Shown: positions 1-64,000 of the stretch, piece after piece
Position numbering within the stretch: position 1 is the first letter of the stretch
How the letters are laid out: every line of letters begins with the position of its first letter
Assembly: GCA_047602505.1 (NCBI GenBank)
Contig: JASGHD010000001.1
Span: forward strand, 2,911,929 to 2,975,928
DNA from: Opitutaceae bacterium
Lineage (GTDB): Bacteria > Verrucomicrobiota > Verrucomicrobiia > Opitutales > Opitutaceae
Direction of reading: 5' to 3'
DNA: 64,000 nucleotides
Notes under the pieces: model-generated
What the model was told of the DNA's origin: nothing
The model's database searches: none
What the model saw: only the letters and a program-made list of their open reading frames with translations
Program-made: the position numbers and the translations under genes

Positions 1-1
1 C

Positions 2-3000
2 GGTCTCGCCTCCACCCAAGTCGCCGCGCTCGCCACGACCCAGCTCGCCGCCCTCGCGCCCGATGCGCTCGCCGGGTTCGCGGCCGAGGATCTGGCCGCT
101 CTCTCCACTGCGCAGCTCACCGCGTTCACCGCCGCGCAATTCGGCGCGCTCACCGAAACGCAGGTCGCCGTCCTTGCACCCGCGCAGATCGCCGCTCTCA
201 CCGCCACCCAGCTCGCCGGCATGGACAGCACGCAGGTCGCCGCCCTCTCCGCCGCCCAGCTCGCCCAGCTTTCGCCCGAGCAACTCACGCTGCTCTCGCT
301 CGCCGGCCTCGACGGCTTCACCCCCGCCAAGATCGCCGCGCTCTCCAGCGCCCAGCTCGGGGCGCTCGGCGCCACGCATCTCGCCAGCCTCGCCGCCACG
401 CAGGTTGCCGCGCTCGCCGCCGCCCAGCTCGCCGCCCTCTCCACCACCCAGCTTAACCAACTTTCTGAGACGGGCATCGCCGCCTTCACCGCCACCCAGA
501 TTGCCGCGCTCACCACCACCCAGCTCGCAGGCTTCTCCACCACGCAGCTCGCCGGCCTCACCGCGGAAGAAGTCGCGGCGCTCGGCGCCACGCAACTCGC
601 CACGCTCTCCACGCGCCAGCTCGCCGCCCTCTCCACCACCGCGGTCGCGGGCCTCACCGCCACGAGTTTCGCCGCCCTCTCGGCCACGCAGCTCGCCGCC
701 TTCAGCTCGACCCAGTTCGGCGCCCTCACCACCGCACAGCTCGCCTCCCTCGCTCCCACCCAGCTCGCCACCCTCGCCGCCACCGAGCTGCGCGGCCTCA
801 CCGAGACGCAGACCGCCGCCCTCTCCACCACCCAGCTCGCCGCCCTCTCGGCCACACAGTTCGCCGCGCTCTCCACGATCGCCATCGCCGGCCTCACCGC
901 CACCCAGCTCGCCGCCCTCTCCACCACCCAGCTCAAAGGCCTCGCCGTCACCGGCCTGGCCGCTCTCACCACGCGCCAGCTCGCCGCCCTCGCCGGCCCG
1001 CAGCTCGCCAGCCTCTCCACGACTCAGCTCCGCGGCCTCACCGCCACCCAGGTCGGTGCGCTCGGTGCCACGCAACTCGCCGCTTTGGGCACGACTCAGG
1101 TCGCCGCCCTCACCGCCACCCAGTTGCAAGGCCTTTCGAGCAACGGCGTCGCCGCGCTGGCGCCCACGCAACTTGCCGCCCTGGCCACGACGCAGCTCGC
1201 CGCTCTCACCACGACCGGCCTCGCCGGGCTCGGCACCGCCGAGCTCGCCGCGCTCTCCACGCGCCAGCTCGCGGCGTTCACCGCCACGCAGTTCGGCGCG
1301 CTCTCGGCCGAGCAACTCGCGGCCCTGAACATCACCCAGATCCGCGTGCTCACCGCCACCGAGATCGCCGGCCTCACCTCGACTCAGCTCGGCAGCCTCG
1401 CGGCCACGCAACTCGCCGCGTTCACCACCACGCAGCTCGCCGCCCTTTCCGCCACCGGCATCAAAGGCCTCACCGCCACCCAGCTCGCCGCCTTCGCGGG
1501 CACCCAGCTGGGCGCGCTCACCGCCGCCGAGTTCGCCGCCCTCTCCACCACCCAGGTCAGCCAGTTGACGGCCACGCAACTCGCCGCCCTCTCCACTACT
1601 CAACTACGCGGTCTGACCACCACCGGGCTCAGCGCCCTCACCGCCACACAATTCGCCGCGCTCTCCACCACCCAGCTCGCGAATCTCTCGCTCGCCCAAT
1701 TCCGCGGTCTCACCAGTGCCGCCGTGGCCGCGCTTTCGACCGCCCAGCTCGCCGCCCTCTCCACCACCCAGCTCGCCAGCCTCTCGACCGCCGCCGTCAC
1801 CGGCCTCTCCGCGACCGATTTTGCGGCGCTCACCGCCCGCCAGCTCGGCGCGTTCACGGCCACGCAGCTCGCCGCCCTCTCCACCGCACAGGTCTCCACG
1901 CTCGACGGCGAACTGCTCGCCGCGTTCACCACCACACAGGTGCGCGGCCTCGTCGACACCCAAGTCGGCGCGCTCAGCACGACACAGCTCGCCGCGCTCA
2001 CGACCAGCCAGCTCGCTTCGCTCTCCACCGGCGGCGCCTCCGGCCTCACCGCCACCCAGCTCACCTCGCTGAGCACCACGCAACTCGGCGCCCTCGCCGC
2101 CACCGAGATCGAGTCCCTTGCCACCGGCGCGCTTGCCGGCCTCTCGACCACCACGCTCGCGGCGTTCACCCGCACCCAGTTCGCCAGCCTCGCGGCCACC
2201 GGGCTCGCGGCGCTCTCCACCACGCAGATCGCCGGCCTCGGCACCGCGCAACTCGAGGTCTTGTCCGCCACCGGCCTAGCCGGCCTCACCTCCCGGCAGG
2301 TTGCCGCCCTCGGGTCGACCCAGCTCGCCACCCTCACCGCCGCGCAACTCGCCGCCCTCTCCACCACCGGATTGCGCGGCCTCACGGCCGCCCAGATCGC
2401 CACGCTCACGACCACGCAACTCGTCGCCCTCGGCGCCGAAGGCGCGGCCGCCCTCTCCGCCACCGCCGTCTCCGGCCTGTCCGCCACCCAGCTCGCATCC
2501 CTCACCACCGCGCAGTTCGTCAGCCTCTCGGCCGACGGCATCTCCGGTCTCGGCACCGCGGAATTCGCGGGCCTGAGCGCCACCCAGCTCGCGTTGCTCA
2601 ACGCCACCGAGCTCGGCGGCCTCACCGCCGCGCAGCTCGCCGCCCTCGCCACGGCCAAATTCGAGACGTTCTCCCCCGACCAACTTTCGCTCCTCTCGAC
2701 TTCCGCCATCTCCGGCCTCACCGCCGCGCAGCTCGCCGCCCTCAACGAGACGCGCCTGGCCGCCCTCGGCTCGACCCAGCTCGCCGCCCTCACCACCGCG
2801 CAGATCGGCCAGCTCACGGCCACCCAGATCGCCGAGCTGGATACCGCGCAGATCGCCGGCTTGGTGCGCCCGCAACTCCGCGCCCTCGGCGCCGAGCAGT
2901 TCGCGGCACTTTCCACCACGCAGATCGCCGCCCTCTCCGGCGCGCAGTTCGCCAACCTCACCTCGACCGAGCTGCGCGCCCTCAGCTCCGCCCAGCTCGG

Positions 3001-3200
3001 CGCCGTCACCGCGGCGCAGCTCGGTGCGCTCGCCGGCCCGCAATTCGGTGCCTTCACCACCACGCAGCTCGACCAGCTCGCGGCCACGCAGCTCACCGAG
3101 ATCACCACGACCACCGTCCAGGCGCTCGAAACAACCACCGTCGCCGCGCTCACCGTGCATCTGCTCGAGTCGCTCACCGCCACCCAGCTCGGCGCGTTCA
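2..3200. repeat. Tandem 24-bp DNA repeat array (minisatellite-like) that encodes the octapeptide repeats.
   Basis: Units like ctcgccgccctctccaccacccag recur with small variations over about 3.2 kb. Confidence 0.7.
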
Positions 3201-3265
3201 CCGGCGATCAGCTCGCGGTGCTCTCGCCCGCGCAGCTCGCCGCCTACCAGAACGCGCGCGCCTGA
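2..3265 (+). CDS. Octapeptide-repeat protein, 5' partial. About 125 tandem copies of (S/T)(T/A)TQ(L/F)(A/G)AL; probably a secreted or surface low-complexity protein.
   Basis: The frame is open from the window start and is the same frame as the listed ORF 221..3265. Units such as STTQLAAL, SATQFAAL, TATQLAAL, STTQLKGL and TTRQLAAL give an 8-residue periodicity. The C-terminus is non-repetitive (…LTVHLLESLTATQLGAFTGDQLAVLSPAQLAAYQNARA). The opposite-strand and off-frame ORFs here are repeat artefacts. Confidence 0.6.
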   Translation, partial: GLASTQVAALATTQLAALAPDALAGFAAEDLAALSTAQLTAFTAAQFGALTETQVAVLAPAQIAALTATQLAGMDSTQVAALSAAQLAQLSPEQLTLLSLAGLDGFTPAKIAALSSAQLGALGATHLASLAATQVAALAAAQLAALSTTQLNQLSETGIAAFTATQIAALTTTQLAGFSTTQLAGLTAEEVAALGATQLATLSTRQLAALSTTAVAGLTATSFAALSATQLAAFSSTQFGALTTAQLASLAPTQLATLAATELRGLTETQTAALSTTQLAALSATQFAALSTIAIAGLTATQLAALSTTQLKGLAVTGLAALTTRQLAALAGPQLASLSTTQLRGLTATQVGALGATQLAALGTTQVAALTATQLQGLSSNGVAALAPTQLAALATTQLAALTTTGLAGLGTAELAALSTRQLAAFTATQFGALSAEQLAALNITQIRVLTATEIAGLTSTQLGSLAATQLAAFTTTQLAALSATGIKGLTATQLAAFAGTQLGALTAAEFAALSTTQVSQLTATQLAALSTTQLRGLTTTGLSALTATQFAALSTTQLANLSLAQFRGLTSAAVAALSTAQLAALSTTQLASLSTAAVTGLSATDFAALTARQLGAFTATQLAALSTAQVSTLDGELLAAFTTTQVRGLVDTQVGALSTTQLAALTTSQLASLSTGGASGLTATQLTSLSTTQLGALAATEIESLATGALAGLSTTTLAAFTRTQFASLAATGLAALSTTQIAGLGTAQLEVLSATGLAGLTSRQVAALGSTQLATLTAAQLAALSTTGLRGLTAAQIATLTTTQLVALGAEGAAALSATAVSGLSATQLASLTTAQFVSLSADGISGLGTAEFAGLSATQLALLNATELGGLTAAQLAALATAKFETFSPDQLSLLSTSAISGLTAAQLAALNETRLAALGSTQLAALTTAQIGQLTATQIAELDTAQIAGLVRPQLRALGAEQFAALSTTQIAALSGAQFANLTSTELRALSSAQLGAVTAAQLGALAGPQFGAFTTTQLDQLAATQLTEITTTTVQALETTTVAALTVHLLESLTATQLGAFTGDQLAVLSPAQLAAYQNARA

Positions 3266-3314
3266 ACCCGCCACCCGCTGAGCCAGCCCGGCCGCCGCGC
3301 GCCCACTTTCCGTC

Positions 3315-5318
3315 ATGTCCCCCGTTTCACCGCCCTCCGCGCTCCTCCAGACGATGGCCCCCGGCTTCGGCGTCACCGAGCTCATCCGAACCGCGGATAC
3401 ACTCAGGCAGACCGGCCGGGCCGCCGCCATCGAGCCGCTCTACGCCACCTGGATCGCGCGCAACTCCACCCACCCGCTCCTCTACGCCATCCTCTTCAAC
3501 TACTCGGTCACCCTCTCCGACGCCGGCAAACTCGACGCCGCCCGCACCGCCCTCGAGCACGCCCTCGCGCTCAACGCCGACTTCCTGCCCGCCCACATCA
3601 ACCTCGGGCGGCTCTATGAACGCCTCGGCATGGTCGGCCTCGCGCTCGTCCAGTGGTCCGCCGTGAGCACCAAGCTCGCCGCCGTCAACGGCCCCGCCAT
3701 CGCGCACAAGACGATGGCGCTCAACCAGAGCGCCCGCGCGCTCGAGGCCGCCGCCCAGGATGAGCCCGCCGAGGATCTCCTCCGCCAGAGCCTCGAGATC
3801 GACCCGCGCCAGCACGAGGTCGCGCAACACTTCCTCGCCCTGCGCCAACGGCAGTGCAAATGGCCCGTCGTGGTTCCGTGGGAACGCGTCGACCGCGAGA
3901 CCCTCCTGCGCGGCATGTCCCCCCTCTCGTTCGCCGCCTACACCGACGACCCGCTGCTCCAGCTCGCCGCCGCCGCGCACTACAACCGCACCGAGATCGG
4001 CGCGCCCGCCTCGCCACCGCCGGCGCTCGATCGCGCCCGCGCGAGCGGCCCGCGTCTGCGCCTCGGCTACGTCTGCTCGGATTTCCGTGAACACGCGCTC
4101 GGCTACCTCCTCACCGAGGTGCTCGGCCTCCACGACCGCGCCCGGGTCGAGGTTTTTGCCTACTACTGCGGCCCCGAGGCCGCCGACCCGCTCCACGCGC
4201 AGTTCCAGACCACCGCCGATCACTGGGTGCCGATCACCGCGCTCGACGATGCCACCGCCGCCGCGCGCATCGCGGCCGACGGCATCCAGATTCTCGTCGA
4301 TCTCAACGGCTACACCCGCGAAGCCCGCGTGAAACTCTTCGCGCTCCGCCCCGCGCCGGTGCTCGTCAACTGGCTCGGCTACCCCGGCACGATGGCGAGC
4401 CCGTATCACCACTACGTCATCGCCGACGACTGGATCGTCCCGCCCGAGCACGAGCTCTACTTCTCCGAGCGCGTGCTCCGCCTGCCGTGCTACCAGCCCA
4501 GCGCGCGCACCCGCACGGTCGCGCCCGAGCCGCCCACGCGCGCCACCGCCGGCCTGCCGGACGACGCGATCGTCTACTGCTGCTTCAACGGCGCGCACAA
4601 GATCACCCGTTTCACGCTCGACCGCTGGCTCTCCATCCTCGAACGCGTGCCGCGCAGCGTGCTCTGGCTGCTCGGCAGTTCCGACGCCGCACAGGAACGC
4701 CTCCGCTCCCACGCCGCGCGCCGCGGGCTCGATCCGCAACGCCTCGTCTTCGCCCCGAAGCTCGCCAACCCGCACCACCTCGCGCGCTACCCGCTCGCCG
4801 ACCTCTTCCTCGACACCACGCCCTACGGCGCGCACACCACCGCCTCCGACGCACTCTGGATGGGCGTGCCCGTGCTCACGCTCAGCGGTCGCTCCTTCGC
4901 CTCGCGCGTCTGCGGCAGCCTCGTGCGCGCCGCGGGCCTGCCCGAACTCGCCTGCACCCACGCGCTCACGTTCCTCGCCACCGCCGTCGATCTCGGCCTG
5001 CACCCGGAAAAACTCCGCGCGCTCCGCGCCCGGCTCGCCGCCAACCGCGACACCTGCACGCTCTTCGACATGCCGCAGCTCGTCGCCCGCCTCGAGGATC
5101 TCTACGCCGAGATGTGGGCCGCTTGTGAAGCCGGACGCCTCCCGCAGCCCGATCTCGCCAACCTCGACGTCTACCTCGAAGTCGGCGCTCAGCTCGACCA
5201 CGAGGAGATCGATGTGCAGGCGATCGACGACTACCACCAGTTCTGGCGCGAACGGCTCCTCCGCCGCCACGCCTTCCGCCCGCTCTCTCCCGACCGCCGT
5301 CTGGTCGACTTCGCCTGA
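3315..5318 (+). CDS. TPR-repeat glycosyltransferase of the O-GlcNAc transferase (GT41/SPINDLY-like) family.
   Basis: The N-terminal half is TPR-like. The C-terminal half carries the OGT catalytic-domain hallmarks: LRLGYVCSDFREHALGYLL, ILVDLNGYT, VLVNWLGYPGT, YCCFNGAHKITRFTLDRW, LFLDTTPYGAHTTASDALWMGVPVLTLSG. Confidence 0.8.
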   Translation: MSPVSPPSALLQTMAPGFGVTELIRTADTLRQTGRAAAIEPLYATWIARNSTHPLLYAILFNYSVTLSDAGKLDAARTALEHALALNADFLPAHINLGRLYERLGMVGLALVQWSAVSTKLAAVNGPAIAHKTMALNQSARALEAAAQDEPAEDLLRQSLEIDPRQHEVAQHFLALRQRQCKWPVVVPWERVDRETLLRGMSPLSFAAYTDDPLLQLAAAAHYNRTEIGAPASPPPALDRARASGPRLRLGYVCSDFREHALGYLLTEVLGLHDRARVEVFAYYCGPEAADPLHAQFQTTADHWVPITALDDATAAARIAADGIQILVDLNGYTREARVKLFALRPAPVLVNWLGYPGTMASPYHHYVIADDWIVPPEHELYFSERVLRLPCYQPSARTRTVAPEPPTRATAGLPDDAIVYCCFNGAHKITRFTLDRWLSILERVPRSVLWLLGSSDAAQERLRSHAARRGLDPQRLVFAPKLANPHHLARYPLADLFLDTTPYGAHTTASDALWMGVPVLTLSGRSFASRVCGSLVRAAGLPELACTHALTFLATAVDLGLHPEKLRALRARLAANRDTCTLFDMPQLVARLEDLYAEMWAACEAGRLPQPDLANLDVYLEVGAQLDHEEIDVQAIDDYHQFWRERLLRRHAFRPLSPDRRLVDFA

Positions 5319-5360
5319 CCGTCCGCTGGGTGGGGCGGGACCGCCGGGTCTGCCGTTCAC

Positions 5361-5383
5361 CATGTCAACTATTGGTTGACCTG
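5361..5383. repeat. Palindromic element copy 1 (CATGTCAACTATTGGTTGACcTG; right arm slightly degenerate).
   Basis: A 9-bp inverted repeat around a 5-nt loop. It lies between the convergent 3' ends of the OGT-like gene and cysJ. Confidence 0.6.
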
Positions 5384-5471
5384 CTGCCGTTTCGCTCCCC
5401 GCCAACGCGGTTGTCTCAGCCGCGCCCGCGAGCCGCATGGCCGCTCGCGCAAGCGGCGCTCCCCCTCCGCT

Positions 5472-7187
5472 TCAATACACGTCGCGCTGGTAGCGCCGGC
5501 TGGCGACGAGCGCATCGACATACTCCGCGGCCGCCTCCGGCGAGCGCCCGCCGGCAGTCGCGACAATCTTCAGCAACGCGGCGTGCACGTCCTTCGCCAT
5601 GCGGCTTGCGTCGCCGCACACATACACGTGCGCGCCAGCCTCGAGCCACGCCCACAGCTCCGCGGCCTGCGCGAGCATCCGGTGCTGCACGTAGACCTTC
5701 TCGTTCTGGTCGCGCGACCACGCGAGATCGAGCCGAGTGAGCAACCCGTCCGCGCGCCACGCGAGCAACTCGTCGCGATAGAGGAAATCGGCCGCCTCGC
5801 GCTGGTCGCCGAAGAAGAGCCAGTTGCGCCCCGCCGCCCCGGTCGCGCGGCGCTCGCCGAGAAACGCGCGGAACGGCGCGATGCCCGTGCCCGGCCCGAT
5901 CATGATCACCGGGGTGGCCCCATCGGCGGGGAGACGGAAGCCGCGGTTCGTGTGCACGTACACGCCGGCCGAGCCGATGTTGAGCGCGCGGTCGGCCAGG
6001 AACGTCGAGGCCACGCCGTGCCGCCGCCGGCCGTGCAGCTCGTAGCGCACGGCGCCGACGGTCAGGTGCACCTGGCCCGGAAACGCCTTGGGCGAGGAGG
6101 AGATTGAATACAACCGCGGTTGCAGCGGCCGCAGGAGCCGCACGAACTCGCCGGGCGCCAGCCGCTTCGCTCCCGGCGCACTGACAGCGTCGATCACATG
6201 GTGCAGCACCGCTGCCGGCGCCAGACCACACGCGGCGAGCAGCTCCGGCGTCGGTTTCCCCAGATCGAAATTGCGCACCAGCGCCGTGCGCAGTGGCAAC
6301 TCGCCGGCGGGCGTGGGCACCGGCTCCTCGCCATCGCACCCCAGCGCCGCCGCGACGGTGTCGGCCAACGCGGGATCGTTGAGCGGCACCAGTCCGAGTG
6401 CGTCGCCCGCTTCGTAGGTGATCCCTGAATCCGCGAGCGAAAACTCGACATGGTTCACCTCCTTTTCCGAGCCGGACCCGCTCAACCGGCGCACCGCGAG
6501 CAGCGGAGCAGGGAAGGGACGCGCGCGGCTGTAGGCGGGCTCGCTCCCCGGCTCCGCGGGCGCGGCCGCCGGGGTTGTCGATGGATTGGCCGGCGTGTCC
6601 CCGGCGAGCACGCCTAGGGCGGCGCCGAGCCACGCCTCGAATTTTGCGCTGTCACCCGCCTCGCACTCGGCGACCGGCAACAGCCGCTTCGCCCCGAGCG
6701 CGCCGAGCCGCTCGTCGAACTCCTTCCCGCACTGGCAGAACTTCGCGTAGTTGCGGTCGCCGAGCGCGCACACGGCGAAGGTGAGCTGCTCGAACCGCGG
6801 GGCCCCGGCGCGGGCGAGCGCGGCGTGCAGGACCTTCGCGTTGTCGGGCGGCTCGCCGTCGCCATACGTGCTCGTGATCACGAGCACGGTCGTCTCCTGC
6901 GCGAGTGCGGCGAGCGCGACTTCGCCCATGTCGCGCACGGTCGGCGCGAACCCGCGTTTCTTCGCTTCCTTGGCAAACTTCTTCGCGAGCCCTTCACACG
7001 TGCCGGTCTGCGATCCGTAGACGACGAGCAGCGTCTTCGCCGGCGCGGGCGGGGCGGCGGGCGCGGGCGGCGCCCCGGTCGCGATTTCCTGGCGACTGTA
7101 GAGGCCGGCGAGGAAGCCGTTGAGCCACGCGCGTTGCTCGGGTGTGAACGGTGCGGTTTCGGGCAGACAGGGGGCGGCGACGGTCAT
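5472..7187 (-). CDS. cysJ: Sulfite reductase [NADPH] flavoprotein alpha subunit, CysJ-like (flavodoxin + FAD/NADPH oxidoreductase).
   Basis: Flavodoxin-like stretch LLVVYGSQTGTCEGLAKKFAKEAKK…VITSTYGDGEPPDN. FAD motif RLYSISSSPK. NADPH motif GPGTGIAPFRAF. C-terminal YVCGDASRMAKDV…YQRDVY. Confidence 0.8.
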   Translation of the reverse strand: MTVAAPCLPETAPFTPEQRAWLNGFLAGLYSRQEIATGAPPAPAAPPAPAKTLLVVYGSQTGTCEGLAKKFAKEAKKRGFAPTVRDMGEVALAALAQETTVLVITSTYGDGEPPDNAKVLHAALARAGAPRFEQLTFAVCALGDRNYAKFCQCGKEFDERLGALGAKRLLPVAECEAGDSAKFEAWLGAALGVLAGDTPANPSTTPAAAPAEPGSEPAYSRARPFPAPLLAVRRLSGSGSEKEVNHVEFSLADSGITYEAGDALGLVPLNDPALADTVAAALGCDGEEPVPTPAGELPLRTALVRNFDLGKPTPELLAACGLAPAAVLHHVIDAVSAPGAKRLAPGEFVRLLRPLQPRLYSISSSPKAFPGQVHLTVGAVRYELHGRRRHGVASTFLADRALNIGSAGVYVHTNRGFRLPADGATPVIMIGPGTGIAPFRAFLGERRATGAAGRNWLFFGDQREAADFLYRDELLAWRADGLLTRLDLAWSRDQNEKVYVQHRMLAQAAELWAWLEAGAHVYVCGDASRMAKDVHAALLKIVATAGGRSPEAAAEYVDALVASRRYQRDVY

Positions 7188-7208
7188 GGCGGAAACAGTT
7201 CGATGGTT

Positions 7209-9020
7209 TCAGGAAAACAGCTCCTGCAGCTCGCCCACGGAGTGGCGGCGCGCCCACAGCACGAAGGTCTCGCCCGGCTCGTGGCGCTGTTGGTAGGTGG
7301 CGAGGATCTTCGCCACCAACGCGGGCAACTCCGCGGCGTCGACCCCGCGGAAAATCTCGCGCGCGATGCCCTGCTCGGGGCCCATGCCGCCGCCGAGCAC
7401 CACGTGGTAGCCCTCGCGGCCGTCGGCGAGCTTCACGCCCACGCCGCCGATGTCGCCACAGTAGTGTTGCGCGCAGGAGTTCGGGCAGCCGGTGAGGTGG
7501 ATGTTCACCGGGAAATCGGTCGTGAGGCCCTGCGCGGCGAGATGTTTGGCGACGGCGGCGGCGTGGCCCTTTGTGTCGGCCGCGGCGTACTTGCAGCCCT
7601 TGCTGCCGGTGCACGCGACGAGGCAGCCGGTCGTGTTGCCCGGATCCGTGAAGAGCCCGGCGGAGCGCAACGCCCGCTCGACCGTGCCGACGTACGCGTC
7701 CGGCACGTGCGGGATGAGCAGATTCTGCCACACGGTGAGCCGCACCTCGCCCTGGCCGTAGTGCTCCGCCACATCCGCGATCCGCCGCAGTTGCCGCGCG
7801 CTCAACCGCCCGACCGGCACGCCGACGCCGATGTAGTTCAGGTGCGACTGGCTCTGCCGGCCGACGCCGAGGTGCGCGTGCTTGACCGGTGGATGCCGCG
7901 CCTCGCACCCCTCGGGCGCGAGGCGGCGCAGCGGGAACGCGAGCTTGCGTTCCGTCTCGGCGAGAAACTTCTCCACGCCCCATTTGCCGAGCAGATATTT
8001 GAGCCTCGCCTTCTTGCGGTCGGTGCGGTCGCCGTTCTCGCGGAACACATGGAGCATCGCCGCCGCGACCGGCACGAGTTCGTCGGCAGAGAGCAGCAGG
8101 CCCGTGTCGCGCGCGAAATCGCCGTGGCCGGTGATCCCGCCGAGCTGCACGCGGAAGTACACGCCCGGCGCGAGCCCGTCGGCCGCGCCGCCGAGCTTAG
8201 CGAGCGAGGCGGGCGTGACGCGCACGGCGAAGAAGCCGATGTCGTTCGTGTCGGCGGCGGACGAGATCGCGCCGCCCGAGTCGAAGGCGATGTTGAACTT
8301 CCGTGGGAGCCCGAAGAGATCGCGGTGGTTGAGGATGTAGTGGTGCAGCGCGCGCGCGTACGGCCGCACATCGATGATCTCGGAGCGGTCGAAGCCGGAG
8401 GTCGGTGTCGCGGTGATGTTGCGCACGTTGTCCGCCCCGGCGCCGCGCGAGGTGAGCCCGAGATCCTGCAGGCGCGTGAGCACGTCGACGATCGTTTGCG
8501 GCTTCAGCTCCCGGAACTGCAGGTTGGCGCGCGTGGTGATGTCGGCGCCGCCGTTGCCCAGTTCCGCCAGGTCGGCGAGCCCGCGCAACTGCGCCGCGCG
8601 TAGCTCTCCGGCGGGTACACGGATGCGCAGCATGAAGCTGTTCTGCGTGGGCGCCACGTAGAACAGCCCGAAGAACTTGAAGCGGAAGGTGTCCGCCTCG
8701 TCGGGAAACTTCCCGGTCGCCGCGTGCGCGACGAGCTTGTCCCAGATGTCGAGGCCGTGCTGCTCGCGTTTCCACTTCTCCGGTTTCGAGAGCTCGGAGA
8801 GCGGCGTGCCGAAGACGGTCTCCTCCGGCGCCTCGGCGGCTGGGTCGGCGAGGTTCCCACCCGCGGCCGACGCCGGTTCGCCGGTGAGCCGACCGGCGGC
8901 ATCGCGACCGACAAACGGCAGCCCGCGTGCGGCGATCTCGCCGGCGAGAAACCCTTCGAGGAATTGTTTCTGCTCGGCGGTGAAGCCGGCGGATGGAGCG
9001 GCGAGAGTCGGTGCGGACAT
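7209..9020 (-). CDS. cysI: Sulfite/nitrite reductase haemoprotein beta subunit (CysI/NirA family; sirohaem-[4Fe-4S]).
   Basis: Nitrite/sulfite reductase ferredoxin-like half-domains and the cysteine cluster motif TGCPNSCAQHYCGDIGGVGVK. It sits directly upstream of the cysJ-like gene on the same strand. The substrate (sulfite or nitrite) cannot be decided from sequence alone. Confidence 0.75.
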   Translation of the reverse strand: MSAPTLAAPSAGFTAEQKQFLEGFLAGEIAARGLPFVGRDAAGRLTGEPASAAGGNLADPAAEAPEETVFGTPLSELSKPEKWKREQHGLDIWDKLVAHAATGKFPDEADTFRFKFFGLFYVAPTQNSFMLRIRVPAGELRAAQLRGLADLAELGNGGADITTRANLQFRELKPQTIVDVLTRLQDLGLTSRGAGADNVRNITATPTSGFDRSEIIDVRPYARALHHYILNHRDLFGLPRKFNIAFDSGGAISSAADTNDIGFFAVRVTPASLAKLGGAADGLAPGVYFRVQLGGITGHGDFARDTGLLLSADELVPVAAAMLHVFRENGDRTDRKKARLKYLLGKWGVEKFLAETERKLAFPLRRLAPEGCEARHPPVKHAHLGVGRQSQSHLNYIGVGVPVGRLSARQLRRIADVAEHYGQGEVRLTVWQNLLIPHVPDAYVGTVERALRSAGLFTDPGNTTGCLVACTGSKGCKYAAADTKGHAAAVAKHLAAQGLTTDFPVNIHLTGCPNSCAQHYCGDIGGVGVKLADGREGYHVVLGGGMGPEQGIAREIFRGVDAAELPALVAKILATYQQRHEPGETFVLWARRHSVGELQELFS

Positions 9021-9044
9021 GGCGGGAAGAGAAGGTTGCGCCGC

Positions 9045-9929
9045 TCAGCTCCGGACCGGCTCGGCGGCCGCCTCGACGGGAGGCAGCGCCGCACCACCGC
9101 CGATCGCGGCGACATTCGTGGCCGCGGCGGCCGCGGGAGCGACGGTCGCTGCCGGCCGGTAGGTCCAGTAGAGGAAGAGGCCGGTGAAGAGGAAGCCGCC
9201 CACGAAATTGCCCAGCGTCACGGGAATCTGGTTCCAGATCCACCAGTCGGCGATCGAGACCTTCGCGCCGAGCAGCATGCCGGCGGGGATCACGAACATG
9301 TTCACGACCGAGTGTTCGAACCCTTGGCCGAAAAAGGTCAGGATCGGCAGCCACATCGCGACGATTTTGCCCACGGTCGAGGAGCTCGTCATCGCCATCA
9401 CGACACCGAGACAGACCATCCAGTTGCATAGCACCGCCTTCACGAAGGCCGTGGTCCAACCCGCGCCGCCATGCGCCGCGAAGGCCGTGGTCTTCGCCTC
9501 CGCGATCGCGACCAGGCGCGGCCCGATCCCGCCGGCGACTTCGCTGCCGCAGCTCGTGAGCACGAGCCAGAGCAGCGCCGCATACGCGAGGCTGCCGATC
9601 AGATTGCCCAAGAACACCCAGGCGAGATTGCGCGCCACCGTGCCGAGCGGTCGGCGCCCGGCGACGCCGGCAAGCGACACGATCGCGAAACTGCCGGTGA
9701 CCAGCTCGAGGCCGAGCAGCACGATCATCACAAAGCCGACGGGGAAAACGAGCGCGCCCACGATCGGTGTGGTCTGGGCGGTGGTCGTGATGGCGAGGCT
9801 GGTGGCGAAGCCCAGCAAGGCGCCGGAGAGAAAGCCGCGGATGAGCAGGTCGCGGATCGGCAGGCCGGCCTTGGCCTCGCCGGCGGCGACCATCGCCCGC
9901 GCGATATCGGAGGGTTTGACGTAGTCCAT
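9045..9929 (-). CDS. Formate/nitrite transporter (FNT) family channel; a possible nitrite or hydrosulfide channel.
   Basis: Start MDYVKPSDIARAMVAAGEAKAGL. It has six TM helices with FNT signatures (LLIRGFLSGALLGF…, FEHSVVNMFVIPAGM). It is the first gene of an operon with the haemoprotein and flavoprotein genes. Confidence 0.8.
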   Translation of the reverse strand: MDYVKPSDIARAMVAAGEAKAGLPIRDLLIRGFLSGALLGFATSLAITTTAQTTPIVGALVFPVGFVMIVLLGLELVTGSFAIVSLAGVAGRRPLGTVARNLAWVFLGNLIGSLAYAALLWLVLTSCGSEVAGGIGPRLVAIAEAKTTAFAAHGGAGWTTAFVKAVLCNWMVCLGVVMAMTSSSTVGKIVAMWLPILTFFGQGFEHSVVNMFVIPAGMLLGAKVSIADWWIWNQIPVTLGNFVGGFLFTGLFLYWTYRPAATVAPAAAAATNVAAIGGGAALPPVEAAAEPVRS

Positions 9930-10181
9930 GTGACGCTGAGTTGGTGGTTTTGCGCAGCGGGCGGAGTGGGCTCCCGAAGCCCCGGACCGAGCAATGCCGA
10001 TGCCATGGGCAGCCGCACCTGCGTGGTAGTGAGTGCCTTCCTCCGCGCGCGCGCCGCCATAAGTTGCGCGCATACCTACGAGTGCCGCTCGCGTCTCCGG
10101 CCTGCCGACTTCTCCCGGATACACGCGGGTGGTGGCGGTTGCGCGCTGGCGGCGGCGAGGGAAACCGTTCAACTGCGTCGC

Positions 10182-11954
10182 ATGCCGCGTTCGCCCTGGT
10201 CCGCGTATCTCGACGGCCGCTTCGATGCCGCGCACCCGCGCCGCACGCTCTGGCGCCTGCTACTCGCCCAGCGCCGCGACCTCGGCGCCGCCACGCTCTA
10301 CTACATCGTGAAACAGGCGCCGGGCTGGGCGCTCCCGCTCGCCACCGGCACGATCATCGACGCGCTCACACCGCCGCGCGCGCCCACCGCGGGCCGCACC
10401 GTCGCGCTCACGCTCGGCATCTTCGTTGCCGTGCTCGTGCAGAACATCGTCTTCCACGGCTTCTTCGTGAAACACATGAGCCGCGCGCTCCGGCAGCTCA
10501 CGTTTCTCCTGCGCAGCTCCCTCGTCGAACGCGTCCAGCAGCTGTCCTTCTCCTTCCTCGACGAGACGCAGAGCGGCGTGCTCCAGGCGAAGCTCTTCCG
10601 CGATGTCGACAGCATCGAAGGCCTCTGCCGCCAGCTCTTCCACAGCGGCCTCAACGCCGTGCTCGTCATCGCCGCCGCCGTCGCGATCTCCCTCTCCGTG
10701 CAGCCGTGGATGACGCTCTACTTCGCCGTCACCGTGCCCGTGGGCATCGGGCTGTTGCAACTTTTCCACCACCAGTTCCAGAAACACTTCGCCGCCTACC
10801 GCGAACAGACCGAGCAGATGAACGCCCGCATGGGCGAGATGCTCGGCATGCTCGCGCTCACGCGTGCCCACGGCGTCGAGCACGAGGAGACGCGCCAGGT
10901 GCGCTCGCATCTCCACCGCCTGCGCAAGACCGGCCTGCGGCTCGACATCGTCACCGAGCTCTTCGCCGCCAGCTCATATGTGTGTTTCAACCTCCTCATG
11001 CTGCTCTGCCTCGGCTTCGCCGCGTGGTTGGTTCTCAGCGACCGTCTCAGCGTCGGGCAGGCGGTGATGTTTCACACGTACTTCGGCATGCTCGTCGGCG
11101 CCGTGGGGCAGATCATGGGTGTGTTCCCCGCGCTGGCGCAGGGCGTCGACTCCGTGCGCTCGCTGGGCGAACTCATGGCCACGCCCGAGGTCGAGGTCTT
11201 CGACGGCAAGCCGGCCGCGCCGCCGCTGCGCGGCGAGTTCGTCCTCAGCGGCGTCGCCTTCGCGTACCCGAAGACCGGATCCGCGGCGGTCGCCGCGCTC
11301 AACCTTCATGTGCGCGCCGGCGAGACGATCGCCATCGTCGGCGAATCCGGCTCCGGCAAATCCACGCTGCTCTCGCTCCTCCTCGGCTTCCGCCACCCGA
11401 GCGCCGGCCGCATCTCCGTCGACGGCCTCGACCTCGAGTCGCTCGACCTGCGCGCGTACCGCCGGCAGGTCGGCGTCGTGCCGCAGACGACCGTGCTCTT
11501 CTCCGGCTCGATCCGCGATAACCTCACCTACGGCCTCGAGGACTGGAGCGACGCCCAGCTCTGGGACATCCTCGCCCGCACCACGCTGGCCGACTTCGTG
11601 CGCTCGCTCCCGCAGGGGCTCGACACGCTCGTGGGCGAGCGCGGCGCGAAACTCAGCGGCGGCCAGCGCCAACGCCTCGCCATCGCCCGCGCGCTCGTGC
11701 GCGACCCGCGGATCATCTTCCTCGACGAAGCCACCTCCGCACTCGACACCGAGTCCGAGCGCCTCGTCCAGCAGGCGATGGAGCAGCTCACCACCGGCCG
11801 CACGACCTTCGTGATCGCGCACCGTTTCTCCACGATCCGCCACGCCCACCGCATCGTCGTCATGAAGCAGGGCAGGGCCGTCGAGATCGGCACGCACGAC
11901 GAACTCATGGCTCGCAACGGCGCCTACGCCGCCCTCCGCCGGCTGCAGGTGTGA
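10182..11954 (+). CDS. ABC transporter, fused permease/ATP-binding (type-I exporter, MsbA-like).
   Basis: Internal start MPRSPWSAYL. Six-TM exporter domain. Walker A GESGSGKST, signature LSGGQRQRLAIARAL, Walker B IIFLDEATSALD. Confidence 0.85.
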   Translation: MPRSPWSAYLDGRFDAAHPRRTLWRLLLAQRRDLGAATLYYIVKQAPGWALPLATGTIIDALTPPRAPTAGRTVALTLGIFVAVLVQNIVFHGFFVKHMSRALRQLTFLLRSSLVERVQQLSFSFLDETQSGVLQAKLFRDVDSIEGLCRQLFHSGLNAVLVIAAAVAISLSVQPWMTLYFAVTVPVGIGLLQLFHHQFQKHFAAYREQTEQMNARMGEMLGMLALTRAHGVEHEETRQVRSHLHRLRKTGLRLDIVTELFAASSYVCFNLLMLLCLGFAAWLVLSDRLSVGQAVMFHTYFGMLVGAVGQIMGVFPALAQGVDSVRSLGELMATPEVEVFDGKPAAPPLRGEFVLSGVAFAYPKTGSAAVAALNLHVRAGETIAIVGESGSGKSTLLSLLLGFRHPSAGRISVDGLDLESLDLRAYRRQVGVVPQTTVLFSGSIRDNLTYGLEDWSDAQLWDILARTTLADFVRSLPQGLDTLVGERGAKLSGGQRQRLAIARALVRDPRIIFLDEATSALDTESERLVQQAMEQLTTGRTTFVIAHRFSTIRHAHRIVVMKQGRAVEIGTHDELMARNGAYAALRRLQV

Positions 11955-11965
11955 GGGTAGGGACG

Positions 11966-12010
11966 TTTCTCTCGCAGATTCTGCCGAATGGCAGAACGAA
12001 ACGTCCGTCC
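11966..12010 (+). terminator. Nested stem-loop just downstream of the ABC exporter stop; candidate intrinsic terminator without a U-tract.
   Basis: GGACGTTTC…GAAACGTCC encloses TTCTGCC-GAA-TGGCAGAA. Not followed by a T-run. Confidence 0.35.
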
Positions 12011-12394
12011 ACGTTGTCCGAGGTGGGCGGCGTTGCCCCCAACGCCGTCGCGCGCCCGAGCCGCAGAAGACAGGCCTGCGCGCACGGCTGACTTGCCCTT
12101 CCGCCACGGGCCGAGTCCACAACCCGCTTGAGGGCAAGCGGGTCCACCCGCAAGCGAGCAGGCCCGCCTTCCGGATTAGCGTCAATGAGCGTCCATTAGC
12201 GGTTCCTCCCTTCGTCTCGCCCGCCTCCGTCCGACTTTCTGCTGAAATCTTCTAAGAAACCCGCGGCTCGCGTGTCTTCATGGGGTGGAGCCTCCACGGC
12301 TCCGTTTTCCGCCGCCATGGACGCCCCGGCCACCGCCCAAGTTTTCTCGCCACCTCCCGGTATTTCCGGTCTGGTGGCGGCGCAAACCCCGCGC

Positions 12395-12901
12395 ATGGAT
12401 CCGGAGCCACCCACCTTGGCTGCGTTGTTCGAAAAGGAGGAGAGCGGACTCCTGCGCTACGCACTCGGGCTCACGGGTCGCCGCTCTGTCACCGAGGAGT
12501 TGGTACAGGAGGCGTTTCTCCGCCTCCACCAGTCGTGGGCCGAGGTCGAGAACCCTCGCGCTTGGCTCTACCGCACCGTCCGCAACCTCTCCCTCAACCA
12601 CCTCCGCGACCACCCCGCCGAGGCCGAGCTCGATCCCGACACCGCCACCGGCGACGCGCGCTCCGCCGCCGAGCGCCTCGGCCGCGACGAGGCCGTGGGC
12701 ACCGTCCGGCTGCTCCTCGCCGAGCTGCCCGCCGCCGACCGCCGCCTCATCCACCTCAAGTACCACGAGGAGCTCCAGTATCAGGAGATCGGACGCCGCA
12801 CCGGCCTGAGCACCGGCAACGTCGGTTTCCGCCTGCACCACCTCCTCAAATCGCTCGCCGACGCGCTTCGCCGCGCCGGCATCGAAGGAAGCGAGGGCTG
12901 A
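12395..12901 (+). CDS. ECF (sigma-70 family) RNA polymerase sigma factor.
   Basis: Region-2 motif EELVQEAFLRLHQSW…YRTVRNLSLNHLRD and region-4 HTH YQEIGRRTGLSTGNVGFRLHHL. An alternative start exists at 12272. Confidence 0.75.
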   Translation: MDPEPPTLAALFEKEESGLLRYALGLTGRRSVTEELVQEAFLRLHQSWAEVENPRAWLYRTVRNLSLNHLRDHPAEAELDPDTATGDARSAAERLGRDEAVGTVRLLLAELPAADRRLIHLKYHEELQYQEIGRRTGLSTGNVGFRLHHLLKSLADALRRAGIEGSEG

Positions 12902-12903
12902 AC

Positions 12904-15624
12904 ATGAATTCCGCCAACCAACCGCCCGCTCCGCACCGCCCGCCCGACGACCAGCTCGAGGAACGCCTCGTCGCCTGGGTCCTCGGCGAGGCGTCCGACT
13001 TCGAGATCGCCGCGCTCCAGGCCGCCGTCGCCGCCCGCCCCGAGCTCGCCGCCTTCAAACGCCGCATCGAAGCCGTCCACGGTCTCGTCGCCACCGCCGC
13101 GCGCCCCGAGGCCGCGCCGCTCCGCCTTTCCCCCGACCGCCGCGCCAAACTCCTCGCCGTGATCGGCTCCGCCTCCGCTGTAGCCGGTGTCGCCGACCCC
13201 GGCCAATCCTCCGCCGCTCCCAAGCCCGCCGCTTCCACGAAACCCTCCGCCGTGCGTCTGCCGCGCCCAACCGAGCGCCCGTGGTGGCGCAACGACTGGT
13301 TCTACTCCGCCGCCGCCTGCGTGGTGATCAGTATTGGCGGACTCTGGATGCTAAGCACGGTGCCGAAGGAGAGTGAGACTGCGGCCAAGGTTGCGATGTT
13401 CGATTTGGCTGTTCCGATGGAGAGCCAAGAGAACGACGAGGCGATTGGCGCTCTGCCGGAGCCGATGAACACGGTCGGCTATTCGGAGATCACCACGGTG
13501 ATTAAGCCGGCCCCGTTGGTATTCAACGCGCCGCCAGTGGTGCCGAAGTCGACGCGTTCGCTCTCGGTGCAACCCAGCATGACCTTCGGCATGAATGCAC
13601 CGGCTGCCGCTGCGCCTCGTGCGGCTTGGTCGGCTCAACCGCAGCGCCAAGTCGAGATCGCCAGTGCGCGTGGCTATGCTGGAACGACCGATGAGGGGTC
13701 GACCGGGGTGCTGGACAAGTTCGAGGTCTCGGCGGATGCGAACTTCGGATATCAGGCGTCACAGACTATGGCGGGCACGCGCATTCGCACAGAACTCAAG
13801 GATGTCGCTTCCCCGATCTCGGGCGTCTCTAGCCAATTTCTGAAAGACACCGGCGCGACCAACACCGACTCGCTCTTGGGCTACAGCTCAAACACGGGCG
13901 CTGGTGGCCTTGCAGGAAACTATGCGGGGAAATCCGCTGCCTCCCGCGACAGCTTCCTCTCCAAGCGCAAGACCGAGCGCAACGGTGGCAAGGGTGGGGC
14001 TCCAGCTCCGGCCGCGCCGGTGGTCGGTGGCGAAGCAGAGGAAGTCGTGGTGCTCTCGCCATTCGAGGTCTCGCGTTCTCACGACTATGGCTACCTAGGC
14101 GGCAATCGTCCGGCGAAGCGTCCCAAGCACTCTGCATCCTCGGCGACCACGGCCGGCATGGGCCCGGGCGGCCTCGATCAAAACCAAGTGCTCCCGCCCG
14201 CGGCGTCCACCACGTCCACTCCGTCCACCCAGTCCACCGCCGATTCCGACAAACCCCTCCCGCGCCCCGCCCAGAAGCCGCTCCCGCCGCCTGCCGCTGA
14301 TGAAACCAGCGCCGCGCAGGAGCCCGTCTCCACGTTCTCGCTCCACGTACGCGACGCCTCGTTCAAGCTCGCGCTGGCCGCGCTCGCTGCCGGCCGCGTA
14401 CCCGATCCGGCCTCGATCCGCCCCGAGGAGTTCTACAACGCCTTCGACTACGGCGACCCGGCGCCGGGTGCGGGAGAAAAAGTCTCCTGCCGCGTCGAGC
14501 AGTCGGCGCATCCGTTCGCGCAGCAGCGCAACCTCGTGCGCATCGCCGTGCGCGTGCCGGCGACCGGTCGCGGCAGCGGCACGCCGCTCAACCTCACCGT
14601 GCTCCTCGACACCTCCGGCTCGATGGAGCGCCCCGACCGCCGCGCCGCCGTGCGCGCCGCGTTGGCCACGTTGGTCGGACTGCTCGGGCCGAACGACCGG
14701 CTCACGCTCATCGGCTTCGCGCGCCAGCCGCGCCTGCTCGCCGAGTCGTTCGATGGCGCTCACGCCAGCCAGGCGCTCGGTCTGCTCGACTCCACGCCCG
14801 CCGAGGGCGGCACCAACCTGGAAGAGGCGCTCAAGCTCGGCGGTGAGCTCGCCCGACGCCTCTTCGCCGAGGCCGCGCAGAACCGCATCGTGCTCCTTAC
14901 CGACGGCGCCGCCAACCTCGGCAACGCCGAGCCGGAGCGCCTCGCCGCCGCCATCGAGACGCTGCGCAGCCAGCGCATCGCGTTCGACGCCTGCGGCGTG
15001 GGCCTCGAGGGCGTCGAGGACGAGATGCTCGAGGCGCTCACCCGCAAGGGCGACGGCCGCTACTACGTGCTCGATTCGCCCGAGGCGGCCGACGCCGGTT
15101 TCGCGCACCAGCTCGCCGGCGCATTCCGCCCCGCCGCCGAGAACGTGAAGCTTCAGGTGCGTTTCAACCCGGCGCGCGTTGGCCGCTACCGGCTCGTCGG
15201 CTTCGAGAAACACCGCCTGCGCGAGGACGATTTCCGCAACGACGCCGTCGACGCCGCCGAGCTCGCCGCCGAGGAGGCCGCCGTGGCCGTGTACGAAGTC
15301 GAGGCGCTCCCGCAGGGCGAGGGCGAGCTTGGCGAGGTCTTCGTCCGCTTCCGCGACGCCGCGTCGAAGACCATGGTCGAGCGCTCGTGGACGTTGCCCT
15401 ACGAGTCGCGCGCCGCGGCCTTCGACCGCGCCTTGCCCAGTCTCCAGCTTGCCGGCACCGCCGCCGCGCTCGCCGAGAAACTCCGCGGTGGCCCCGCCGG
15501 CGACCGCGTCGACCTCGACGCCCTCGCACCGATCGTGAACGCCCAGCGCGCCCGCCGCCCCGACGACAAGCGCATCCAGGACCTCGCCACGCTGTTCGAG
15601 CAGGTTCGGAAGATGAAGAAATGA
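12904..15624 (+). CDS. Anti-sigma factor fused to a von Willebrand factor type-A (VWA) domain, YfbK-like (906 aa).
   Basis: The start is 2 bp after the sigma-factor stop. N-terminal anti-sigma region, then one TM helix (WFYSAAACVVISIGGLWMLSTV), a long Pro/Ala/Ser-rich linker, and a VWA domain (LNLTVLLDTSGSMERPDRR…GGTNLEEAL…IVLLTDGAANLG) with a YfbK-like C-terminal extension. Confidence 0.75.
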   Translation: MNSANQPPAPHRPPDDQLEERLVAWVLGEASDFEIAALQAAVAARPELAAFKRRIEAVHGLVATAARPEAAPLRLSPDRRAKLLAVIGSASAVAGVADPGQSSAAPKPAASTKPSAVRLPRPTERPWWRNDWFYSAAACVVISIGGLWMLSTVPKESETAAKVAMFDLAVPMESQENDEAIGALPEPMNTVGYSEITTVIKPAPLVFNAPPVVPKSTRSLSVQPSMTFGMNAPAAAAPRAAWSAQPQRQVEIASARGYAGTTDEGSTGVLDKFEVSADANFGYQASQTMAGTRIRTELKDVASPISGVSSQFLKDTGATNTDSLLGYSSNTGAGGLAGNYAGKSAASRDSFLSKRKTERNGGKGGAPAPAAPVVGGEAEEVVVLSPFEVSRSHDYGYLGGNRPAKRPKHSASSATTAGMGPGGLDQNQVLPPAASTTSTPSTQSTADSDKPLPRPAQKPLPPPAADETSAAQEPVSTFSLHVRDASFKLALAALAAGRVPDPASIRPEEFYNAFDYGDPAPGAGEKVSCRVEQSAHPFAQQRNLVRIAVRVPATGRGSGTPLNLTVLLDTSGSMERPDRRAAVRAALATLVGLLGPNDRLTLIGFARQPRLLAESFDGAHASQALGLLDSTPAEGGTNLEEALKLGGELARRLFAEAAQNRIVLLTDGAANLGNAEPERLAAAIETLRSQRIAFDACGVGLEGVEDEMLEALTRKGDGRYYVLDSPEAADAGFAHQLAGAFRPAAENVKLQVRFNPARVGRYRLVGFEKHRLREDDFRNDAVDAAELAAEEAAVAVYEVEALPQGEGELGEVFVRFRDAASKTMVERSWTLPYESRAAAFDRALPSLQLAGTAAALAEKLRGGPAGDRVDLDALAPIVNAQRARRPDDKRIQDLATLFEQVRKMKK

Positions 15625-15641
15625 GAGCCGGTCTTCCAATG

Positions 15642-15717
15642 GTAGGGCGAACCGTCCCCGGTGAGCCGAAGCTCGGCCCGCGACTGAACACGGCTCGGCG
15701 GGGACGCCTCGCCCTAC
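15642..15717. repeat. REP-like inverted-repeat element, long copy (GTAGGGCGAACCGTCCCCGGTGAGCCG…CGGCTCGGCGGGGACGCCTCGCCCTAC).
   Basis: Imperfect palindrome with arms of about 27 nt. This copy carries an extra internal segment. It lies between the anti-sigma/VWA gene and the giant gene. Confidence 0.65.
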
Positions 15718-15874
15718 CATCGGACCATCCGCCCGCTCCGTCGGATCCGTCCGCTGCCTACGCCTGACATTTCCCTGACAAACCCCTGACCCGCCCCTGA
15801 CGACTTCGCGCGCCGCGTGTGCGAGAATCACGCACCCCGCTTCCGCGCCATCGCTTTCAACCCGAAGGAACTCC

Positions 15875-18800
15875 ATGAACGCCATCACCTCGCTCGGCTC
15901 CACGATTCCGCAACTTGCTTGCCGCTTGTTCCGAGGTGGACCGCGTTGCCCTCAACGCGGTCAGACGCGATTGTTCGTTGCCGCCTTGTTCGCCCTCACG
16001 GGCGCGCTCGCCGCGGCGCCGAAACCGGCCGACACCGCGAAAACCTCCGCCACGCTCACACCTGACGGCGGGCGGATCGTCGTCGATGTGCAGGGCGTGC
16101 CGCCGGCAGTGCCGCTGTTCTTCTCGGCCGCCGCCGAGCAGACCGTGCGCCTCAGCGCCGCCGAGATCACCGGCGAGCTGCGCCTGAAACTCCACGTCGT
16201 GCAGGGCAAACCCGAGGTGCTCGCGCTCGGCCTCAGCGGCGAGGGCGAGGTCACCGAAGTGAGCGGCGAAGGCCTTGCCTCGTGGGCGGTGCGCCAAGTG
16301 CCGCTCTCCGGGAAACGTTTCCTCGACCTGCGTCCGGCGCTCGCCGAGGGCGCGCCCTTACCGCGCGATCTCGACCTCGTCGTCCGCACGCGTCTCCGCA
16401 AACCCACCGTGCCTGGCGCCGCCTCCGTGCTCATCGCCGCTCCCGGCGACGCCGTGGGCTTCGCCTCCACGATCACCCTCCAGGCCGACGCCGCGCTTGA
16501 TCTTCGCGTGACGGCCGCGAGCGGTCTCGTCGCGCTGGGCGAACAGCGCAGCCCGCGCGATCCGGTGCGTTTCCAGACCACCGGCGAGGGCGCGCTCACG
16601 GTCCGTCTCACCCCGCGCGGTGCGGCTCCGGCCGAAGCCGAGCTCCTCGGCGCGCAACTCTCCGGCAAGATCAACGAGACCGCGAAGAGCGCGGAGTTCC
16701 GCCTGCGCGCGCAGCTCCGCTCCGCGAAGGCCGGCGCGCGGCTCCCGCTCCTCAAGGGCAGCGCCGCCCCGAGCGACAAGGCCGCCGGCGACGGCTGGCA
16801 CCTCGAACTCGCGCCGGCCGACAGCGCGTTCCAGGACTACGAGCTCGTGACCGAGCGCGAGGGCGCGCTGGCCGTCGATCTGCCGTTCGCCGCCGCGATC
16901 CGCGAAGCGGGGGAGTGGCGCGTGCTCGATTTCTCGATGCCGGCCGGCGCGGTCGTGCCGATCCAGCTCGACGGTCTGCCGGCCGGCGTGAGCTTCGATC
17001 CCGAGCGGCCCGTGCTGCCGGTCGCCACGGCGCAGGGTTGGCAGGGTTTCCTCCCGGCCGACGGTGCCACGGCGCTCGCGTGGAAGCATGCCGCCAAGGT
17101 CGTCGAGGGCGCGCTGTTCTTCACCAGCAGCGAGCAGACCGATTCGCGCCTCGGCGCCGGCCTGTTGCGCCAGGAAGCGACGCTCGCGCTCCAGATTCTC
17201 CAGGGAAAACTCACCGCGCTCCGTATCCGCCTCGACGGGCCGGGCGAGATCGTGGGCGTCGAGGGCGCGAACCTCCTGAGCTGGCGCGTGGTGCCGGCCG
17301 AGGGCGCCCGCGCGCTCGAGGTGCAGTTCAGCCGCCCGATCGAGCAGACCAGCGCGATCACGGTGCGCAGCCAGACGGAGCTCGGCGGCTTCCCGATTCG
17401 CGTGGAACCGCTGCGGCTCTCGCCCGAGGGCGTTGTGCGCCACTCCGGTTTCCTGCGCGTGGCCAACGACGGCGCGGTGCGTCTCGAGGTCGCCGAGGCC
17501 TCCGGCATGATGCAGCTCGCACCCGAGCAGTATCCGACCGGCGAGCTCGACGACGACGCGGTGCGGCAGGTCTTCGTGTACCGGTTCCCGGCGGCGACCT
17601 ACAGCTACCGCCTCCTCGCCTCGCAGATTCAGCCGGAGGTCGGCGTCTCCGCGATCCTCACCTACGAGCTCGGCGAAACCGACCGCACCATCGCGGCGAG
17701 CCTCGAACTGGACATCCGCGAGGCGCCGTTGCGTGACTGGACGCTCCAGATCCCGGCCGACTACACGGTGGTCGGCGTGACCGGCGGCGACGTGAGCGAC
17801 TTCATCGCCGAATCGACCGCGGTCGACGGCCGGCGCGCGTTGAAGGTGCTGTTCGCCGAGCCGGTCGAGGGGCGGCAATTGCTCCAGCTCCGCCTCGAGA
17901 AGAACCAGGCCGCCGCGGCGGGCGAGTGGGCGTTGCCGGCGCTGCGTTTCCCCGGCGCGAAGTCGGTCCGCGGCCATATCGGAGCCGTGGCGACGCCGGG
18001 CTACCGTCTTGTGCCGGCCGGCGTCGACAAGCTCGTCGAGGTGCCGCTGAGCTATTTCCCGCAGCAGACCGCGCGGCTCCAGCAGGCGTGGCGGTTGCGC
18101 GACGCCGAGTGGTCGGCCGCGCTGAAGATCGAGGCGCTCGGGCAGAGCGTGCAGGCCGACGTTTTCCACCTCTATACGGTGAAGGAGGGCGTGGTCTACG
18201 GCAGCGTGCTGCTGAACTATTTCGTCGTCGGCGCGCCGGCGACCGAGTGGCGCCTCGCGGTGCCCGCCGAGGTGGGCAACATCGACGTGGTCGGCCAGAA
18301 CGTCCGCCGCGACTGGCGGCGCGAGGGCGACCAGCTCGTTGTTTCACTCCATCAGCCCGTGCTCGGCGCGGCGACGTTGCTCGTGACCTTCGAACAGCCG
18401 ATGAGCGCGCGCGGCGGCACGATCCAGCCCGGCCAAGTGCGCCCGCTCGGCGTGCAGGCGGAGCGCGGCTACGTGCAGGTCGTGAGCCCCGCGCAGGTGA
18501 AGCACGAGATCCGCAAGGCCGAGGGCGGTCTCCTGAAGCTGGAGCCGCTGGAGCTGCCCACCGAGTTCCGCCTGCTCACCAGCTCGCCCTCGCTCGCGCT
18601 CTACCAGTACACCGCGCGGCCGTTCGCGCTCGAGGTGGGCGTCGAGTGGTACGACGCCGGCGAGACCGTCGACCAGGTCGTCGATTTTGCGAAGCTCTCC
18701 AGCCAGATCTCCCGCGACGGCCAGGTCGTGACCGACGCGCAGTTCTTCGTGAAGACCCGCGGCCGCAAGGCTCTGCGGCTTGAGCTCCCCGCTGGCGCGA

Positions 18801-21800
18801 AGCTCTGGGAGGCGCGCGTCGACAACGAGATCGTCAACGCCCGAGCCGACGGCAACCAGACGCTCGTGCCGCTGCCGGCGAAGCTGAATCCCAACGACCC
18901 GGTGGCCGTCGCGCTGCGTCTCGGCCAGGCGGCGGGCGGCAGCGCGACCATCAAGCTCGTCGCGCCGCGCACCGTGGCGCCGAGCGTCATCAACGAATGG
19001 ACGCTGCACGCCGACTCCGGCCGCCTGCTCGCCCCGCGCGGCGGCAACGCCGAGCTGCTCCGCCCCGCGCTCACCGAGACCGGTTTCGAGTGGATCGCTG
19101 GCCGCGGCGTGTTCACTGCGGGACTGCTGCTGGCGTTCACCGCGCTTGGCGCGTTGTTGGCCCGCGGCTCGTCGCGCCAGCAGATCTTCGCGCTGATCCT
19201 CTTCGCCAACGTCACGATCGCCGCGTTGCTCGTCGCCGCTTCGGCGATGGTCAACCGTCGCTCGAACATCCAGGAGCTCACCTATGCCGCCACGATGGTG
19301 CCCGCCGAGGAGGCCGTGACGATCACGGTGCTGAACGGGACCGCTTGGCAGGCGATGGTCTCGTGGTGGGGCGTGGTCGCGGTGGTGGTCGGCGCTGTGG
19401 TGACCGTGGGCTCGCGTTTCGTGGGTAGGGCGAACCCTCCGGGTGAGCCGCAACCATCGGCTCACCGGGGACGGTTCGCCCTACCTGTGGGTGTCGCGCT
19501 CGTCTCCGCCGGCCTGCTCGCGCAGCACGGCGGGGCGATCATCTTCTACGGCTGGGGTGCGCTCGCCGTGTGGCTGCTGCTCTTCATGCCGACGCTCGGC
19601 CGCTGGAACCACGATCGCCGCGAGCGCCAGTTCGCCGAACAGGCGGAGCCGCCGCCGGTGCCCGGTGGCGAGTCTTCGGGTTCCGGTGCGGCCTCGGTGC
19701 TGCCGCTGGTCGCGCTGCTCGGCGCGCTCGCCTTCGGTTTCGGCGCGCAACCGGCGCAGGCGCAGAATCAGGTCGACCAGATCACGCCGACACCGGTGGA
19801 TCCGGCCTTGGCTGGGCGACCGGCACAATCGGCCGTGCAGACCTGGACGATTCGCGAAGACCGCCTCTACGGCGAGCTGGAGCTCACCGTGCGCGGCGGG
19901 CCCGGCGACAGCTTCCTCCTGCTGCGCCCGCCCGCGGTGCTGACCGAGTTCAAGGCCGACGGCCTGCGTCTCGGAAAATCCGAGCTCAACGGCCAGACTT
20001 CGTACTTCGTCGCGCCCGAGCGCGAAGGCCTGCTCACGGCGCGCGTGCGCTTCGAGCTGCCGGTGCCGAAGGGGACGACGCAGATCGTGCTCCCGACCGG
20101 CGCCGCGGCCACGCAGCGCGTGACTGTTGCCCTCGATCAGGGCGGCTGGGAGTTCGCCTCGCCGGCGGCGGTGCAGGTGGTGCCGACGCCGAATCTCGGC
20201 GACGCCCGCAGCGGCGCGACCCTCGTGCTCGCGCCGCAGGGCGCGGCGGTCGTGCAGTTGCTGCCCAAGCGCCGCGACCTCGCGACCGAGGCGACGCAGT
20301 TCTTCGCCGAGACGACGCAGCTCTTCCTCCCCGGCCCCGGCGTGGTGAACGGCCGCATGGTTGTCTCGATCCGCCCGGTGCAGGGCCGCGTTTCCTCGCT
20401 CGTGCTCGACGTGCCCGCGGGGCTGACCGTGGGCACGGTGGAGGGCGACGGGACGGAGGTCTCCACGTGGCGCTTCGACCCGGAGAAACGCCGGCTGGCG
20501 ATCACGCTCGCCTCGCCGCAGGAGCGGCAGTTCCGCGTCGGCATCGAGACGCAGCTCGGGACGGGCGCGCTGCCGTTCGATCTCACGCTCACGCCGCTGC
20601 GCGTGGTCGGCGCCGCCGGCGATGTCGGCACGCTCGCGCTCGCCTTCGGCGGCGACGCGCAGCCGGAGAGCGTGCGCGCCAGCGGGCTCTCGCCGGTGAA
20701 CACCGAGGATTTCGACCCCGAGCTGATTCCCGAGACCAAGGACGGCGAACCGAGCGCGACGCTCCAGCACGTGTGGCGTTTCGGCCAGGGCGGCGGCAGC
20801 GTGTCGCTCAAGATCGCGCCGGTCGCGCCCGAGGTGCGCGTCGTGGGCCGGCAGGTGCTCTCGCTCGACGATGACCGTCTGGTGATGGCCGTCGATCTCG
20901 CGGCGGAGATCACGCGCGTCGGGTTGTTCAAACTCAGTTTCGTGCTGCCCGTGGGCCTCGAGGTCGAGGCGCTCAGCGGCAAGGCGCTCAGCCATTGGAC
21001 GGAGGCGCAGGAGGGCAACCAACGCGTGGTGACGCTGCACCTCAACGGCCGCACGATCGGCGACGAGAAGTTCACGCTCACGCTCGCCGGCGCCGCGCCC
21101 CGTGCGCAGGAGGCCTGGCCGATCCCGCACCTGCAGGTGCGCGAGGCCACGCGTCAGACTGGCGAGGCGCTCGTCGTGCCCGGCAAGGGCCTGCGGCTGC
21201 GCGCGGTGGAGCGCGAGAAGGTTACGCAGCTCGACCCGCGACAGGTCGGCGGTCTGCAACCCGGCACGCTGGCGTTCCGGCTGTTGCAGGAGGATTGGTC
21301 GGTGAAACTAGGTATCGAGGCGCTGGAGCCGTGGGTGACGGTGCAGGCGCTGCAGGAGACGACCGTGCGCGAGGGCCAGACGCTCGTGCGGCTCGCGCTG
21401 CGCTACCGCGTGGAGAACGCCGCGGTGAAACAATTCCGCGTGAAGCTGCCCGGCCTCGGCGAGGAGCGCGCCCGCACGGTGCGCGCCACCGGCGCCGCGG
21501 TGAGCGACATGGTGCGCGTCGCCGGCAGCGACGACACCTGGGAGATTCGCCTGCAGCGCGGCATCGCCGGCGAGACCGACGTGCAGATCGAGTTCCAGGG
21601 GCCGTCGACCGGCGACCAGAAGCTGGAGACGGTGGCGATGCCGGAGTTCGTCGGCGTGCGGCAGGCGGTGCAGTTCGCCGCGGTGCGCGCGGGCGGCCGG
21701 CTCGAGCTCGAGACCGGCGCGCTTCCACGCGGTTGGTCGCGCACCGACTGGAGCGCGGTGCCCGCGATCCTGCAGAACCGCACCGACCGGAGCGTGCCGG

Positions 21801-22942
21801 CGCTATGTTTCCGCGTGGCCGAGGCCGAGGGGCCGCTGCCGGTGGCGGTGCGGCGGCATGAAGTTGCCGAGGCACTCAAGCTCCGCGTGACGCAGGGCGA
21901 CCTCACGACGTTGTTCTCGCCCGCGGGCGCATGCCTCACGGCGGTGGACCTGCGCGTCGACGTGCTCGAGAAGAGCACGCTGCGCGTGCGGCTGCCGGAG
22001 GGCGCGCGGCTTTTCAACACGCTCGTCAACGGCGAGAGCGTGTCGGTCGTGCGCGAGGGCGACGCGTTCCTCTTCCATGTGACGCCGAACACGGCGGGCG
22101 AGCGCTCGGCGGCGGTGCGGCTCGTGTACTCGGCGCCCGGAGGCAAGGGCGGCGACGTCGGGCTCGTCGGCCCGCGGCTCAACGTTCCGCTGGAGAATGT
22201 GACGTGGCGCGTGGTGATCCCGCCCGGCTACGAGCTGGAGAGCTACGGCGGCGGGCTGCGGTTGCGCGAGGAGCGCTACGGCAGCTCGTTCGGCGGGCTG
22301 GAGCAGTACCAGTCGTCGATCGTCTCGAAGCGTTCGGCCGAGTCGAAGAAGGCCGTGGCGATGATGCAGGAGGCGAGTTCGCTCCTGCAGAAGGGCGACC
22401 AGCAGAAGGCCAGCGAGGTGCTCTCACGCGCCTACAACACGCAGGCGCTCGACGAGGCCGCGAACGAGGACGCCCGCGTGCAGCTCCGGAATCTGAAGAC
22501 GCAGCAGACGGTGCTCGGCCTCAACACGCGCCGCCAGCGCCTCTACCTCGACAACCGCGTCGACGCCGCGCGCAACGAGCAGCTCGAGCAGGCCGCCAGC
22601 CTGAATCCGTTCATGCAGGGCAACGTGAACTTCAACCCGCAGCAGGTCGACCAGCTGCTCATGGGCAACTCGGCCGACGAGAACACCGCGCTGCGCGGCA
22701 TCGCCGACCGGCTTGTCGACCAGCAGCTCGCCGCCGAGCCGGCGCCGCGCGCGATCGACGTGACGCTCACCGAGCGCGGCCGGGTGTTCACGTTCACCCG
22801 CAGCCTGCAGGTCGAAGGCGACAAGCCGCTCCAGCTCACGCTCGATCTCGCGCGCACGGCGCGTCCGCCGTACGCCACCGCAATCGTGCTGCTCCTGGCG
22901 ATCGCCGGCATCGCCATCATCCCGCTCGTGCGGCGGAAGTGA
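15875..22942 (+). CDS. Giant (2355 aa) secreted, membrane-anchored protein of unknown function.
   Basis: N-terminal signal peptide (FVAALFALTGALAAAPKPA). Mostly non-repetitive, beta-rich-looking sequence. A cluster of hydrophobic helices near residues 1080-1230. C-terminal TM anchor (IVLLLAIAGIAIIPLVRRK). No catalytic motif was recognised. Confidence 0.65.
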   Translation: MNAITSLGSTIPQLACRLFRGGPRCPQRGQTRLFVAALFALTGALAAAPKPADTAKTSATLTPDGGRIVVDVQGVPPAVPLFFSAAAEQTVRLSAAEITGELRLKLHVVQGKPEVLALGLSGEGEVTEVSGEGLASWAVRQVPLSGKRFLDLRPALAEGAPLPRDLDLVVRTRLRKPTVPGAASVLIAAPGDAVGFASTITLQADAALDLRVTAASGLVALGEQRSPRDPVRFQTTGEGALTVRLTPRGAAPAEAELLGAQLSGKINETAKSAEFRLRAQLRSAKAGARLPLLKGSAAPSDKAAGDGWHLELAPADSAFQDYELVTEREGALAVDLPFAAAIREAGEWRVLDFSMPAGAVVPIQLDGLPAGVSFDPERPVLPVATAQGWQGFLPADGATALAWKHAAKVVEGALFFTSSEQTDSRLGAGLLRQEATLALQILQGKLTALRIRLDGPGEIVGVEGANLLSWRVVPAEGARALEVQFSRPIEQTSAITVRSQTELGGFPIRVEPLRLSPEGVVRHSGFLRVANDGAVRLEVAEASGMMQLAPEQYPTGELDDDAVRQVFVYRFPAATYSYRLLASQIQPEVGVSAILTYELGETDRTIAASLELDIREAPLRDWTLQIPADYTVVGVTGGDVSDFIAESTAVDGRRALKVLFAEPVEGRQLLQLRLEKNQAAAAGEWALPALRFPGAKSVRGHIGAVATPGYRLVPAGVDKLVEVPLSYFPQQTARLQQAWRLRDAEWSAALKIEALGQSVQADVFHLYTVKEGVVYGSVLLNYFVVGAPATEWRLAVPAEVGNIDVVGQNVRRDWRREGDQLVVSLHQPVLGAATLLVTFEQPMSARGGTIQPGQVRPLGVQAERGYVQVVSPAQVKHEIRKAEGGLLKLEPLELPTEFRLLTSSPSLALYQYTARPFALEVGVEWYDAGETVDQVVDFAKLSSQISRDGQVVTDAQFFVKTRGRKALRLELPAGAKLWEARVDNEIVNARADGNQTLVPLPAKLNPNDPVAVALRLGQAAGGSATIKLVAPRTVAPSVINEWTLHADSGRLLAPRGGNAELLRPALTETGFEWIAGRGVFTAGLLLAFTALGALLARGSSRQQIFALILFANVTIAALLVAASAMVNRRSNIQELTYAATMVPAEEAVTITVLNGTAWQAMVSWWGVVAVVVGAVVTVGSRFVGRANPPGEPQPSAHRGRFALPVGVALVSAGLLAQHGGAIIFYGWGALAVWLLLFMPTLGRWNHDRRERQFAEQAEPPPVPGGESSGSGAASVLPLVALLGALAFGFGAQPAQAQNQVDQITPTPVDPALAGRPAQSAVQTWTIREDRLYGELELTVRGGPGDSFLLLRPPAVLTEFKADGLRLGKSELNGQTSYFVAPEREGLLTARVRFELPVPKGTTQIVLPTGAAATQRVTVALDQGGWEFASPAAVQVVPTPNLGDARSGATLVLAPQGAAVVQLLPKRRDLATEATQFFAETTQLFLPGPGVVNGRMVVSIRPVQGRVSSLVLDVPAGLTVGTVEGDGTEVSTWRFDPEKRRLAITLASPQERQFRVGIETQLGTGALPFDLTLTPLRVVGAAGDVGTLALAFGGDAQPESVRASGLSPVNTEDFDPELIPETKDGEPSATLQHVWRFGQGGGSVSLKIAPVAPEVRVVGRQVLSLDDDRLVMAVDLAAEITRVGLFKLSFVLPVGLEVEALSGKALSHWTEAQEGNQRVVTLHLNGRTIGDEKFTLTLAGAAPRAQEAWPIPHLQVREATRQTGEALVVPGKGLRLRAVEREKVTQLDPRQVGGLQPGTLAFRLLQEDWSVKLGIEALEPWVTVQALQETTVREGQTLVRLALRYRVENAAVKQFRVKLPGLGEERARTVRATGAAVSDMVRVAGSDDTWEIRLQRGIAGETDVQIEFQGPSTGDQKLETVAMPEFVGVRQAVQFAAVRAGGRLELETGALPRGWSRTDWSAVPAILQNRTDRSVPALCFRVAEAEGPLPVAVRRHEVAEALKLRVTQGDLTTLFSPAGACLTAVDLRVDVLEKSTLRVRLPEGARLFNTLVNGESVSVVREGDAFLFHVTPNTAGERSAAVRLVYSAPGGKGGDVGLVGPRLNVPLENVTWRVVIPPGYELESYGGGLRLREERYGSSFGGLEQYQSSIVSKRSAESKKAVAMMQEASSLLQKGDQQKASEVLSRAYNTQALDEAANEDARVQLRNLKTQQTVLGLNTRRQRLYLDNRVDAARNEQLEQAASLNPFMQGNVNFNPQQVDQLLMGNSADENTALRGIADRLVDQQLAAEPAPRAIDVTLTERGRVFTFTRSLQVEGDKPLQLTLDLARTARPPYATAIVLLLAIAGIAIIPLVRRK
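19425..19484. repeat. REP-like element copy lying in-frame inside the giant ORF.
   Basis: GTAGGGCGAACCCTCCGGGTGAGCCGCAACCATCGGCTCACCGGGGACGGTTCGCCCTAC is 60 bp and translates as VGRANPPGEPQPSAHRGRFALP without breaking the frame. Confidence 0.6.
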
Positions 22943-23194
22943 GCGGCGGGGCGCGGCACTGTGAACTGACGATCGAGGATAGGGCAGGCCCGCTGGGCCC
23001 GCCGGGCGCAGTACCGCGGCGTAGTGAAAGCCGCCAAGGCTTTCGTCCGGGACGAACGGTCGAAGTTCTGGCGAACTTCGCTACCGCAAGCGTCCGCCGA
23101 TTGCGCAGGGATCGCTCAAAGGCGAAGGGAGAGCAGGGCCGCCGGCTCCGCTGGGCAAAAGCGCGCTCGGCGCGACCAAGCGGAGACGAACCCA

Positions 23195-23217
23195 AATGTC
23201 AACTAATGGTTGACATG
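23195..23217. repeat. Palindromic element copy 2 (aATGTCAACTAATGGTTGACATG).
   Basis: Same 9-bp arms with loop TAATG. It lies 250 bp downstream of the giant gene and 335 bp upstream of uxuA. Confidence 0.6.
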
Positions 23218-23551
23218 ACAACCTGGTACCGCGGAGAACACCGGGTACCGATCCCGTATCGGACGGATGGGGCGGTTACCGACGAAGCGCGGCGGGAAGC
23301 AGCGCTTGATCGGGACGCGCTCCGGAGGCGGCGGGCTCCGGCCGTGGCGCGCTCCGGTCGTGGCGAAAGCCGCCACGGCTTTCGCGAGCCCGCTGCGCGG
23401 TGCCGCCAGCCTCCTTGCGCCGAAGCTGCAGCGAGCTTCAGCACATCTGCGCGGACTTTGCCGCACCCGCGGTTGGTGTACGGCTACCGGCAAGCGCATC
23501 GCGGCGGGCGCGGCGTTTCGCAACCTGCGCCGTTTCCGACGACATTCCCCC

Positions 23552-24625
23552 ATGAAAATGACGTTCCGCTGGTTCGGTGAACACGACGACTGCATCGCGC
23601 TCTGGCAGGTGCGGCAGATCCCGGGCGCGCCCGGCATCGTCGGCGCGCTTTTTGACGTGCCCGTTGGCGAGGTCTGGCCGACCGAGAAGATCGCACACCT
23701 CAAGGGCACAGTCGAAGCCGCAGGGCTCAAGCTCGAGGTGATCGAGAGCGTGAACGTGCACGACGACATCAAGTTGGGCGCGCCCACACGCGACCGCTAC
23801 ATCGAGAACTACCGCGAGACGCTGCGCCGCCTGGCTCGCGTCGGCATCAAGGTCGTCTGCTACAACTTCATGCCGGTGTTCGACTGGCTGCGCACGGATC
23901 TCGCGCACCCGCTGCCCGACGGCTCCAATGCGCTCTTCTACGAGGCCGCGAAGGTGAAGGATCTCACGCCGGAGACTGTGCTCGATCTGTTCTCGCGCAG
24001 CGCGAACGGCTTCAAGCTCCCGGGTTGGGAACCCGAGCGCCTCGCGCAACTCAAGGAGCTCTTCGCGAAATATGCGGTCGTGGACACCGACAAGCTCTTC
24101 GCGAACCTGAAGTACTTCATCGATGCGCTCATGCCGGTGTGCGAGGAGTGCGACATCCGCATGGCGATCCACCCCGACGATCCGCCGTGGCCGATGTTCG
24201 GCCTGCCGCGGATCGTGACCGACGAGGCGAAGATCGCGCGCGTGCTCGCGCTCAACCCGAGCACGTACCACGGGCTGACGTTCTGCACGGGCTCGCTCGG
24301 CGCCAACCCCGCCAACAATCTGCCCGCGATGATCCGCCGTTTCGGCGCGCAGGGGCGGATCCACTTCGCGCATTGCCGCAACATCCTGCGTTTCCCCAAC
24401 GGCGATTTCACCGAAGCCTCGCACCTCTCGCGCGACGGCTCGGTCGACATGTACGAGGTCATGAAGGCGTATCGGGACATCGGTTTCAGCGGCTACATGC
24501 GCCCGGACCACGGCCGCATGATCTGGGGCGAGACCGGCCGGCCCGGCTACGGTCTCTACGACCGCGCGCTCGGCATCGCTTACCTCAACGGCCTTTGGGA
24601 GGCGCTCACCAAGGGCGCCGCCTGA
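23552..24625 (+). CDS. uxuA: Mannonate dehydratase.
   Basis: MKMTFRWFGEHDD…VCYNFMPVFDWLRTDL…LPDGS closely matches the UxuA N-terminal signature, and the length (357 aa) is typical. Confidence 0.9.
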   Translation: MKMTFRWFGEHDDCIALWQVRQIPGAPGIVGALFDVPVGEVWPTEKIAHLKGTVEAAGLKLEVIESVNVHDDIKLGAPTRDRYIENYRETLRRLARVGIKVVCYNFMPVFDWLRTDLAHPLPDGSNALFYEAAKVKDLTPETVLDLFSRSANGFKLPGWEPERLAQLKELFAKYAVVDTDKLFANLKYFIDALMPVCEECDIRMAIHPDDPPWPMFGLPRIVTDEAKIARVLALNPSTYHGLTFCTGSLGANPANNLPAMIRRFGAQGRIHFAHCRNILRFPNGDFTEASHLSRDGSVDMYEVMKAYRDIGFSGYMRPDHGRMIWGETGRPGYGLYDRALGIAYLNGLWEALTKGAA

Positions 24626-24673
24626 GGCGCGCCGCGTCCGCTGATCCGTCGCACCACTACGTTCCTCGTCTTC

Positions 24674-25528
24674 ATGAAAACCAACACCACTGCTCTCACC
24701 AACAAGATCGCCGTCATCACTGGCGGCGGCGGCATCCTCTGCGGCGCGATGGCGCGCGCGCTCGGCGCCGATGGCGTCAAGGTCGCCATCCTCAATCGCA
24801 CCGCCTCGAAGGGTGAGACGGTCGCCCAAGAGATACGCGAGGCGGGCGGCGAGGCGATCGCGCTCGCGGCCAACGTGCTCGACCGCGCCTCGCTCGAGGC
24901 GGCGCGCGCGCAGGTGCAGACGCTCTGGGGCGGCTGCGACATCCTCCTGAATGGCGCCGGCGGCAACCACCCGCGCGGCACCACCGCCACTGAGACCTGG
25001 ACCGGCGCGGCAAAGAGCGCCGTCACCACCGGCCCCGGCAGTTTTCTCGATCTCGATGAGGCCGGCTTCCGCGCGGTCTTCGATCTCAACTTCATGGGTA
25101 CGCTGCTGCCAACCCAGGTTTTCCTGCCGCTGCTGCTCGGCCGCCCCGGCGCGACCGTGATCAACGTCTCCTCGATGGGCGCGTACCGCCCGATGACGAA
25201 GGTGCCGGCCTATTGCGCCGCCAAGGCCGCGCTGAACAATCTCACGAACTGGATGGCGGTGCATTTCGCCGAGGCCGGCCTGCGCGTGAACGCCATCGCA
25301 CCCGGTTTCTTCTCCACCGAGCAGAACAAGGCGCTGCTCTGGAATGCCGATGGCACGCCCACCGCGCGCGCGAAGAAGATCGTCGATCACACACCGATGC
25401 GGCGGTTCGGTCGGCCCGAGGAACTCGTGGGCGCGCTGCGCTGGCTGTGCGACGACAAGGCCAGCGGCTTCGTGACCGGCGCCGTTATCCCGGTCGACGG
25501 TGGCTTCTCCGCCTACGCGGGCGTGTGA
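24674..25528 (+). CDS. SDR-family oxidoreductase, probably the SDR-type D-mannonate/fructuronate oxidoreductase (UxuB-like).
   Basis: Rossmann motif IAVITGGGGILCGAMA and catalytic YCAAKAAL. Located immediately downstream of uxuA. Confidence 0.8.
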   Translation: MKTNTTALTNKIAVITGGGGILCGAMARALGADGVKVAILNRTASKGETVAQEIREAGGEAIALAANVLDRASLEAARAQVQTLWGGCDILLNGAGGNHPRGTTATETWTGAAKSAVTTGPGSFLDLDEAGFRAVFDLNFMGTLLPTQVFLPLLLGRPGATVINVSSMGAYRPMTKVPAYCAAKAALNNLTNWMAVHFAEAGLRVNAIAPGFFSTEQNKALLWNADGTPTARAKKIVDHTPMRRFGRPEELVGALRWLCDDKASGFVTGAVIPVDGGFSAYAGV

Positions 25529-25598
25529 GCCGCGCGGGGCATCGCGCAGGAGACTCTCGCAAGCTCGACCGGCATCGCGGCCGCTGGCTCGTCCGACC

Positions 25599-26015
25599 TC
25601 AGGCGAGCGGTCGCGGCGCGGGCTCGACGGCCCTCGCGGCGGCGTTGCGGCGTTTGAGCACGGCGTTGATCTCGCCCAAGAGGCGCTCGATCGTGACCGG
25701 CTTCGACAGCACCACATCCGGCGCCGGATCGTCGGCGGTGCCGGTCCAGTGGTCGATGTAGCCGCTGAAAAGGACGAAGGGCACCGCAGCGAGGGCGGGC
25801 AAACTCGTGCGCAGCTCCCGCAAAAGCGCCGCACCGTTCATCCCGGGCATGTTGTAGTCGCTCAGCACGATGTCGGGCACGAGGGTGCGTGCCGTGATGA
25901 GCGCCTCGGGGCCGTCCTCTGCCTCGACGACGCGAAAACCGAAGCGCTGCAACAGGGACGCCAAGGTCCGTCGCGCGCCAACATCGTCGTCAACCAGTAG
26001 AATCGTAGTGCCCAT
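25599..26015 (-). CDS. Single-domain response regulator (CheY-like receiver).
   Basis: ILLVDDDVGARRTL…DIVLSDYNMPGMNG…SKP shows the receiver-domain acidic pocket and the conserved Lys. There is no output domain. Confidence 0.8.
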   Translation of the reverse strand: MGTTILLVDDDVGARRTLASLLQRFGFRVVEAEDGPEALITARTLVPDIVLSDYNMPGMNGAALLRELRTSLPALAAVPFVLFSGYIDHWTGTADDPAPDVVLSKPVTIERLLGEINAVLKRRNAAARAVEPAPRPLA

Positions 26016-26167
26016 GCGTCACCTCAAGTGGGCGCATCTTCCCCCGGTGCGGAGGTCTGGCAAGCGCGGTTCTGTCTGTGGCGATGTTGGACCTCCATTT
26101 TACGGCTTTCCCCGGTACGGGGTTACGCAACACCCGGAAGGATCCACTAGGGAGCCAGCCCTAAAGT

Positions 26168-27043
26168 CTAGTAGGAAACGGTCCGGCCCAGATAGTTCAG
26201 CATCCAGATCTCCTTCCACACGCGGTAGCGACCTTCCTTGGAGATCTTGCCAAACTCCTCGCGATCTTGGTGCGAGTGGAGGAAACCGAGCTCGGTGTTC
26301 ACTTTCTCGAGCTGCCCCTGCTGGCGGTTGAGATCCTCGAGCGGCTCAGTGGCCCAGGGAAGCAATGCCGAATCCGTGGTCCGGATACGACGGCGATGCC
26401 GGGCCACCAGGCGCGGAAGGCTGCGGATCCACGGGCGCCGCTCCACCATCCAGTTCTCCGGATAGAACCCGCCGAAAGGCAGGTGGAGATTGTCGGTCAC
26501 GTAGCGCACGTCGTTCTCCGTGCGCGAGGAGAGGGTGTAGTAGAGCGCGATCGCGCCGGTGGGCTGGGGAATGAAGGCGACCTGCAAGCGGAGCTGGTCC
26601 GAAGCGTCCTGGTAAACGGAAAGCCGGAGGAACATCCCCGGGGCGATCTCCGCCTTGAGCGATTGCGCGAGCTGGAATTTCTCGCGGCGCAGCCACTCGC
26701 GGATGGCGAAGAGCCGGCGCTGGGTGGGCCATTCCTCCCCGCTGCTGTTCACGACGAAGCGGGGAAACAGCGGCAATGGGCTGAGACTTAGCGCGCGGAT
26801 CGCCAGCCAGTGGTAGACCGACTCCACGAGAAACCAGCCGAGGAACGCCAGCACGGCCGTCGCCCAGAACGGCCGCTCCGTCCAGCCGAACGCCTCCGCG
26901 AGGTAGGCGACGCCGAGCGAGAACAGGATCCAGCGCACCCAGCGGTTCGCGATCGTGACGATCGGCAGCAACACCCGCGAGTTCAGCAGGTGGAGCAGGA
27001 GCGAGATCGCGGAGAAGCCGACGATGATCTGGCCAATTTCCAT
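26168..27043 (-). CDS. Hypothetical integral membrane protein.
   Basis: Start MEIGQIIVGF. Several predicted TM helices. No recognisable family. Confidence 0.5.
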   Translation of the reverse strand: MEIGQIIVGFSAISLLLHLLNSRVLLPIVTIANRWVRWILFSLGVAYLAEAFGWTERPFWATAVLAFLGWFLVESVYHWLAIRALSLSPLPLFPRFVVNSSGEEWPTQRRLFAIREWLRREKFQLAQSLKAEIAPGMFLRLSVYQDASDQLRLQVAFIPQPTGAIALYYTLSSRTENDVRYVTDNLHLPFGGFYPENWMVERRPWIRSLPRLVARHRRRIRTTDSALLPWATEPLEDLNRQQGQLEKVNTELGFLHSHQDREEFGKISKEGRYRVWKEIWMLNYLGRTVSY

Positions 27044-27145
27044 CGCGGGGAGCGGAACAAACACGCCTGCGGAGCGAAAGCGGGAAATCGCCCCGACAAA
27101 AAAGCCGCCGGCGCAAAAACCGGCGGCTGGAAAGGGCGGGAGCGA

Positions 27146-28270
27146 TCAGCTCAGGCGGACCGGCATGATCACGCAGAGGAAGCTCTCGAGCGTCTTGAAC
27201 ACGCCGGGGCTCACCTCGTCCTTCAGCTCGAAGAAGACCTGATCCTTGTTCAGGGCCTTGAGGGGATCCATCACGAACTGCGGATTGAACGCGACCTGCA
27301 ACTCCGGGCCGGCGTACTCGATCGCCATCGATTCGTGCGCATCGCCGAAGTCCGGGCTCGAAGCGGTGATCTCGAGGAGGTTGTTGCTGAGCTTCAGCTT
27401 CACCGAGTTCGACTTCTCGCTCGTGACGAGCGCGGCGCGGTGCACGCACTGGAGGAAGAGCTCGCGCTCGAGCTTGATGCGCTGGTGCGTCTCCTTCGGC
27501 ACAACCTGGTTGTAGTTCGGGTAGTTGCCGTCGACGACCTTCGAGAAGAGGTAGATGTTGTCGATGAGACCGTTGTCACCGACCTTGTCGGTGCCGATCT
27601 CGAAGGCCGAGCGTTTCTCGGTGACGGCGAGGCGGACCTTCGTGCCCTTGTCGAGCATGCGGACGAGCTCGGACACGGTTTTGGCAGGCAGGATGATGTT
27701 GCCGGCGCCTTCGGGCGAGGTGAGGTCCTTGCTGGTGAGCGCGAGGCGGCGGCCGTCGGTGGCGACCAGCGTGAGCTTGCTGTCGCGGAAGCTGAAATAG
27801 ACGCCGTTGAGGATGTAACGCGTCTCATCGGAGGACTGCGCGTAGGAGACGCTCTTGAGCATCGTCGCGAGCTCCTCCTGCTCGAGCGTGACGGCTTTCT
27901 CGTCGGCGAACTCGGGCATCGGCGGGAACTCCTCCTTGCCCATGCCCATGATCTTGAACGCGGAACCGCCGGAGGTGATCTTCGCCTGGTGGCTCGGCGT
28001 GGTATCGACTGCGACGTCGATGTTGGGCAGCTCGCGCACGATCGTGGCGAGGCGTTTCACCGGGAGAGTGATCGCGCCGGCTTCCTTCACCTCCGCCTTG
28101 ATCTTGCAGCGGATGCCGAGGTCGAGATTCGTCGTCGCCAGCGAGATATGGTCCTTGTCCGCCTCGATCAGCACATTGCTGAGGATGGGCATCGTGGCCT
28201 TCGAGCCGACGACATTGAGCACTTGGGCGAGGCCGTTGCTGAAGTGGTCGCGGTTGATTCGGAATTTCAT
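27146..28270 (-). CDS. dnaN: DNA polymerase III beta subunit (sliding clamp).
   Basis: [53 protein letters not shown] is a canonical DnaN N-terminus; 374 aa. Confidence 0.9.
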
Positions 28271-28482
28271 GCGGGACAGGACAAGTGTTAAGGGGTGGTT
28301 GCTGACAGGAGAGTGGATTGGGAGAAGAAAGAACTACAGATTATTCTTCCTATTATGGGGTGTGAACAACGCGGATTTGGCGCGCGCGCCGACGTTTTTC
28401 AGAGGGGAGCGGAAGCGCCGGGCCGGTGTGAGCAACTTCCGCGGAGTTGTCGGCAAACTCCGGGTTCGGCACCGCCGGCCGG

Positions 28483-29391
28483 TTATGGGGATTTTGTTGG
28501 ATGGTTACTCACACCCGCGTTGTGGGGAACTCCGTGGCGGCGGGTATGCCAGTGGCGGCGGAGGTGGCGGACGATGCCGAACGCGATGTAGCTCAGGAAC
28601 AGCACCAGGAACGAGATCTCCTGCAGCTTCCACATCAACGCGCCGACGATCAGCAGCACGATGAAGGTCCACAGCCGCGTTTTCGTCTGCCAGTCGACCT
28701 TCTTGAAGCTCGGGTAGCGGATCGTGCTGACCATCAGAAACGAGATGAGCAGCAACAGCAGCGGCAGCGCGAAGGTGGTTTTCTGTAGCGAGCGCTCGTT
28801 GTCGGCAAGGTGGAGCAGGAACAACACGAGCGAGGCCACGGCGCCGGCGGCGGCGGGCACGGGCAGGCCGAGGAAATCCTTGTTCGATTCGTGTTCGGCG
28901 CGCTGGAGCAGGGGGTTCGTGATGACGTTGAATCGTGCGAGCCGGACCGCCGCGCAAAGCAGGTAGATGAACGCCACGAACCAGCCGAGCTCACGGAACC
29001 ACTGGTAGCCTTCCTGCGGCGCAAGGATGAGGAAGAATACCATCAACGCCGGCGCGATGCCGAACGACACGACATCGGCGAGCGAGTCGAACTCTGCGCC
29101 GAAGAGCGAGGTGCGCCCGCCCATGCGCGCAAGCCGGCCGTCGAGCGAATCGAAAAGCACCGCCGCGAGGATGAACCACACCGCCTGGATGTAGTACTCG
29201 CGCGGCAGGTGGTTCATGTGCGCGGCGGCAAACTGGCCGCCGTCGGCGATCAGGCGGGCCTGGATGCACTTGATCACCGCCACGAAGCCGCAGAACAGGT
29301 TTCCCGCCGTCATCAGGTTCGGCAAGAAATAGATCCGGCTCGCCTGGGTTACGTTGTAGGGATTCTCGCGTGAATGGAGGTCCGACGGCAT
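28483..29391 (-). CDS. pssA: CDP-alcohol phosphatidyltransferase, most like CDP-diacylglycerol--serine O-phosphatidyltransferase.
   Basis: Motif DSLDGRLARMGGRTSLFGAEFDSLADVVSFG (D-G-x2-A-R…G-x3-D-x3-D) on a multi-TM protein. Confidence 0.75.
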   Translation of the reverse strand: MPSDLHSRENPYNVTQASRIYFLPNLMTAGNLFCGFVAVIKCIQARLIADGGQFAAAHMNHLPREYYIQAVWFILAAVLFDSLDGRLARMGGRTSLFGAEFDSLADVVSFGIAPALMVFFLILAPQEGYQWFRELGWFVAFIYLLCAAVRLARFNVITNPLLQRAEHESNKDFLGLPVPAAAGAVASLVLFLLHLADNERSLQKTTFALPLLLLLISFLMVSTIRYPSFKKVDWQTKTRLWTFIVLLIVGALMWKLQEISFLVLFLSYIAFGIVRHLRRHWHTRRHGVPHNAGVSNHPTKSP

Positions 29392-29418
29392 GGCTGCGGG
29401 CGCTCGCGGGCTGGCGCG

Positions 29419-29769
29419 CTATTTGGTGAGGCTCTCGAGATATTTCCAGAACTTCGAATGCTGCTCGACCAGCTGCTGATCGCTCACCGGCAACTTGGTG
29501 CGGAAAAGGAAATCCTCGAGCGAGTTCCGGTGCAGGATCCACTGGACGTGCAAGGTGTCGCCGTTGCGTTCGAAATAGAAACGGAAATCCCCCGAGCGCA
29601 GCCGGTAGAATGTGTGACCCTCGCGGCTAAATTGCCCGAGCGGCTCGCGCGGCTGCGCCAACTGGGCGGCCGTGAGGCTCCCGAGCGGCTCGATCACCTC
29701 GAGCTGGGCCAGCTTGTCGAGCTTGTTGAGCTCCTTGACGCTCTGATCGGAAAACGTGACCTGAAACAT
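29419..29769 (-). CDS. RelE/ParE-like type II toxin homologue (orphan; no adjacent antitoxin ORF).
   Basis: MFQVTFSDQSVKELNKLDK…HTFYRLRSGDFRFYFERNGDTLHVQWILHRNS resembles the RelE/ParE fold pattern (…yRlRvGdyRiiYe…HRk). It sits in a locally lower-GC patch. Confidence 0.4.
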   Translation of the reverse strand: MFQVTFSDQSVKELNKLDKLAQLEVIEPLGSLTAAQLAQPREPLGQFSREGHTFYRLRSGDFRFYFERNGDTLHVQWILHRNSLEDFLFRTKLPVSDQQLVEQHSKFWKYLESLTK

Positions 29770-29970
29770 GGTTGGAGGCCCGCCACCATGGGCAGGGTTT
29801 GCGGTCGCGCGAATTTCGGCCCGCGTCTTCCTGCCCGCAATCCCAAATCGGATCGCTTCGCACCGCCGTCCACACGAGAGAAGCACGCCCTGACCGCGCC
29901 GTTCGACAGCGACGATTCTCCCGCTAGCCTCCGCCGTCCCTCCGCTTTCCCGCCACTCACCATCGATCCA

Positions 29971-30450
29971 ATGAAGAAAGTGAATCTCCGCGACATCCCC
30001 GTTGAAAACTGGAGCTCCCCGAAAGGAAATTTCTCTTCCACCGACCAGGAGATTTCGGTGGCACTGGGCCGCGAGCCGCTCTCGACCGATCTCACGCGTC
30101 GCCATCCCTTCGACGTGGATCTCTGCCGGATCCCGCCTGGCAGGGCCGCGTGCCCATATCACTCGCACAGTGCGCAATGGGAGTACTATCAGGTGCTCGC
30201 CGGCCGCGGCACCGTGCGCCACGCCGGCGGCGATACCGCGATCGCCCCGGGCGATTGTTTTCTCTTCGCGCCGGGCGAGCCGCACCAGCTTCGGGCCGCG
30301 GTGGACGAGGAACTCCAGGTCCTCATCGTCGCCGACAACCCGCTCGGCGAATCCTGCCATTATCCCGACAGCGACAAGTGGCTTGTGCGCTCCCCCGAAC
30401 GCCGCCTGATCCGCTCCACGCCGCTCGACTACCTCGACGGCGAGGAGTGA
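29971..30450 (+). CDS. Cupin-domain protein.
   Basis: Two-His-containing cupin motifs HSHSAQWEYYQVLAGRGTV and PGDCFLFAPGEPHQL. Confidence 0.7.
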   Translation: MKKVNLRDIPVENWSSPKGNFSSTDQEISVALGREPLSTDLTRRHPFDVDLCRIPPGRAACPYHSHSAQWEYYQVLAGRGTVRHAGGDTAIAPGDCFLFAPGEPHQLRAAVDEELQVLIVADNPLGESCHYPDSDKWLVRSPERRLIRSTPLDYLDGEE

Positions 30451-30621
30451 GTGCGCGCACTCGTGTGCGCGCGGCGGTGGGCGTCACGGCCCGGTGGGGT
30501 TGCGCGGTTCGCGGAGTCACCGGCATGGTTCGGCCACCACGCATCGCCGCTCGAAACCGGTGAACAGCATTGTAATACCCACGACGCGCGGTATCTGCGA
30601 TGCTGTCCCCGGCGAATCCCC

Positions 30622-31233
30622 ATGATCACCCTCGCCCTCATCGAACGCGTCAACGATTGGTGGAACGAGCTCACGCTCGCCAAGCAGTTCTTCTACGGCA
30701 TCGGCCTCGTCGCCGGTCTCGTCTCCCTCGTGCTCATGGTCCTCTCCATGATCGGCATGGACCACGACGACGCTGTCGACGCGATCGGCTCGCCCGATGC
30801 CGCCGGTGCGCACGACGGCGACGGCGGTGGCGGGATCTTTTCCGTGAAGCCGCTCACGGGCTTTTTCCTCGGCTTCGGCTGGGCCGGCGGACTGGCGCTC
30901 GACGCCGGGCTCCCGTTCTTCGCCGCCATCGCCTGTGCGCTCGGCGCAGGCGGGCTGATCATGGCCGTCATCGTGCTCATGTTCCGCGCGATCCTCGCGA
31001 TGCGCAGCGATGGCACCGCGCGCATCGAAGATGCCGTCGGCGCGGTCGGCACCGTCTATCTCACCCTCCCGCCCGCGAAGGCCGCGGGCGGCCAAGTCGT
31101 CGTCAATTTCAGAGGACGCCAGGAAACGTACGCCGCGCTCAGCGCCGCGCCCGCTCCGATCGCCAGCGGCGAGAAGATCAAGGTCCTCGCCGTCGTCGAC
31201 AGCCGCACCGTCCTCGTCGAGCCGCTCGCCTGA
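30622..31233 (+). CDS. NfeD-like membrane protein (YqiJ-like), partner of flotillin.
   Basis: N-terminal TM helices and a C-terminal OB-like segment VGTVYLTLPPAKAAGGQVVVNFRGRQETYAALS…KIKVLAVVDSRTVLVEP. Immediately upstream of the flotillin gene. Confidence 0.7.
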   Translation: MITLALIERVNDWWNELTLAKQFFYGIGLVAGLVSLVLMVLSMIGMDHDDAVDAIGSPDAAGAHDGDGGGGIFSVKPLTGFFLGFGWAGGLALDAGLPFFAAIACALGAGGLIMAVIVLMFRAILAMRSDGTARIEDAVGAVGTVYLTLPPAKAAGGQVVVNFRGRQETYAALSAAPAPIASGEKIKVLAVVDSRTVLVEPLA

Positions 31234-31285
31234 CGGTGTCGCGCCGTCGTCGCAGCGTTTCGCTCCCTCGTCTTTCACCCCAATC

Positions 31286-32716
31286 ATGGAAATCATCCAC
31301 ATCATCCTGATCGCATTCGCGGTCGTGTTCGTCCTCATCGTCGCGATGACGCTCATCTCGCGTTATCGCATGTGTCCGCCGGACCGGATCCTGGTGGTCT
31401 ACGGCAAGCTGGCGAACGGCCTGTCTTCGAAATGTTACCACGGCGGCTCGACGTTCGTGATCCCGTTCTTCCAGAGCTACGCGTACCTCGACCTCACTCC
31501 GATCAACATCGAGATCGAGCTCAAGGGCGCCCTCTCCAGCCAGAACATCCGCATCGACGCGCCCGCCTCGTTCACCATCGGCATCTCCACCGAGACCGAG
31601 GTGATGCAGAACGCCGCCACCCGCCTCCTCGGCCGCACGCTCGACGAGGTGCAGCAGCTCGCCTCCGAGATCATCATGGGCCAGATGCGCGTCGTGTTCG
31701 CCTCGATGACCATCGAGGAGATCAACAACGACCGCGAAAAGCTCATCGGGCTCATCACCAAGGGAGTCGAGGTCGAGCTCCACAAGGTCGGTCTGCGCAT
31801 GATCAACGGCAACATCCGCGACATCCGCGATCTCTCCGGCTACATCGACGCGCTCGGCAAGGAAGCCGCCGCGAAGGCGATCAACGACGCGCAGATCAAG
31901 GTTGCCCAGGAGAATCAGCGCGGTGCCATCGGCCGCGCCGAGGCCGAGCGTGAGCAGGCGATCCGCGTCGCCAACGCCCAGGCCGAGGCGCGCAAGGGCC
32001 AGAACACCGCGCAGGTCGTCATCGCGAAATCCGACGCCGATCTCGCCTCCGAACAGGCCGAGGCGAAGCGCCGCATCGAGGCCGCGCAGAAGGTCGCCGA
32101 AGCCCGCGCTCTGCAGGAAGGCTACAAGGCGCAGCAGGAGGCCGAGCTCGCCCGCGCCGCCCGCGAGAAGGCGCAGCAGCAGGCGGATCTCATCGTGAAG
32201 GCGGAGATCGAGAAGGAGCGGATGCGTATCGACGCTGAGGCGACCGCCCAGCAGGCGCGGCTCATCCAGGAGGGCGAATCCGCCGCCTACGTCATCCAGA
32301 AACAGGCCGAGGCCGAGGGCGTGAAGCGGGTCGCCGAGGGCGAGGCGGCCGGCATCCGCGCCAAGCTCGTCGCCGAGGCCGAGGGCACGCAGGCGCTGCT
32401 CGATGCGAAGGCCGCCGGTTTCGACAAGCTCCTCAAGGTCTCGCACGACGCGCAGGGCGCCACGCAGCTCCTCATCGCGGAGAACATCGTCCGCATCGCC
32501 GAGATCCAGGCGGGCGCGATCAAGGGCCTCGAGTTCGAGAAGGTCGTCGTCATGGGCGGCGGAGCCAACGGCTCCGGCCCCGGCCAATTCGTGCAGGACC
32601 TCTACAAGGGCGTGCTGCCGATCAACGAGCTCGCGAAGAACGTCGGCCTCAATCTCCCGAGCTTCCTCGGCACGCCGTCCGCCGAGCCCAAGCTCGACGA
32701 CCGCGCCAAGAACTGA
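31286..32716 (+). CDS. Flotillin-family SPFH-domain protein (YqiK-like).
   Basis: N-terminal TM helix, SPFH domain, and a long Ala/Glu/Gln-rich coiled-coil (AEAEREQAIRVANAQAEARKGQ…). Confidence 0.85.
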   Translation: MEIIHIILIAFAVVFVLIVAMTLISRYRMCPPDRILVVYGKLANGLSSKCYHGGSTFVIPFFQSYAYLDLTPINIEIELKGALSSQNIRIDAPASFTIGISTETEVMQNAATRLLGRTLDEVQQLASEIIMGQMRVVFASMTIEEINNDREKLIGLITKGVEVELHKVGLRMINGNIRDIRDLSGYIDALGKEAAAKAINDAQIKVAQENQRGAIGRAEAEREQAIRVANAQAEARKGQNTAQVVIAKSDADLASEQAEAKRRIEAAQKVAEARALQEGYKAQQEAELARAAREKAQQQADLIVKAEIEKERMRIDAEATAQQARLIQEGESAAYVIQKQAEAEGVKRVAEGEAAGIRAKLVAEAEGTQALLDAKAAGFDKLLKVSHDAQGATQLLIAENIVRIAEIQAGAIKGLEFEKVVVMGGGANGSGPGQFVQDLYKGVLPINELAKNVGLNLPSFLGTPSAEPKLDDRAKN

Positions 32717-32741
32717 ACCCGGCCGTTCGCCTTCGATGAAT

Positions 32742-32778
32742 CCGGGCGCCCGAGAGGGCGCCCGTTTTTTGTTTGGCC
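32742..32778 (+). terminator. Rho-independent terminator after the flotillin gene.
   Basis: GGGCGCCCGAGAGGGCGCCC hairpin followed by GTTTTTTGTTTGG. Confidence 0.6.
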
Positions 32779-33090
32779 GGCGGACGGCGCGCCCGGAGAC
32801 GATAACGGGCGCCGAGGAAGGCGGCGCCCGTTAGTTCGTTCTGCCAATCAACCCCACACTACAAACTAGCGCACGCCCACCGTAACCAGAATTTCCGGCC
32901 ACGAAAGAGGCGAGTGGCGGCGAGATGGTGTTTCACAGATCGGTGACCGGCCGTTCGCGCAAAGTTTACGCTGCACCAGCGGCGACGCAGTGTCGCCCGC
33001 GCGCGGCGATCCCCTCGCAGGAACCTGCGGACGCTCTGCGGTTGCGCCGGCGAGGGCTCTCGACGACGCTGCGCTCTCCCCAGGAACCGC

Positions 33091-34416
33091 ATGAAAACTC
33101 CCCTCTGCCTGCTACCCCTCGCCTTGAGCCTGCTCGCCGTCGCGGCGGTCCCGCGGGTCGGCGCCGCGGTCGACGTTTCCGCCATCGAAAACCTGCGGCC
33201 GGCGCTACCGGTCATCCCCGATCGTGTATTCAATCTCTTCGATTTCGGCGGCGTGGGCGACGGCCGGACCGACAACACCGCCGCCTTCGCGCGCGCGATC
33301 GCCGCGGTGGAGGCGGCCGGTGGCGGCCGCCTGCTCGTGCCCGCCGGCGTTTTCGTAACCGGGCCGTTTGCCCTCTGCTCGCAGCTCGAGCTCCACCTCG
33401 CGGAAGGAGCCACTATCCAGGCGCCGGATTCCTTCGCCGCGCAGCAGCTGCCGGATCCGGCGAGCTTCCGCACGCAAGCCGAGCTCAAGGCGGCCTTCCC
33501 GGAGGCGCCCCCGCCGCTGATCCACGGGCGCAAGCTGCACGATGTGGCGATCACCGGTTCCGGCACGATCGATGGCCGCGGCGAGCATTGGTGGGTCTGG
33601 TCCGAGCGTGCCGCGCGCAAAGTCGCGACCACCGAGCCCGGCCGACTTGTCGTCCCGCGACCGCACCTTGTGGTTATCGAACGCTGCGAACGACTTCGCA
33701 TCGCCGATATCACTCTGCGCCACTCGCCGAAATTCCACCTCGTCCCGCGTTTCATCACCGATCTCACCATCGAGCGCGTGAAGGTGCGCGCGCCCTTCGA
33801 CGCCCCGAACACCGACGCCATCGATCCCGGCCCGGGCACGAACTTCCTCATCCGCGGCTGCGATATCGACACCGGCGACGACGATATCGTGCTCAAACGC
33901 GGCGCCACCAATGTCCTCATCGAGGACTGCACGATCCGCCACGGCCACGGCATCTCGATTGGGTCGGAAACCTCCGACGGCGTTGCCAACGTCCTCGTCC
34001 GCCGCTGCACGCTGACCGGCACCGACAACGGCCTCCGGATCAAATCCATGCGCGGCGCCGGCGGACTCGTGCGCAACATCCGTTACACCGACATCCGCAT
34101 GTCCGGCGTGCCGAACGCGATCGTGCTCGACCTGACCTACGTCGACAACAACCGCCCGGATTTCCGCGGTGATCCCGCACTCGTTCCCATGATACGCGAT
34201 GTCCTGCTCGACCACGTCACGATCGAAGGATCCGAAAGAGCCGGACGCATCCTCGGTCTCCCCGACAGCCGCATCATCGGCATCACGCTGCGCGACACGA
34301 CCATCACCGCCGAGAAGGACCTCGTTGTGCGTGACGCCGACGAGCCCGTCTTCGAAAACGTCACCCGCAACATCGCCAAAGGCGTTGCCCCGAAACGGCA
34401 GGAGTACGTCGAGTAG
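33091..34416 (+). CDS. Glycoside hydrolase family 28 (polygalacturonase / rhamnogalacturonase-like), secreted.
   Basis: Signal peptide present. All four GH28 motifs are present: NTDAIDPG, DTGDDDIVLK, RHGHGISIGSE, GLRIKSMRG. Confidence 0.85.
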   Translation: MKTPLCLLPLALSLLAVAAVPRVGAAVDVSAIENLRPALPVIPDRVFNLFDFGGVGDGRTDNTAAFARAIAAVEAAGGGRLLVPAGVFVTGPFALCSQLELHLAEGATIQAPDSFAAQQLPDPASFRTQAELKAAFPEAPPPLIHGRKLHDVAITGSGTIDGRGEHWWVWSERAARKVATTEPGRLVVPRPHLVVIERCERLRIADITLRHSPKFHLVPRFITDLTIERVKVRAPFDAPNTDAIDPGPGTNFLIRGCDIDTGDDDIVLKRGATNVLIEDCTIRHGHGISIGSETSDGVANVLVRRCTLTGTDNGLRIKSMRGAGGLVRNIRYTDIRMSGVPNAIVLDLTYVDNNRPDFRGDPALVPMIRDVLLDHVTIEGSERAGRILGLPDSRIIGITLRDTTITAEKDLVVRDADEPVFENVTRNIAKGVAPKRQEYVE

Positions 34417-34508
34417 CCGCGGAAGATTCGAAGAGCCGGACTGATGGCGGGAGCGGCGCGCTCTTGCTCCGCCCTGCCACAGAGGCGTGGGCCTGCCACG
34501 CGAAGCGC

Positions 34509-34964
34509 CTAGTCTTTCTGCGGCGCCGGCGCGGCGGCCCCATTCTCGACAGGCTCGATTGTGGATTCCATTCCCAGGCGCTGAAGGCGACGGCTCGCGA
34601 GACGGCGCAGCTCGGCGCGTTTTTCCGGCGGGAGTTCGGCGCCGATGCGCAGCAGCGTGGCGGCGATCGTGCGACGCGTGCGCTGGACCGTCTCCACGCG
34701 GAGCGAACGGAGCTCTGTCGCGGTGCGGGCGAACTCGCGATGCACGGCGGCGGCCTGCGTTTCGTCGAGCGCGAGTTCGTCCACGAGGCGTTTCTCGATC
34801 CGCCCCGCCGCGCGCTCGAACCGGCCTGGCGCGGCCGCCGGCTCGCGCAGGAGCGCGCGGGTGTGGCGCACGCCGTAACCGATCGTGCCGAGCACGCCCA
34901 CGGCGATGCCGGTCATGAAGATGAAGAACGCGGCGAGCAGCGCCTTCCAGTGCAGCGTGATCAT
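34509..34964 (-). CDS. Small membrane-anchored periplasmic protein, possibly Spy/CpxP-like (LTxxQ-type); third gene of an ECF sigma operon.
   Basis: Start MITLHWKALLAAFFIFMTGIAVGVLG (TM helix) followed by a helical region with LDETQAAAVHREF. Its start overlaps the upstream stop codon (ATGA). Confidence 0.5.
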   Translation of the reverse strand: MITLHWKALLAAFFIFMTGIAVGVLGTIGYGVRHTRALLREPAAAPGRFERAAGRIEKRLVDELALDETQAAAVHREFARTATELRSLRVETVQRTRRTIAATLLRIGAELPPEKRAELRRLASRRLQRLGMESTIEPVENGAAAPAPQKD

Positions 34965-35275
34965 AACGAGTCCTCCAACGCCGAGCCGACGAGATCGGCC
35001 CACGGCTCCAGTTGGCTCCAGGTGTCGTTCGCCAGCCAGACGGCGACGACGAGCGCGAGCGCGGCGAAGCTGCCGCAGCCGGCAAGGCGGCGGGGCGTGG
35101 CGAAGAGGGCGGCGAAATCGTCGAGCCACGTGCGCGCGGGCGGCGGCGGGGCGGCGGCCGCGGTGCGCGCGGCGTGCAGCGCGGCGGACGGATCGAGCTG
35201 CGGTGGCACGTCGGCCCGGGCGCGGGCGGCGAGGCGCGCCCACTTGGCGTCGGAAGATTCGGGTGACGGATTCAT
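34961..35275 (-). CDS. Putative anti-sigma factor (single TM helix).
   Basis: Its ATGA overlap with the ECF sigma stop implies translational coupling. TM helix FAALALVVAVWLAN. Confidence 0.5.
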   Translation of the reverse strand: MNPSPESSDAKWARLAARARADVPPQLDPSAALHAARTAAAAPPPPARTWLDDFAALFATPRRLAGCGSFAALALVVAVWLANDTWSQLEPWADLVGSALEDSL

Positions 35276-35883
35276 GGGAGATCGTGTTTCTTCAGAAGGG
35301 ATTGCAGCCGGCGACGCGCGCGGAAGGCGCGCAGCTTCGTCGCGGGGCCGGACCAGCCGAGCAGCTCGCCGATGCGGGCGAATTCCCAGCCCTCGAGGTA
35401 GTGGAGCGTGAGCAGCGTGCGGTCGTCGGGCGGCAGATGCGCGAGCAGCGCCTTCGCCTCATCGGCGGCGAGGCGCGCGGCGGGATCGGTGTCCGGGGCG
35501 ATCGCCTCGGGAGGAGGGGCGTCGGGATCGGGCGAGGGCGGGGCGGCCCAACGGCTGCGCACGGCCTCGCGGCGGCAGTGGTCGCGGCCGGCGTTCACGG
35601 CCACGCGTCGCAACCAGTGGAGAAACGGCTGCTCGGCGCGCCAGCTCGGCAGCGCGCGGACGAGGCGCACGAACACGTCCTGCACCAGATCCTCGAGATC
35701 GGCGCGGCGGCGGGCGAAGCGCCACATCAGCCGTGTCACCTCGGCGTGGTGACGCCGCACCAGCGCGTCGAGCGCGGCGCGGTCGCCGGCCTGGGCGGCG
35801 GCGACGAGCGCGGCGTCGTCGGGACCGGAGGGCCCCGCGGATTCGGCGGGCGGTGTTGGCGGCGCGACGGGCAACGGGTTCAA
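35272..35883 (-). CDS. ECF RNA polymerase sigma factor.
   Basis: Region 2 DLVQDVFVRLVRALPSWRAEQPFLHWLRRVAVNAGRDHCR and region 4 TLHYLEGWEFARIGELLGWSGPATKLRAFRARRRL. Confidence 0.8.
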   Translation of the reverse strand: MNPLPVAPPTPPAESAGPSGPDDAALVAAAQAGDRAALDALVRRHHAEVTRLMWRFARRRADLEDLVQDVFVRLVRALPSWRAEQPFLHWLRRVAVNAGRDHCRREAVRSRWAAPPSPDPDAPPPEAIAPDTDPAARLAADEAKALLAHLPPDDRTLLTLHYLEGWEFARIGELLGWSGPATKLRAFRARRRLQSLLKKHDLP

Positions 35884-36007
35884 CGGAAAGTCGGGTCGGG
35901 CCGCGGTTTCAAGGAACGAAAGGTGGCGGAGCGGTTGTTCGCCGGAGGCGGGTCATTCCGCGGGAGGGCTGCTCTCGCGAGCCGCTCCACCGATGAAGTG
36001 GCGAGGC

Positions 36008-36580
36008 TCAGTTGTCGCCGTTGTCGTGCGAGCGGGTCACGGTGCGAGTCTTGCCGTCGGGCGTTTTCGATACGTCGACTTCCTTCGTGGTCGAGCGGCC
36101 GTCGGGACCGGTGCGGGTGATGACGCGGGTATGGCCGTCGTCGGTGCGCGTCGTGGTGGCGTCGACGGTGGCCGTTTTGCCCTCGGCGTTGGTGAACGCG
36201 GCGTGCGAGGAGCGGCCGGTTTCGGTCTTCTGCGAGGAGGCGGTGTACGTGCCGGTCTCGCCGTTGAAACGTTGGTAGGTGCCCTGTGCGGAGGTGGAGC
36301 CGTCGGCGTTTTTCTGGAAGGTGCCGGAGCGGCCGGCGGTGCGGCCGTCGGGACGCGTGGTCTTCGTGGCGATGGTGCCGGTCTTGGTGGAGCTGTCCCA
36401 GGTGCGATCGACGCTGTGGGTCGTCGTCTGCCCGCGGTTGTTGGTGGTGCTGGTCTCGCGATGCGAGGTGCCGCGCTCGCGTTCGGCGGTGCGCGTGCGG
36501 GTGCGCGCCTCGGCGGGCGCGGTGGCGAGCAGGGTGCAGGCGGCGAGGGCGAGAAGAAGCTTGGCGGAAGTGTGGCTCAT
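36008..36580 (-). CDS. Secreted Thr/Gly/Arg-rich low-complexity protein.
   Basis: Signal peptide MSHTSAKLLLALAACTLLATAPAEA, then a T-rich composition. Located directly upstream of the ECF sigma gene on the same strand. Confidence 0.45.
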   Translation of the reverse strand: MSHTSAKLLLALAACTLLATAPAEARTRTRTAERERGTSHRETSTTNNRGQTTTHSVDRTWDSSTKTGTIATKTTRPDGRTAGRSGTFQKNADGSTSAQGTYQRFNGETGTYTASSQKTETGRSSHAAFTNAEGKTATVDATTTRTDDGHTRVITRTGPDGRSTTKEVDVSKTPDGKTRTVTRSHDNGDN

Positions 36581-36722
36581 GTTGGTGATGGGTTACGCCG
36601 CACCAAACGCGCGAGCGGGCGGTGGGTTTCAGAGAAATTCCGGTCGCGCGGACCGAGCCCGACCTTCCGGAGCGGGGCTGATGGCCCCGCGCGAAACGTT
36701 TTTGCGCCGTTCTCCGTCCCGC

Positions 36723-37997
36723 ATGAAGCTGACCGATTCCATGCCGACTCTTCCGCCCGATCGCCGACGTGAACGCTGGGTGCTGCTGCTGCTCACCGCG
36801 GTGCAGTTCGCCCACGCGCTCGACTTCATGATCATGATGCCGCTCGGGCCGCAGCTCATGCGCGCGTTTGCGATCACGCCGGGGAAGTTCGGCGGGCTGG
36901 TGTCGGCGTACACGTTCAGCGCGGGCATCGCGGGCCTGCTCGCGACGTTCGTGCTCGACCGCTTCGACCGGCGGCGGGCGCTGGTGTGGATCTTCGGCGG
37001 CTTCGCCGGGGCGACGCTCTGCTGCGGCCTCGCGCCGTCGTACGCGGCGCTGTTTGGCGCGCGGGTGCTCGCGGGGGCGTTTGGCGGGGTGACGGCTTCG
37101 CTCGTGCTCGCGATGATCGGCGATGTGGTGCCGCTGGAGCGGCGCGGGGCGGCGATCGGGCTGGTGATGTCGGGCTTCTCGGTGGCGTCGATCGCGGGCG
37201 TGCCGGTGGGCCTATGGCTGGCCGGGCACGCGGACTGGCACCGGCCGTTCGTCACGTTGGCCGCGATCTCGGCGGTCATCCTCGGCGCGATGGTGCGGCT
37301 GCTGCCCTCGGTGCCGCCGCACCCGGAGCCGGGCGGGCTCGCCGCCGCGCTCGGCCGTGCCCGCGAGATCGCGGTGCATCCGAACCACCTGCGGGCCTTT
37401 GCGCTGAGCATCGTGATGGCGTTGGCGGCGTACATCGTTTTCCCCTACCTGAGTCCCTCGCTTGTGGCGAACTGCGGTTTCCCGGAGCGGTTGCTGCCGC
37501 TCGTGTACGTGTGCGGCGGGCTGGCTTCGGTCGTGGGCATGAACGCCGCGGGGCGGCTCGCCGACCGCCACGGGCGCCTGCCGGTGTTCCGCATCGCGGC
37601 GACGGTCTCGATGGCGACGGTGCTGCTCGTCACGCATCTGCCGGCGTGGCCGCTGGCGGCGTTGATCGCGGGCACGGCGGCGTTCATGACGCTGAACTCG
37701 ATGCGCTACGTGCCGGCGATGGCGATGATTACGGCGAGCGTCGTGCCGCGGCAGCGCGCCGGATTCCTCAGCCTCAACTCCGCGCTGCAACAACTCGCCG
37801 GCGGGCTCTCGGTTTCCCTCGCGGCGTGGATCGTCGATGTCGATTCGACGGGCCGGATTCTCCACTACGGCATGCTCGGCTGGGTGTCGGTCGTGCTGGT
37901 GCTCGCGACGCTCGCGCTGGCCGCGCGCCTGCGCGTGGCCGAAGGGCCGCCGGAGCCGGAACGAGTTTTCCCCGGCTCGGAGTCGGTGGTGGATTAG
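36723..37997 (+). CDS. MFS transporter.
   Basis: Twelve predicted TM helices. MFS signature-like GPQLMRAF and DRFDRRRAL loops. Confidence 0.85.
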   Translation: MKLTDSMPTLPPDRRRERWVLLLLTAVQFAHALDFMIMMPLGPQLMRAFAITPGKFGGLVSAYTFSAGIAGLLATFVLDRFDRRRALVWIFGGFAGATLCCGLAPSYAALFGARVLAGAFGGVTASLVLAMIGDVVPLERRGAAIGLVMSGFSVASIAGVPVGLWLAGHADWHRPFVTLAAISAVILGAMVRLLPSVPPHPEPGGLAAALGRAREIAVHPNHLRAFALSIVMALAAYIVFPYLSPSLVANCGFPERLLPLVYVCGGLASVVGMNAAGRLADRHGRLPVFRIAATVSMATVLLVTHLPAWPLAALIAGTAAFMTLNSMRYVPAMAMITASVVPRQRAGFLSLNSALQQLAGGLSVSLAAWIVDVDSTGRILHYGMLGWVSVVLVLATLALAARLRVAEGPPEPERVFPGSESVVD

Positions 37998-38149
37998 GGA
38001 GGCGAGAGACGAGGAGCCAGAGGACGGCGGCGAGAACGGTGGCGGGCTCGCCGCGGTCCGCGGGCCGCTCGACGGGCGGGGCGTCCATTCGAGGTAAAAC
38101 AGGCCCGCCGGTGTTTTCGCTCTGGAGGCGCAGCGGGGTCGACGCCTGA

Positions 38150-40438
38150 GTGGCGCGGATGAAATCCTGCTCCCGACTCCTCGCGCTGGGTGCGTTCCTG
38201 CCGGCGCTGCTGCTGGCGAAACCCGACTCGGGCGCGAGCGCCCATTACCAGACCGTGCGCGAGCGTGTCGGCGACGGCGGACAAGTGTTCGTGTACGTCG
38301 ATGTCGACGGCTACTTCACGCAACTCGGCCGCGATCTCACGACGGACATCGCCGCCGTGGCCGGCGACGAACCGGCGCTCGCCCGCTGGAAACAGGACTA
38401 CGCGGCGATCGCCGCCGAGCTCGGGCTCGCACAAGTACGGGCCGTCGGCCTGAGCTCGCGCCAGCTCGGCCCGGACCGTTTTGCCAACAAGATCTACCTG
38501 CATGTGCCCGAGGGCCGGCGCGGGCTGCTGCGACTGCTAGGCGGCACGGCGCACCCGTTCGCCACCGCGAAGCTCGCCCCGGCCGACGCCGACCTCTTCG
38601 TCGAGACGGAGTTCGACCTCGCCGCGCTCTACACGACTGCGCACCAACTGCTGCAGCGCTTCGATCCGGAGCTCGCGAAGGAGTTTCCCGGCGCCGAGCT
38701 GATGGATCCCGCGCATCCCGCGGGCGCGGCGCTGGGGGCCTTCCTGAAGGCGCAGGGACGCTTCACCGCGATCGTGCGCCTGCAGGGCGAGACCGCGCTG
38801 TCACCGGAGTTTCAATTCAAACACGACATCCTGCTCGCGCTCGACATGTGCGGGCCGCAGCTGCTCGCGCTGCTCCGTGAGCAGCACCCGGAGCTGAAGG
38901 AGTCGAAGACGGAGAGCGGGCGCACGTTCTACACGCTCGGCGAGGCCGGCGCGGATCTGCCGCTGCAGCCGGTCGTCGCCGTCGACGGCAACGCCTTCTA
39001 CTTCGCCACGAGCGCGGGCTTCCTTCGCGAGTGCCTCGACCGCAAGAGCGGCCTGCCGCAGGCGCCGATCTTCAAGGAGGCGCTCGCCGCCACCGCGGCC
39101 GAGGGCAACGCGATCGCGTACGCGTCGCCACGGCTGTTCGCCTCGCTCGGAGGCCTGCTCGAATCCATCCCGCAACTTCCGGGCGCCGACAAGTCGTTCG
39201 AGGTCGCGCTCCAAGGCTTGTTGAAACGTTTCGCCAAGGTCGCCGCCCCGGCGGTGTCGGTCACGAGCAACCTGCCCGAGGGCGTGCTCGTGCGGTCCGT
39301 GGGCCCGAGCTCGCTGCGCGAATCGCTGCCCGCGCTGGGTCTCGCCACTCCGGACCTCGCGGGGAACATCCTGCGTGTCGTGCTGCCCGCGCATGTCGCC
39401 AGCCTCCAGGCGAGCGCGCTCGCCACGCGCCAGGAATCCGCCATCCGCGAGAACCTCGCGAAGGTGTCGGCCGCCGCGGAGACGTTTTTCGCGGCCAACG
39501 CCGAGGCCGACGAGGTGGGCTTCACGCAGCTCCTGGAGAGCGCGCCGACGTTGGCGCAGCTCGCACCCGTCGCCGGCGAGGACTACGCGAGCGTGACGGT
39601 GCGGCGCGACCGCGACACCGTCGAGCTCGTGGCGCCGAACGGCGTATCCGCCACCTACGGCCGGGCGTTGACCGACGCCGAGCGCGCGAAGATCGCGAGC
39701 AACCTGGCGCTCTACGACGAGGCGGCGGTGCTCTATTTCGCCGCACATCAGGACGAGGCGACGATGTCCGCGTACGCCGCGACCGAGGCGGGTGGCGCGC
39801 TCACGAGCACGCCCGACTCGGTCGTCGGCGAGGAGTACGAGATCGAGGTCGCGCGCGACGCGACGGCGATCGAGCTGCGCACGCCCGGCGGCTCCACGGT
39901 GCGCCATGAACGGCAGCCCGGTCTGCGATGGACGCTGCTCAAGCGGCGCGCGCAGCAGACCGCCGCGATTCGGGAGAACCTCGCGACGTTCTTCACCGTG
40001 GCGAGCGAGTACCTCAGTGCGCATCCGGACGAAGGTTACGTCAGCGGTTACGAGCTCTTCGGCGGCGACCACGACCGGCCGGAGCTGCCCGCCGTGGCGG
40101 GCGAGAGCTACAGCAACGTGCGGCTGAACCGCCACAGCGCGACGGTGTCGTTCGACGTGGCCGGTGTCGGCACGGTGGTCTACGAGGCGGAACTCCCCGT
40201 GGCGCAGGCCGAGGCCATCCGGGGAAATCTTCGCGCGATTGCGAAAGCCGGCGCGGATTTCTTCACGAAGAACCCCGCCGAGAACCTGGTCGTGGCGGGC
40301 GAGCTGTTCGCCACGGGCGTGCCGCGGCCGGAGTCGTTGACAGGCGAGGACTACGAGGCGCTCGTGCTCGAGCGTGGTGCCACCGCGCTCACGCTCACAT
40401 TGCGCGACGGCCGGAAGATCACCGCCGAGCTGCGCTGA
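38150..40438 (+). CDS. Hypothetical secreted protein (762 aa).
   Basis: Signal peptide MKSCSRLLALGAFLPALLLA. No recognisable domain. Confidence 0.55.
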   Translation: MARMKSCSRLLALGAFLPALLLAKPDSGASAHYQTVRERVGDGGQVFVYVDVDGYFTQLGRDLTTDIAAVAGDEPALARWKQDYAAIAAELGLAQVRAVGLSSRQLGPDRFANKIYLHVPEGRRGLLRLLGGTAHPFATAKLAPADADLFVETEFDLAALYTTAHQLLQRFDPELAKEFPGAELMDPAHPAGAALGAFLKAQGRFTAIVRLQGETALSPEFQFKHDILLALDMCGPQLLALLREQHPELKESKTESGRTFYTLGEAGADLPLQPVVAVDGNAFYFATSAGFLRECLDRKSGLPQAPIFKEALAATAAEGNAIAYASPRLFASLGGLLESIPQLPGADKSFEVALQGLLKRFAKVAAPAVSVTSNLPEGVLVRSVGPSSLRESLPALGLATPDLAGNILRVVLPAHVASLQASALATRQESAIRENLAKVSAAAETFFAANAEADEVGFTQLLESAPTLAQLAPVAGEDYASVTVRRDRDTVELVAPNGVSATYGRALTDAERAKIASNLALYDEAAVLYFAAHQDEATMSAYAATEAGGALTSTPDSVVGEEYEIEVARDATAIELRTPGGSTVRHERQPGLRWTLLKRRAQQTAAIRENLATFFTVASEYLSAHPDEGYVSGYELFGGDHDRPELPAVAGESYSNVRLNRHSATVSFDVAGVGTVVYEAELPVAQAEAIRGNLRAIAKAGADFFTKNPAENLVVAGELFATGVPRPESLTGEDYEALVLERGATALTLTLRDGRKITAELR

Positions 40439-40444
40439 GCGCGG

Positions 40445-40594
40445 TCAGGGTTTGCGCGGCGTGGCCGCGGCTTTCGGGGCAACCGGCTTGGGCGACTCGG
40501 CCGGTTGTTCCTTTTGCACGCGACGGCGCTGCTGCTCCTTGAAGCGGAGGGCGTTCTTCTGGTCGCGGATCGTCGGCAGGTATTTCTGTCCCAT
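40445..40594 (-). CDS. Possible small basic protein (about 49 aa).
   Basis: MGQKYLPTIRDQKNALRFKEQQRRRVQKEQ…; Lys/Arg-rich. Weak call in a GC-rich background. Confidence 0.2.
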   Translation of the reverse strand: MGQKYLPTIRDQKNALRFKEQQRRRVQKEQPAESPKPVAPKAAATPRKP

Positions 40595-40686
40595 GCGCCG
40601 CAAAGGGCCGCAACGCGCGCCTCGGGGCAACGAGATTCGTGGATCGGGATCGCGCGACCGGGCGGACGCCGCCAGAGTTTGTTGGC

Positions 40687-40854
40687 ATGACCAAGCTCTG
40701 CATCTTCGTCGGCATGTTCGTGGTGAGCACGGCCGTGGGGCTGGCGGCGGATGCGTTGGGGTGCAGTTTCTTCACGTCGTTTCTGCTCAGCGGGGTCGGC
40801 GCGATGATCGGTGTCTGGCTCGGTTGGCTGGTCGCGCGGCGGTGGTTCTGGTAA
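40687..40854 (+). CDS. Small two-TM membrane protein (about 55 aa).
   Basis: MTKLCIFVGMFVVSTAVGLAADALGCSFFTSFLLSGVGAMIGVWLGWLVARRWFW. Confidence 0.35.
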   Translation: MTKLCIFVGMFVVSTAVGLAADALGCSFFTSFLLSGVGAMIGVWLGWLVARRWFW

Positions 40855-40872
40855 GGCGGAGACGCGCGATTC

Positions 40873-41571
40873 TCAGGTCTGCGTGGTGGTTTCGGTGGCG
40901 AGCGGTGCCGCGAGCGCGGCAAGCAGGAGCGGCAGGCCGATGCAGAGGCAGATCGAGGCGGACATCACCGCGCCGGCGAGTCGCGGCGCGATGGGCAGCA
41001 GCGGCACATGGAGCAGAAACACGACGATGCTGGCGAGGAACGTCCACGCGAGCTTCGGGCTGCGACGGCGGTACAGCCACGCGATGGCACCGCCGGCGAC
41101 GTAGGCGATGGAGAAGCCGGCGATGTCGAGGGCGACGAACCGGATCCAGTTCGTCGGCCCGAGCGCGCGGGCGATCTCGGGCGGTGGTGGCGGCACGGGA
41201 TGGAGCTGCAGCGCCAGCGTGGGCAGGTAGGACGTGATTTCGATGACGAGGGCGACGGCCAGCGCGCTGGCGATCACCGCCGTCGCGACCGGGCGGAACC
41301 GGATCTCGGCGAACGCATAGAGCACGACCAGCGGCAGCAGCGCCGAGGCGTAGAGCAGCGCGCCGCCCGTCTGGACCGCGCCCCAGAGCCGCGAGACCTC
41401 GATCCCCGAGAAATCGCCGGAGACGAGCATCTCCGGCGTGACCGCCGGCGGCGCGAGCAACGTGGGCAAGGCGTAGAGGAGCAGTCCCGCCGCGGAGAGC
41501 GCGGCGAGCCAGAGCGCGGGATTGCGGGTGTCGGTCGGAAGCGTGTGCGGGGCGAGCGCTGCGTCGTTCAT
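40873..41571 (-). CDS. Hypothetical integral membrane protein.
   Basis: Several TM helices. No family recognised. Confidence 0.55.
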   Translation of the reverse strand: MNDAALAPHTLPTDTRNPALWLAALSAAGLLLYALPTLLAPPAVTPEMLVSGDFSGIEVSRLWGAVQTGGALLYASALLPLVVLYAFAEIRFRPVATAVIASALAVALVIEITSYLPTLALQLHPVPPPPPEIARALGPTNWIRFVALDIAGFSIAYVAGGAIAWLYRRRSPKLAWTFLASIVVFLLHVPLLPIAPRLAGAVMSASICLCIGLPLLLAALAAPLATETTTQT

Positions 41572-41654
41572 GGGGCAACCTATCCCGCGCGGTGAGATGT
41601 GCCGGCGGATTTGTGACAGGCGGTGCCGGCCGCGGGTCGGACGGCAGGCGGTCG

Positions 41655-41707
41655 GTAGGGCGAACCCTCCGGGTGAGCCGCGGCTCGGCGGGGACGCCTC
41701 GCCCTAC
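41655..41707. repeat. REP-like inverted-repeat element copy.
   Basis: GTAGGGCGAACCCTCCGGGTGAGCCGCGGCTCGGCGGGGACGCCTCGCCCTAC. Confidence 0.65.
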
Positions 41708-42119
41708 CTCGACCAAGGCCGTTTCGGCGATCTGCCGTCGTGGCGTACGCGATGATCAACGACCGCAAGAGCGCTCCCGCCGCCGACTACCTCGACGCGC
41801 TGCGTGCCTACCGGATCAAGGCATTCCTCTGGAGCCAGCGCGAGGCGCTGGCGACCGAGGTCGGGGCGAACCGAGGCGGCTGTGTGGCTCCGACGAGGCC
41901 GGAAGCGGGTCCGCTGATGGACGCTGATCAACGCTGATAGGTGGACGAACGGCGTAGAATAGCGTGTCGCAGAACACCGGCGACGAATGCTGGACTTCCA
42001 GGACGCGCTAAGTCAGAGAGATAGCCGTCTCGGCGCTTTGGCCGGGTTGTGGCAAGAGGCGCGCTATGTATCTCAATCCCCGCCTTTGACGAACCACTGC
42101 TTGCTACATCGAAATTACC

Positions 42120-42611
42120 ATGAAGAAGCCCCAAATCCCCATAGATGAGCTGAAGAAGCTCTACCAAAAGTCGGAAGTCGCTCGCGCATTCCTCGATCAC
42201 GCTGCCCGTCGCAAGAACAACCAGACTGAAACAAAGGTTGATCGCATCTTGACCATTCTGAATCGCGAAGGGCATTCGCTCTCGCGGGGAGATGTGATTG
42301 AACTCTTTAAGAGATTCGAGGCCCTAGAGTTGGGATCATTCGTAAAAGGCACCCACGGCTGGCCTTCGCGTTTTGTATGGCAGGTCGGGATAGTTAGTGT
42401 CGGTAAGGCAGCAGCCGGAGAAAGCGCCGAGATCGAGTCTGTTGCGGATGAGGATACGGATACGGAGGATGCGGATGCCGATCTAGTGGTACACAGTTTC
42501 CGGTTGCGCGATACCCTTGTTGTTAAGCTCTCATTTCCTGATGATCTAACGGACACAGAAGCCGAACGGTTGGCCGGATTTGTGAAGACTCTTCCGATCA
42601 ACGACGATTGA
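42120..42611 (+). CDS. Hypothetical protein encoded in a lower-GC island.
   Basis: MKKPQIPIDELKKLYQKSEVARAFLDHAARRKNNQTE…; acidic C-terminal half. The local GC is clearly below the surroundings. Confidence 0.5.
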   Translation: MKKPQIPIDELKKLYQKSEVARAFLDHAARRKNNQTETKVDRILTILNREGHSLSRGDVIELFKRFEALELGSFVKGTHGWPSRFVWQVGIVSVGKAAAGESAEIESVADEDTDTEDADADLVVHSFRLRDTLVVKLSFPDDLTDTEAERLAGFVKTLPINDD

Positions 42612-42656
42612 TCTGCACCGTCGGAGAGCCGTGCGGTGCTGAACGCCGCACGACTC

Positions 42657-43787
42657 TCACGTCAGCGTCTTCCGGAAGCGGGAGACGGCGATGGCCATGA
42701 CGGCGACGCCGAGGGCGAGGAGGGCGGCGTATTGCGGCCAGAGGATGTCGAAACCGATGCCCTTCAGGAACACTCCGCGGATGATCACGAGGATGTAGCG
42801 CAGCGGGTCGACCAGGCTCAGCCATTGGAAAAACGCCGGCATGTTCGCGATGGGGAAGATGAACCCGGAGAAAAGCATCGCGGGGAAAAAGAAGAAGAAT
42901 GTCGTCATCATCGCCTGCTGCTGCGTGCGGCAGACCGTCGAGATGAACAGCCCGATGCCGAGCGTGCTCAGCAGGAAGAGCGCGACGCCGCCGAGCAGGA
43001 GCGCGAAGCTGCCGCGGAACGGAATCTGGAACCAGAATAGCGCCACGGCGGAAACGAGCGCGACGTCGATGAATCCGATCACCGCGAACGGCGCGCATTT
43101 TCCGAGGATGAACTCCACCGGGCGGATCGGCGTGACCATGACCTGCTCGATCGTGCCGACCTCCTTCTCGCGCACGATCGCCATGCTGGTGAGCATGAGG
43201 CTGATCAGCATGACCATGATCGAGATCACGCCGGGCACGTAGAAGTGGCGGCTCTCGAGATCGGCGTTGAACCACGCGCGCGGCTGGAGATCGACAGCGC
43301 CGACGGGCACGGTGCGGCCGGCGAGGCGGAGAGTCTGGTCGAGCGCGAGGGCGTTGCCGGCGGTGGCGGCGATGACGCCGGCGTAGTTGACCACATAGCG
43401 CGCGGTGTTCGAGTCGGCGCCGTCGACGATGAGTTGCACGGGCGCGGGCTGCCCGGCGTGGAGGCGACGTTCGTAGCCGGCGTCGATGCGCAGGATCGCC
43501 GCGGCGCGAGTGGAGTCGACGAGGGCGCGCGCCTCATCGTCGTCGAAGGTGCGGGCGACGGCGTCGAAGTACGCGGAGCCGGTGAACCGCGCGACGAGCT
43601 CGCGGCTGGCGGGGGTGTTGTCGCGGTCGACGATGGCGAGCGGCACGTGGCGGACATCGAGCGTGACGGCGTAGCCGAAGATCAACGTCTGGATGACCGG
43701 CAGCCCGAAGATGACGATCCGCATGCGCGGGTCGCGGAGGACGGAGCGGAACTCCTTGCGCAGGAGGGTGAGGATGCGTTCCCACAT
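42657..43787 (-). CDS. ABC-2 family transporter permease (YbhR-like).
   Basis: MWERILTLLRKEFRSVLRDPRMRIVIFGLPVIQTLIFGYAVTLD; six-TM ABC-2 topology. Confidence 0.85.
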   Translation of the reverse strand: MWERILTLLRKEFRSVLRDPRMRIVIFGLPVIQTLIFGYAVTLDVRHVPLAIVDRDNTPASRELVARFTGSAYFDAVARTFDDDEARALVDSTRAAAILRIDAGYERRLHAGQPAPVQLIVDGADSNTARYVVNYAGVIAATAGNALALDQTLRLAGRTVPVGAVDLQPRAWFNADLESRHFYVPGVISIMVMLISLMLTSMAIVREKEVGTIEQVMVTPIRPVEFILGKCAPFAVIGFIDVALVSAVALFWFQIPFRGSFALLLGGVALFLLSTLGIGLFISTVCRTQQQAMMTTFFFFFPAMLFSGFIFPIANMPAFFQWLSLVDPLRYILVIIRGVFLKGIGFDILWPQYAALLALGVAVMAIAVSRFRKTLT

Positions 43788-43865
43788 GGTGGGTTCAGGG
43801 GGCGGGCGTTTCCCGTAGGGCCGGACCGGGCGTCCTATGCTGGGCGCTTTGCCTGCCGGTGGAAG

Positions 43866-43919
43866 GTAGGGCGAACCGTCCCCGGTGAGCCGCGGCTCGG
43901 CGGGGACGCCTCGCCCTAC
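43866..43919. repeat. REP-like inverted-repeat element copy lying between the two ABC-2 permease genes.
   Basis: GTAGGGCGAACCGTCCCCGGTGAGCCGCGGCTCGGCGGGGACGCCTCGCCCTAC. Confidence 0.65.
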
Positions 43920-43961
43920 CCGCAGGCGTCGGAGCGGCCGGAATGGATGGATGGCGTGCCT

Positions 43962-45095
43962 TCATCCGAGCCTCCGTTTCGTGCGCGCGATGGCGGCGAC
44001 GAGCATCAGCGCGGCGAAACCAAGCAGGAACAGCGCGTCGCCCCAGAGGATCGTGACGCCGGTGCCGCGGAGGAAGATGCCTTTCACGAGGGCGACGAAG
44101 TAGCGCGCCGGCACGATGTGGGTGATGCCGCGCACGACGACCGGCATGTTGGCGATGGCGAAGGCGAAGCCGGAGAGCAGGAAGGCCGGGAGGAACGTGG
44201 CCACCATCGCGAGCTGGCTGGCGAGCAACTGCTGGCGCGTGATCGTGCTAATCAGGATGCCCTGCGCGAGCGTGGCGACGATGAACACGGTGCCCACGCC
44301 GAAGAGCAGCAGCACGCTGCCGCGCAGCGGCACATCGAAGAGGAAGACGGCCATCGCCACGGCGATGACGAAATCGACGAGGCCGACACCGAGGTACGGC
44401 AGGAGTTTTCCGAGGATCAACTCGGGCGGGCGCACCGGCGTGGAGATGAGCTGCTCCATCGTGCCGGTCTCCCATTCGCGCGCGATGGTCAGCGAGGTGA
44501 GCAGCGCGGAGATCAACCCCATGATGACGGCGAGGATACCGGGCACGATGAAGTTGCGGCTGGCGAGGTCGGGGTTGAACCACACGCGGGTGCGCAGATC
44601 GAGGCCGGTGCCCGGCGCGAGCCCGGTGCGGCGGCGGACCTGGTCCAGCGCGAGCTGCTGGTTGAACGCCAGTGCGATGGCCTGCGTGTAGCCGAGGACG
44701 ATGCCCGCGGTGTTCGAGTCGGCGCCGTCGACGATGGCCTGCACGGGCGCGGAGCGGCCGGCGTCGAGATCGCGCGCGAAGTCGGGACGAATGACGAGGG
44801 CGAGCATCGCCTCCCGCGAGTCGATCGCGTGCTCGAGCTCGGCGTAGGAAGCCACCTCGCCGCGGAACGCGAAATACGGCGTGCCGGTGAAACGTGCGAC
44901 GAGCTCCCGGCTCCGCGGCGTGCCGCTCTGGTCCCACACGACGAACGGCACGCGGTCCACATCGAGCGTGAGCGCGTAGCCGAAGGCGAGCAGCATGAGC
45001 AGCGGGATGCCGACGGCGAGGCCGAGGCTGCGCGGGTCGCGGCGGATGTGGAGCGCTTCCTTGCGGGCGATGGCCCAGAGGCGGCGAAAGTTCAT
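43962..45095 (-). CDS. ABC-2 family transporter permease (YbhS-like).
   Basis: MNFRRLWAIARKEALHIRRDPRSLGLAVGIPLLMLLAFGYALTLD; paralogue of the downstream permease. Confidence 0.85.
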   Translation of the reverse strand: MNFRRLWAIARKEALHIRRDPRSLGLAVGIPLLMLLAFGYALTLDVDRVPFVVWDQSGTPRSRELVARFTGTPYFAFRGEVASYAELEHAIDSREAMLALVIRPDFARDLDAGRSAPVQAIVDGADSNTAGIVLGYTQAIALAFNQQLALDQVRRRTGLAPGTGLDLRTRVWFNPDLASRNFIVPGILAVIMGLISALLTSLTIAREWETGTMEQLISTPVRPPELILGKLLPYLGVGLVDFVIAVAMAVFLFDVPLRGSVLLLFGVGTVFIVATLAQGILISTITRQQLLASQLAMVATFLPAFLLSGFAFAIANMPVVVRGITHIVPARYFVALVKGIFLRGTGVTILWGDALFLLGFAALMLVAAIARTKRRLG

Positions 45096-46090
45096 CGGCG
45101 GAACTCCTGTTGCGCGCCGGCGGCACGGTCGTGGGCCTCGATGAGCGAGACGAACACATCCTCCAATGTGGGCACGATCCGCTCGACGCGGGCGACGGCG
45201 ATGCGTTCGGCGGCGAGGGCGCCGCGGACCGCGGCGACCGCGGAGTCGGCATCGGCGGCGACGACATGGAGGCCTTTGCCGAAGAGAGCCGTTTCCTTCA
45301 CGGCCGGCACACGCGCGAGCACGGTCATCGCGTCGCTCGGGCGCTCGCAGTCGATCTCGAGCACGGCGTCGGTCATGTGGGTGGTCTTCAGGTCGCGCGG
45401 GCGGCCGAGGGCGATCAGTTCGCCGCGGTAGACGATGCCGAGCCGGTCACAATACTCGGACTCCTCCATGTAGTGGGTTGTCACGAACACCGTCACTCCC
45501 TGGCCGGCGAGCGTGTAGATGAGGTCCCAGAACTGACGGCGGCTGATCGGGTCGACGCCGGAGGTCGGCTCGTCGAGGAAGAGGATCGGCGGCTCGTGGA
45601 GCACGGCGCAGCCGAGCGCGAGGCGTTGCTTCCAGCCACCGGAGAGCGTGGACGTGCGCGAGCCGCGGTGCGCGGCGAGGCCGGCCATCTCGAGCACCCA
45701 GGCTTTGCGGGCGGCCTTCTTCGCGGCGGGGATGCGGTAGATGCCGCTGTAGAAATCGATGTTCTCCTCGACGGTGAGCTCGTCGTAGAGGGAGAACTTC
45801 TGGCTCATGTAGCCGATGCGCTCCTTGATGCGCTCGGTCTGCGTGCGGATGTCGAAACCGGCGACCCGGCCGCTGCCGCCGCTCGGTGCGAGGAGGCCGC
45901 AGAGCATCCGGATGGTGGTGGACTTGCCCGCACCGTTGGGGCCGAGGAAGCCGAAGATCTCGCCGCGCGCGACGGAGAACGAGACGCCCGCGACCGCGCG
46001 AAACGCGCCGAAACGTTTCTCGAGATTTCGCACCTCGACGATCGGTTCGGCGGCGGGAGCGACGGCGACGTTGGATGGCGAATCGGTCAT
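45092..46090 (-). CDS. ABC transporter ATP-binding protein.
   Basis: Walker A GPNGAGKSTT, signature LSGGWKQRLAL, Walker B LFLDEPTSGVD. Confidence 0.9.
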   Translation of the reverse strand: MTDSPSNVAVAPAAEPIVEVRNLEKRFGAFRAVAGVSFSVARGEIFGFLGPNGAGKSTTIRMLCGLLAPSGGSGRVAGFDIRTQTERIKERIGYMSQKFSLYDELTVEENIDFYSGIYRIPAAKKAARKAWVLEMAGLAAHRGSRTSTLSGGWKQRLALGCAVLHEPPILFLDEPTSGVDPISRRQFWDLIYTLAGQGVTVFVTTHYMEESEYCDRLGIVYRGELIALGRPRDLKTTHMTDAVLEIDCERPSDAMTVLARVPAVKETALFGKGLHVVAADADSAVAAVRGALAAERIAVARVERIVPTLEDVFVSLIEAHDRAAGAQQEFRR

Positions 46091-46114
46091 GGCGACGCGG
46101 GTATCGGCGGCTTG

Positions 46115-47062
46115 TCAGCCATTGGTTGACGTGCCCGCGGGGCTCGCCGGCTGGCCGACGACGGAGACGAAAACATCCTCAAGCGAGGGCTCGATGGGGT
46201 GAAGCGAGAGCAGCTCGAAACCGGCGGAGGCGACGAGGCGCCGCGTCTCGGCCTCCGCCGCGGCGGGCTCGCGCGTGGCGACATGGACGCGGTCGCCGAA
46301 GAGGCCGACAGTGGCGGATTGGAGGCGTGCGCGCAGGAGCGTGGCGGTGCGGCGCGGCGCGGCGGTGCGGACCTCGAGGAGCGTGCCCGGCATGAGGCGC
46401 TTCACCTCGACCGGTGTGCCCAGACCGAGGAGACGGCCGGCGTGGAGGAGCGCGAGGCGGTTGCAGCGCTCGGCCTCGTCGAGGTAGGCGGTGGAGACGA
46501 AGAGCGTCACGCCCTCGCGCACGAGCTGGTAGAGGATGCGCCAGAAGTCGCGGCGGGAGACGGGATCGACGCCGTTGGTGGGCTCGTCGAGGAACAGCAC
46601 GCGCGGGGTGTGGATGAGCGCGCAGGCGAGGCCGAGTTTCTGTTTCATACCGCCGGAGAGGTTGCCGGCGAGCCGGTGCTTGAACGGGGTGAGGTTGCTG
46701 AAGCCGAGCAGCCGCTCGGTGCGCGCGGCGAGTTCGCGGCGCGGCACGCCGTAGATGTCGGCGTAGAAGGCGATGTTTTCGAGGACGGAGAGATCGGGGT
46801 AGAGGCCGAAACGCTGGCTCATGTAGCCGATGTGGTCCTTGAGTCGCACGGCGTCGCGCCCGACATCGCAGCCGGCGACCTCGGCGGTGCCGGAGGTGGG
46901 CGAAAGGATGCCGGTGAGAAGGCGCATCGTCGTTGTTTTTCCGGCACCGTCGGGCCCGACGAGGCCGAAGATCTCACCTTCGGCCACCTCGAGGTCGAGG
47001 GCGTCGACGGCCACGAGTTCGCCGAAGGTGCGGCGGAGTTGGCGGGCGCGGATCGCGGGCAT
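46115..47062 (-). CDS. ABC transporter ATP-binding protein (second copy).
   Basis: Walker A GPDGAGKTTT, signature LSGGMKQKLGLACAL, Walker B LFLDEPTNGVD. Confidence 0.9.
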   Translation of the reverse strand: MPAIRARQLRRTFGELVAVDALDLEVAEGEIFGLVGPDGAGKTTTMRLLTGILSPTSGTAEVAGCDVGRDAVRLKDHIGYMSQRFGLYPDLSVLENIAFYADIYGVPRRELAARTERLLGFSNLTPFKHRLAGNLSGGMKQKLGLACALIHTPRVLFLDEPTNGVDPVSRRDFWRILYQLVREGVTLFVSTAYLDEAERCNRLALLHAGRLLGLGTPVEVKRLMPGTLLEVRTAAPRRTATLLRARLQSATVGLFGDRVHVATREPAAAEAETRRLVASAGFELLSLHPIEPSLEDVFVSVVGQPASPAGTSTNG

Positions 47063-47114
47063 CGGCGGAAGGGAAGGCGAAGGGAACGAGGCGAGGGGAC
47101 GGACCTGTTGCTGC

Positions 47115-48119
47115 TCAGCGGAGCGTGGCGTCGGCGGGCATGCCGGGCTTGAGCTCGTCGGCGGAATTCTCGAGGTCGATCTTCACCCGGAAGACGAGCT
47201 TCACGCGCTCCTTCTCCGTCTGGACGGTCTTCGGCGTGAACTCGGCCTCCGCGGAGATGAACCCCACGGTGCCGCGGTAGACCTTTTCCGGGAACGTGTC
47301 GGTGCGCACCTCGGCGGGCTGGCCGTGGCGGATGCGACCGAGGTCGGTCTGGTTCACGTAGGCGCGCACCCAGACATGGGCGAGATCGGCGGCGGTGATC
47401 ACGGGCGTGCCGGCGGAGACGAACTCGCCGGGCTCGATGTTGTGCGAAAGCACGATGCCGGCGAAGGGCGCGAGCAGGCGGGTGTTCTCGAGCTGGGTCT
47501 CGGCGAGCGTGAGCGAGGCGCGGGCGATCTCGACGCGGGCGCGCGCGGCGGCGACGGCATCCTTGCGCGGGCCTTCCTCGGCGAGCTTCAGCGCCTCGGC
47601 GGCCTGTTCGGCGCGGGCGGCGGCGACGGCGTGGTTGGCCTCGGCGGATTCCAAGTCGCGCGCGGCGGATACATCGCGGCGGCGAAGCTCCTGCTGGCGG
47701 GTGAGCTCGAGGCGGGCGCGATCGCGGTCCGCCTCGGCGCTGCGCAGCGCGGCGCGCGCGGTGGCGATCTCCTGCGGGCGGGAGCCGGCCACGAGATCGG
47801 CGAGAGTGGCCTCGGCGGCGGCGAGTTCGGCGCCGCGCAACGCGACCTGCTCGCGTTGCTCGGTGTCGTCGAGACGCGCGACGAGCTGGCCGGCGGTGAC
47901 GCGCTCACCCTCGGACACGAGACGCGCGGCGACGCGACCGGGGATCTTGAAGCCGAGCTGGGCATCGACCGCTTCGATGTTGCCGGAGAGGTGAAGGGCG
48001 GTGTCGGTGTTGGGAAGGCGGCGACAGGCCACACCCGATGCCAACGCGAGCGCGGCGAGCAGGCCGAGGGTGGTGGCGGCGAGGGGGCGGACAGGTTTAG
48101 CGGGAGGGACCTTTTTCAT
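47115..48119 (-). CDS. HlyD-family membrane fusion (periplasmic adaptor) protein, YbhG-like.
   Basis: N-terminal TM helix, coiled-coil (ELAAAEATLADL…ARLELTRQQELRRRDV), and a beta-barrel C-terminus. Confidence 0.85.
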   Translation of the reverse strand: MKKVPPAKPVRPLAATTLGLLAALALASGVACRRLPNTDTALHLSGNIEAVDAQLGFKIPGRVAARLVSEGERVTAGQLVARLDDTEQREQVALRGAELAAAEATLADLVAGSRPQEIATARAALRSAEADRDRARLELTRQQELRRRDVSAARDLESAEANHAVAAARAEQAAEALKLAEEGPRKDAVAAARARVEIARASLTLAETQLENTRLLAPFAGIVLSHNIEPGEFVSAGTPVITAADLAHVWVRAYVNQTDLGRIRHGQPAEVRTDTFPEKVYRGTVGFISAEAEFTPKTVQTEKERVKLVFRVKIDLENSADELKPGMPADATLR

Positions 48120-48768
48120 AGGCTTTGCGGCCGGCGGGCGTGAGGATGCCGTTGAAGAGGACGGTGAGCACGCGATCGATGACCTCGTGCGGCGGCAGTT
48201 GCAGCCGTTCGAGCGAGGCGGGGCGCAGCAGGTTCTGGGCGGCGGTGAGCATCAGCTCGGAGACGAAGATCGGATCGAGCTCCGGGCGGAGCAGCCCCTC
48301 GGCGGCGCCATCGGTGAGCAGTTTGCGCCAGACCTGCGGGAGAATCTCGGCGCGCACGCTTTCCATCCGCGCGTAGAGCGCGGGGTGGTGGCGCTCCAGA
48401 TCGCGCAGGAACGCCGGCGACACCTCGCTCATCTGGCGGACGATGAACGCCATCATCCGGTGGGCCCGTTCCATCACCGGCACGCTTTCGTCCTCGACGA
48501 GGCTGCGCATGCCACCTCGGACCTCCGCAATCTTCGCCTCCAGCATGTGGGAGAGCAGCGCCTCCTTGCCGGGGAAGTGGAGATAGAGCGTCTTCTTGCT
48601 CATCCCGAGTTCGCCGGCGAGGTCGTCCATCGTCGTGCGGCTGAAGCCCAGCGAGGTGAAGTGGCGGCGGGCGGCGGCCACGATGCGCGCGACGGCCCCG
48701 GGTGTCGGGACTGGCGCGGTCGATCGGGCCGCAGCGGCGGAAGAGACGGGAGGCGTGCGTTTGACCAT
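48097..48768 (-). CDS. TetR-family transcriptional regulator (CecR/YbiH-like position).
   Basis: HTH GFSRTTMDDLAGELGMSKKTLYLHFPGKEALL. It is the first gene of the export operon. Confidence 0.8.
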   Translation of the reverse strand: MVKRTPPVSSAAAARSTAPVPTPGAVARIVAAARRHFTSLGFSRTTMDDLAGELGMSKKTLYLHFPGKEALLSHMLEAKIAEVRGGMRSLVEDESVPVMERAHRMMAFIVRQMSEVSPAFLRDLERHHPALYARMESVRAEILPQVWRKLLTDGAAEGLLRPELDPIFVSELMLTAAQNLLRPASLERLQLPPHEVIDRVLTVLFNGILTPAGRKAYEKGPSR

Positions 48769-48884
48769 GAAAACCAGGGAAACTTGGAATGGATTTTGAG
48801 TTTCCTGTGCAAGCCGAATCTTGCCCGACGCAGGGCGGCGGGGGCCTTCTCCACCTTGCCACCAGCTTTTCAGGACAACAAAAA

Positions 48885-48925
48885 AGGCCGGGCGTGAAGG
48901 CCCGGCCGGAAAGACGAACTAGGAC
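48885..48925 (-). terminator. Rho-independent terminator after the RRM protein gene.
   Basis: Minus strand reads CCGGGCCTTCACGCCCGG followed by CCTTTTTTGTTGTCC. Confidence 0.55.
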
Positions 48926-48931
48926 TGCGGC

Positions 48932-49333
48932 TCAGTAGCGGCGCTCGCGACGCTCGCCGCGTTCCCCGCCGAACCCACGGTCGCCACGATCACCGCCACG
49001 GCCGCCGCCGAAGCCGCCGCGACCACCGCCACCGCCAAACCCGCGGCCGCCGCCACCGAAGCCACCGCTGCGCGGCGGACGGTCTTCTTTCGGGCGGGCC
49101 TCGTTGACGGTGAGATTGCGGCCCTCGATGGAGAAGCCGTTCAACGCCTGGATCGCTTTCTGCGCCTCCTCGGGTGTCGCCATGGTCAGAAACGCGAACC
49201 CGCGCGAACGACCGGTGAACTTGTCGGAGATGAGTTCAACTCCCGTCACATTACCGTGCTGTGCGAACAGGTTCTGGAGGTCCTGGGAAGTCGTGGAGAA
49301 GGGGACGTTCCCGACGTACAGTTTGGTGCTCAT
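48932..49333 (-). CDS. RRM-type RNA-binding protein with Gly/Arg-rich tail.
   Basis: RNP2 [11 protein letters not shown]1 RGFAFLTM, then [18 protein letters not shown]. Confidence 0.9.
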
Positions 49334-49624
49334 TGATGATCTGGCTCTCTGCGTACTGGCCGGCTGCTTTCCGAACTGTGCCCGAACTGCCGGGTTTCAA
49401 ATCATCATTGAACTCGCGCTCACCTGACGACTGTCCAGCTGCGGAAACTGACAACCTGCGGGCGGCTTCCTCGCATCGGCGGCAGGGGTGAGGCAAGACG
49501 ATTTACCCGGAGCGCGGGCGGGGGAATGATTCCCCATTGTAGCGAGAATTCCGATTCAGCGCGAGACGGGACTGTGCCCGGCGGGCGCTCCCCGCGCGGA
49601 GGCCCCGGCGGACGCTGTGCAAGC

Positions 49625-49665
49625 CCGTTTTCTCCTCTGAAAACCACCGTTTTCTCCTCTGAAAA
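49625..49665. repeat. Direct repeat 2 x CCGTTTTCTCCTCTGAAAA (3-bp spacer) in the SWIB gene leader.
   Basis: Two identical 19-mers about 45 bp upstream of the SWIB start codon. Confidence 0.6.
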
Positions 49666-49708
49666 TCCTGTTGCCTTGCAGGTGGCCGGGAGTATCAACG
49701 GCCCTCGT

Positions 49709-49987
49709 ATGGCAAAAAAGTCACCCAAGTCTCCCCGCAAACCCAACGCAGCTTTCATGAAACCCGTTCAGCCCAATGAGGCGCTCGCCGCCGTCGTGGG
49801 TTCGAACCCGGTGCCCCGCACGGAGCTCACCAAGAAGCTCTGGGCGTACATCAAGAAGAACGGCCTTCAGGACAAGAAGGTGAAGACCAACATCAACGCC
49901 GACGACAAGTTGAAGGTCGTCTTCGGTGGCAAGAAGGTCGTCAGCATGTTCGAGATGACGAAGCTCGTCTCGAACAACCTGAAGTAA
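49709..49987 (+). CDS. SWIB/MDM2-domain protein.
   Basis: FMKPVQPNEALAAVVGSNPVPRTELTKKLWAYIKKNGLQD…KVVSMFEMTKLVSNNLK matches the bacterial SWIB domain pattern. Confidence 0.85.
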   Translation: MAKKSPKSPRKPNAAFMKPVQPNEALAAVVGSNPVPRTELTKKLWAYIKKNGLQDKKVKTNINADDKLKVVFGGKKVVSMFEMTKLVSNNLK

Positions 49988-50008
49988 TCGTCGCAGTTCC
50001 CTCCCGCC

Positions 50009-50043
50009 AAGCGCCGGTCGAGCCTCGCTCCCGGCGCTTTTTT
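50009..50043 (+). terminator. Rho-independent terminator after the SWIB gene.
   Basis: AGCGCCGG…CCGGCGC followed by TTTTTTTGTTGTC. Confidence 0.6.
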
Positions 50044-50283
50044 TGTTGTCGGGTGGAACGTGTGGCCGGTGACAGCGTCGCGCGGGCGAGCCCGCCCGCC
50101 TTGTCCGCACCGCGACGCTGTGCCCGCGCCGCAACAACAACTCGGCCGGCTGCCGTTCCGGGCCGGGATGCAGCCGGAAGGGGCGCACGTCTACTCGGGC
50201 TGTTTTTGGCCCACCGCACGGATTGGCACAGCCCGACGGGTGGTCGGCCGATCGCTCCGCCGGCTCGCCGCCCGCATTACGCC

Positions 50284-50481
50284 TCAGCGGTGCAGAAGGG
50301 CGTGCACGAGCGGCAAACCCAGGCTCGGCAGGGCGCCGAGCCAAGAACGGGAGAGGCTCGCGGTCTCGCACCTCGGCCGGTGCGCAAGCCACAACGCGCC
50401 GGCGACAAACAGGGTCAACGCGACGAGCAGCAGGAGCCGCTCGGGACTGAGCCTCGGTCTGGAATTGCGCGGAGCACGCAT
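50284..50481 (-). CDS. Possible small single-TM protein (65 aa).
   Basis: MRAPRNSRPRLSPERLLLLVALTLFVAGALWLAHRP…; weak call. Confidence 0.2.
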   Translation of the reverse strand: MRAPRNSRPRLSPERLLLLVALTLFVAGALWLAHRPRCETASLSRSWLGALPSLGLPLVHALLHR

Positions 50482-50585
50482 GGGCGGAGGTGGTTCGGCT
50501 CGTCCATGGCAGCAACCGCGCCCGTCGACTAGCGCAAAATCGCGGGCCCCGCTTCGGGCTCGCGCCCCGCCGGCGGCGCTCGGCA

Positions 50586-51572
50586 ATGTGGAGACCTATG
50601 TCGTCCGCCTCTCCCGCACGCCTCCAGGCGATCATCTGGCTCGTCGTCGCGACGCTGGTCTGGGGCTTGAGTTTCCCGCTCATCAAGAGTCTCGGCGAAC
50701 TCCAGCGGCAGCTCGTGCCCGGCAGCGGGAGCTGGTTGGTGACGACGTGCACAGTCGGCCCGCGTTTCCTCGTGGCCGGCGTGGTGCTCGCGCTGGTGGG
50801 TGCGTGGCGTTTCGGCCGGCCGCGCGCGCTCGAGTGGCGGCAGGGCCTCGGATTGGCGCTCTTCGCCGGCCTCGGCCTCCTGCTCCAAGTCGACGGTCTG
50901 CAATACACCGATGCCTCCGTGTCGGCGTTTCTGACACAACTCTACGCCGTGCTGATCCCGCTCTGGGTCGCGCTGCGCACCCGCCGCCCGCCGCCGTGGA
51001 CGGTCGGGATCGCGGGCGCGCTCGTCGTGCTCGGCGTGGGGGTTCTGGGTCGCGTCGATGTGCGGGCGTTCCGGCTCGGTCGCGGTGAGCTCGAGACGGT
51101 GCTCGGCTCGCTGTTCTTCATGGCGCAGATCCTCTGGCTCGAGCGGCGGGAATTTGCGGCCAACCGGGTGCTGCCCGCGACAATCACGATGTTCCTCGCG
51201 CTCGGCGTCGCCTTCGGCGGTGCTGCGCTCGTGCTCGCACCGCAACCGCTGGCCCTCGTCGCGCTGGCGCGGTCGCCGGCTTGGCTGGCGCTCACCGCCG
51301 GGCTGACGGCCGCGTGCACCATTTTCTGTTTCGTGGTGATGAACGCCTGCCAGCCCCGCATCACGGCGACGGAGGCGGGCCTGATCTACACGCTCGAGCC
51401 GGTGTCGGCGTCGGCGCTGGCGTTGTTTCTGCCGGCGCTGATCTCGCGCTGGAGCGGCATCGCCTACGCGGACGAATCGCTCACCTGGCACCTGATCGTC
51501 GGCGGCCTGCTGCTCACCGCGGCCAACGTGCTCGTGCAGCTGCCGGTGCGGCGGGTCGGCGCCCCGAGCTGA
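50586..51572 (+). CDS. EamA/DMT-superfamily transporter.
   Basis: Ten TM helices with two EamA-like halves (IIWLVVATLVWGLSFPLIK…). Confidence 0.75.
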   Translation: MWRPMSSASPARLQAIIWLVVATLVWGLSFPLIKSLGELQRQLVPGSGSWLVTTCTVGPRFLVAGVVLALVGAWRFGRPRALEWRQGLGLALFAGLGLLLQVDGLQYTDASVSAFLTQLYAVLIPLWVALRTRRPPPWTVGIAGALVVLGVGVLGRVDVRAFRLGRGELETVLGSLFFMAQILWLERREFAANRVLPATITMFLALGVAFGGAALVLAPQPLALVALARSPAWLALTAGLTAACTIFCFVVMNACQPRITATEAGLIYTLEPVSASALALFLPALISRWSGIAYADESLTWHLIVGGLLLTAANVLVQLPVRRVGAPS

Positions 51573-51602
51573 GCCCCCGCTGCGGCGCCGCCCTATGGGG
51601 CT

Positions 51603-52292
51603 TCACATTGCTCGCGCGAAGCGGCCGGTGCGGAGGAACGCAAGCGCCTGCTCGGCGGTGCGTCGGCGGAAAAGGATCAACGTGTGGTTCGAGGGCAGCG
51701 TGATGTGGTCGGCCATGCCCTCGAGGCGCGTGCTGCGCTCGGCGACGGTGCCGTCGTGCGGGCGCTCGAGGAACCACCAGCCGATCGGGTTGAGGGCGAA
51801 GCTACCGGCGATCACGCCGAATTCGAAATCAGGGCACGGCGGCAGCGTGCGCCAGTAGGCATCCGGGCCGGTGCCGAGCGCGCCGAGGTTGCGGCCGATG
51901 ATCCGCCAGATGATGGGCAGGCGGCGGAGCTTGTCGGAGACGGCGCTGCCGTTGTGCGGCGGTACGATGTTCACCACGCGGCCAAGATTTGCGGGCCGGT
52001 GCGCGGCAAGGTAGCCGCGCACGATCAGGCCGCCCATCGAATGGGTCACGAAGTGCAGACGCGGCGCGCGATCGACTCCGAGGCCCGCCAGCTTCGCGGC
52101 CAGCCAGCGCGGGCCGAGCTCGGCGAGCGGCACGGTCTTCGAGGGATAATCGAGGTTGTGCACCTCGTAGCCGGCGGCGGTGATGTGACGGGCGAGGCGA
52201 GCGGTCAACCGGCTGCTGATCGCGACCCCGTGGAGGATCACGACGACCTCGCGCGCGGCGGATGCCGGGATGGCGGGGGCGGGCGCGTTCAT
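51603..52292 (-). CDS. Alpha/beta-fold hydrolase (lipase/esterase-like).
   Basis: VVILHGVAISS…; nucleophile elbow HSMGG. Confidence 0.75.
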   Translation of the reverse strand: MNAPAPAIPASAAREVVVILHGVAISSRLTARLARHITAAGYEVHNLDYPSKTVPLAELGPRWLAAKLAGLGVDRAPRLHFVTHSMGGLIVRGYLAAHRPANLGRVVNIVPPHNGSAVSDKLRRLPIIWRIIGRNLGALGTGPDAYWRTLPPCPDFEFGVIAGSFALNPIGWWFLERPHDGTVAERSTRLEGMADHITLPSNHTLILFRRRTAEQALAFLRTGRFARAM

Positions 52293-53152
52293 GCGGCTGC
52301 GTTATCCAGTGATTGGCGACGGGCGAGGATCAGCGCTCGGGTCGTCACCGCGCCGAGCACGATCGCGCCGCCGACAAGCGCCCACCGACCGGGGAACTCG
52401 CCGAGCACGAGCGCGACCCAGATCGGGTTGAGCAACGGCTCGAGCATGAGGATCAGGATCGAGCCGAGGGCGGTCACGTGCTTGATCGCGCGCGCGTAGA
52501 GGAAATACGAGAGGCCGAGCTGGAGCGTACCGAGCGCGACGAGCGCGGCCCAGCCGGTCGGACTCGGCGGCGGACCGGCGGCGAAGAACGGCAGGCCGAC
52601 GACGGCCCCGAGCAGGTTGCCGAACACGATGGAGTCGGCCGGCTCGGCGTCCTTCTGCTTGCGCAGCAGCACGGTCAGGAAGGCGAACGACACGCCGCTC
52701 ACCACGGCGAGGATGCTGCCGAGCAGACCGTCGGCACTGAGCTGGTCGGCGAAGAACAACGCCATGCCGCCGAACACGACGGCGATGGTGATCCAGTCCA
52801 GCCGCGTGACGCGTTCGCCGAGCAGCCAGCGGCCGAGCCACGCGACGTAGATCGGCGCGGTGTACTGGAGCAGGATGGCGTTGGCGGCGGTGGTGAGCTG
52901 GTTCGCCGCAGCGAAGAGCGCGGTGGTGCCCGCGTAGGCGACCGCGGCGCCGACCATCACCGGCGAGAACCGCAGCCGCCAGCGGCGCAGGCAGGCCAGG
53001 AGGAACAACGCCGCGATCAGCCCGCGCCCGCCGGCGACGGCGAGCGGATGGATGTGGACCGACTTGAGCAGCACACCGCCCGAGCTCCAGAGCAGGGCGG
53101 CGGCGAGCAGCCCGAGGACGGCGCGCGAACGCTGTTGTTGGGTTTCCGGCAC
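52289..53152 (-). CDS. EamA/DMT-superfamily transporter (probable GTG start).
   Basis: …VPETQQQRSRAVLGLLAAALLWSSGGVLLK… with ten TM helices. The start codon is uncertain. Confidence 0.7.
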   Translation of the reverse strand: MPETQQQRSRAVLGLLAAALLWSSGGVLLKSVHIHPLAVAGGRGLIAALFLLACLRRWRLRFSPVMVGAAVAYAGTTALFAAANQLTTAANAILLQYTAPIYVAWLGRWLLGERVTRLDWITIAVVFGGMALFFADQLSADGLLGSILAVVSGVSFAFLTVLLRKQKDAEPADSIVFGNLLGAVVGLPFFAAGPPPSPTGWAALVALGTLQLGLSYFLYARAIKHVTALGSILILMLEPLLNPIWVALVLGEFPGRWALVGGAIVLGAVTTRALILARRQSLDNAAA

Positions 53153-53314
53153 GCGGCCAGCCAACGGACCGCGGCGAACGCGGGCGACATTTTTCCAGCC
53201 GGACCTCGGCGTCCTCGACGCGGTGCAATTCGCGGCGGTCTTTCCCGCGACGGGGGCCGCTGCGCGCGGCTCGCGGGGTTGTGTGCGGGTGAAAAAACGC
53301 CACAATGCGCGCGC

Positions 53315-54298
53315 ATGAAACACCGGATCTTCGGCCCCACGGGGCGCCGCGTGAGCGAGGTCGGGCTCGGCTGCTGGCAGCTCGGCGCGAACTGGGGCGC
53401 GGTGTCCGACGCGGACGCGCTCGCGACGCTCTACAGCGCGTACGAGCGCGGCGTGAACTTCTTCGACACGGCCGACGTGTACGGCGACGGCCGCAGCGAG
53501 CGGCTGGTGGGCGAGTTCCTCCGCGAGACGAAGGCGCAGGCGTTTGTGGCGACGAAGCTCGGGCGGCGCGGCGACCCGAGCTGGCCGGCGAACTTCACGC
53601 GCGAGGCGATGCGTCGCCACACCGAGGATTCGCTGCAACGGCTCGGCGTCGGCGCGCTCGATCTCACCCAGCTGCATTGCGTGCCCTTCGAGGAGCTGCG
53701 GCGCGGCGACGTTTTCGAAACTCTCCGCGAGCTGCAGCGCGAGGGGAAGATCAAGGCGTTCGGCGCGAGCGTGGAGACGGTCGCCGAGGCGCGGCACTGC
53801 CTCGAGGTGCCCGGCCTCGTCTCGCTCCAGTTCATCTTCAATCTCTTTCGCCAGAAGGCGGTCACGGAACTCCTCCCGGCAGTGCGGGCGAAGGGCGTGG
53901 CGTTCATCGTGCGGCTGCCGCTCGCGAGCGGATTGCTCGCCGGCAGGTACACGGCGGCGACGCAGTTTCCGGCCGACGACCACCGCAACTTCAACCGCGA
54001 CGGGCAGGCGTTCAACGTGGGCGAGACGTTCGCCGGGCTGCCGTTCGCCAAAGGCGTGGAGCTCGCCGACGAGCTGCGCCGCTACGTGCCGGCGGGCATG
54101 GCGATGGCGGACTTCGCGCTGCGCTGGTGCCTCGACCACGAGGCGGTGACGACGATCATCCCCGGTGCGCGCAGTCCGGAGCAGGCGCGCGGCAACCTGC
54201 GCGCGAGCGAACTCGCGCCGCTGCCGCCGGCGCTGCATGCGCAGCTGCGTCAGTTCTACGACAAGCAGGTCGCCGCCCACATCCGCGGTCCGTATTGA
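53315..54298 (+). CDS. Aldo/keto reductase.
   Basis: MKHRIFGPTGRRVSEVGLGCWQLG…FFDTADVYGDGRSERLVG…; AKR catalytic tetrad context; 327 aa. Confidence 0.9.
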   Translation: MKHRIFGPTGRRVSEVGLGCWQLGANWGAVSDADALATLYSAYERGVNFFDTADVYGDGRSERLVGEFLRETKAQAFVATKLGRRGDPSWPANFTREAMRRHTEDSLQRLGVGALDLTQLHCVPFEELRRGDVFETLRELQREGKIKAFGASVETVAEARHCLEVPGLVSLQFIFNLFRQKAVTELLPAVRAKGVAFIVRLPLASGLLAGRYTAATQFPADDHRNFNRDGQAFNVGETFAGLPFAKGVELADELRRYVPAGMAMADFALRWCLDHEAVTTIIPGARSPEQARGNLRASELAPLPPALHAQLRQFYDKQVAAHIRGPY

Positions 54299-54374
54299 AA
54301 CAGCGGATGGACGGGACGAAGCTTGTCGGACGGCCATGGGCTCTCCGACGTGAACCCCGCCACCGCTCGTACGC

Positions 54375-55208
54375 ATGAAGCAAAGCTCGCCCATCCGGCG
54401 TGAGTTCGCGCTGCCTCCGCCGGAGCTGCGTGAGCTCATCGAGCGCCTCTGGTCATGGGAGAGCGATGCCGCGGTGCCGTTGCCACTGCTGTTGCCCGGC
54501 ACGGGGGCCGAGCTGGTGCTGCACTACCGCACGCCGTTCGTCGCGTTTGGGAGCGACGGCTCGCGGCATTTCCCCGGGGCGGCGCACCTCTCGGGGCTGC
54601 GGAGCTTCTCGTGTCGGCTCGTGGCGCCTGGGCCGGTCGGTTTCGTGGCGGTGCGGTTCCGCTCCGGAGCGGTCCGGCACTTCGGTCGGCTGCGCGCGAC
54701 CGAGGTGATCGACCGGTTTCCGGCGGCGGCGGAGCACTTCGGCCCGGCGGTGGATGAACTCGCGGCGGAGTTGCCGCGGCTGCCGGATTTCGCGCGCCGC
54801 GCGGAGCGGATCGGCGCATTTCTGCTCGAACGGCTCCGGCCGATCGCCGCGGGACGGGAGCGCGCAGACCGGGTGGTGGAGGCGCTCTACTATCGCGAGC
54901 CGGAGGCCTCGGTGGCGGACCTGGCGGAGGATTTCGGGTACAGCAGGCGCCAGCTCGAGCGTCTGGTGGACGAGGCGGCCGGCTCGTCGCCGAAACGTTT
55001 CCGCCGCGTCGCCCGCCTGCACCACACGATGCGGCACCTGCTGCTCGCGCGTGAAACCGACTACCTCGACGCCGCGCTCGCCCGGGGTTTCTACGACCAG
55101 GCGCATTTCATCCACGAGCTGGGTGCGCTCACCGGGCACACCCCGCGCGAGGTGCTGACGCCGGAGGCGTTCGTGTCGCATTTCTACAATCCGCGGCTGC
55201 CGCGTTGA
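54375..55208 (+). CDS. AraC-family transcriptional regulator.
   Basis: C-terminal double HTH (ADLAEDFGYSRRQLERLV…FYDQAHFIHELGALTGHTPRE). Confidence 0.8.
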   Translation: MKQSSPIRREFALPPPELRELIERLWSWESDAAVPLPLLLPGTGAELVLHYRTPFVAFGSDGSRHFPGAAHLSGLRSFSCRLVAPGPVGFVAVRFRSGAVRHFGRLRATEVIDRFPAAAEHFGPAVDELAAELPRLPDFARRAERIGAFLLERLRPIAAGRERADRVVEALYYREPEASVADLAEDFGYSRRQLERLVDEAAGSSPKRFRRVARLHHTMRHLLLARETDYLDAALARGFYDQAHFIHELGALTGHTPREVLTPEAFVSHFYNPRLPR

Positions 55209-55234
55209 GGTACGATGCGGGCGGATTCTCCCGC

Positions 55235-55822
55235 ATGAAAAACATCATCGCCACTCTCCGCGCCAAGCCCGGCCAAGGCGCGGCCCTCGAAACGCTCCTG
55301 CGCGACCAGGTGCGCCTCACCGCCGCCGAACCCGGCGCGATGGTCTACGAACTCCTGCGCGACGAGGCGCAGCCCGACACGCTGGTCGTGTACGAACGTT
55401 ATCGCGACGCCGCCGCGAAGGCCGTGCACCTCGCGACGCCGTATCTCGCCGCCACGCTGGAGCGCGCGGCGCCGTTGCTCGCGGAGCCGCCGGTGCTGCG
55501 ACACCTCGAGACGCTCGCCGCGATCCGCCACGAACAGACCGTTGTCGACGGGCGCATGGTCGAGCTCGTCGCTTTGCCGCTGGGTCCGGTGAAGCTCGTC
55601 TATGCGCGGACGGAGCGCGGGCTGCTGGCCTGCGGCGCGATCGACCCGGCCGCGTTGGAGAAGTTCGGGATCGCCGCCGCGCGCGTGCGGCCGACGACCG
55701 GCAGCTCGGTCGGCAGTCTCGACGACCTGCTCGCCGGCGAGGTGCGCGAGGCGAACACCGCCGCGCAGGCGCTCGGCATCGCGCCCGGCATGAGCGGTCG
55801 CGCGACGCTGGCGCGGCTGTGA
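55235..55822 (+). CDS. Fusion of an antibiotic-biosynthesis-monooxygenase (ABM) domain and a DUF1805 (YunC-like) domain.
   Basis: N-terminal MKNIIATLRAKPGQGAALETLLRDQV…VVYERYRD (ABM). C-terminal GRMVELVALPLGPVKLVYARTERGLLACGAIDPAALEKFGIAAARV (YunC-like). Confidence 0.65.
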   Translation: MKNIIATLRAKPGQGAALETLLRDQVRLTAAEPGAMVYELLRDEAQPDTLVVYERYRDAAAKAVHLATPYLAATLERAAPLLAEPPVLRHLETLAAIRHEQTVVDGRMVELVALPLGPVKLVYARTERGLLACGAIDPAALEKFGIAAARVRPTTGSSVGSLDDLLAGEVREANTAAQALGIAPGMSGRATLARL

Positions 55823-55927
55823 ACGCGGAGGGCGGCAAGAGCCTGCGCCTTGCGATCCGCGACCACGCGTCGCCCGACGGAAGCGGAACGATACTCTTCG
55901 CGGTGACCAGCAGTTGCGGCCTCCAGT

Positions 55928-55950
55928 CATGTCAACCAATAGTTGACATG
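55928..55950. repeat. Palindromic element copy 3 (CATGTCAACCAATAGTTGACATG).
   Basis: Perfect 9-bp arms. It lies between the convergent 3' ends of the ABM-DUF1805 gene and the TIR gene. Confidence 0.65.
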
Positions 55951-56343
55951 GCGGTGACACGAGCGCCGGCCTTTGGTGCGGGAGCGAACGGTGAGCGCGA
56001 CGTGGATTCGCTCCGATCCGTAGGGGATGAGGTTGGGGGCTGCTTGCGCGGACACTGGGGGCCAACGGCACTGCCGGGCGCCCGACGTGATCACTGCGCG
56101 ACGCGCGTGCGTCGCCACGGTGCTCCACTCCTGCAATCGCGACGGTTGGCGCGCGCGCCGGAGAGCGTTTTCACTGGGCCAAGCTTGCAGCGGCCATGCA
56201 ACACGCCATCGGCGGAGGTGCGCGCAACCGCGCGCGGCGTTTGGCGAACGAAGATCCGGGCGAACCCGCGGACGGAGTCCACGACCCGCTTGAGGGCAGC
56301 GGGTCAACCGCGAGTCGCGGACCGTCGCGCGGCTGGCGCGGCG

Positions 56344-57261
56344 TCACGCGGCCGGAGTCTGCTTGTGCCACGTGACTTGTTCGCCGGCGGCGCTCACCCC
56401 GACGATCTGCTGCGCGTCGAAGAACGTGACCTGCACGAGCGCGTAGTAGGGCATCACCTGGAAGCCGGCGGCCTGGCGGCCCTGGAGCTGGATCTGGTTG
56501 GCGGCGGCATCCGCCTTCCACTGGCCATCGACGATGCTCCGGCCCATCGGGGTGAGGAGCTCGCCGCGGAACGAGCCTTCGGCGGTGAGAACCAACTGGA
56601 GGTTGGCCATAGCGAAAGGATTTTGGATACGTACTTGCCACGCGCCGGGCAGCAGCTCCGGCAAGGCGAGCGGGAGATCGAGGCCGAGCTCGCGGAGCAC
56701 CTGCCGCGGGTTGCGATTCCGCAGGGGCTCGGCGGCGGGCATGGCCGCCGCCGCGGGTTTCGCCGCTCGTTTGCGGCGGGGGCGCTCCGGCTTCGGTGCG
56801 GGGGGAAGCGGCGGGGGCACGGCGGCCGCGCCGGGCTTCCGGCCGGTGATGCCCCAAAGAAGACGGCTGAGCGCCTTCTCATCGTCATCGCCTGCGCCGA
56901 GGTCGACCCAGGTGCGGCTGCGGAGGAAGAGCGGCAACGCGGGTTTGTGCGCGCCGCGCAGGAGGACGGGGATCACGGGGCGCAGCGTCTCCTTGTCGTC
57001 GACGGCGAGCTGCAGCGCGGCGCGCATCTCCTCGGTTTCCCACGGTCCGGCGCCCGACTCGCCGACGACGACGGCGACGCTGCGCGACTGGAGGATGCCG
57101 TCCTCGAGGAGTTGCTGCCAAGGGATGCCGGGGCGGAGCTCGTCCTCGTCGAACCAGACGGTGAGCTGGTGCGCGAGCAGGCGGTCGCGGAGGGTGCGCA
57201 CGGCGGGCTTGTCCTTGTTGCTGTGCGAGAGGAAGACGTCGAAGGCGGGCGGCTGGCTCAT
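56344..57261 (-). CDS. TIR-domain protein with a Pro-rich linker and a C-terminal domain of unknown function.
   Basis: N-terminal FDVFLSHSNKDKPAVRTLRDRLLAHQLTVWFDEDELRPG…SRSVAVVVGESGAGPWETEEM follows the TIR pattern (FxSY/H…D; W-F-D; VVV…S.W…E). Then PPPLPPAPKPERP, then about 120 aa of unknown, beta-rich-looking sequence. Confidence 0.7.
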   Translation of the reverse strand: MSQPPAFDVFLSHSNKDKPAVRTLRDRLLAHQLTVWFDEDELRPGIPWQQLLEDGILQSRSVAVVVGESGAGPWETEEMRAALQLAVDDKETLRPVIPVLLRGAHKPALPLFLRSRTWVDLGAGDDDEKALSRLLWGITGRKPGAAAVPPPLPPAPKPERPRRKRAAKPAAAAMPAAEPLRNRNPRQVLRELGLDLPLALPELLPGAWQVRIQNPFAMANLQLVLTAEGSFRGELLTPMGRSIVDGQWKADAAANQIQLQGRQAAGFQVMPYYALVQVTFFDAQQIVGVSAAGEQVTWHKQTPAA

Positions 57262-57393
57262 GGCGGGGCAGTTGTTCGGGGTGGCGAAAAACGCCCCGGG
57301 GCGCGCCTGGTGGGGGCAACCGCGTTCCGGGAACGGCGTTGAGGATACGCGTCGGCGCCCGAGAATCGAGCGGCAACAAGCCGTTTCGCTCGA

Positions 57394-58584
57394 TCAACGC
57401 GACGGCGGCAGCGGCACGAGCGGGATGCCGCGCGGACAACTGCCGCCAGCGCGGACGAACTGGCTGCGACAGCGCGGGCAGTAGCTCCGGGCGTTCGCGC
57501 CGTCCGTGCGCGGCGGGGCGAGCAGCGCGGCGGGGTCGATGCCGCCTGTGCCGAGCCACTCACCGAAGCGATGTTCGCCATCGTCCGCGTGCCACGCGCG
57601 GATCGCGCGCGCGGCGGCGAGCAACTCTGGCGGGGCGGACAACTCCGGGTTTTCGCCGGCGGAAACCTCCTCGGGCAACGGCAGCGGCCAACGCGCATCG
57701 GCAAGCGCGGCGAACGCCGTTTCCTCGCGCAGCCGGCGGCCGGGCGCGGCGAGCGCGACGAGCAGCGGATGCGGCGCGGGCGCGGCGGCATCGGTCAACA
57801 GCCGGCGCCAGCGCAGACCCTGCGGCGGGAACAGGGCGGCGGAGAAAATGGCCTTTGTCGTGCCGGGTTGGAGCCAGCGCCGGAGCCGGCGCGCGGCGAG
57901 GACGGCGGTGACGATCCCGCCGAGATAGGCGAGCAGCGCGAAGAGCAGCAGCGGCGAGAGCAGGCGCAGGATGCGCGGCGCCTCCTCGTATTCCTCGGTC
58001 GACGGCGCGAGGCAGACGATCGCGGTGACGGCGGCCATCGCGAGGAGTGCGGCGGTGTTGAGCCAGGCGCAATCGCCCGTGCGGCGGCGGATCACCGCGA
58101 GGCGGCGGCGCCAGTGTGCGGGCCGCAGCCGCAGATCGAGCCAGCGGCGCAGGTGCGCTTCGCGCTCGGCGGGCGCGAGCGGCGCGAGAACGCGGGCGAG
58201 GGCCAGCAACTCGGCGGCAGGCCAGGCGGCGGCGGCGGGCGCGAAGAGCCGGCCGTTGATGACGAGCCAGCCTTGTTTCTCGACGACGCTTTCGAGCTGT
58301 TCCCAGCGCCAGACCGCGGTGAAGGGCGCACGCGCGGCGGGGCGACCGGCTGTCGCCACGTACTGGTTACAGAGGCCTTCGGGCGAAAGGGCGAACGGCG
58401 GGTCGTCGGCACGGAACCGCCAGGTCCACGGCGCGGGCGGGAGGAGGTGAAGCCGTTCATGGCGCAGCGCCGCGGGCCACGGTGCGCCGCGGCGGATGGT
58501 GGTGTGCGGCAGCCGGCGGCGCCGCAGGCCGTCGACGAGGTAGGCGATCCAGAAGATCGCGAGCACGGACCACCATTCGGACAT
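57394..58584 (-). CDS. Membrane protein with a C-terminal CxxC…C zinc-ribbon-like motif; unknown function.
   Basis: Start MSEWWSVLAIFWIAYLV (TM helix). More TM helices in the middle. C-terminal YCPRCRSQFVRAGGSCPRG. Confidence 0.5.
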   Translation of the reverse strand: MSEWWSVLAIFWIAYLVDGLRRRRLPHTTIRRGAPWPAALRHERLHLLPPAPWTWRFRADDPPFALSPEGLCNQYVATAGRPAARAPFTAVWRWEQLESVVEKQGWLVINGRLFAPAAAAWPAAELLALARVLAPLAPAEREAHLRRWLDLRLRPAHWRRRLAVIRRRTGDCAWLNTAALLAMAAVTAIVCLAPSTEEYEEAPRILRLLSPLLLFALLAYLGGIVTAVLAARRLRRWLQPGTTKAIFSAALFPPQGLRWRRLLTDAAAPAPHPLLVALAAPGRRLREETAFAALADARWPLPLPEEVSAGENPELSAPPELLAAARAIRAWHADDGEHRFGEWLGTGGIDPAALLAPPRTDGANARSYCPRCRSQFVRAGGSCPRGIPLVPLPPSR

Positions 58585-58683
58585 GGGGGAGGAGAGTTCC
58601 GGAAGGCGACCGAAGGCAACGCGGAGAGCGAACGCGGCGCTCGGCACGCCTGTCGCGGGCCAGGGAAGGCGAGACGGCGCCGC

Positions 58684-59637
58684 TCAGGCGGACTTATCGG
58701 AATCGGTCGGGTGCGAACCGGTGAGCTTCTTGAAGAGCTTGGCGATGCCGGCGCCGATCGCGGCGATCACGACGATGATGCCCTTGCCGAGCTTCGCGAG
58801 GAGCGCGCCAAACTTGGAGAGCAGTCCCATCTTGGCGGCGGCCGCGGCGCCGCCGCCGAGCACGAGGGCGGAGAGGCCGACGGCAGCGATCTTGTCGCCC
58901 TTCTTCCACTCGGCGTAGCGGTGCCCGGAGGTGTAGCCGAAGTTGCCGGCGAGCAGGGTGGCGGTGGCCTGCGAGGCGGCGGCGTACTCCTCGGGATCGG
59001 CGACAAGGGTGACGTTCATGTAGCCGCCGCGGCCGAGGAGGCGGATGTTCTCGTTGATCCAGTAGGACTGGTGGTTGTCGCGCGATGACGAGAGCTTGAG
59101 CGCCCAGGTGAGATTGTGCGTCTTCTCGTCGTAACGCGGGGTGGCGGCCCAGCCTTGGAGCTGCATCTCGTCCCAGCCCTCCTTCTTGCGCGCCTCGTTG
59201 GCGGCGGCCTGGTTCTCGCGCATCGAGGCGAGGAGCTTGTCGGCGTTGAGCTGGTCCTTCTCGTCGTCCTTCACGTAGCCGACCTCGGCGAAGTCGAAGA
59301 AGAGCATCCAGCCGGCGGGATCGATCACGACGCCGACCTCGTCGCCGGCGCGCATGTTGTGGGTGAGCTTGTAGAAGAGATCGAGGGAGTCGGTGCCGAC
59401 GAACGACTGGCCGGGTTGGAGTTGATATTCGGCGACGGAGCCGAGCGCGACTTGGGCGGGGCCCTCGGTGGTCTTCACGCCCTTGCGGTGGAGCGCCTCG
59501 ACGAACGTCTTCGGCGGTTCCTCCTCGACCGGCGTGGCCGCGGCGGCGGGCGGGGCCGCGGGCGCAGGATCGGCGCGGAGGGCGAGCGGGGTGGCGAAGA
59601 GCAGGGCGGCGAGAAACGAACGGGAAACGAGGTGCAT
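58684..59637 (-). CDS. DUF2167-like membrane-anchored secreted protein.
   Basis: Signal peptide MHLVSRSFLAALLFATPLALRA, a globular middle region, and a C-terminal hydrophobic anchor GIIVVIAAIGAGIAKLFKKL. The family assignment is from memory and moderate. Confidence 0.55.
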   Translation of the reverse strand: MHLVSRSFLAALLFATPLALRADPAPAAPPAAAATPVEEEPPKTFVEALHRKGVKTTEGPAQVALGSVAEYQLQPGQSFVGTDSLDLFYKLTHNMRAGDEVGVVIDPAGWMLFFDFAEVGYVKDDEKDQLNADKLLASMRENQAAANEARKKEGWDEMQLQGWAATPRYDEKTHNLTWALKLSSSRDNHQSYWINENIRLLGRGGYMNVTLVADPEEYAAASQATATLLAGNFGYTSGHRYAEWKKGDKIAAVGLSALVLGGGAAAAAKMGLLSKFGALLAKLGKGIIVVIAAIGAGIAKLFKKLTGSHPTDSDKSA

Positions 59638-59811
59638 GGGCCGGAGGGATTGGGATAAAGGGCGCGGCGACGGGGAGGAAGTCACGAGCAAGAAAGCGCG
59701 GCGCGGCGCGCGCAACTCTCGGCTGCCGGCCGGGTGTACCGTTTTGGTAAACCTGCGGACCGCCGAGCGCTCAGCGGCGGCGCGGCGTGGCGACAGGGCG
59801 CGCGCGGGGGG

Positions 59812-60054
59812 TCACTGGCGGGCTTTGAGCATCTCGGCGAGGGCAGCCTCGTCGACGGTGCCTTTGACGGTATTGAGAAAGCCGAGCACCTTGAGCCGCT
59901 CGTCCGGGCTGCAGGAGGAGATCTCGACCATCCAATCCTCGGCTTTCGGGGCGGAGACGATGATCTCGTCCGACCAGGCGATCACTTCGGCGGCTTCGAT
60001 GAAACCGCCGGTGATGCCACGAATGAAGAATTCCGCCTTGGTGCGATAGTCCAT
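59812..60054 (-). CDS. Small hypothetical protein (about 80 aa).
   Basis: MDYRTKAEFFIRGITGGFIEAAEVIAWSDEIIVSAPKAEDWMVEISS…; the first gene of the minus-strand cassette. Confidence 0.4.
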   Translation of the reverse strand: MDYRTKAEFFIRGITGGFIEAAEVIAWSDEIIVSAPKAEDWMVEISSCSPDERLKVLGFLNTVKGTVDEAALAEMLKARQ

Positions 60055-60284
60055 CGGGCAGAGGAAGCAGAACGCGACGCCGCTGCCAAGCGCCGCGCGC
60101 AAGGGCGCGAGCGGGAAGTCGAGAGTCGAGCGGTCGAGAGACGAGCGCAGCAGCGGCGTCGCTTGGTCGTGCGTGCGGCTGATTCCAGCGCACCAGACTG
60201 TCTGGCACTTGGCTCCCGACGCTCGGCGCTCGACCGAATCTTTATGTCGCAGGCCGGAGACGAGACGGACGTTGGCGCTTTCAT

Positions 60285-60307
60285 CATGTCAACCAATAGT
60301 TGACATG
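60285..60307. repeat. Palindromic element copy 4 (CATGTCAACCAATAGTTGACATG).
   Basis: Identical to copy 3. It lies between the NamZ-like gene's 3' end and the small-protein gene. Confidence 0.65.
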
Positions 60308-60488
60308 ATCAGGTTATCGGAATCGCCAATGCCGCACGAGATTCGCCGGGAAGTGGTGCGCGCCGAGGGATCATTCGCGTTGCGGTGGTGCGCGCGATGG
60401 GCGCAGGCGGCGCGAGGTGTGGCGCTCTGCCGACACGAAGGGTTTCGCAGCGGCACGCCGGCGGGACGGACGGTCACCGTGCTCGAGC

Positions 60489-61841
60489 CTACGGCTGATA
60501 AAGCCAGAAGCGGCGGGTCTGCTGCTGGTACTGGAGCGCGCGCTGGCGCCATTCCTCGTGGAGGGCGGCGACGTTGGTGCGCGGGCCGTCGCGCACGAGC
60601 GCCTGCCAGAGCGCGCGCGAGCCGGTGTGTTTGCGGAAGAGGTCGGCGTCGGTCTGGGAGGCGTTGGCGAAGGGGTTCTTCGGGTTCCACGTGGCGGCGA
60701 GCTGCATGAGGTGGAAGCTCAGCTCGGTGGGGCGCCAGGCGTTCCAGTCGGTGATCTCCGTGTAGACGCCGCGCATCGGGGCGCCCTTGCTGTCGGTGGT
60801 CCCGATCACGGCGAACGACACGCCGGGGAGGTGGAGCGCATCGAGCGCGCGTTTCAGCTCCTCGGGGCTCTTCTGGGGAAACGTGAGGGTGCGAAACGGA
60901 TACCCGGTGCCCACGCCATGGCGGAATCCGCCGATCTCGCAGCCGAGGCCGGTCATGGCGTAGCCGGCGGCGGCGCCGAAGCTGCGCACGTAGGGCGAGG
61001 TGGGGACGAACTTCAGGCCGGTCTCGGGCCAGCGCATCGAGCGGCGCCAGCCCTTCATCGCGATCACGGTGAGCTTGCCCTTGGTGCGCACCGCCTCGGG
61101 AACGGAGAGCACGCCGGGGGTGTTTTTCGCCACGAGCGCGAGCTCGCCCATCGTGAGGCCGTGCACGTACGGCACGCGAAACGCGCCCACATAGCTCATG
61201 AGATCGCTGTCGAGCGGCGGACCGTCGACCTTCAGGCCGCCGAGCGGATTCGGGCGGTCGAGGACGATGACTTCTTTGCCGTTCTCGAAACACGCCTCCA
61301 TGCAGACCTTCATCGCGCTGATGAACGTGTAGCTGCGCGTGCCGATGTCCTGCAGGTCGATGACGAGGGCGTCGATCGACTTGAGCTGGGCGGGCGTGGG
61401 CTTGCGGGACTTGCCGTTGTAGAGGGAGAAGATCGGCAGGCCGGTCGCGGGATGGACGGAGTCCTGGTAGTTCTTGCTCGCGGGGATCGTGCCGTCGATC
61501 CCGTGTTCGACGCCGTAGAGCGCGACGAGGTTCACGCCCGGCGCGCGGCGGAGGACTTCGACGGTGCTGATGCCGCGGCGGTTCACGCCGGCCGGATGCG
61601 TGAGCAACCCGAGGCGCTTGCCGCGCACCGTGGCGAAACCGTCGGCCTCGAGCACATCCACGCCGAGCATCACCGGATAAATGCGGTCGGCGGGGCGCGC
61701 GACGACCGACGCGATCGGCGCGGCGGCACGTGTCGGCGGGACCTTGGCGGGCTGCGCCTCGGTGCAGCCGAAACCGCAGAGCGCCACGCCGAGCGTGACG
61801 AGACAACGGAGACGGAGCAGAGGCGCGACCGTGGGGGGCAT
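60489..61841 (-). CDS. DUF1343-family protein (NamZ-like exo-beta-N-acetylmuramidase), secreted.
   Basis: Signal peptide. Conserved stretches RLGLLTHPAGV, LVALYGVEHG, VIVLDRPNPLGG characteristic of DUF1343. Confidence 0.8.
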   Translation of the reverse strand: MPPTVAPLLRLRCLVTLGVALCGFGCTEAQPAKVPPTRAAAPIASVVARPADRIYPVMLGVDVLEADGFATVRGKRLGLLTHPAGVNRRGISTVEVLRRAPGVNLVALYGVEHGIDGTIPASKNYQDSVHPATGLPIFSLYNGKSRKPTPAQLKSIDALVIDLQDIGTRSYTFISAMKVCMEACFENGKEVIVLDRPNPLGGLKVDGPPLDSDLMSYVGAFRVPYVHGLTMGELALVAKNTPGVLSVPEAVRTKGKLTVIAMKGWRRSMRWPETGLKFVPTSPYVRSFGAAAGYAMTGLGCEIGGFRHGVGTGYPFRTLTFPQKSPEELKRALDALHLPGVSFAVIGTTDSKGAPMRGVYTEITDWNAWRPTELSFHLMQLAATWNPKNPFANASQTDADLFRKHTGSRALWQALVRDGPRTNVAALHEEWRQRALQYQQQTRRFWLYQP

Positions 61842-61933
61842 GGGCGGCTACTCTTGAAGGGCGCGCGGAGCCGTCGAGTCGAAACGCGGCGGGTGGGCGA
61901 CGATGATCCGCAAGAAGGAATGCCCTTGAGCGA

Positions 61934-61985
61934 GGCAGGGCGAGTCGTCCCCGACGAGCCGCGGCTCCCTGTTTCCCCGCGGAAG
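61934..61985. repeat. Degenerate REP-like element remnant.
   Basis: …GGCGAGTCGTCCCCGACGAGCCGCGGCTCCCTG… shares the GAGCCGCGGCTC core and the GTCCCCG arm with the other copies. Confidence 0.3.
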
Positions 61986-62308
61986 AGTCTGCGAGAGGTT
62001 TCGCCCCGCCCACGGAAAGCTTCACCTCTGGGTGACACCGCCGACGCAGCGTCGCGGACGACGTCCGACGGCCCGGCGCCGCCATCTCAGTTCTCAAGCC
62101 ACATGAACCAGAAACCACAGATCCCGCAGATAAACACGGATCATCCAGCGGCCATCCATGGCCATTCGTGTAATCCGTGGTCACTCTCCGACCCGCTCGC
62201 TCGGCAATGTTGCTTACCCGCAAGGCCACGCCCCGGCGGCGCCTACGCTGAGTTCGTCGGTTACCCGAAGATCGACCGCAGGGGAAACGCGCCGTTTGTG
62301 GTTTCGGG

Positions 62309-62331
62309 CATGTCAACTATTGGTTGACATG
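62309..62331. repeat. Palindromic element copy 5 (CATGTCAACTATTGGTTGACATG).
   Basis: It overlaps the stop codon of the glycerate kinase gene. Confidence 0.65.
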
Positions 62332-63521
62332 CCGTCTTTTGACGCAGGGCCGAGTGAGGCGCCGAGGTGTTGGCGAAGCGCGGTCGCGAGCAGCTCGGGT
62401 GCGCGCGCGAGGGCCGCGGCGAGCGGAAGCCCCGGCGGTGTGATCGCGTGCGCTTGCGCGAGGAGCGGCAGGGCGGTGGGCGGGAGATCGCCGAGCGAGC
62501 CGGCGAGGATGAACACGCGTTTGCCGGCGGCGGCGGCCACGAGCGCGCCGGGGCCTTTGCCGGAAAGCGACGAGGTGTCGAATCGACCCTCGCCCGTGAG
62601 GATGAGATCGGCGGCGTCGATTCGACGCCCGAGATCGAGCCAGTCGTGCACGAGCGACCAACCCGGCACGAGTTGCGCGCGGGCGGCGATCATCAGGCCG
62701 AATGCGACGCCTCCCGCGGCGCCGGCCCCGGGGAGATGGGCGAGCGAGAGCGGTTGGCCGCAGTGCGTGGAGAGCAACATCGCCATCCGCACGGTGGCTT
62801 TTTCGAGCGCCGGAAGATCGGCGGGGGCGAGGCCTTTCTGTGGCGCGTAGGTCGCGGCAGCCCCGGTCGGGCCGAGCAGCGGATTTGTGACGTCGCAGGC
62901 GACGCGCAGCGGCGGAAAGACCGCGGGCACATGGCCGGCGAAGCGGGCGATGTGCTCCCAAGCGGAGGTGGTCGGCGGAAAAATCGCGGCGCTGCGCTCG
63001 TCGAGAAACCGCAGTCCGAGCGCGCCGAGAGCGCCGAGCCCGAGGTCGTGTGTGGCGCTGCCGCCCACGCCGAGGAGGATGGCGCGGGCGCCCCGTTTCG
63101 CGGCGGCGGCGAGGAGCTGGCCGGTGCCGTAACTGGACGTGCGCCACGGGTTGCGCTCGGCGGGCGGAACGAGGGCGAGCCCGCTCGCGGCGGCCATCTC
63201 GACAAGGGCGACCGTATCGGTTTCGCGGAGCGCGGGCAGGGCGAGACGAGCGCGGGCGGCAGCGGGGATGCGGCCGAAGGGAACAATCCCGTAGCTGGCA
63301 GTGCGCGGTTCGCCGAGCGGGCCGACGATGCGGACCGGGACCATCTCGCCGCCGACGGCGGCGGTGAGAATGGAAGCGAAGCCGTCGCCGCCATCCGCGA
63401 GCGGGGCAAGGTCGAGCTGCCAGTCGGCATGCGCGGCGCGGAGTATCTCTGCAGCGATCGCGCAGGCGGCGGGTGCAGTGAGCGAGTCCTTGAACTTGTC
63501 GAAGGCGAGGAGGACGCGCAT
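62313..63521 (-). CDS. Glycerate kinase.
   Basis: MRVLLAFDKFKDSLTA… (GarK/GlxK N-terminus), …ILLGVGGSATHDLGLGA…, and C-terminal LILTGEGRFDTSSLSGKGPGALVAAAAGKRVF. Confidence 0.85.
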   Translation of the reverse strand: MRVLLAFDKFKDSLTAPAACAIAAEILRAAHADWQLDLAPLADGGDGFASILTAAVGGEMVPVRIVGPLGEPRTASYGIVPFGRIPAAARARLALPALRETDTVALVEMAAASGLALVPPAERNPWRTSSYGTGQLLAAAAKRGARAILLGVGGSATHDLGLGALGALGLRFLDERSAAIFPPTTSAWEHIARFAGHVPAVFPPLRVACDVTNPLLGPTGAAATYAPQKGLAPADLPALEKATVRMAMLLSTHCGQPLSLAHLPGAGAAGGVAFGLMIAARAQLVPGWSLVHDWLDLGRRIDAADLILTGEGRFDTSSLSGKGPGALVAAAAGKRVFILAGSLGDLPPTALPLLAQAHAITPPGLPLAAALARAPELLATALRQHLGASLGPASKDGMSTNS

Positions 63522-63586
63522 GGGGGTGAGCCGGCGATGGATGGGTCGGATGGGCCCGAAAGGACCTATGGAGAAATGAAAGGAGC

Positions 63587-64000
63587 TCACGCGACGGGCG
63601 GCGGGGTGCTGGCCAGTTGCTGCGCAAGCCAGGCGCGGGCGCCGGGTTCGTCGGTGAAGGCGCCGTCGAGCTGGGCTTCGTAGGCGGCGGCGAGGATTTC
63701 GCGAAAACGCGGGCCGGGCGGCAGGCCGGCGGCGACGAGGTGACGGCCGAGCAGGAGCCGCTTGGGGGCGGCATCGGCGAGGGCGAGCGAGCGCGCGGCG
63801 GCGGCGAGTTGCTCGATGCGGTGTTCGCTCGCGGGATCGCGACGCGGCGGGCGGCCAAGGTGATCGGCCCAGAGGACGAGCACGAGTTGCTCGATCGTGG
63901 CGGGGGCGAGGCGGTGTGCGAGGCGCCGCACGAAACGCGGAGCGGGTGCGCCACCGGCGGGCCAGCCGAGGTGCGCGAAGTGGTTCTCGACGAGCACGCG
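63587..64000 (-). CDS. 3' portion of an HD-domain nucleotidyltransferase (CCA-adding enzyme / poly(A) polymerase family C-terminus). 5' partial; runs off the window.
   Basis: LLLGRHLVAAGLPPGPRFREILAAAYEAQLDGAFTDEPGARAWL resembles the C-terminal helical region of CCA tRNA nucleotidyltransferases. Confidence 0.45.
   Translation of the reverse strand, partial: RVLVENHFAHLGWPAGGAPAPRFVRRLAHRLAPATIEQLVLVLWADHLGRPPRRDPASEHRIEQLAAAARSLALADAAPKRLLLGRHLVAAGLPPGPRFREILAAAYEAQLDGAFTDEPGARAWLAQQLASTPPPVA

Follow-up and report, generated by a model that had tools for sequence, protein, structure and literature searches.

A TIR protein of Opitutaceae carries X, a predicted calycin-type barrel domain shared among effector and adaptor proteins

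Results

Locus, gene and encoded protein

The window analysed here, a 64,000-nucleotide stretch of a contig from an Opitutaceae bacterium, contains a minus-strand gene for a protein that consists of an N-terminal TIR domain, a linker and a C-terminal domain, hereafter called X (Table 1). The open reading frame agrees exactly with the coordinates of an earlier note on this DNA, which named no strand, with the stop codon counted in, and the protein N-terminus reads MSQPPAFDVFLSH. The start codon is backed by the orthologues P0019 and L047, which open with MSQPPAFDVF. The identical protein P0018 is recorded as [quoted passage not shown], and full-length orthologues show 38-83% identity to the window protein. 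Neither a signal peptide nor a transmembrane segment was found by eye in the TIR-X protein, and the first strand of the TIR domain begins at residue 7. The G+C content of the window is about 71% and is flat.

The earlier note had read the protein as a TIR domain, a proline-rich linker and an unrecognised C-terminal domain, and this layout was borne out by profile searches and AF2. All the strings that it quoted were found in the translation, namely FDVFLSHSNKDK at aa 7-18, WFDEDEL at aa 36-42, VAVVVGESGAGPWETEEM at aa 62-79, the linker string PPPLPPAPKPERPRRKRAAKPAAAA at aa 149-173 and the C-terminal string at aa 208-282.

Table 1. Features of the TIR-X gene in the window
Feature	Positions	Strand	Basis or remark
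TIR-linker-X coding sequence	56344..57261	-	ATG start, 305 aa + stop; ORF list, translation
TIR domain, aa 7-140	56842..57243	-	Pfam TIR_2, solved relatives, AF2 pLDDT ~90
E78 codon, W74-x-x-x-E78 motif, putative catalytic Glu	57028..57030	-	alignment to 3h16, 7uxr
Flexible linker, aa 141-192	56686..56841	-	composition, pLDDT 41-61
X domain, aa 193-305	56347..56685	-	predicted 8-stranded calycin-type beta-barrel, in no searched domain library

Three genes, namely a DUF2167 gene, a gene for a 417-aa protein without any Pfam match and the TIR-X gene, lie in this order on one strand with gaps of 36 and 132 bp, and no terminator-like site was found between them. The other neighbours in the window are genes for ABM-DUF1805, an AraC-type regulator, NamZ and glycerate kinase, and these are syntenic with the DUF2167 and 417-aa pair in related Opitutaceae contigs.

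TIR domain

The N-terminal TIR call of the earlier note was supported by Pfam, where TIR_2 (PF13676) matched with E 2e-25 and a score of 90.1 bits (cut-off 28), spanning aa 9-135 of the protein and positions 1-122 of the 122 in the profile. The nearest solved TIRs are PdTIR (3h16, E 2e-6), AbTIR (7uwg/8g83), 7uxr and TIR-STING (6wt6). In the AF2 model, strands at residues 7-12, 59-66 and 96-100 and helices at 15-30, 48-57, 77-88 and 127-139 form the alternating beta/alpha order of a flavodoxin-like fold. Matches in PADLOC and NCBIfam (PDC-S66, bSEFIR, ThsB, retron-TIR) reach just the TIR portion of these longer profiles.

The glutamate of the WxxxE motif is the catalytic residue in NADase TIRs. 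In the window protein, E78 aligns with the motif glutamate of 3h16 (WPQKEL) and of 7uxr (WTEYEL), and it is kept in at least 90% of 50 full-length TIR-X homologues. Because this glutamate is retained in the sequence, the TIR domain of the window protein probably cleaves NAD+. It is established for NAD+-cleaving TIR enzymes that activity appears only once TIR domains come together.

Linker and full-length model

The linker contains 13 Pro, 12 Ala, 9 Arg and 4 Lys in 52 residues. As the earlier note had described, it is rich in proline, and AF2 predicts it to be disordered, with pLDDT below 50 at aa 158-180. Homologues differ freely in its length and sequence, and coiled coils stand in for it in some of them (L021, P0165). 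In the full-length AF2 model, the TIR domain and X reached pLDDT of ~90 and ~97, respectively, while pTM was 0.53 and the linker was disordered, so that no fixed interface between TIR and X is predicted. An autoinhibitory docking of X on the TIR domain was also considered and is unsupported in view of this pTM, the disordered linker and one homologue of reversed domain order, AF2 being a weak means of exclusion.

X is an independent domain

The C-terminal part, which the earlier note could not recognise, gave no significant match in Pfam, NCBIfam, PADLOC or PHROGs, and the Pfam scan of X returned nothing at E<=1 except for BigA_N at 0.19. The proposal of a separate C-terminal domain stood, while its length of ~120 aa was corrected with the HMM to ~113 aa (193-305). 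When 1.84 billion representatives were searched exhaustively with phmmer, X homologues fell into 93 clusters at 50% identity (E<=1e-3), of which 41 had E<=1e-10. When the C-terminal 132 aa were used as query, 17 proteins of 51-66% identity were obtained, all of them 90-171 aa in length and with X at the C-terminus; a further homologue search, run with a profile of divergent X domains, gave only three proteins. Two long multi-repeat phmmer matches (P0197 and P0214) were rejected as spurious, since they are cadherin/Ig repeat proteins and negative with the X HMM. P0201 is a distant X relative at best, and P0148 and P0206 appear chimeric or frameshifted.

In an alignment of 97 non-redundant X domains, W208, G246, W248 and G261 are invariant. 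AF2 with this alignment predicted one short helix and, after it, eight antiparallel strands in direct succession (mean pLDDT 94.4, pTM 0.84). The structure prediction and fold search that had been suggested for the C-terminal region gave a region predicted with very high confidence to be folded and, in Foldseek, barrels. A C-terminus that is disordered or devoid of conserved homologues had been named in advance as the outcome speaking against a functional domain, and in view of the pLDDT and the 93 homologue clusters neither is the case. X is a real, independent domain, as is evident from its confident fold, the 93 clusters, its occurrence alone, the one reversed order and the lack of predicted docking.

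Fold of X

Calycins are +1 up-and-down barrels with a signature of Gly-X-Trp on strand A and Arg on strand H; one end of the barrel is open, often with a ligand site, and YxeF shows that the C-terminal helix can be missing (PMC3367933). The AF2 model of X has the same topology, with eight antiparallel strands in +1 up-and-down order. Its strand 1 starts with G-x-W (G206 conserved in 99%, W208 in 100%), and the end of strand 8 is always basic at position 300, which is Arg in 63% and, different from the calycin Arg, Lys in 37% of X members including the window protein (K300). This signature was read as sequence positions, and a Trp-Arg contact would be expected from them rather than taken from coordinates. 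Because of the +1 up-and-down eight-stranded barrel in the model, G-x-W on strand 1 and R/K on strand 8, we classify X as a predicted calycin-type barrel outside every catalogued sequence family. X does not belong to a Pfam calycin or lipocalin family by sequence or profile, and it has no kernel-lipocalin C-terminal helix, as the model stops five residues past strand 8. The SCR2 motif of lipocalins is of T-D-Y type, and the X conservation table contains no motif of this type.

The folds closest to the X model were designed barrels, ToxS/VtrC, lipocalins and Cap15, with the same outcome from Foldseek. ToxS was the best natural match, and designed barrels, ToxS and lipocalins were all nearer to X than Cap15. 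In the BFVD fold search, the second match was annotated as an S-2TMbeta effector (E 1.6e-4). The profile search against PDB sequences hit designed mFAP barrels only, via the N-terminal G-x-W segment alone, and hhalign of X with a repeat protein that has a sub-threshold Calycin_like match gave a probability of 41%. Eight-stranded barrels form a structural continuum, so these fold matches give no function.

Conserved surface and core of X

Throughout the eight strands of X, ~15 positions hold Gln in 51-78% of sequences and alternate with positions at which at least 95% of residues are hydrophobic. The composition of X is rich in Gln (12.3%) and Gly (10.8%) and poor in Arg (3.7%), Lys (0.8%) and Asp (1.6%), and the conserved charges are only E294 (92%) and R/K300 (100%). 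The barrel core is generically hydrophobic. The best conserved positions outside the core are P215, P238, G240, G266, P271, Y272, G293 and E294, which lie in loops at one end of the barrel. From the topology and the calycin signature, we infer that this end may be the rim of the open barrel end. Similarly, the up-and-down topology and the Trp/Arg plug of calycins suggest that W208, F231, W248 and W298 gather at the closed end, of which the loops are variable and indel-rich. The Gln positions would face outward, again judging from topology and calycin signature and not from model coordinates.

X as a mobile module

X is a mobile module shared among effector and adaptor proteins. Among 79 representatives, Pfam identified TIR_2 as the N-terminal partner of X in 49, CHAT in three, Trypsin_2 and EAD7 in two each, and EAD2, Pkinase and SEFIR in one each. 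The reversed order X-linker-TIR was found in one protein (P0138), and X was also found alone in X-only proteins. The longest genuine X protein is L021 from an Acidimicrobiia MAG, a CHAT-coiled-coil-X protein of 520 aa. EADs serve as coupling adaptors and are fused to cargo with an effector or signalling role (PMC7159879), and the words “barrel” and “lipocalin” are absent from the main text of that paper. In the limited set of literature that was searched, no earlier account of a barrel or lipocalin module was found for TIR, CHAT or EAD proteins.

A degenerate DNA pattern scan of species-representative genomes gave 35 matches, 19 of which were rejected by the HMM as chance ones; the scan finds only ~30% of the X family members. 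HMM-validated X genes occur in MAGs titled Opitutaceae, other Verrucomicrobia, Deferrisomatales, Acidimicrobiia and Actinomycetes, in a Methylococcaceae MAG (a disrupted copy) and in one MAG titled Euryarchaeota. They also occur in soil MAGs labelled “Acidobacteriaceae”; this label disagrees with NCBI, which names the related member P0063 “Candidatus Udaeobacter”.

Decay of the TIR domain in Opitutaceae

In the Opitutaceae clade of the window, the TIR domain is found in successive states of decay. Intact TIR-X is present in the window and in P0019-P0027, where TIR is 68-95% and X is 71-83% identical to the window protein. P0028 (234 aa) carries an internally truncated TIR. In P0051-P0057 the TIR is degenerate, with an identity of 40-47% versus 59-70% for X: FDVFLSH has turned into FDALLLH or FDVCLLH in these proteins, the WFDEDEL segment is lost in P0053-P0055, and E78 is replaced with Ala in P0051-P0055, while the motif is unrecognisable in P0056-P0057. 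Distant intact lineages show the reverse, 62-67% for TIR versus 47-56% for X.

TIR is absent from P0001-P0013, most of which begin with MSQP… or MSQH… and continue through a basic, linker-like tail into X. The X-only genes of P0005 and P0008 sit at the orthologous locus, as read from the contigs, and the X-only copy in L001 truly starts MSQPHATHRRPRSAK. The MSQP/MSQH starts, the linker-like tail and the orthologous locus indicate that the TIR-less copies arose by in-frame deletion of TIR. The invariant residues of X are kept in all X-only copies in the alignment. Since X is kept while TIR is dead or deleted, X is worth keeping even where the TIR does not work, and its function is not solely that of a switch for the TIR. 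Intact, catalytically dead and deleted TIR within one clade offer a natural comparison by which the function of X could be told apart from that of TIR.

Gene context across clades

The DUF2167 and ~400-aa genes were considered as a conserved operon partner and rejected, as the linkage is confined to Opitutaceae and the distant TIR-X and CHAT-X genes are without them. A ~396-aa protein encoded upstream of a CHAT-X gene, a candidate analogue of the 417-aa protein, is unrelated to it (BLASTP E 1.4). All-against-all BLAST of 485 ORFs from 23 loci detected no neighbour family common across clades with two exceptions, namely a cupin coincidence between L006 and L014 and an ORF pair of L024 and L026 beside the X-coding stretch, which probably overlaps the fusion genes. 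No gene for CD-NTase, cyclase, mCpol or another synthase lies next to the X genes in the 23 loci, and no partner gene of Thoeris, CBASS, Pycsar, SPARTA or retron-TIR systems (ThsA, CD-NTase/cyclase, pAgo, RT) adjoins TIR-X. A phage or mobile-element origin was also rejected, with tblastn of X empty in phages and plasmids, PHROGs empty and GC flat. The syntenic neighbourhood of TIR-X is of housekeeping type, and between the window and L006, TIR-X is 72% identical and the neighbours are 70-93% identical. With no shared neighbour, no phage or plasmid copies and neighbour-like divergence, the TIR-X gene is autonomous, chromosomal and vertically inherited, unlike a usual defence-island gene.

Discussion

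What was computed here is the architecture, fold class, calycin signature, modularity and conservation of the family, together with the findings that no partner gene is fixed and that X persists without TIR. On this background we tentatively propose, at somewhat short of an even chance, that TIR-X is a cytoplasmic, stand-alone protein of two modules, in which X controls a proximity-activated effector by binding a ligand or partner or by self-association. X would be the input module, with a disordered stretch of ~50 residues tethering it to the TIR. It may recognise a ligand or partner at the conserved open barrel end, and/or self-associate through the conserved outer surface, if this is coated with Gln as we infer. 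Either event would cluster the tethered TIRs and turn on the presumed NADase, and consumption of NAD+ may lead to growth arrest or cell death under infection or stress. In relatives, X may do the same for CHAT, trypsin-like peptidase, kinase and SEFIR, and for EAD adaptors. The “sensor or partner-binding domain” of the earlier note is consistent with a calycin-type barrel, a conserved rim and surface and modular fusions; as a statement on function it stays a suggestion. In a more specific form, X would found a new cytoplasmic class of calycin inputs for cell-death and immune effectors of bacteria, in which the rim senses a conserved cue inside the cell such as the end of a peptide or a small metabolite without charge, higher-order assembly resembles a polar zipper, X serves TIR, caspase-like, protease and kinase domains as a portable clustering switch and TIR-less proteins act as regulators or decoys, but this version is rather unlikely.

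Other explanations have to be weighed against this proposal. X may be a homotypic assembly or adaptor domain, an analogue of EAD/death-like domains, of which the Gln surface pairs X-tagged effectors and X-only proteins serve as regulators or decoys. This explanation would fit the ~15 conserved Gln positions alternating with the core on all strands, the very low charge, the retention of X-only proteins, the replacement of some linkers with coiled coils (L021, P0165) and the partners common to X and EADs (TIR, CHAT, trypsin, kinase), in addition to the fusions of X to EAD2 and EAD7 themselves. However, the Pfam census shows no X fused to a core NTPase/vWA, the way EADs couple, only one X copy was seen per locus and genome match (in the pattern scan recovering ~30% of the family), and lateral self-association alone leaves the conserved open-end rim unexplained. 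We regard the adaptor explanation as unlikely. It is less probable still that X is a receptor of a nucleotide second messenger like the Cap15/OptE barrel, with the synthase encoded elsewhere, for which TIR-STING and TIR-SAVED may be compared. No CD-NTase, cyclase, mCpol or other gene is conserved beside the X genes, X is without a PADLOC or Pfam match at E<=1 (BigA_N aside), the obligate 2TM of S-2TMbeta is missing, and the fold of X lies nearer to designed barrels, ToxS and lipocalins. Moreover, X is nearly uncharged (K 0.8%, R 3.7%), and its sole universal basic position, R/K300, makes it a poor fit to a phosphate-rich ligand.

TIR-X may also be a housekeeping or stress protein, in which the ligand of X is a hydrophobic or amphipathic metabolite, by analogy with ToxS/VtrC, which bind bile salts, and with lipocalins, which bind lipids, and the TIR tunes NAD+ or makes a signal, possibly together with the DUF2167 and 417-aa membrane proteins in Opitutaceae. 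The stable synteny, the ordinary divergence rate and the flat GC agree with such a role, as do the same-strand order of DUF2167, the 417-aa gene and TIR-X with short gaps and no terminator-like site, the rank of ToxS as the best natural fold match and the generically hydrophobic core. The lack of a defence island and of phage or plasmid copies, which is unusual for classical anti-phage genes, also leaves room for a non-immune physiological role. Nevertheless, the DUF2167/417-aa linkage is limited to one family-level clade and distant TIR-X genes are without it, the CHAT, trypsin, EAD and SEFIR partners are hallmarks of conflict and cell-death systems, and repeated loss of TIR in close relatives is more typical of costly, dispensable effectors. 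We consider the housekeeping explanation to be quite unlikely. Finally, X as a membrane-damaging effector, inserted as a small barrel with its hydrophobic face out and Gln lining the lumen, is highly improbable. Each of these rivals (nucleotide receptor, homotypic adaptor, housekeeping protein and membrane barrel) conflicts with at least one tested feature.

Bacterial TIRs are a main route to an understanding of the NAD+-based immunity that bacteria have in common with plants and animals, and the inputs of most solitary TIRs are unexplained. X, which is compact (~105 aa) and has a confident model, is a good candidate input for solitary TIRs because of its repeated fusion to TIR, caspase-like, protease, kinase and adaptor domains. 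If the two-module proposal is true, calycin barrels would extend from secreted carriers to the cytoplasmic control of cell-death effectors. If X does no more than bind some metabolite for housekeeping, what remains is one new domain family.

Among the known barrels, YxeF of B. subtilis, the BT_0869-type “lipocalin-like” proteins of Bacteroides and ToxS/VtrC are likewise eight-stranded lipocalin-like barrels without a C-terminal helix. On the other hand, these proteins are secreted, lipoproteins or periplasmic, whereas X resides in the cytoplasm, joined to TIR or another effector. To our knowledge, a conserved Gln coat and a near absence of charge are not known from described calycins. In S-2TMbeta proteins (Cap15/OptE, of CBASS and Panoptes), 2TM is obligately fused to the barrel and the synthase is encoded in the operon, and X has neither of them: the two-pass TM is absent by eye from the window protein and the X-only proteins, and no S-2TMbeta profile matches X. 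Where S-2TMbeta has 2TM, the other X representatives have TIR, CHAT, trypsin, kinase, EAD or SEFIR at the N-terminus. The outputs differ as well, a membrane element in Cap15/OptE versus TIR, protease or kinase in X proteins, and X is poor in charge.

TIR-STING, TIR-SAVED, AbTIR and PdTIR have the same TIR sequence type as the window protein, with the WxxxE Glu kept, and TIR-STING and TIR-SAVED resemble TIR-X in combining TIR with a separate non-catalytic domain. The partner in TIR-X is the predicted calycin barrel, in contrast to STING, SAVED or a coiled coil in the known sensor-TIRs, and TIR-X is solitary in a conserved chromosomal context, in contrast to a CBASS or Thoeris operon. EAD systems (PMC7159879) and the X family have effectors in common, namely TIR, CHAT/caspase-like, trypsin-like peptidase and kinase. 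EAD2 and EAD7 are present on only three distant X proteins, from contigs too short to reveal an NTPase or vWA core, and one EAD7-X gene adjoins a vWA-domain gene; unlike EAD systems, the window protein is without an EAD and without an NTPase or vWA core nearby. TIR fusions to uncharacterised sensor domains and the calycin fold class are already known. The novelty lies in the X family, which none of Pfam, NCBIfam, PADLOC, PHROGs and PDB sequences contains, in its setting in the cytoplasm, in its predicted Gln coat, in the portability of X between TIR, CHAT, trypsin, kinase, SEFIR and EAD proteins and in its retention once the TIR is lost.

Gene neighbourhood of TIR-X in the Opitutaceae

Of the two genes directly upstream of the TIR-X gene, on the same strand, one encodes a DUF2167 protein (E 2e-57); the product of the other is 417 aa long, lacks any Pfam match, and carries hydrophobic segments and a CPRC...C tail at its C-terminus. 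The gaps from the DUF2167 gene to the 417-aa gene and from there to TIR-X are 36 and 132 bp, respectively, and no terminator-like site was found among the three genes. Every related Opitutaceae locus (L001-L007) keeps this pair upstream of its X or TIR-X gene, but the X genes of distant clades lack it. Another pair, consisting of an ABM-DUF1805 fusion gene, the ABM part of which is an antibiotic biosynthesis monooxygenase, and an adjoining gene for an AraC-type regulator (DUF6597 and HTH_18 in the orthologues), is common to L001, L006 and L007. A 507-aa ORF spans the entire TIR-X gene in antisense, and the window (71% G+C) holds numerous further long, overlapping ORFs. These are presumably non-coding, reflecting the small number of stop codons in high-GC DNA.

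Coordinates of the features discussed (window, or X loci of other genomes)
Locus	Feature	Position	Strand	Remark
Window	AraC-type regulator gene	54375-55208	+	
Window	ABM-DUF1805 fusion gene	55205-55822	+	
Window	507-aa ORF	55819-57342	+	
Window	417-aa gene	57394-58647	-	
Window	DUF2167 gene	58684-59715	-	
L001	X-only gene	7940-8405	+	True start 5' of called GTG
L008	86-aa ORF	8303-8563	+	~440 bp downstream of TIR-X gene
L012	EAD7-X gene	668-1303	+	
L012	vWA-domain gene	1322-1990	-	Convergent with EAD7-X
L020	X domain	178-504	+	HMM E 1.4e-41
L021	X of 520-aa protein	2365-2697	-	Acidimicrobiia MAG
L036	Disrupted X copy	4233-4502	+	Methylococcaceae MAG

Variation and taxonomic distribution of X proteins

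With regard to the X-only gene of L001, the true start, at MSQPHATHRRPRSAK, agrees with the other X-only proteins and with the MSQP start of TIR-X in the window, and P0005 therefore has the wrong start in the database. The 520-aa protein of L021 has a repetitive helical spacer in place of the Pro-rich linker: an N-terminal region that is CHAT-like by eye is followed by a long tract of repeated EEEARAEAAKEAEERRLRA-type units with the appearance of a coiled coil, and then by X. In L036 the X frame ends past HMM position 88, with unrelated sequence thereafter. The 86-aa ORF of L008, which gave weak SEFIR/TIR_2 matches, is possibly a fragment of another TIR-type gene.

The X domain of L020, whose protein is cut off at the N-terminus by the locus start, resembles that of the TIR-X protein P0153, and its source is a 2.1-Mb chromosome titled 'Euryarchaeota archaeon'; an archaeal occurrence of X or a taxonomic mislabel is possible. 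The TIR-X genes of the P0063 subfamily in soil MAGs (L010/L033, L028, L031, L044 and L052) come from records titled 'uncultured Acidobacteriaceae bacterium', whereas the NCBI name of P0063 is 'Candidatus Udaeobacter sp.' (Verrucomicrobiota), so that one of the labels is probably wrong.

Possible relatives of X and a possible link to conflict systems

P0201 (764 aa) contains about five tandem 'GEWxL...' barrel-like repeats behind an N-terminus that is hydrophobic by eye, giving it a secreted appearance. With a sub-threshold Pfam Calycin_like match and a probability of 41% against the X profile (hhalign) over its N-terminal half only, this protein is possibly a remote relative of X. In BFVD, the viral protein closest to X in fold was A0A6J5MD96 (Foldseek E 6.8e-5, TMq 0.57, 14% identity), an uncharacterised Caudovirales protein of 108 aa. 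This likeness may be only generic barrel similarity, because no sequence-level match to X was found in phage genomes.

Finally, the EAD7-X gene of L012, on a contig of only 2 kb that leaves any wider EAD system beyond view, faces a vWA-domain gene, and vWA proteins belong to the core of the conflict systems that use EADs (PMC7159879).
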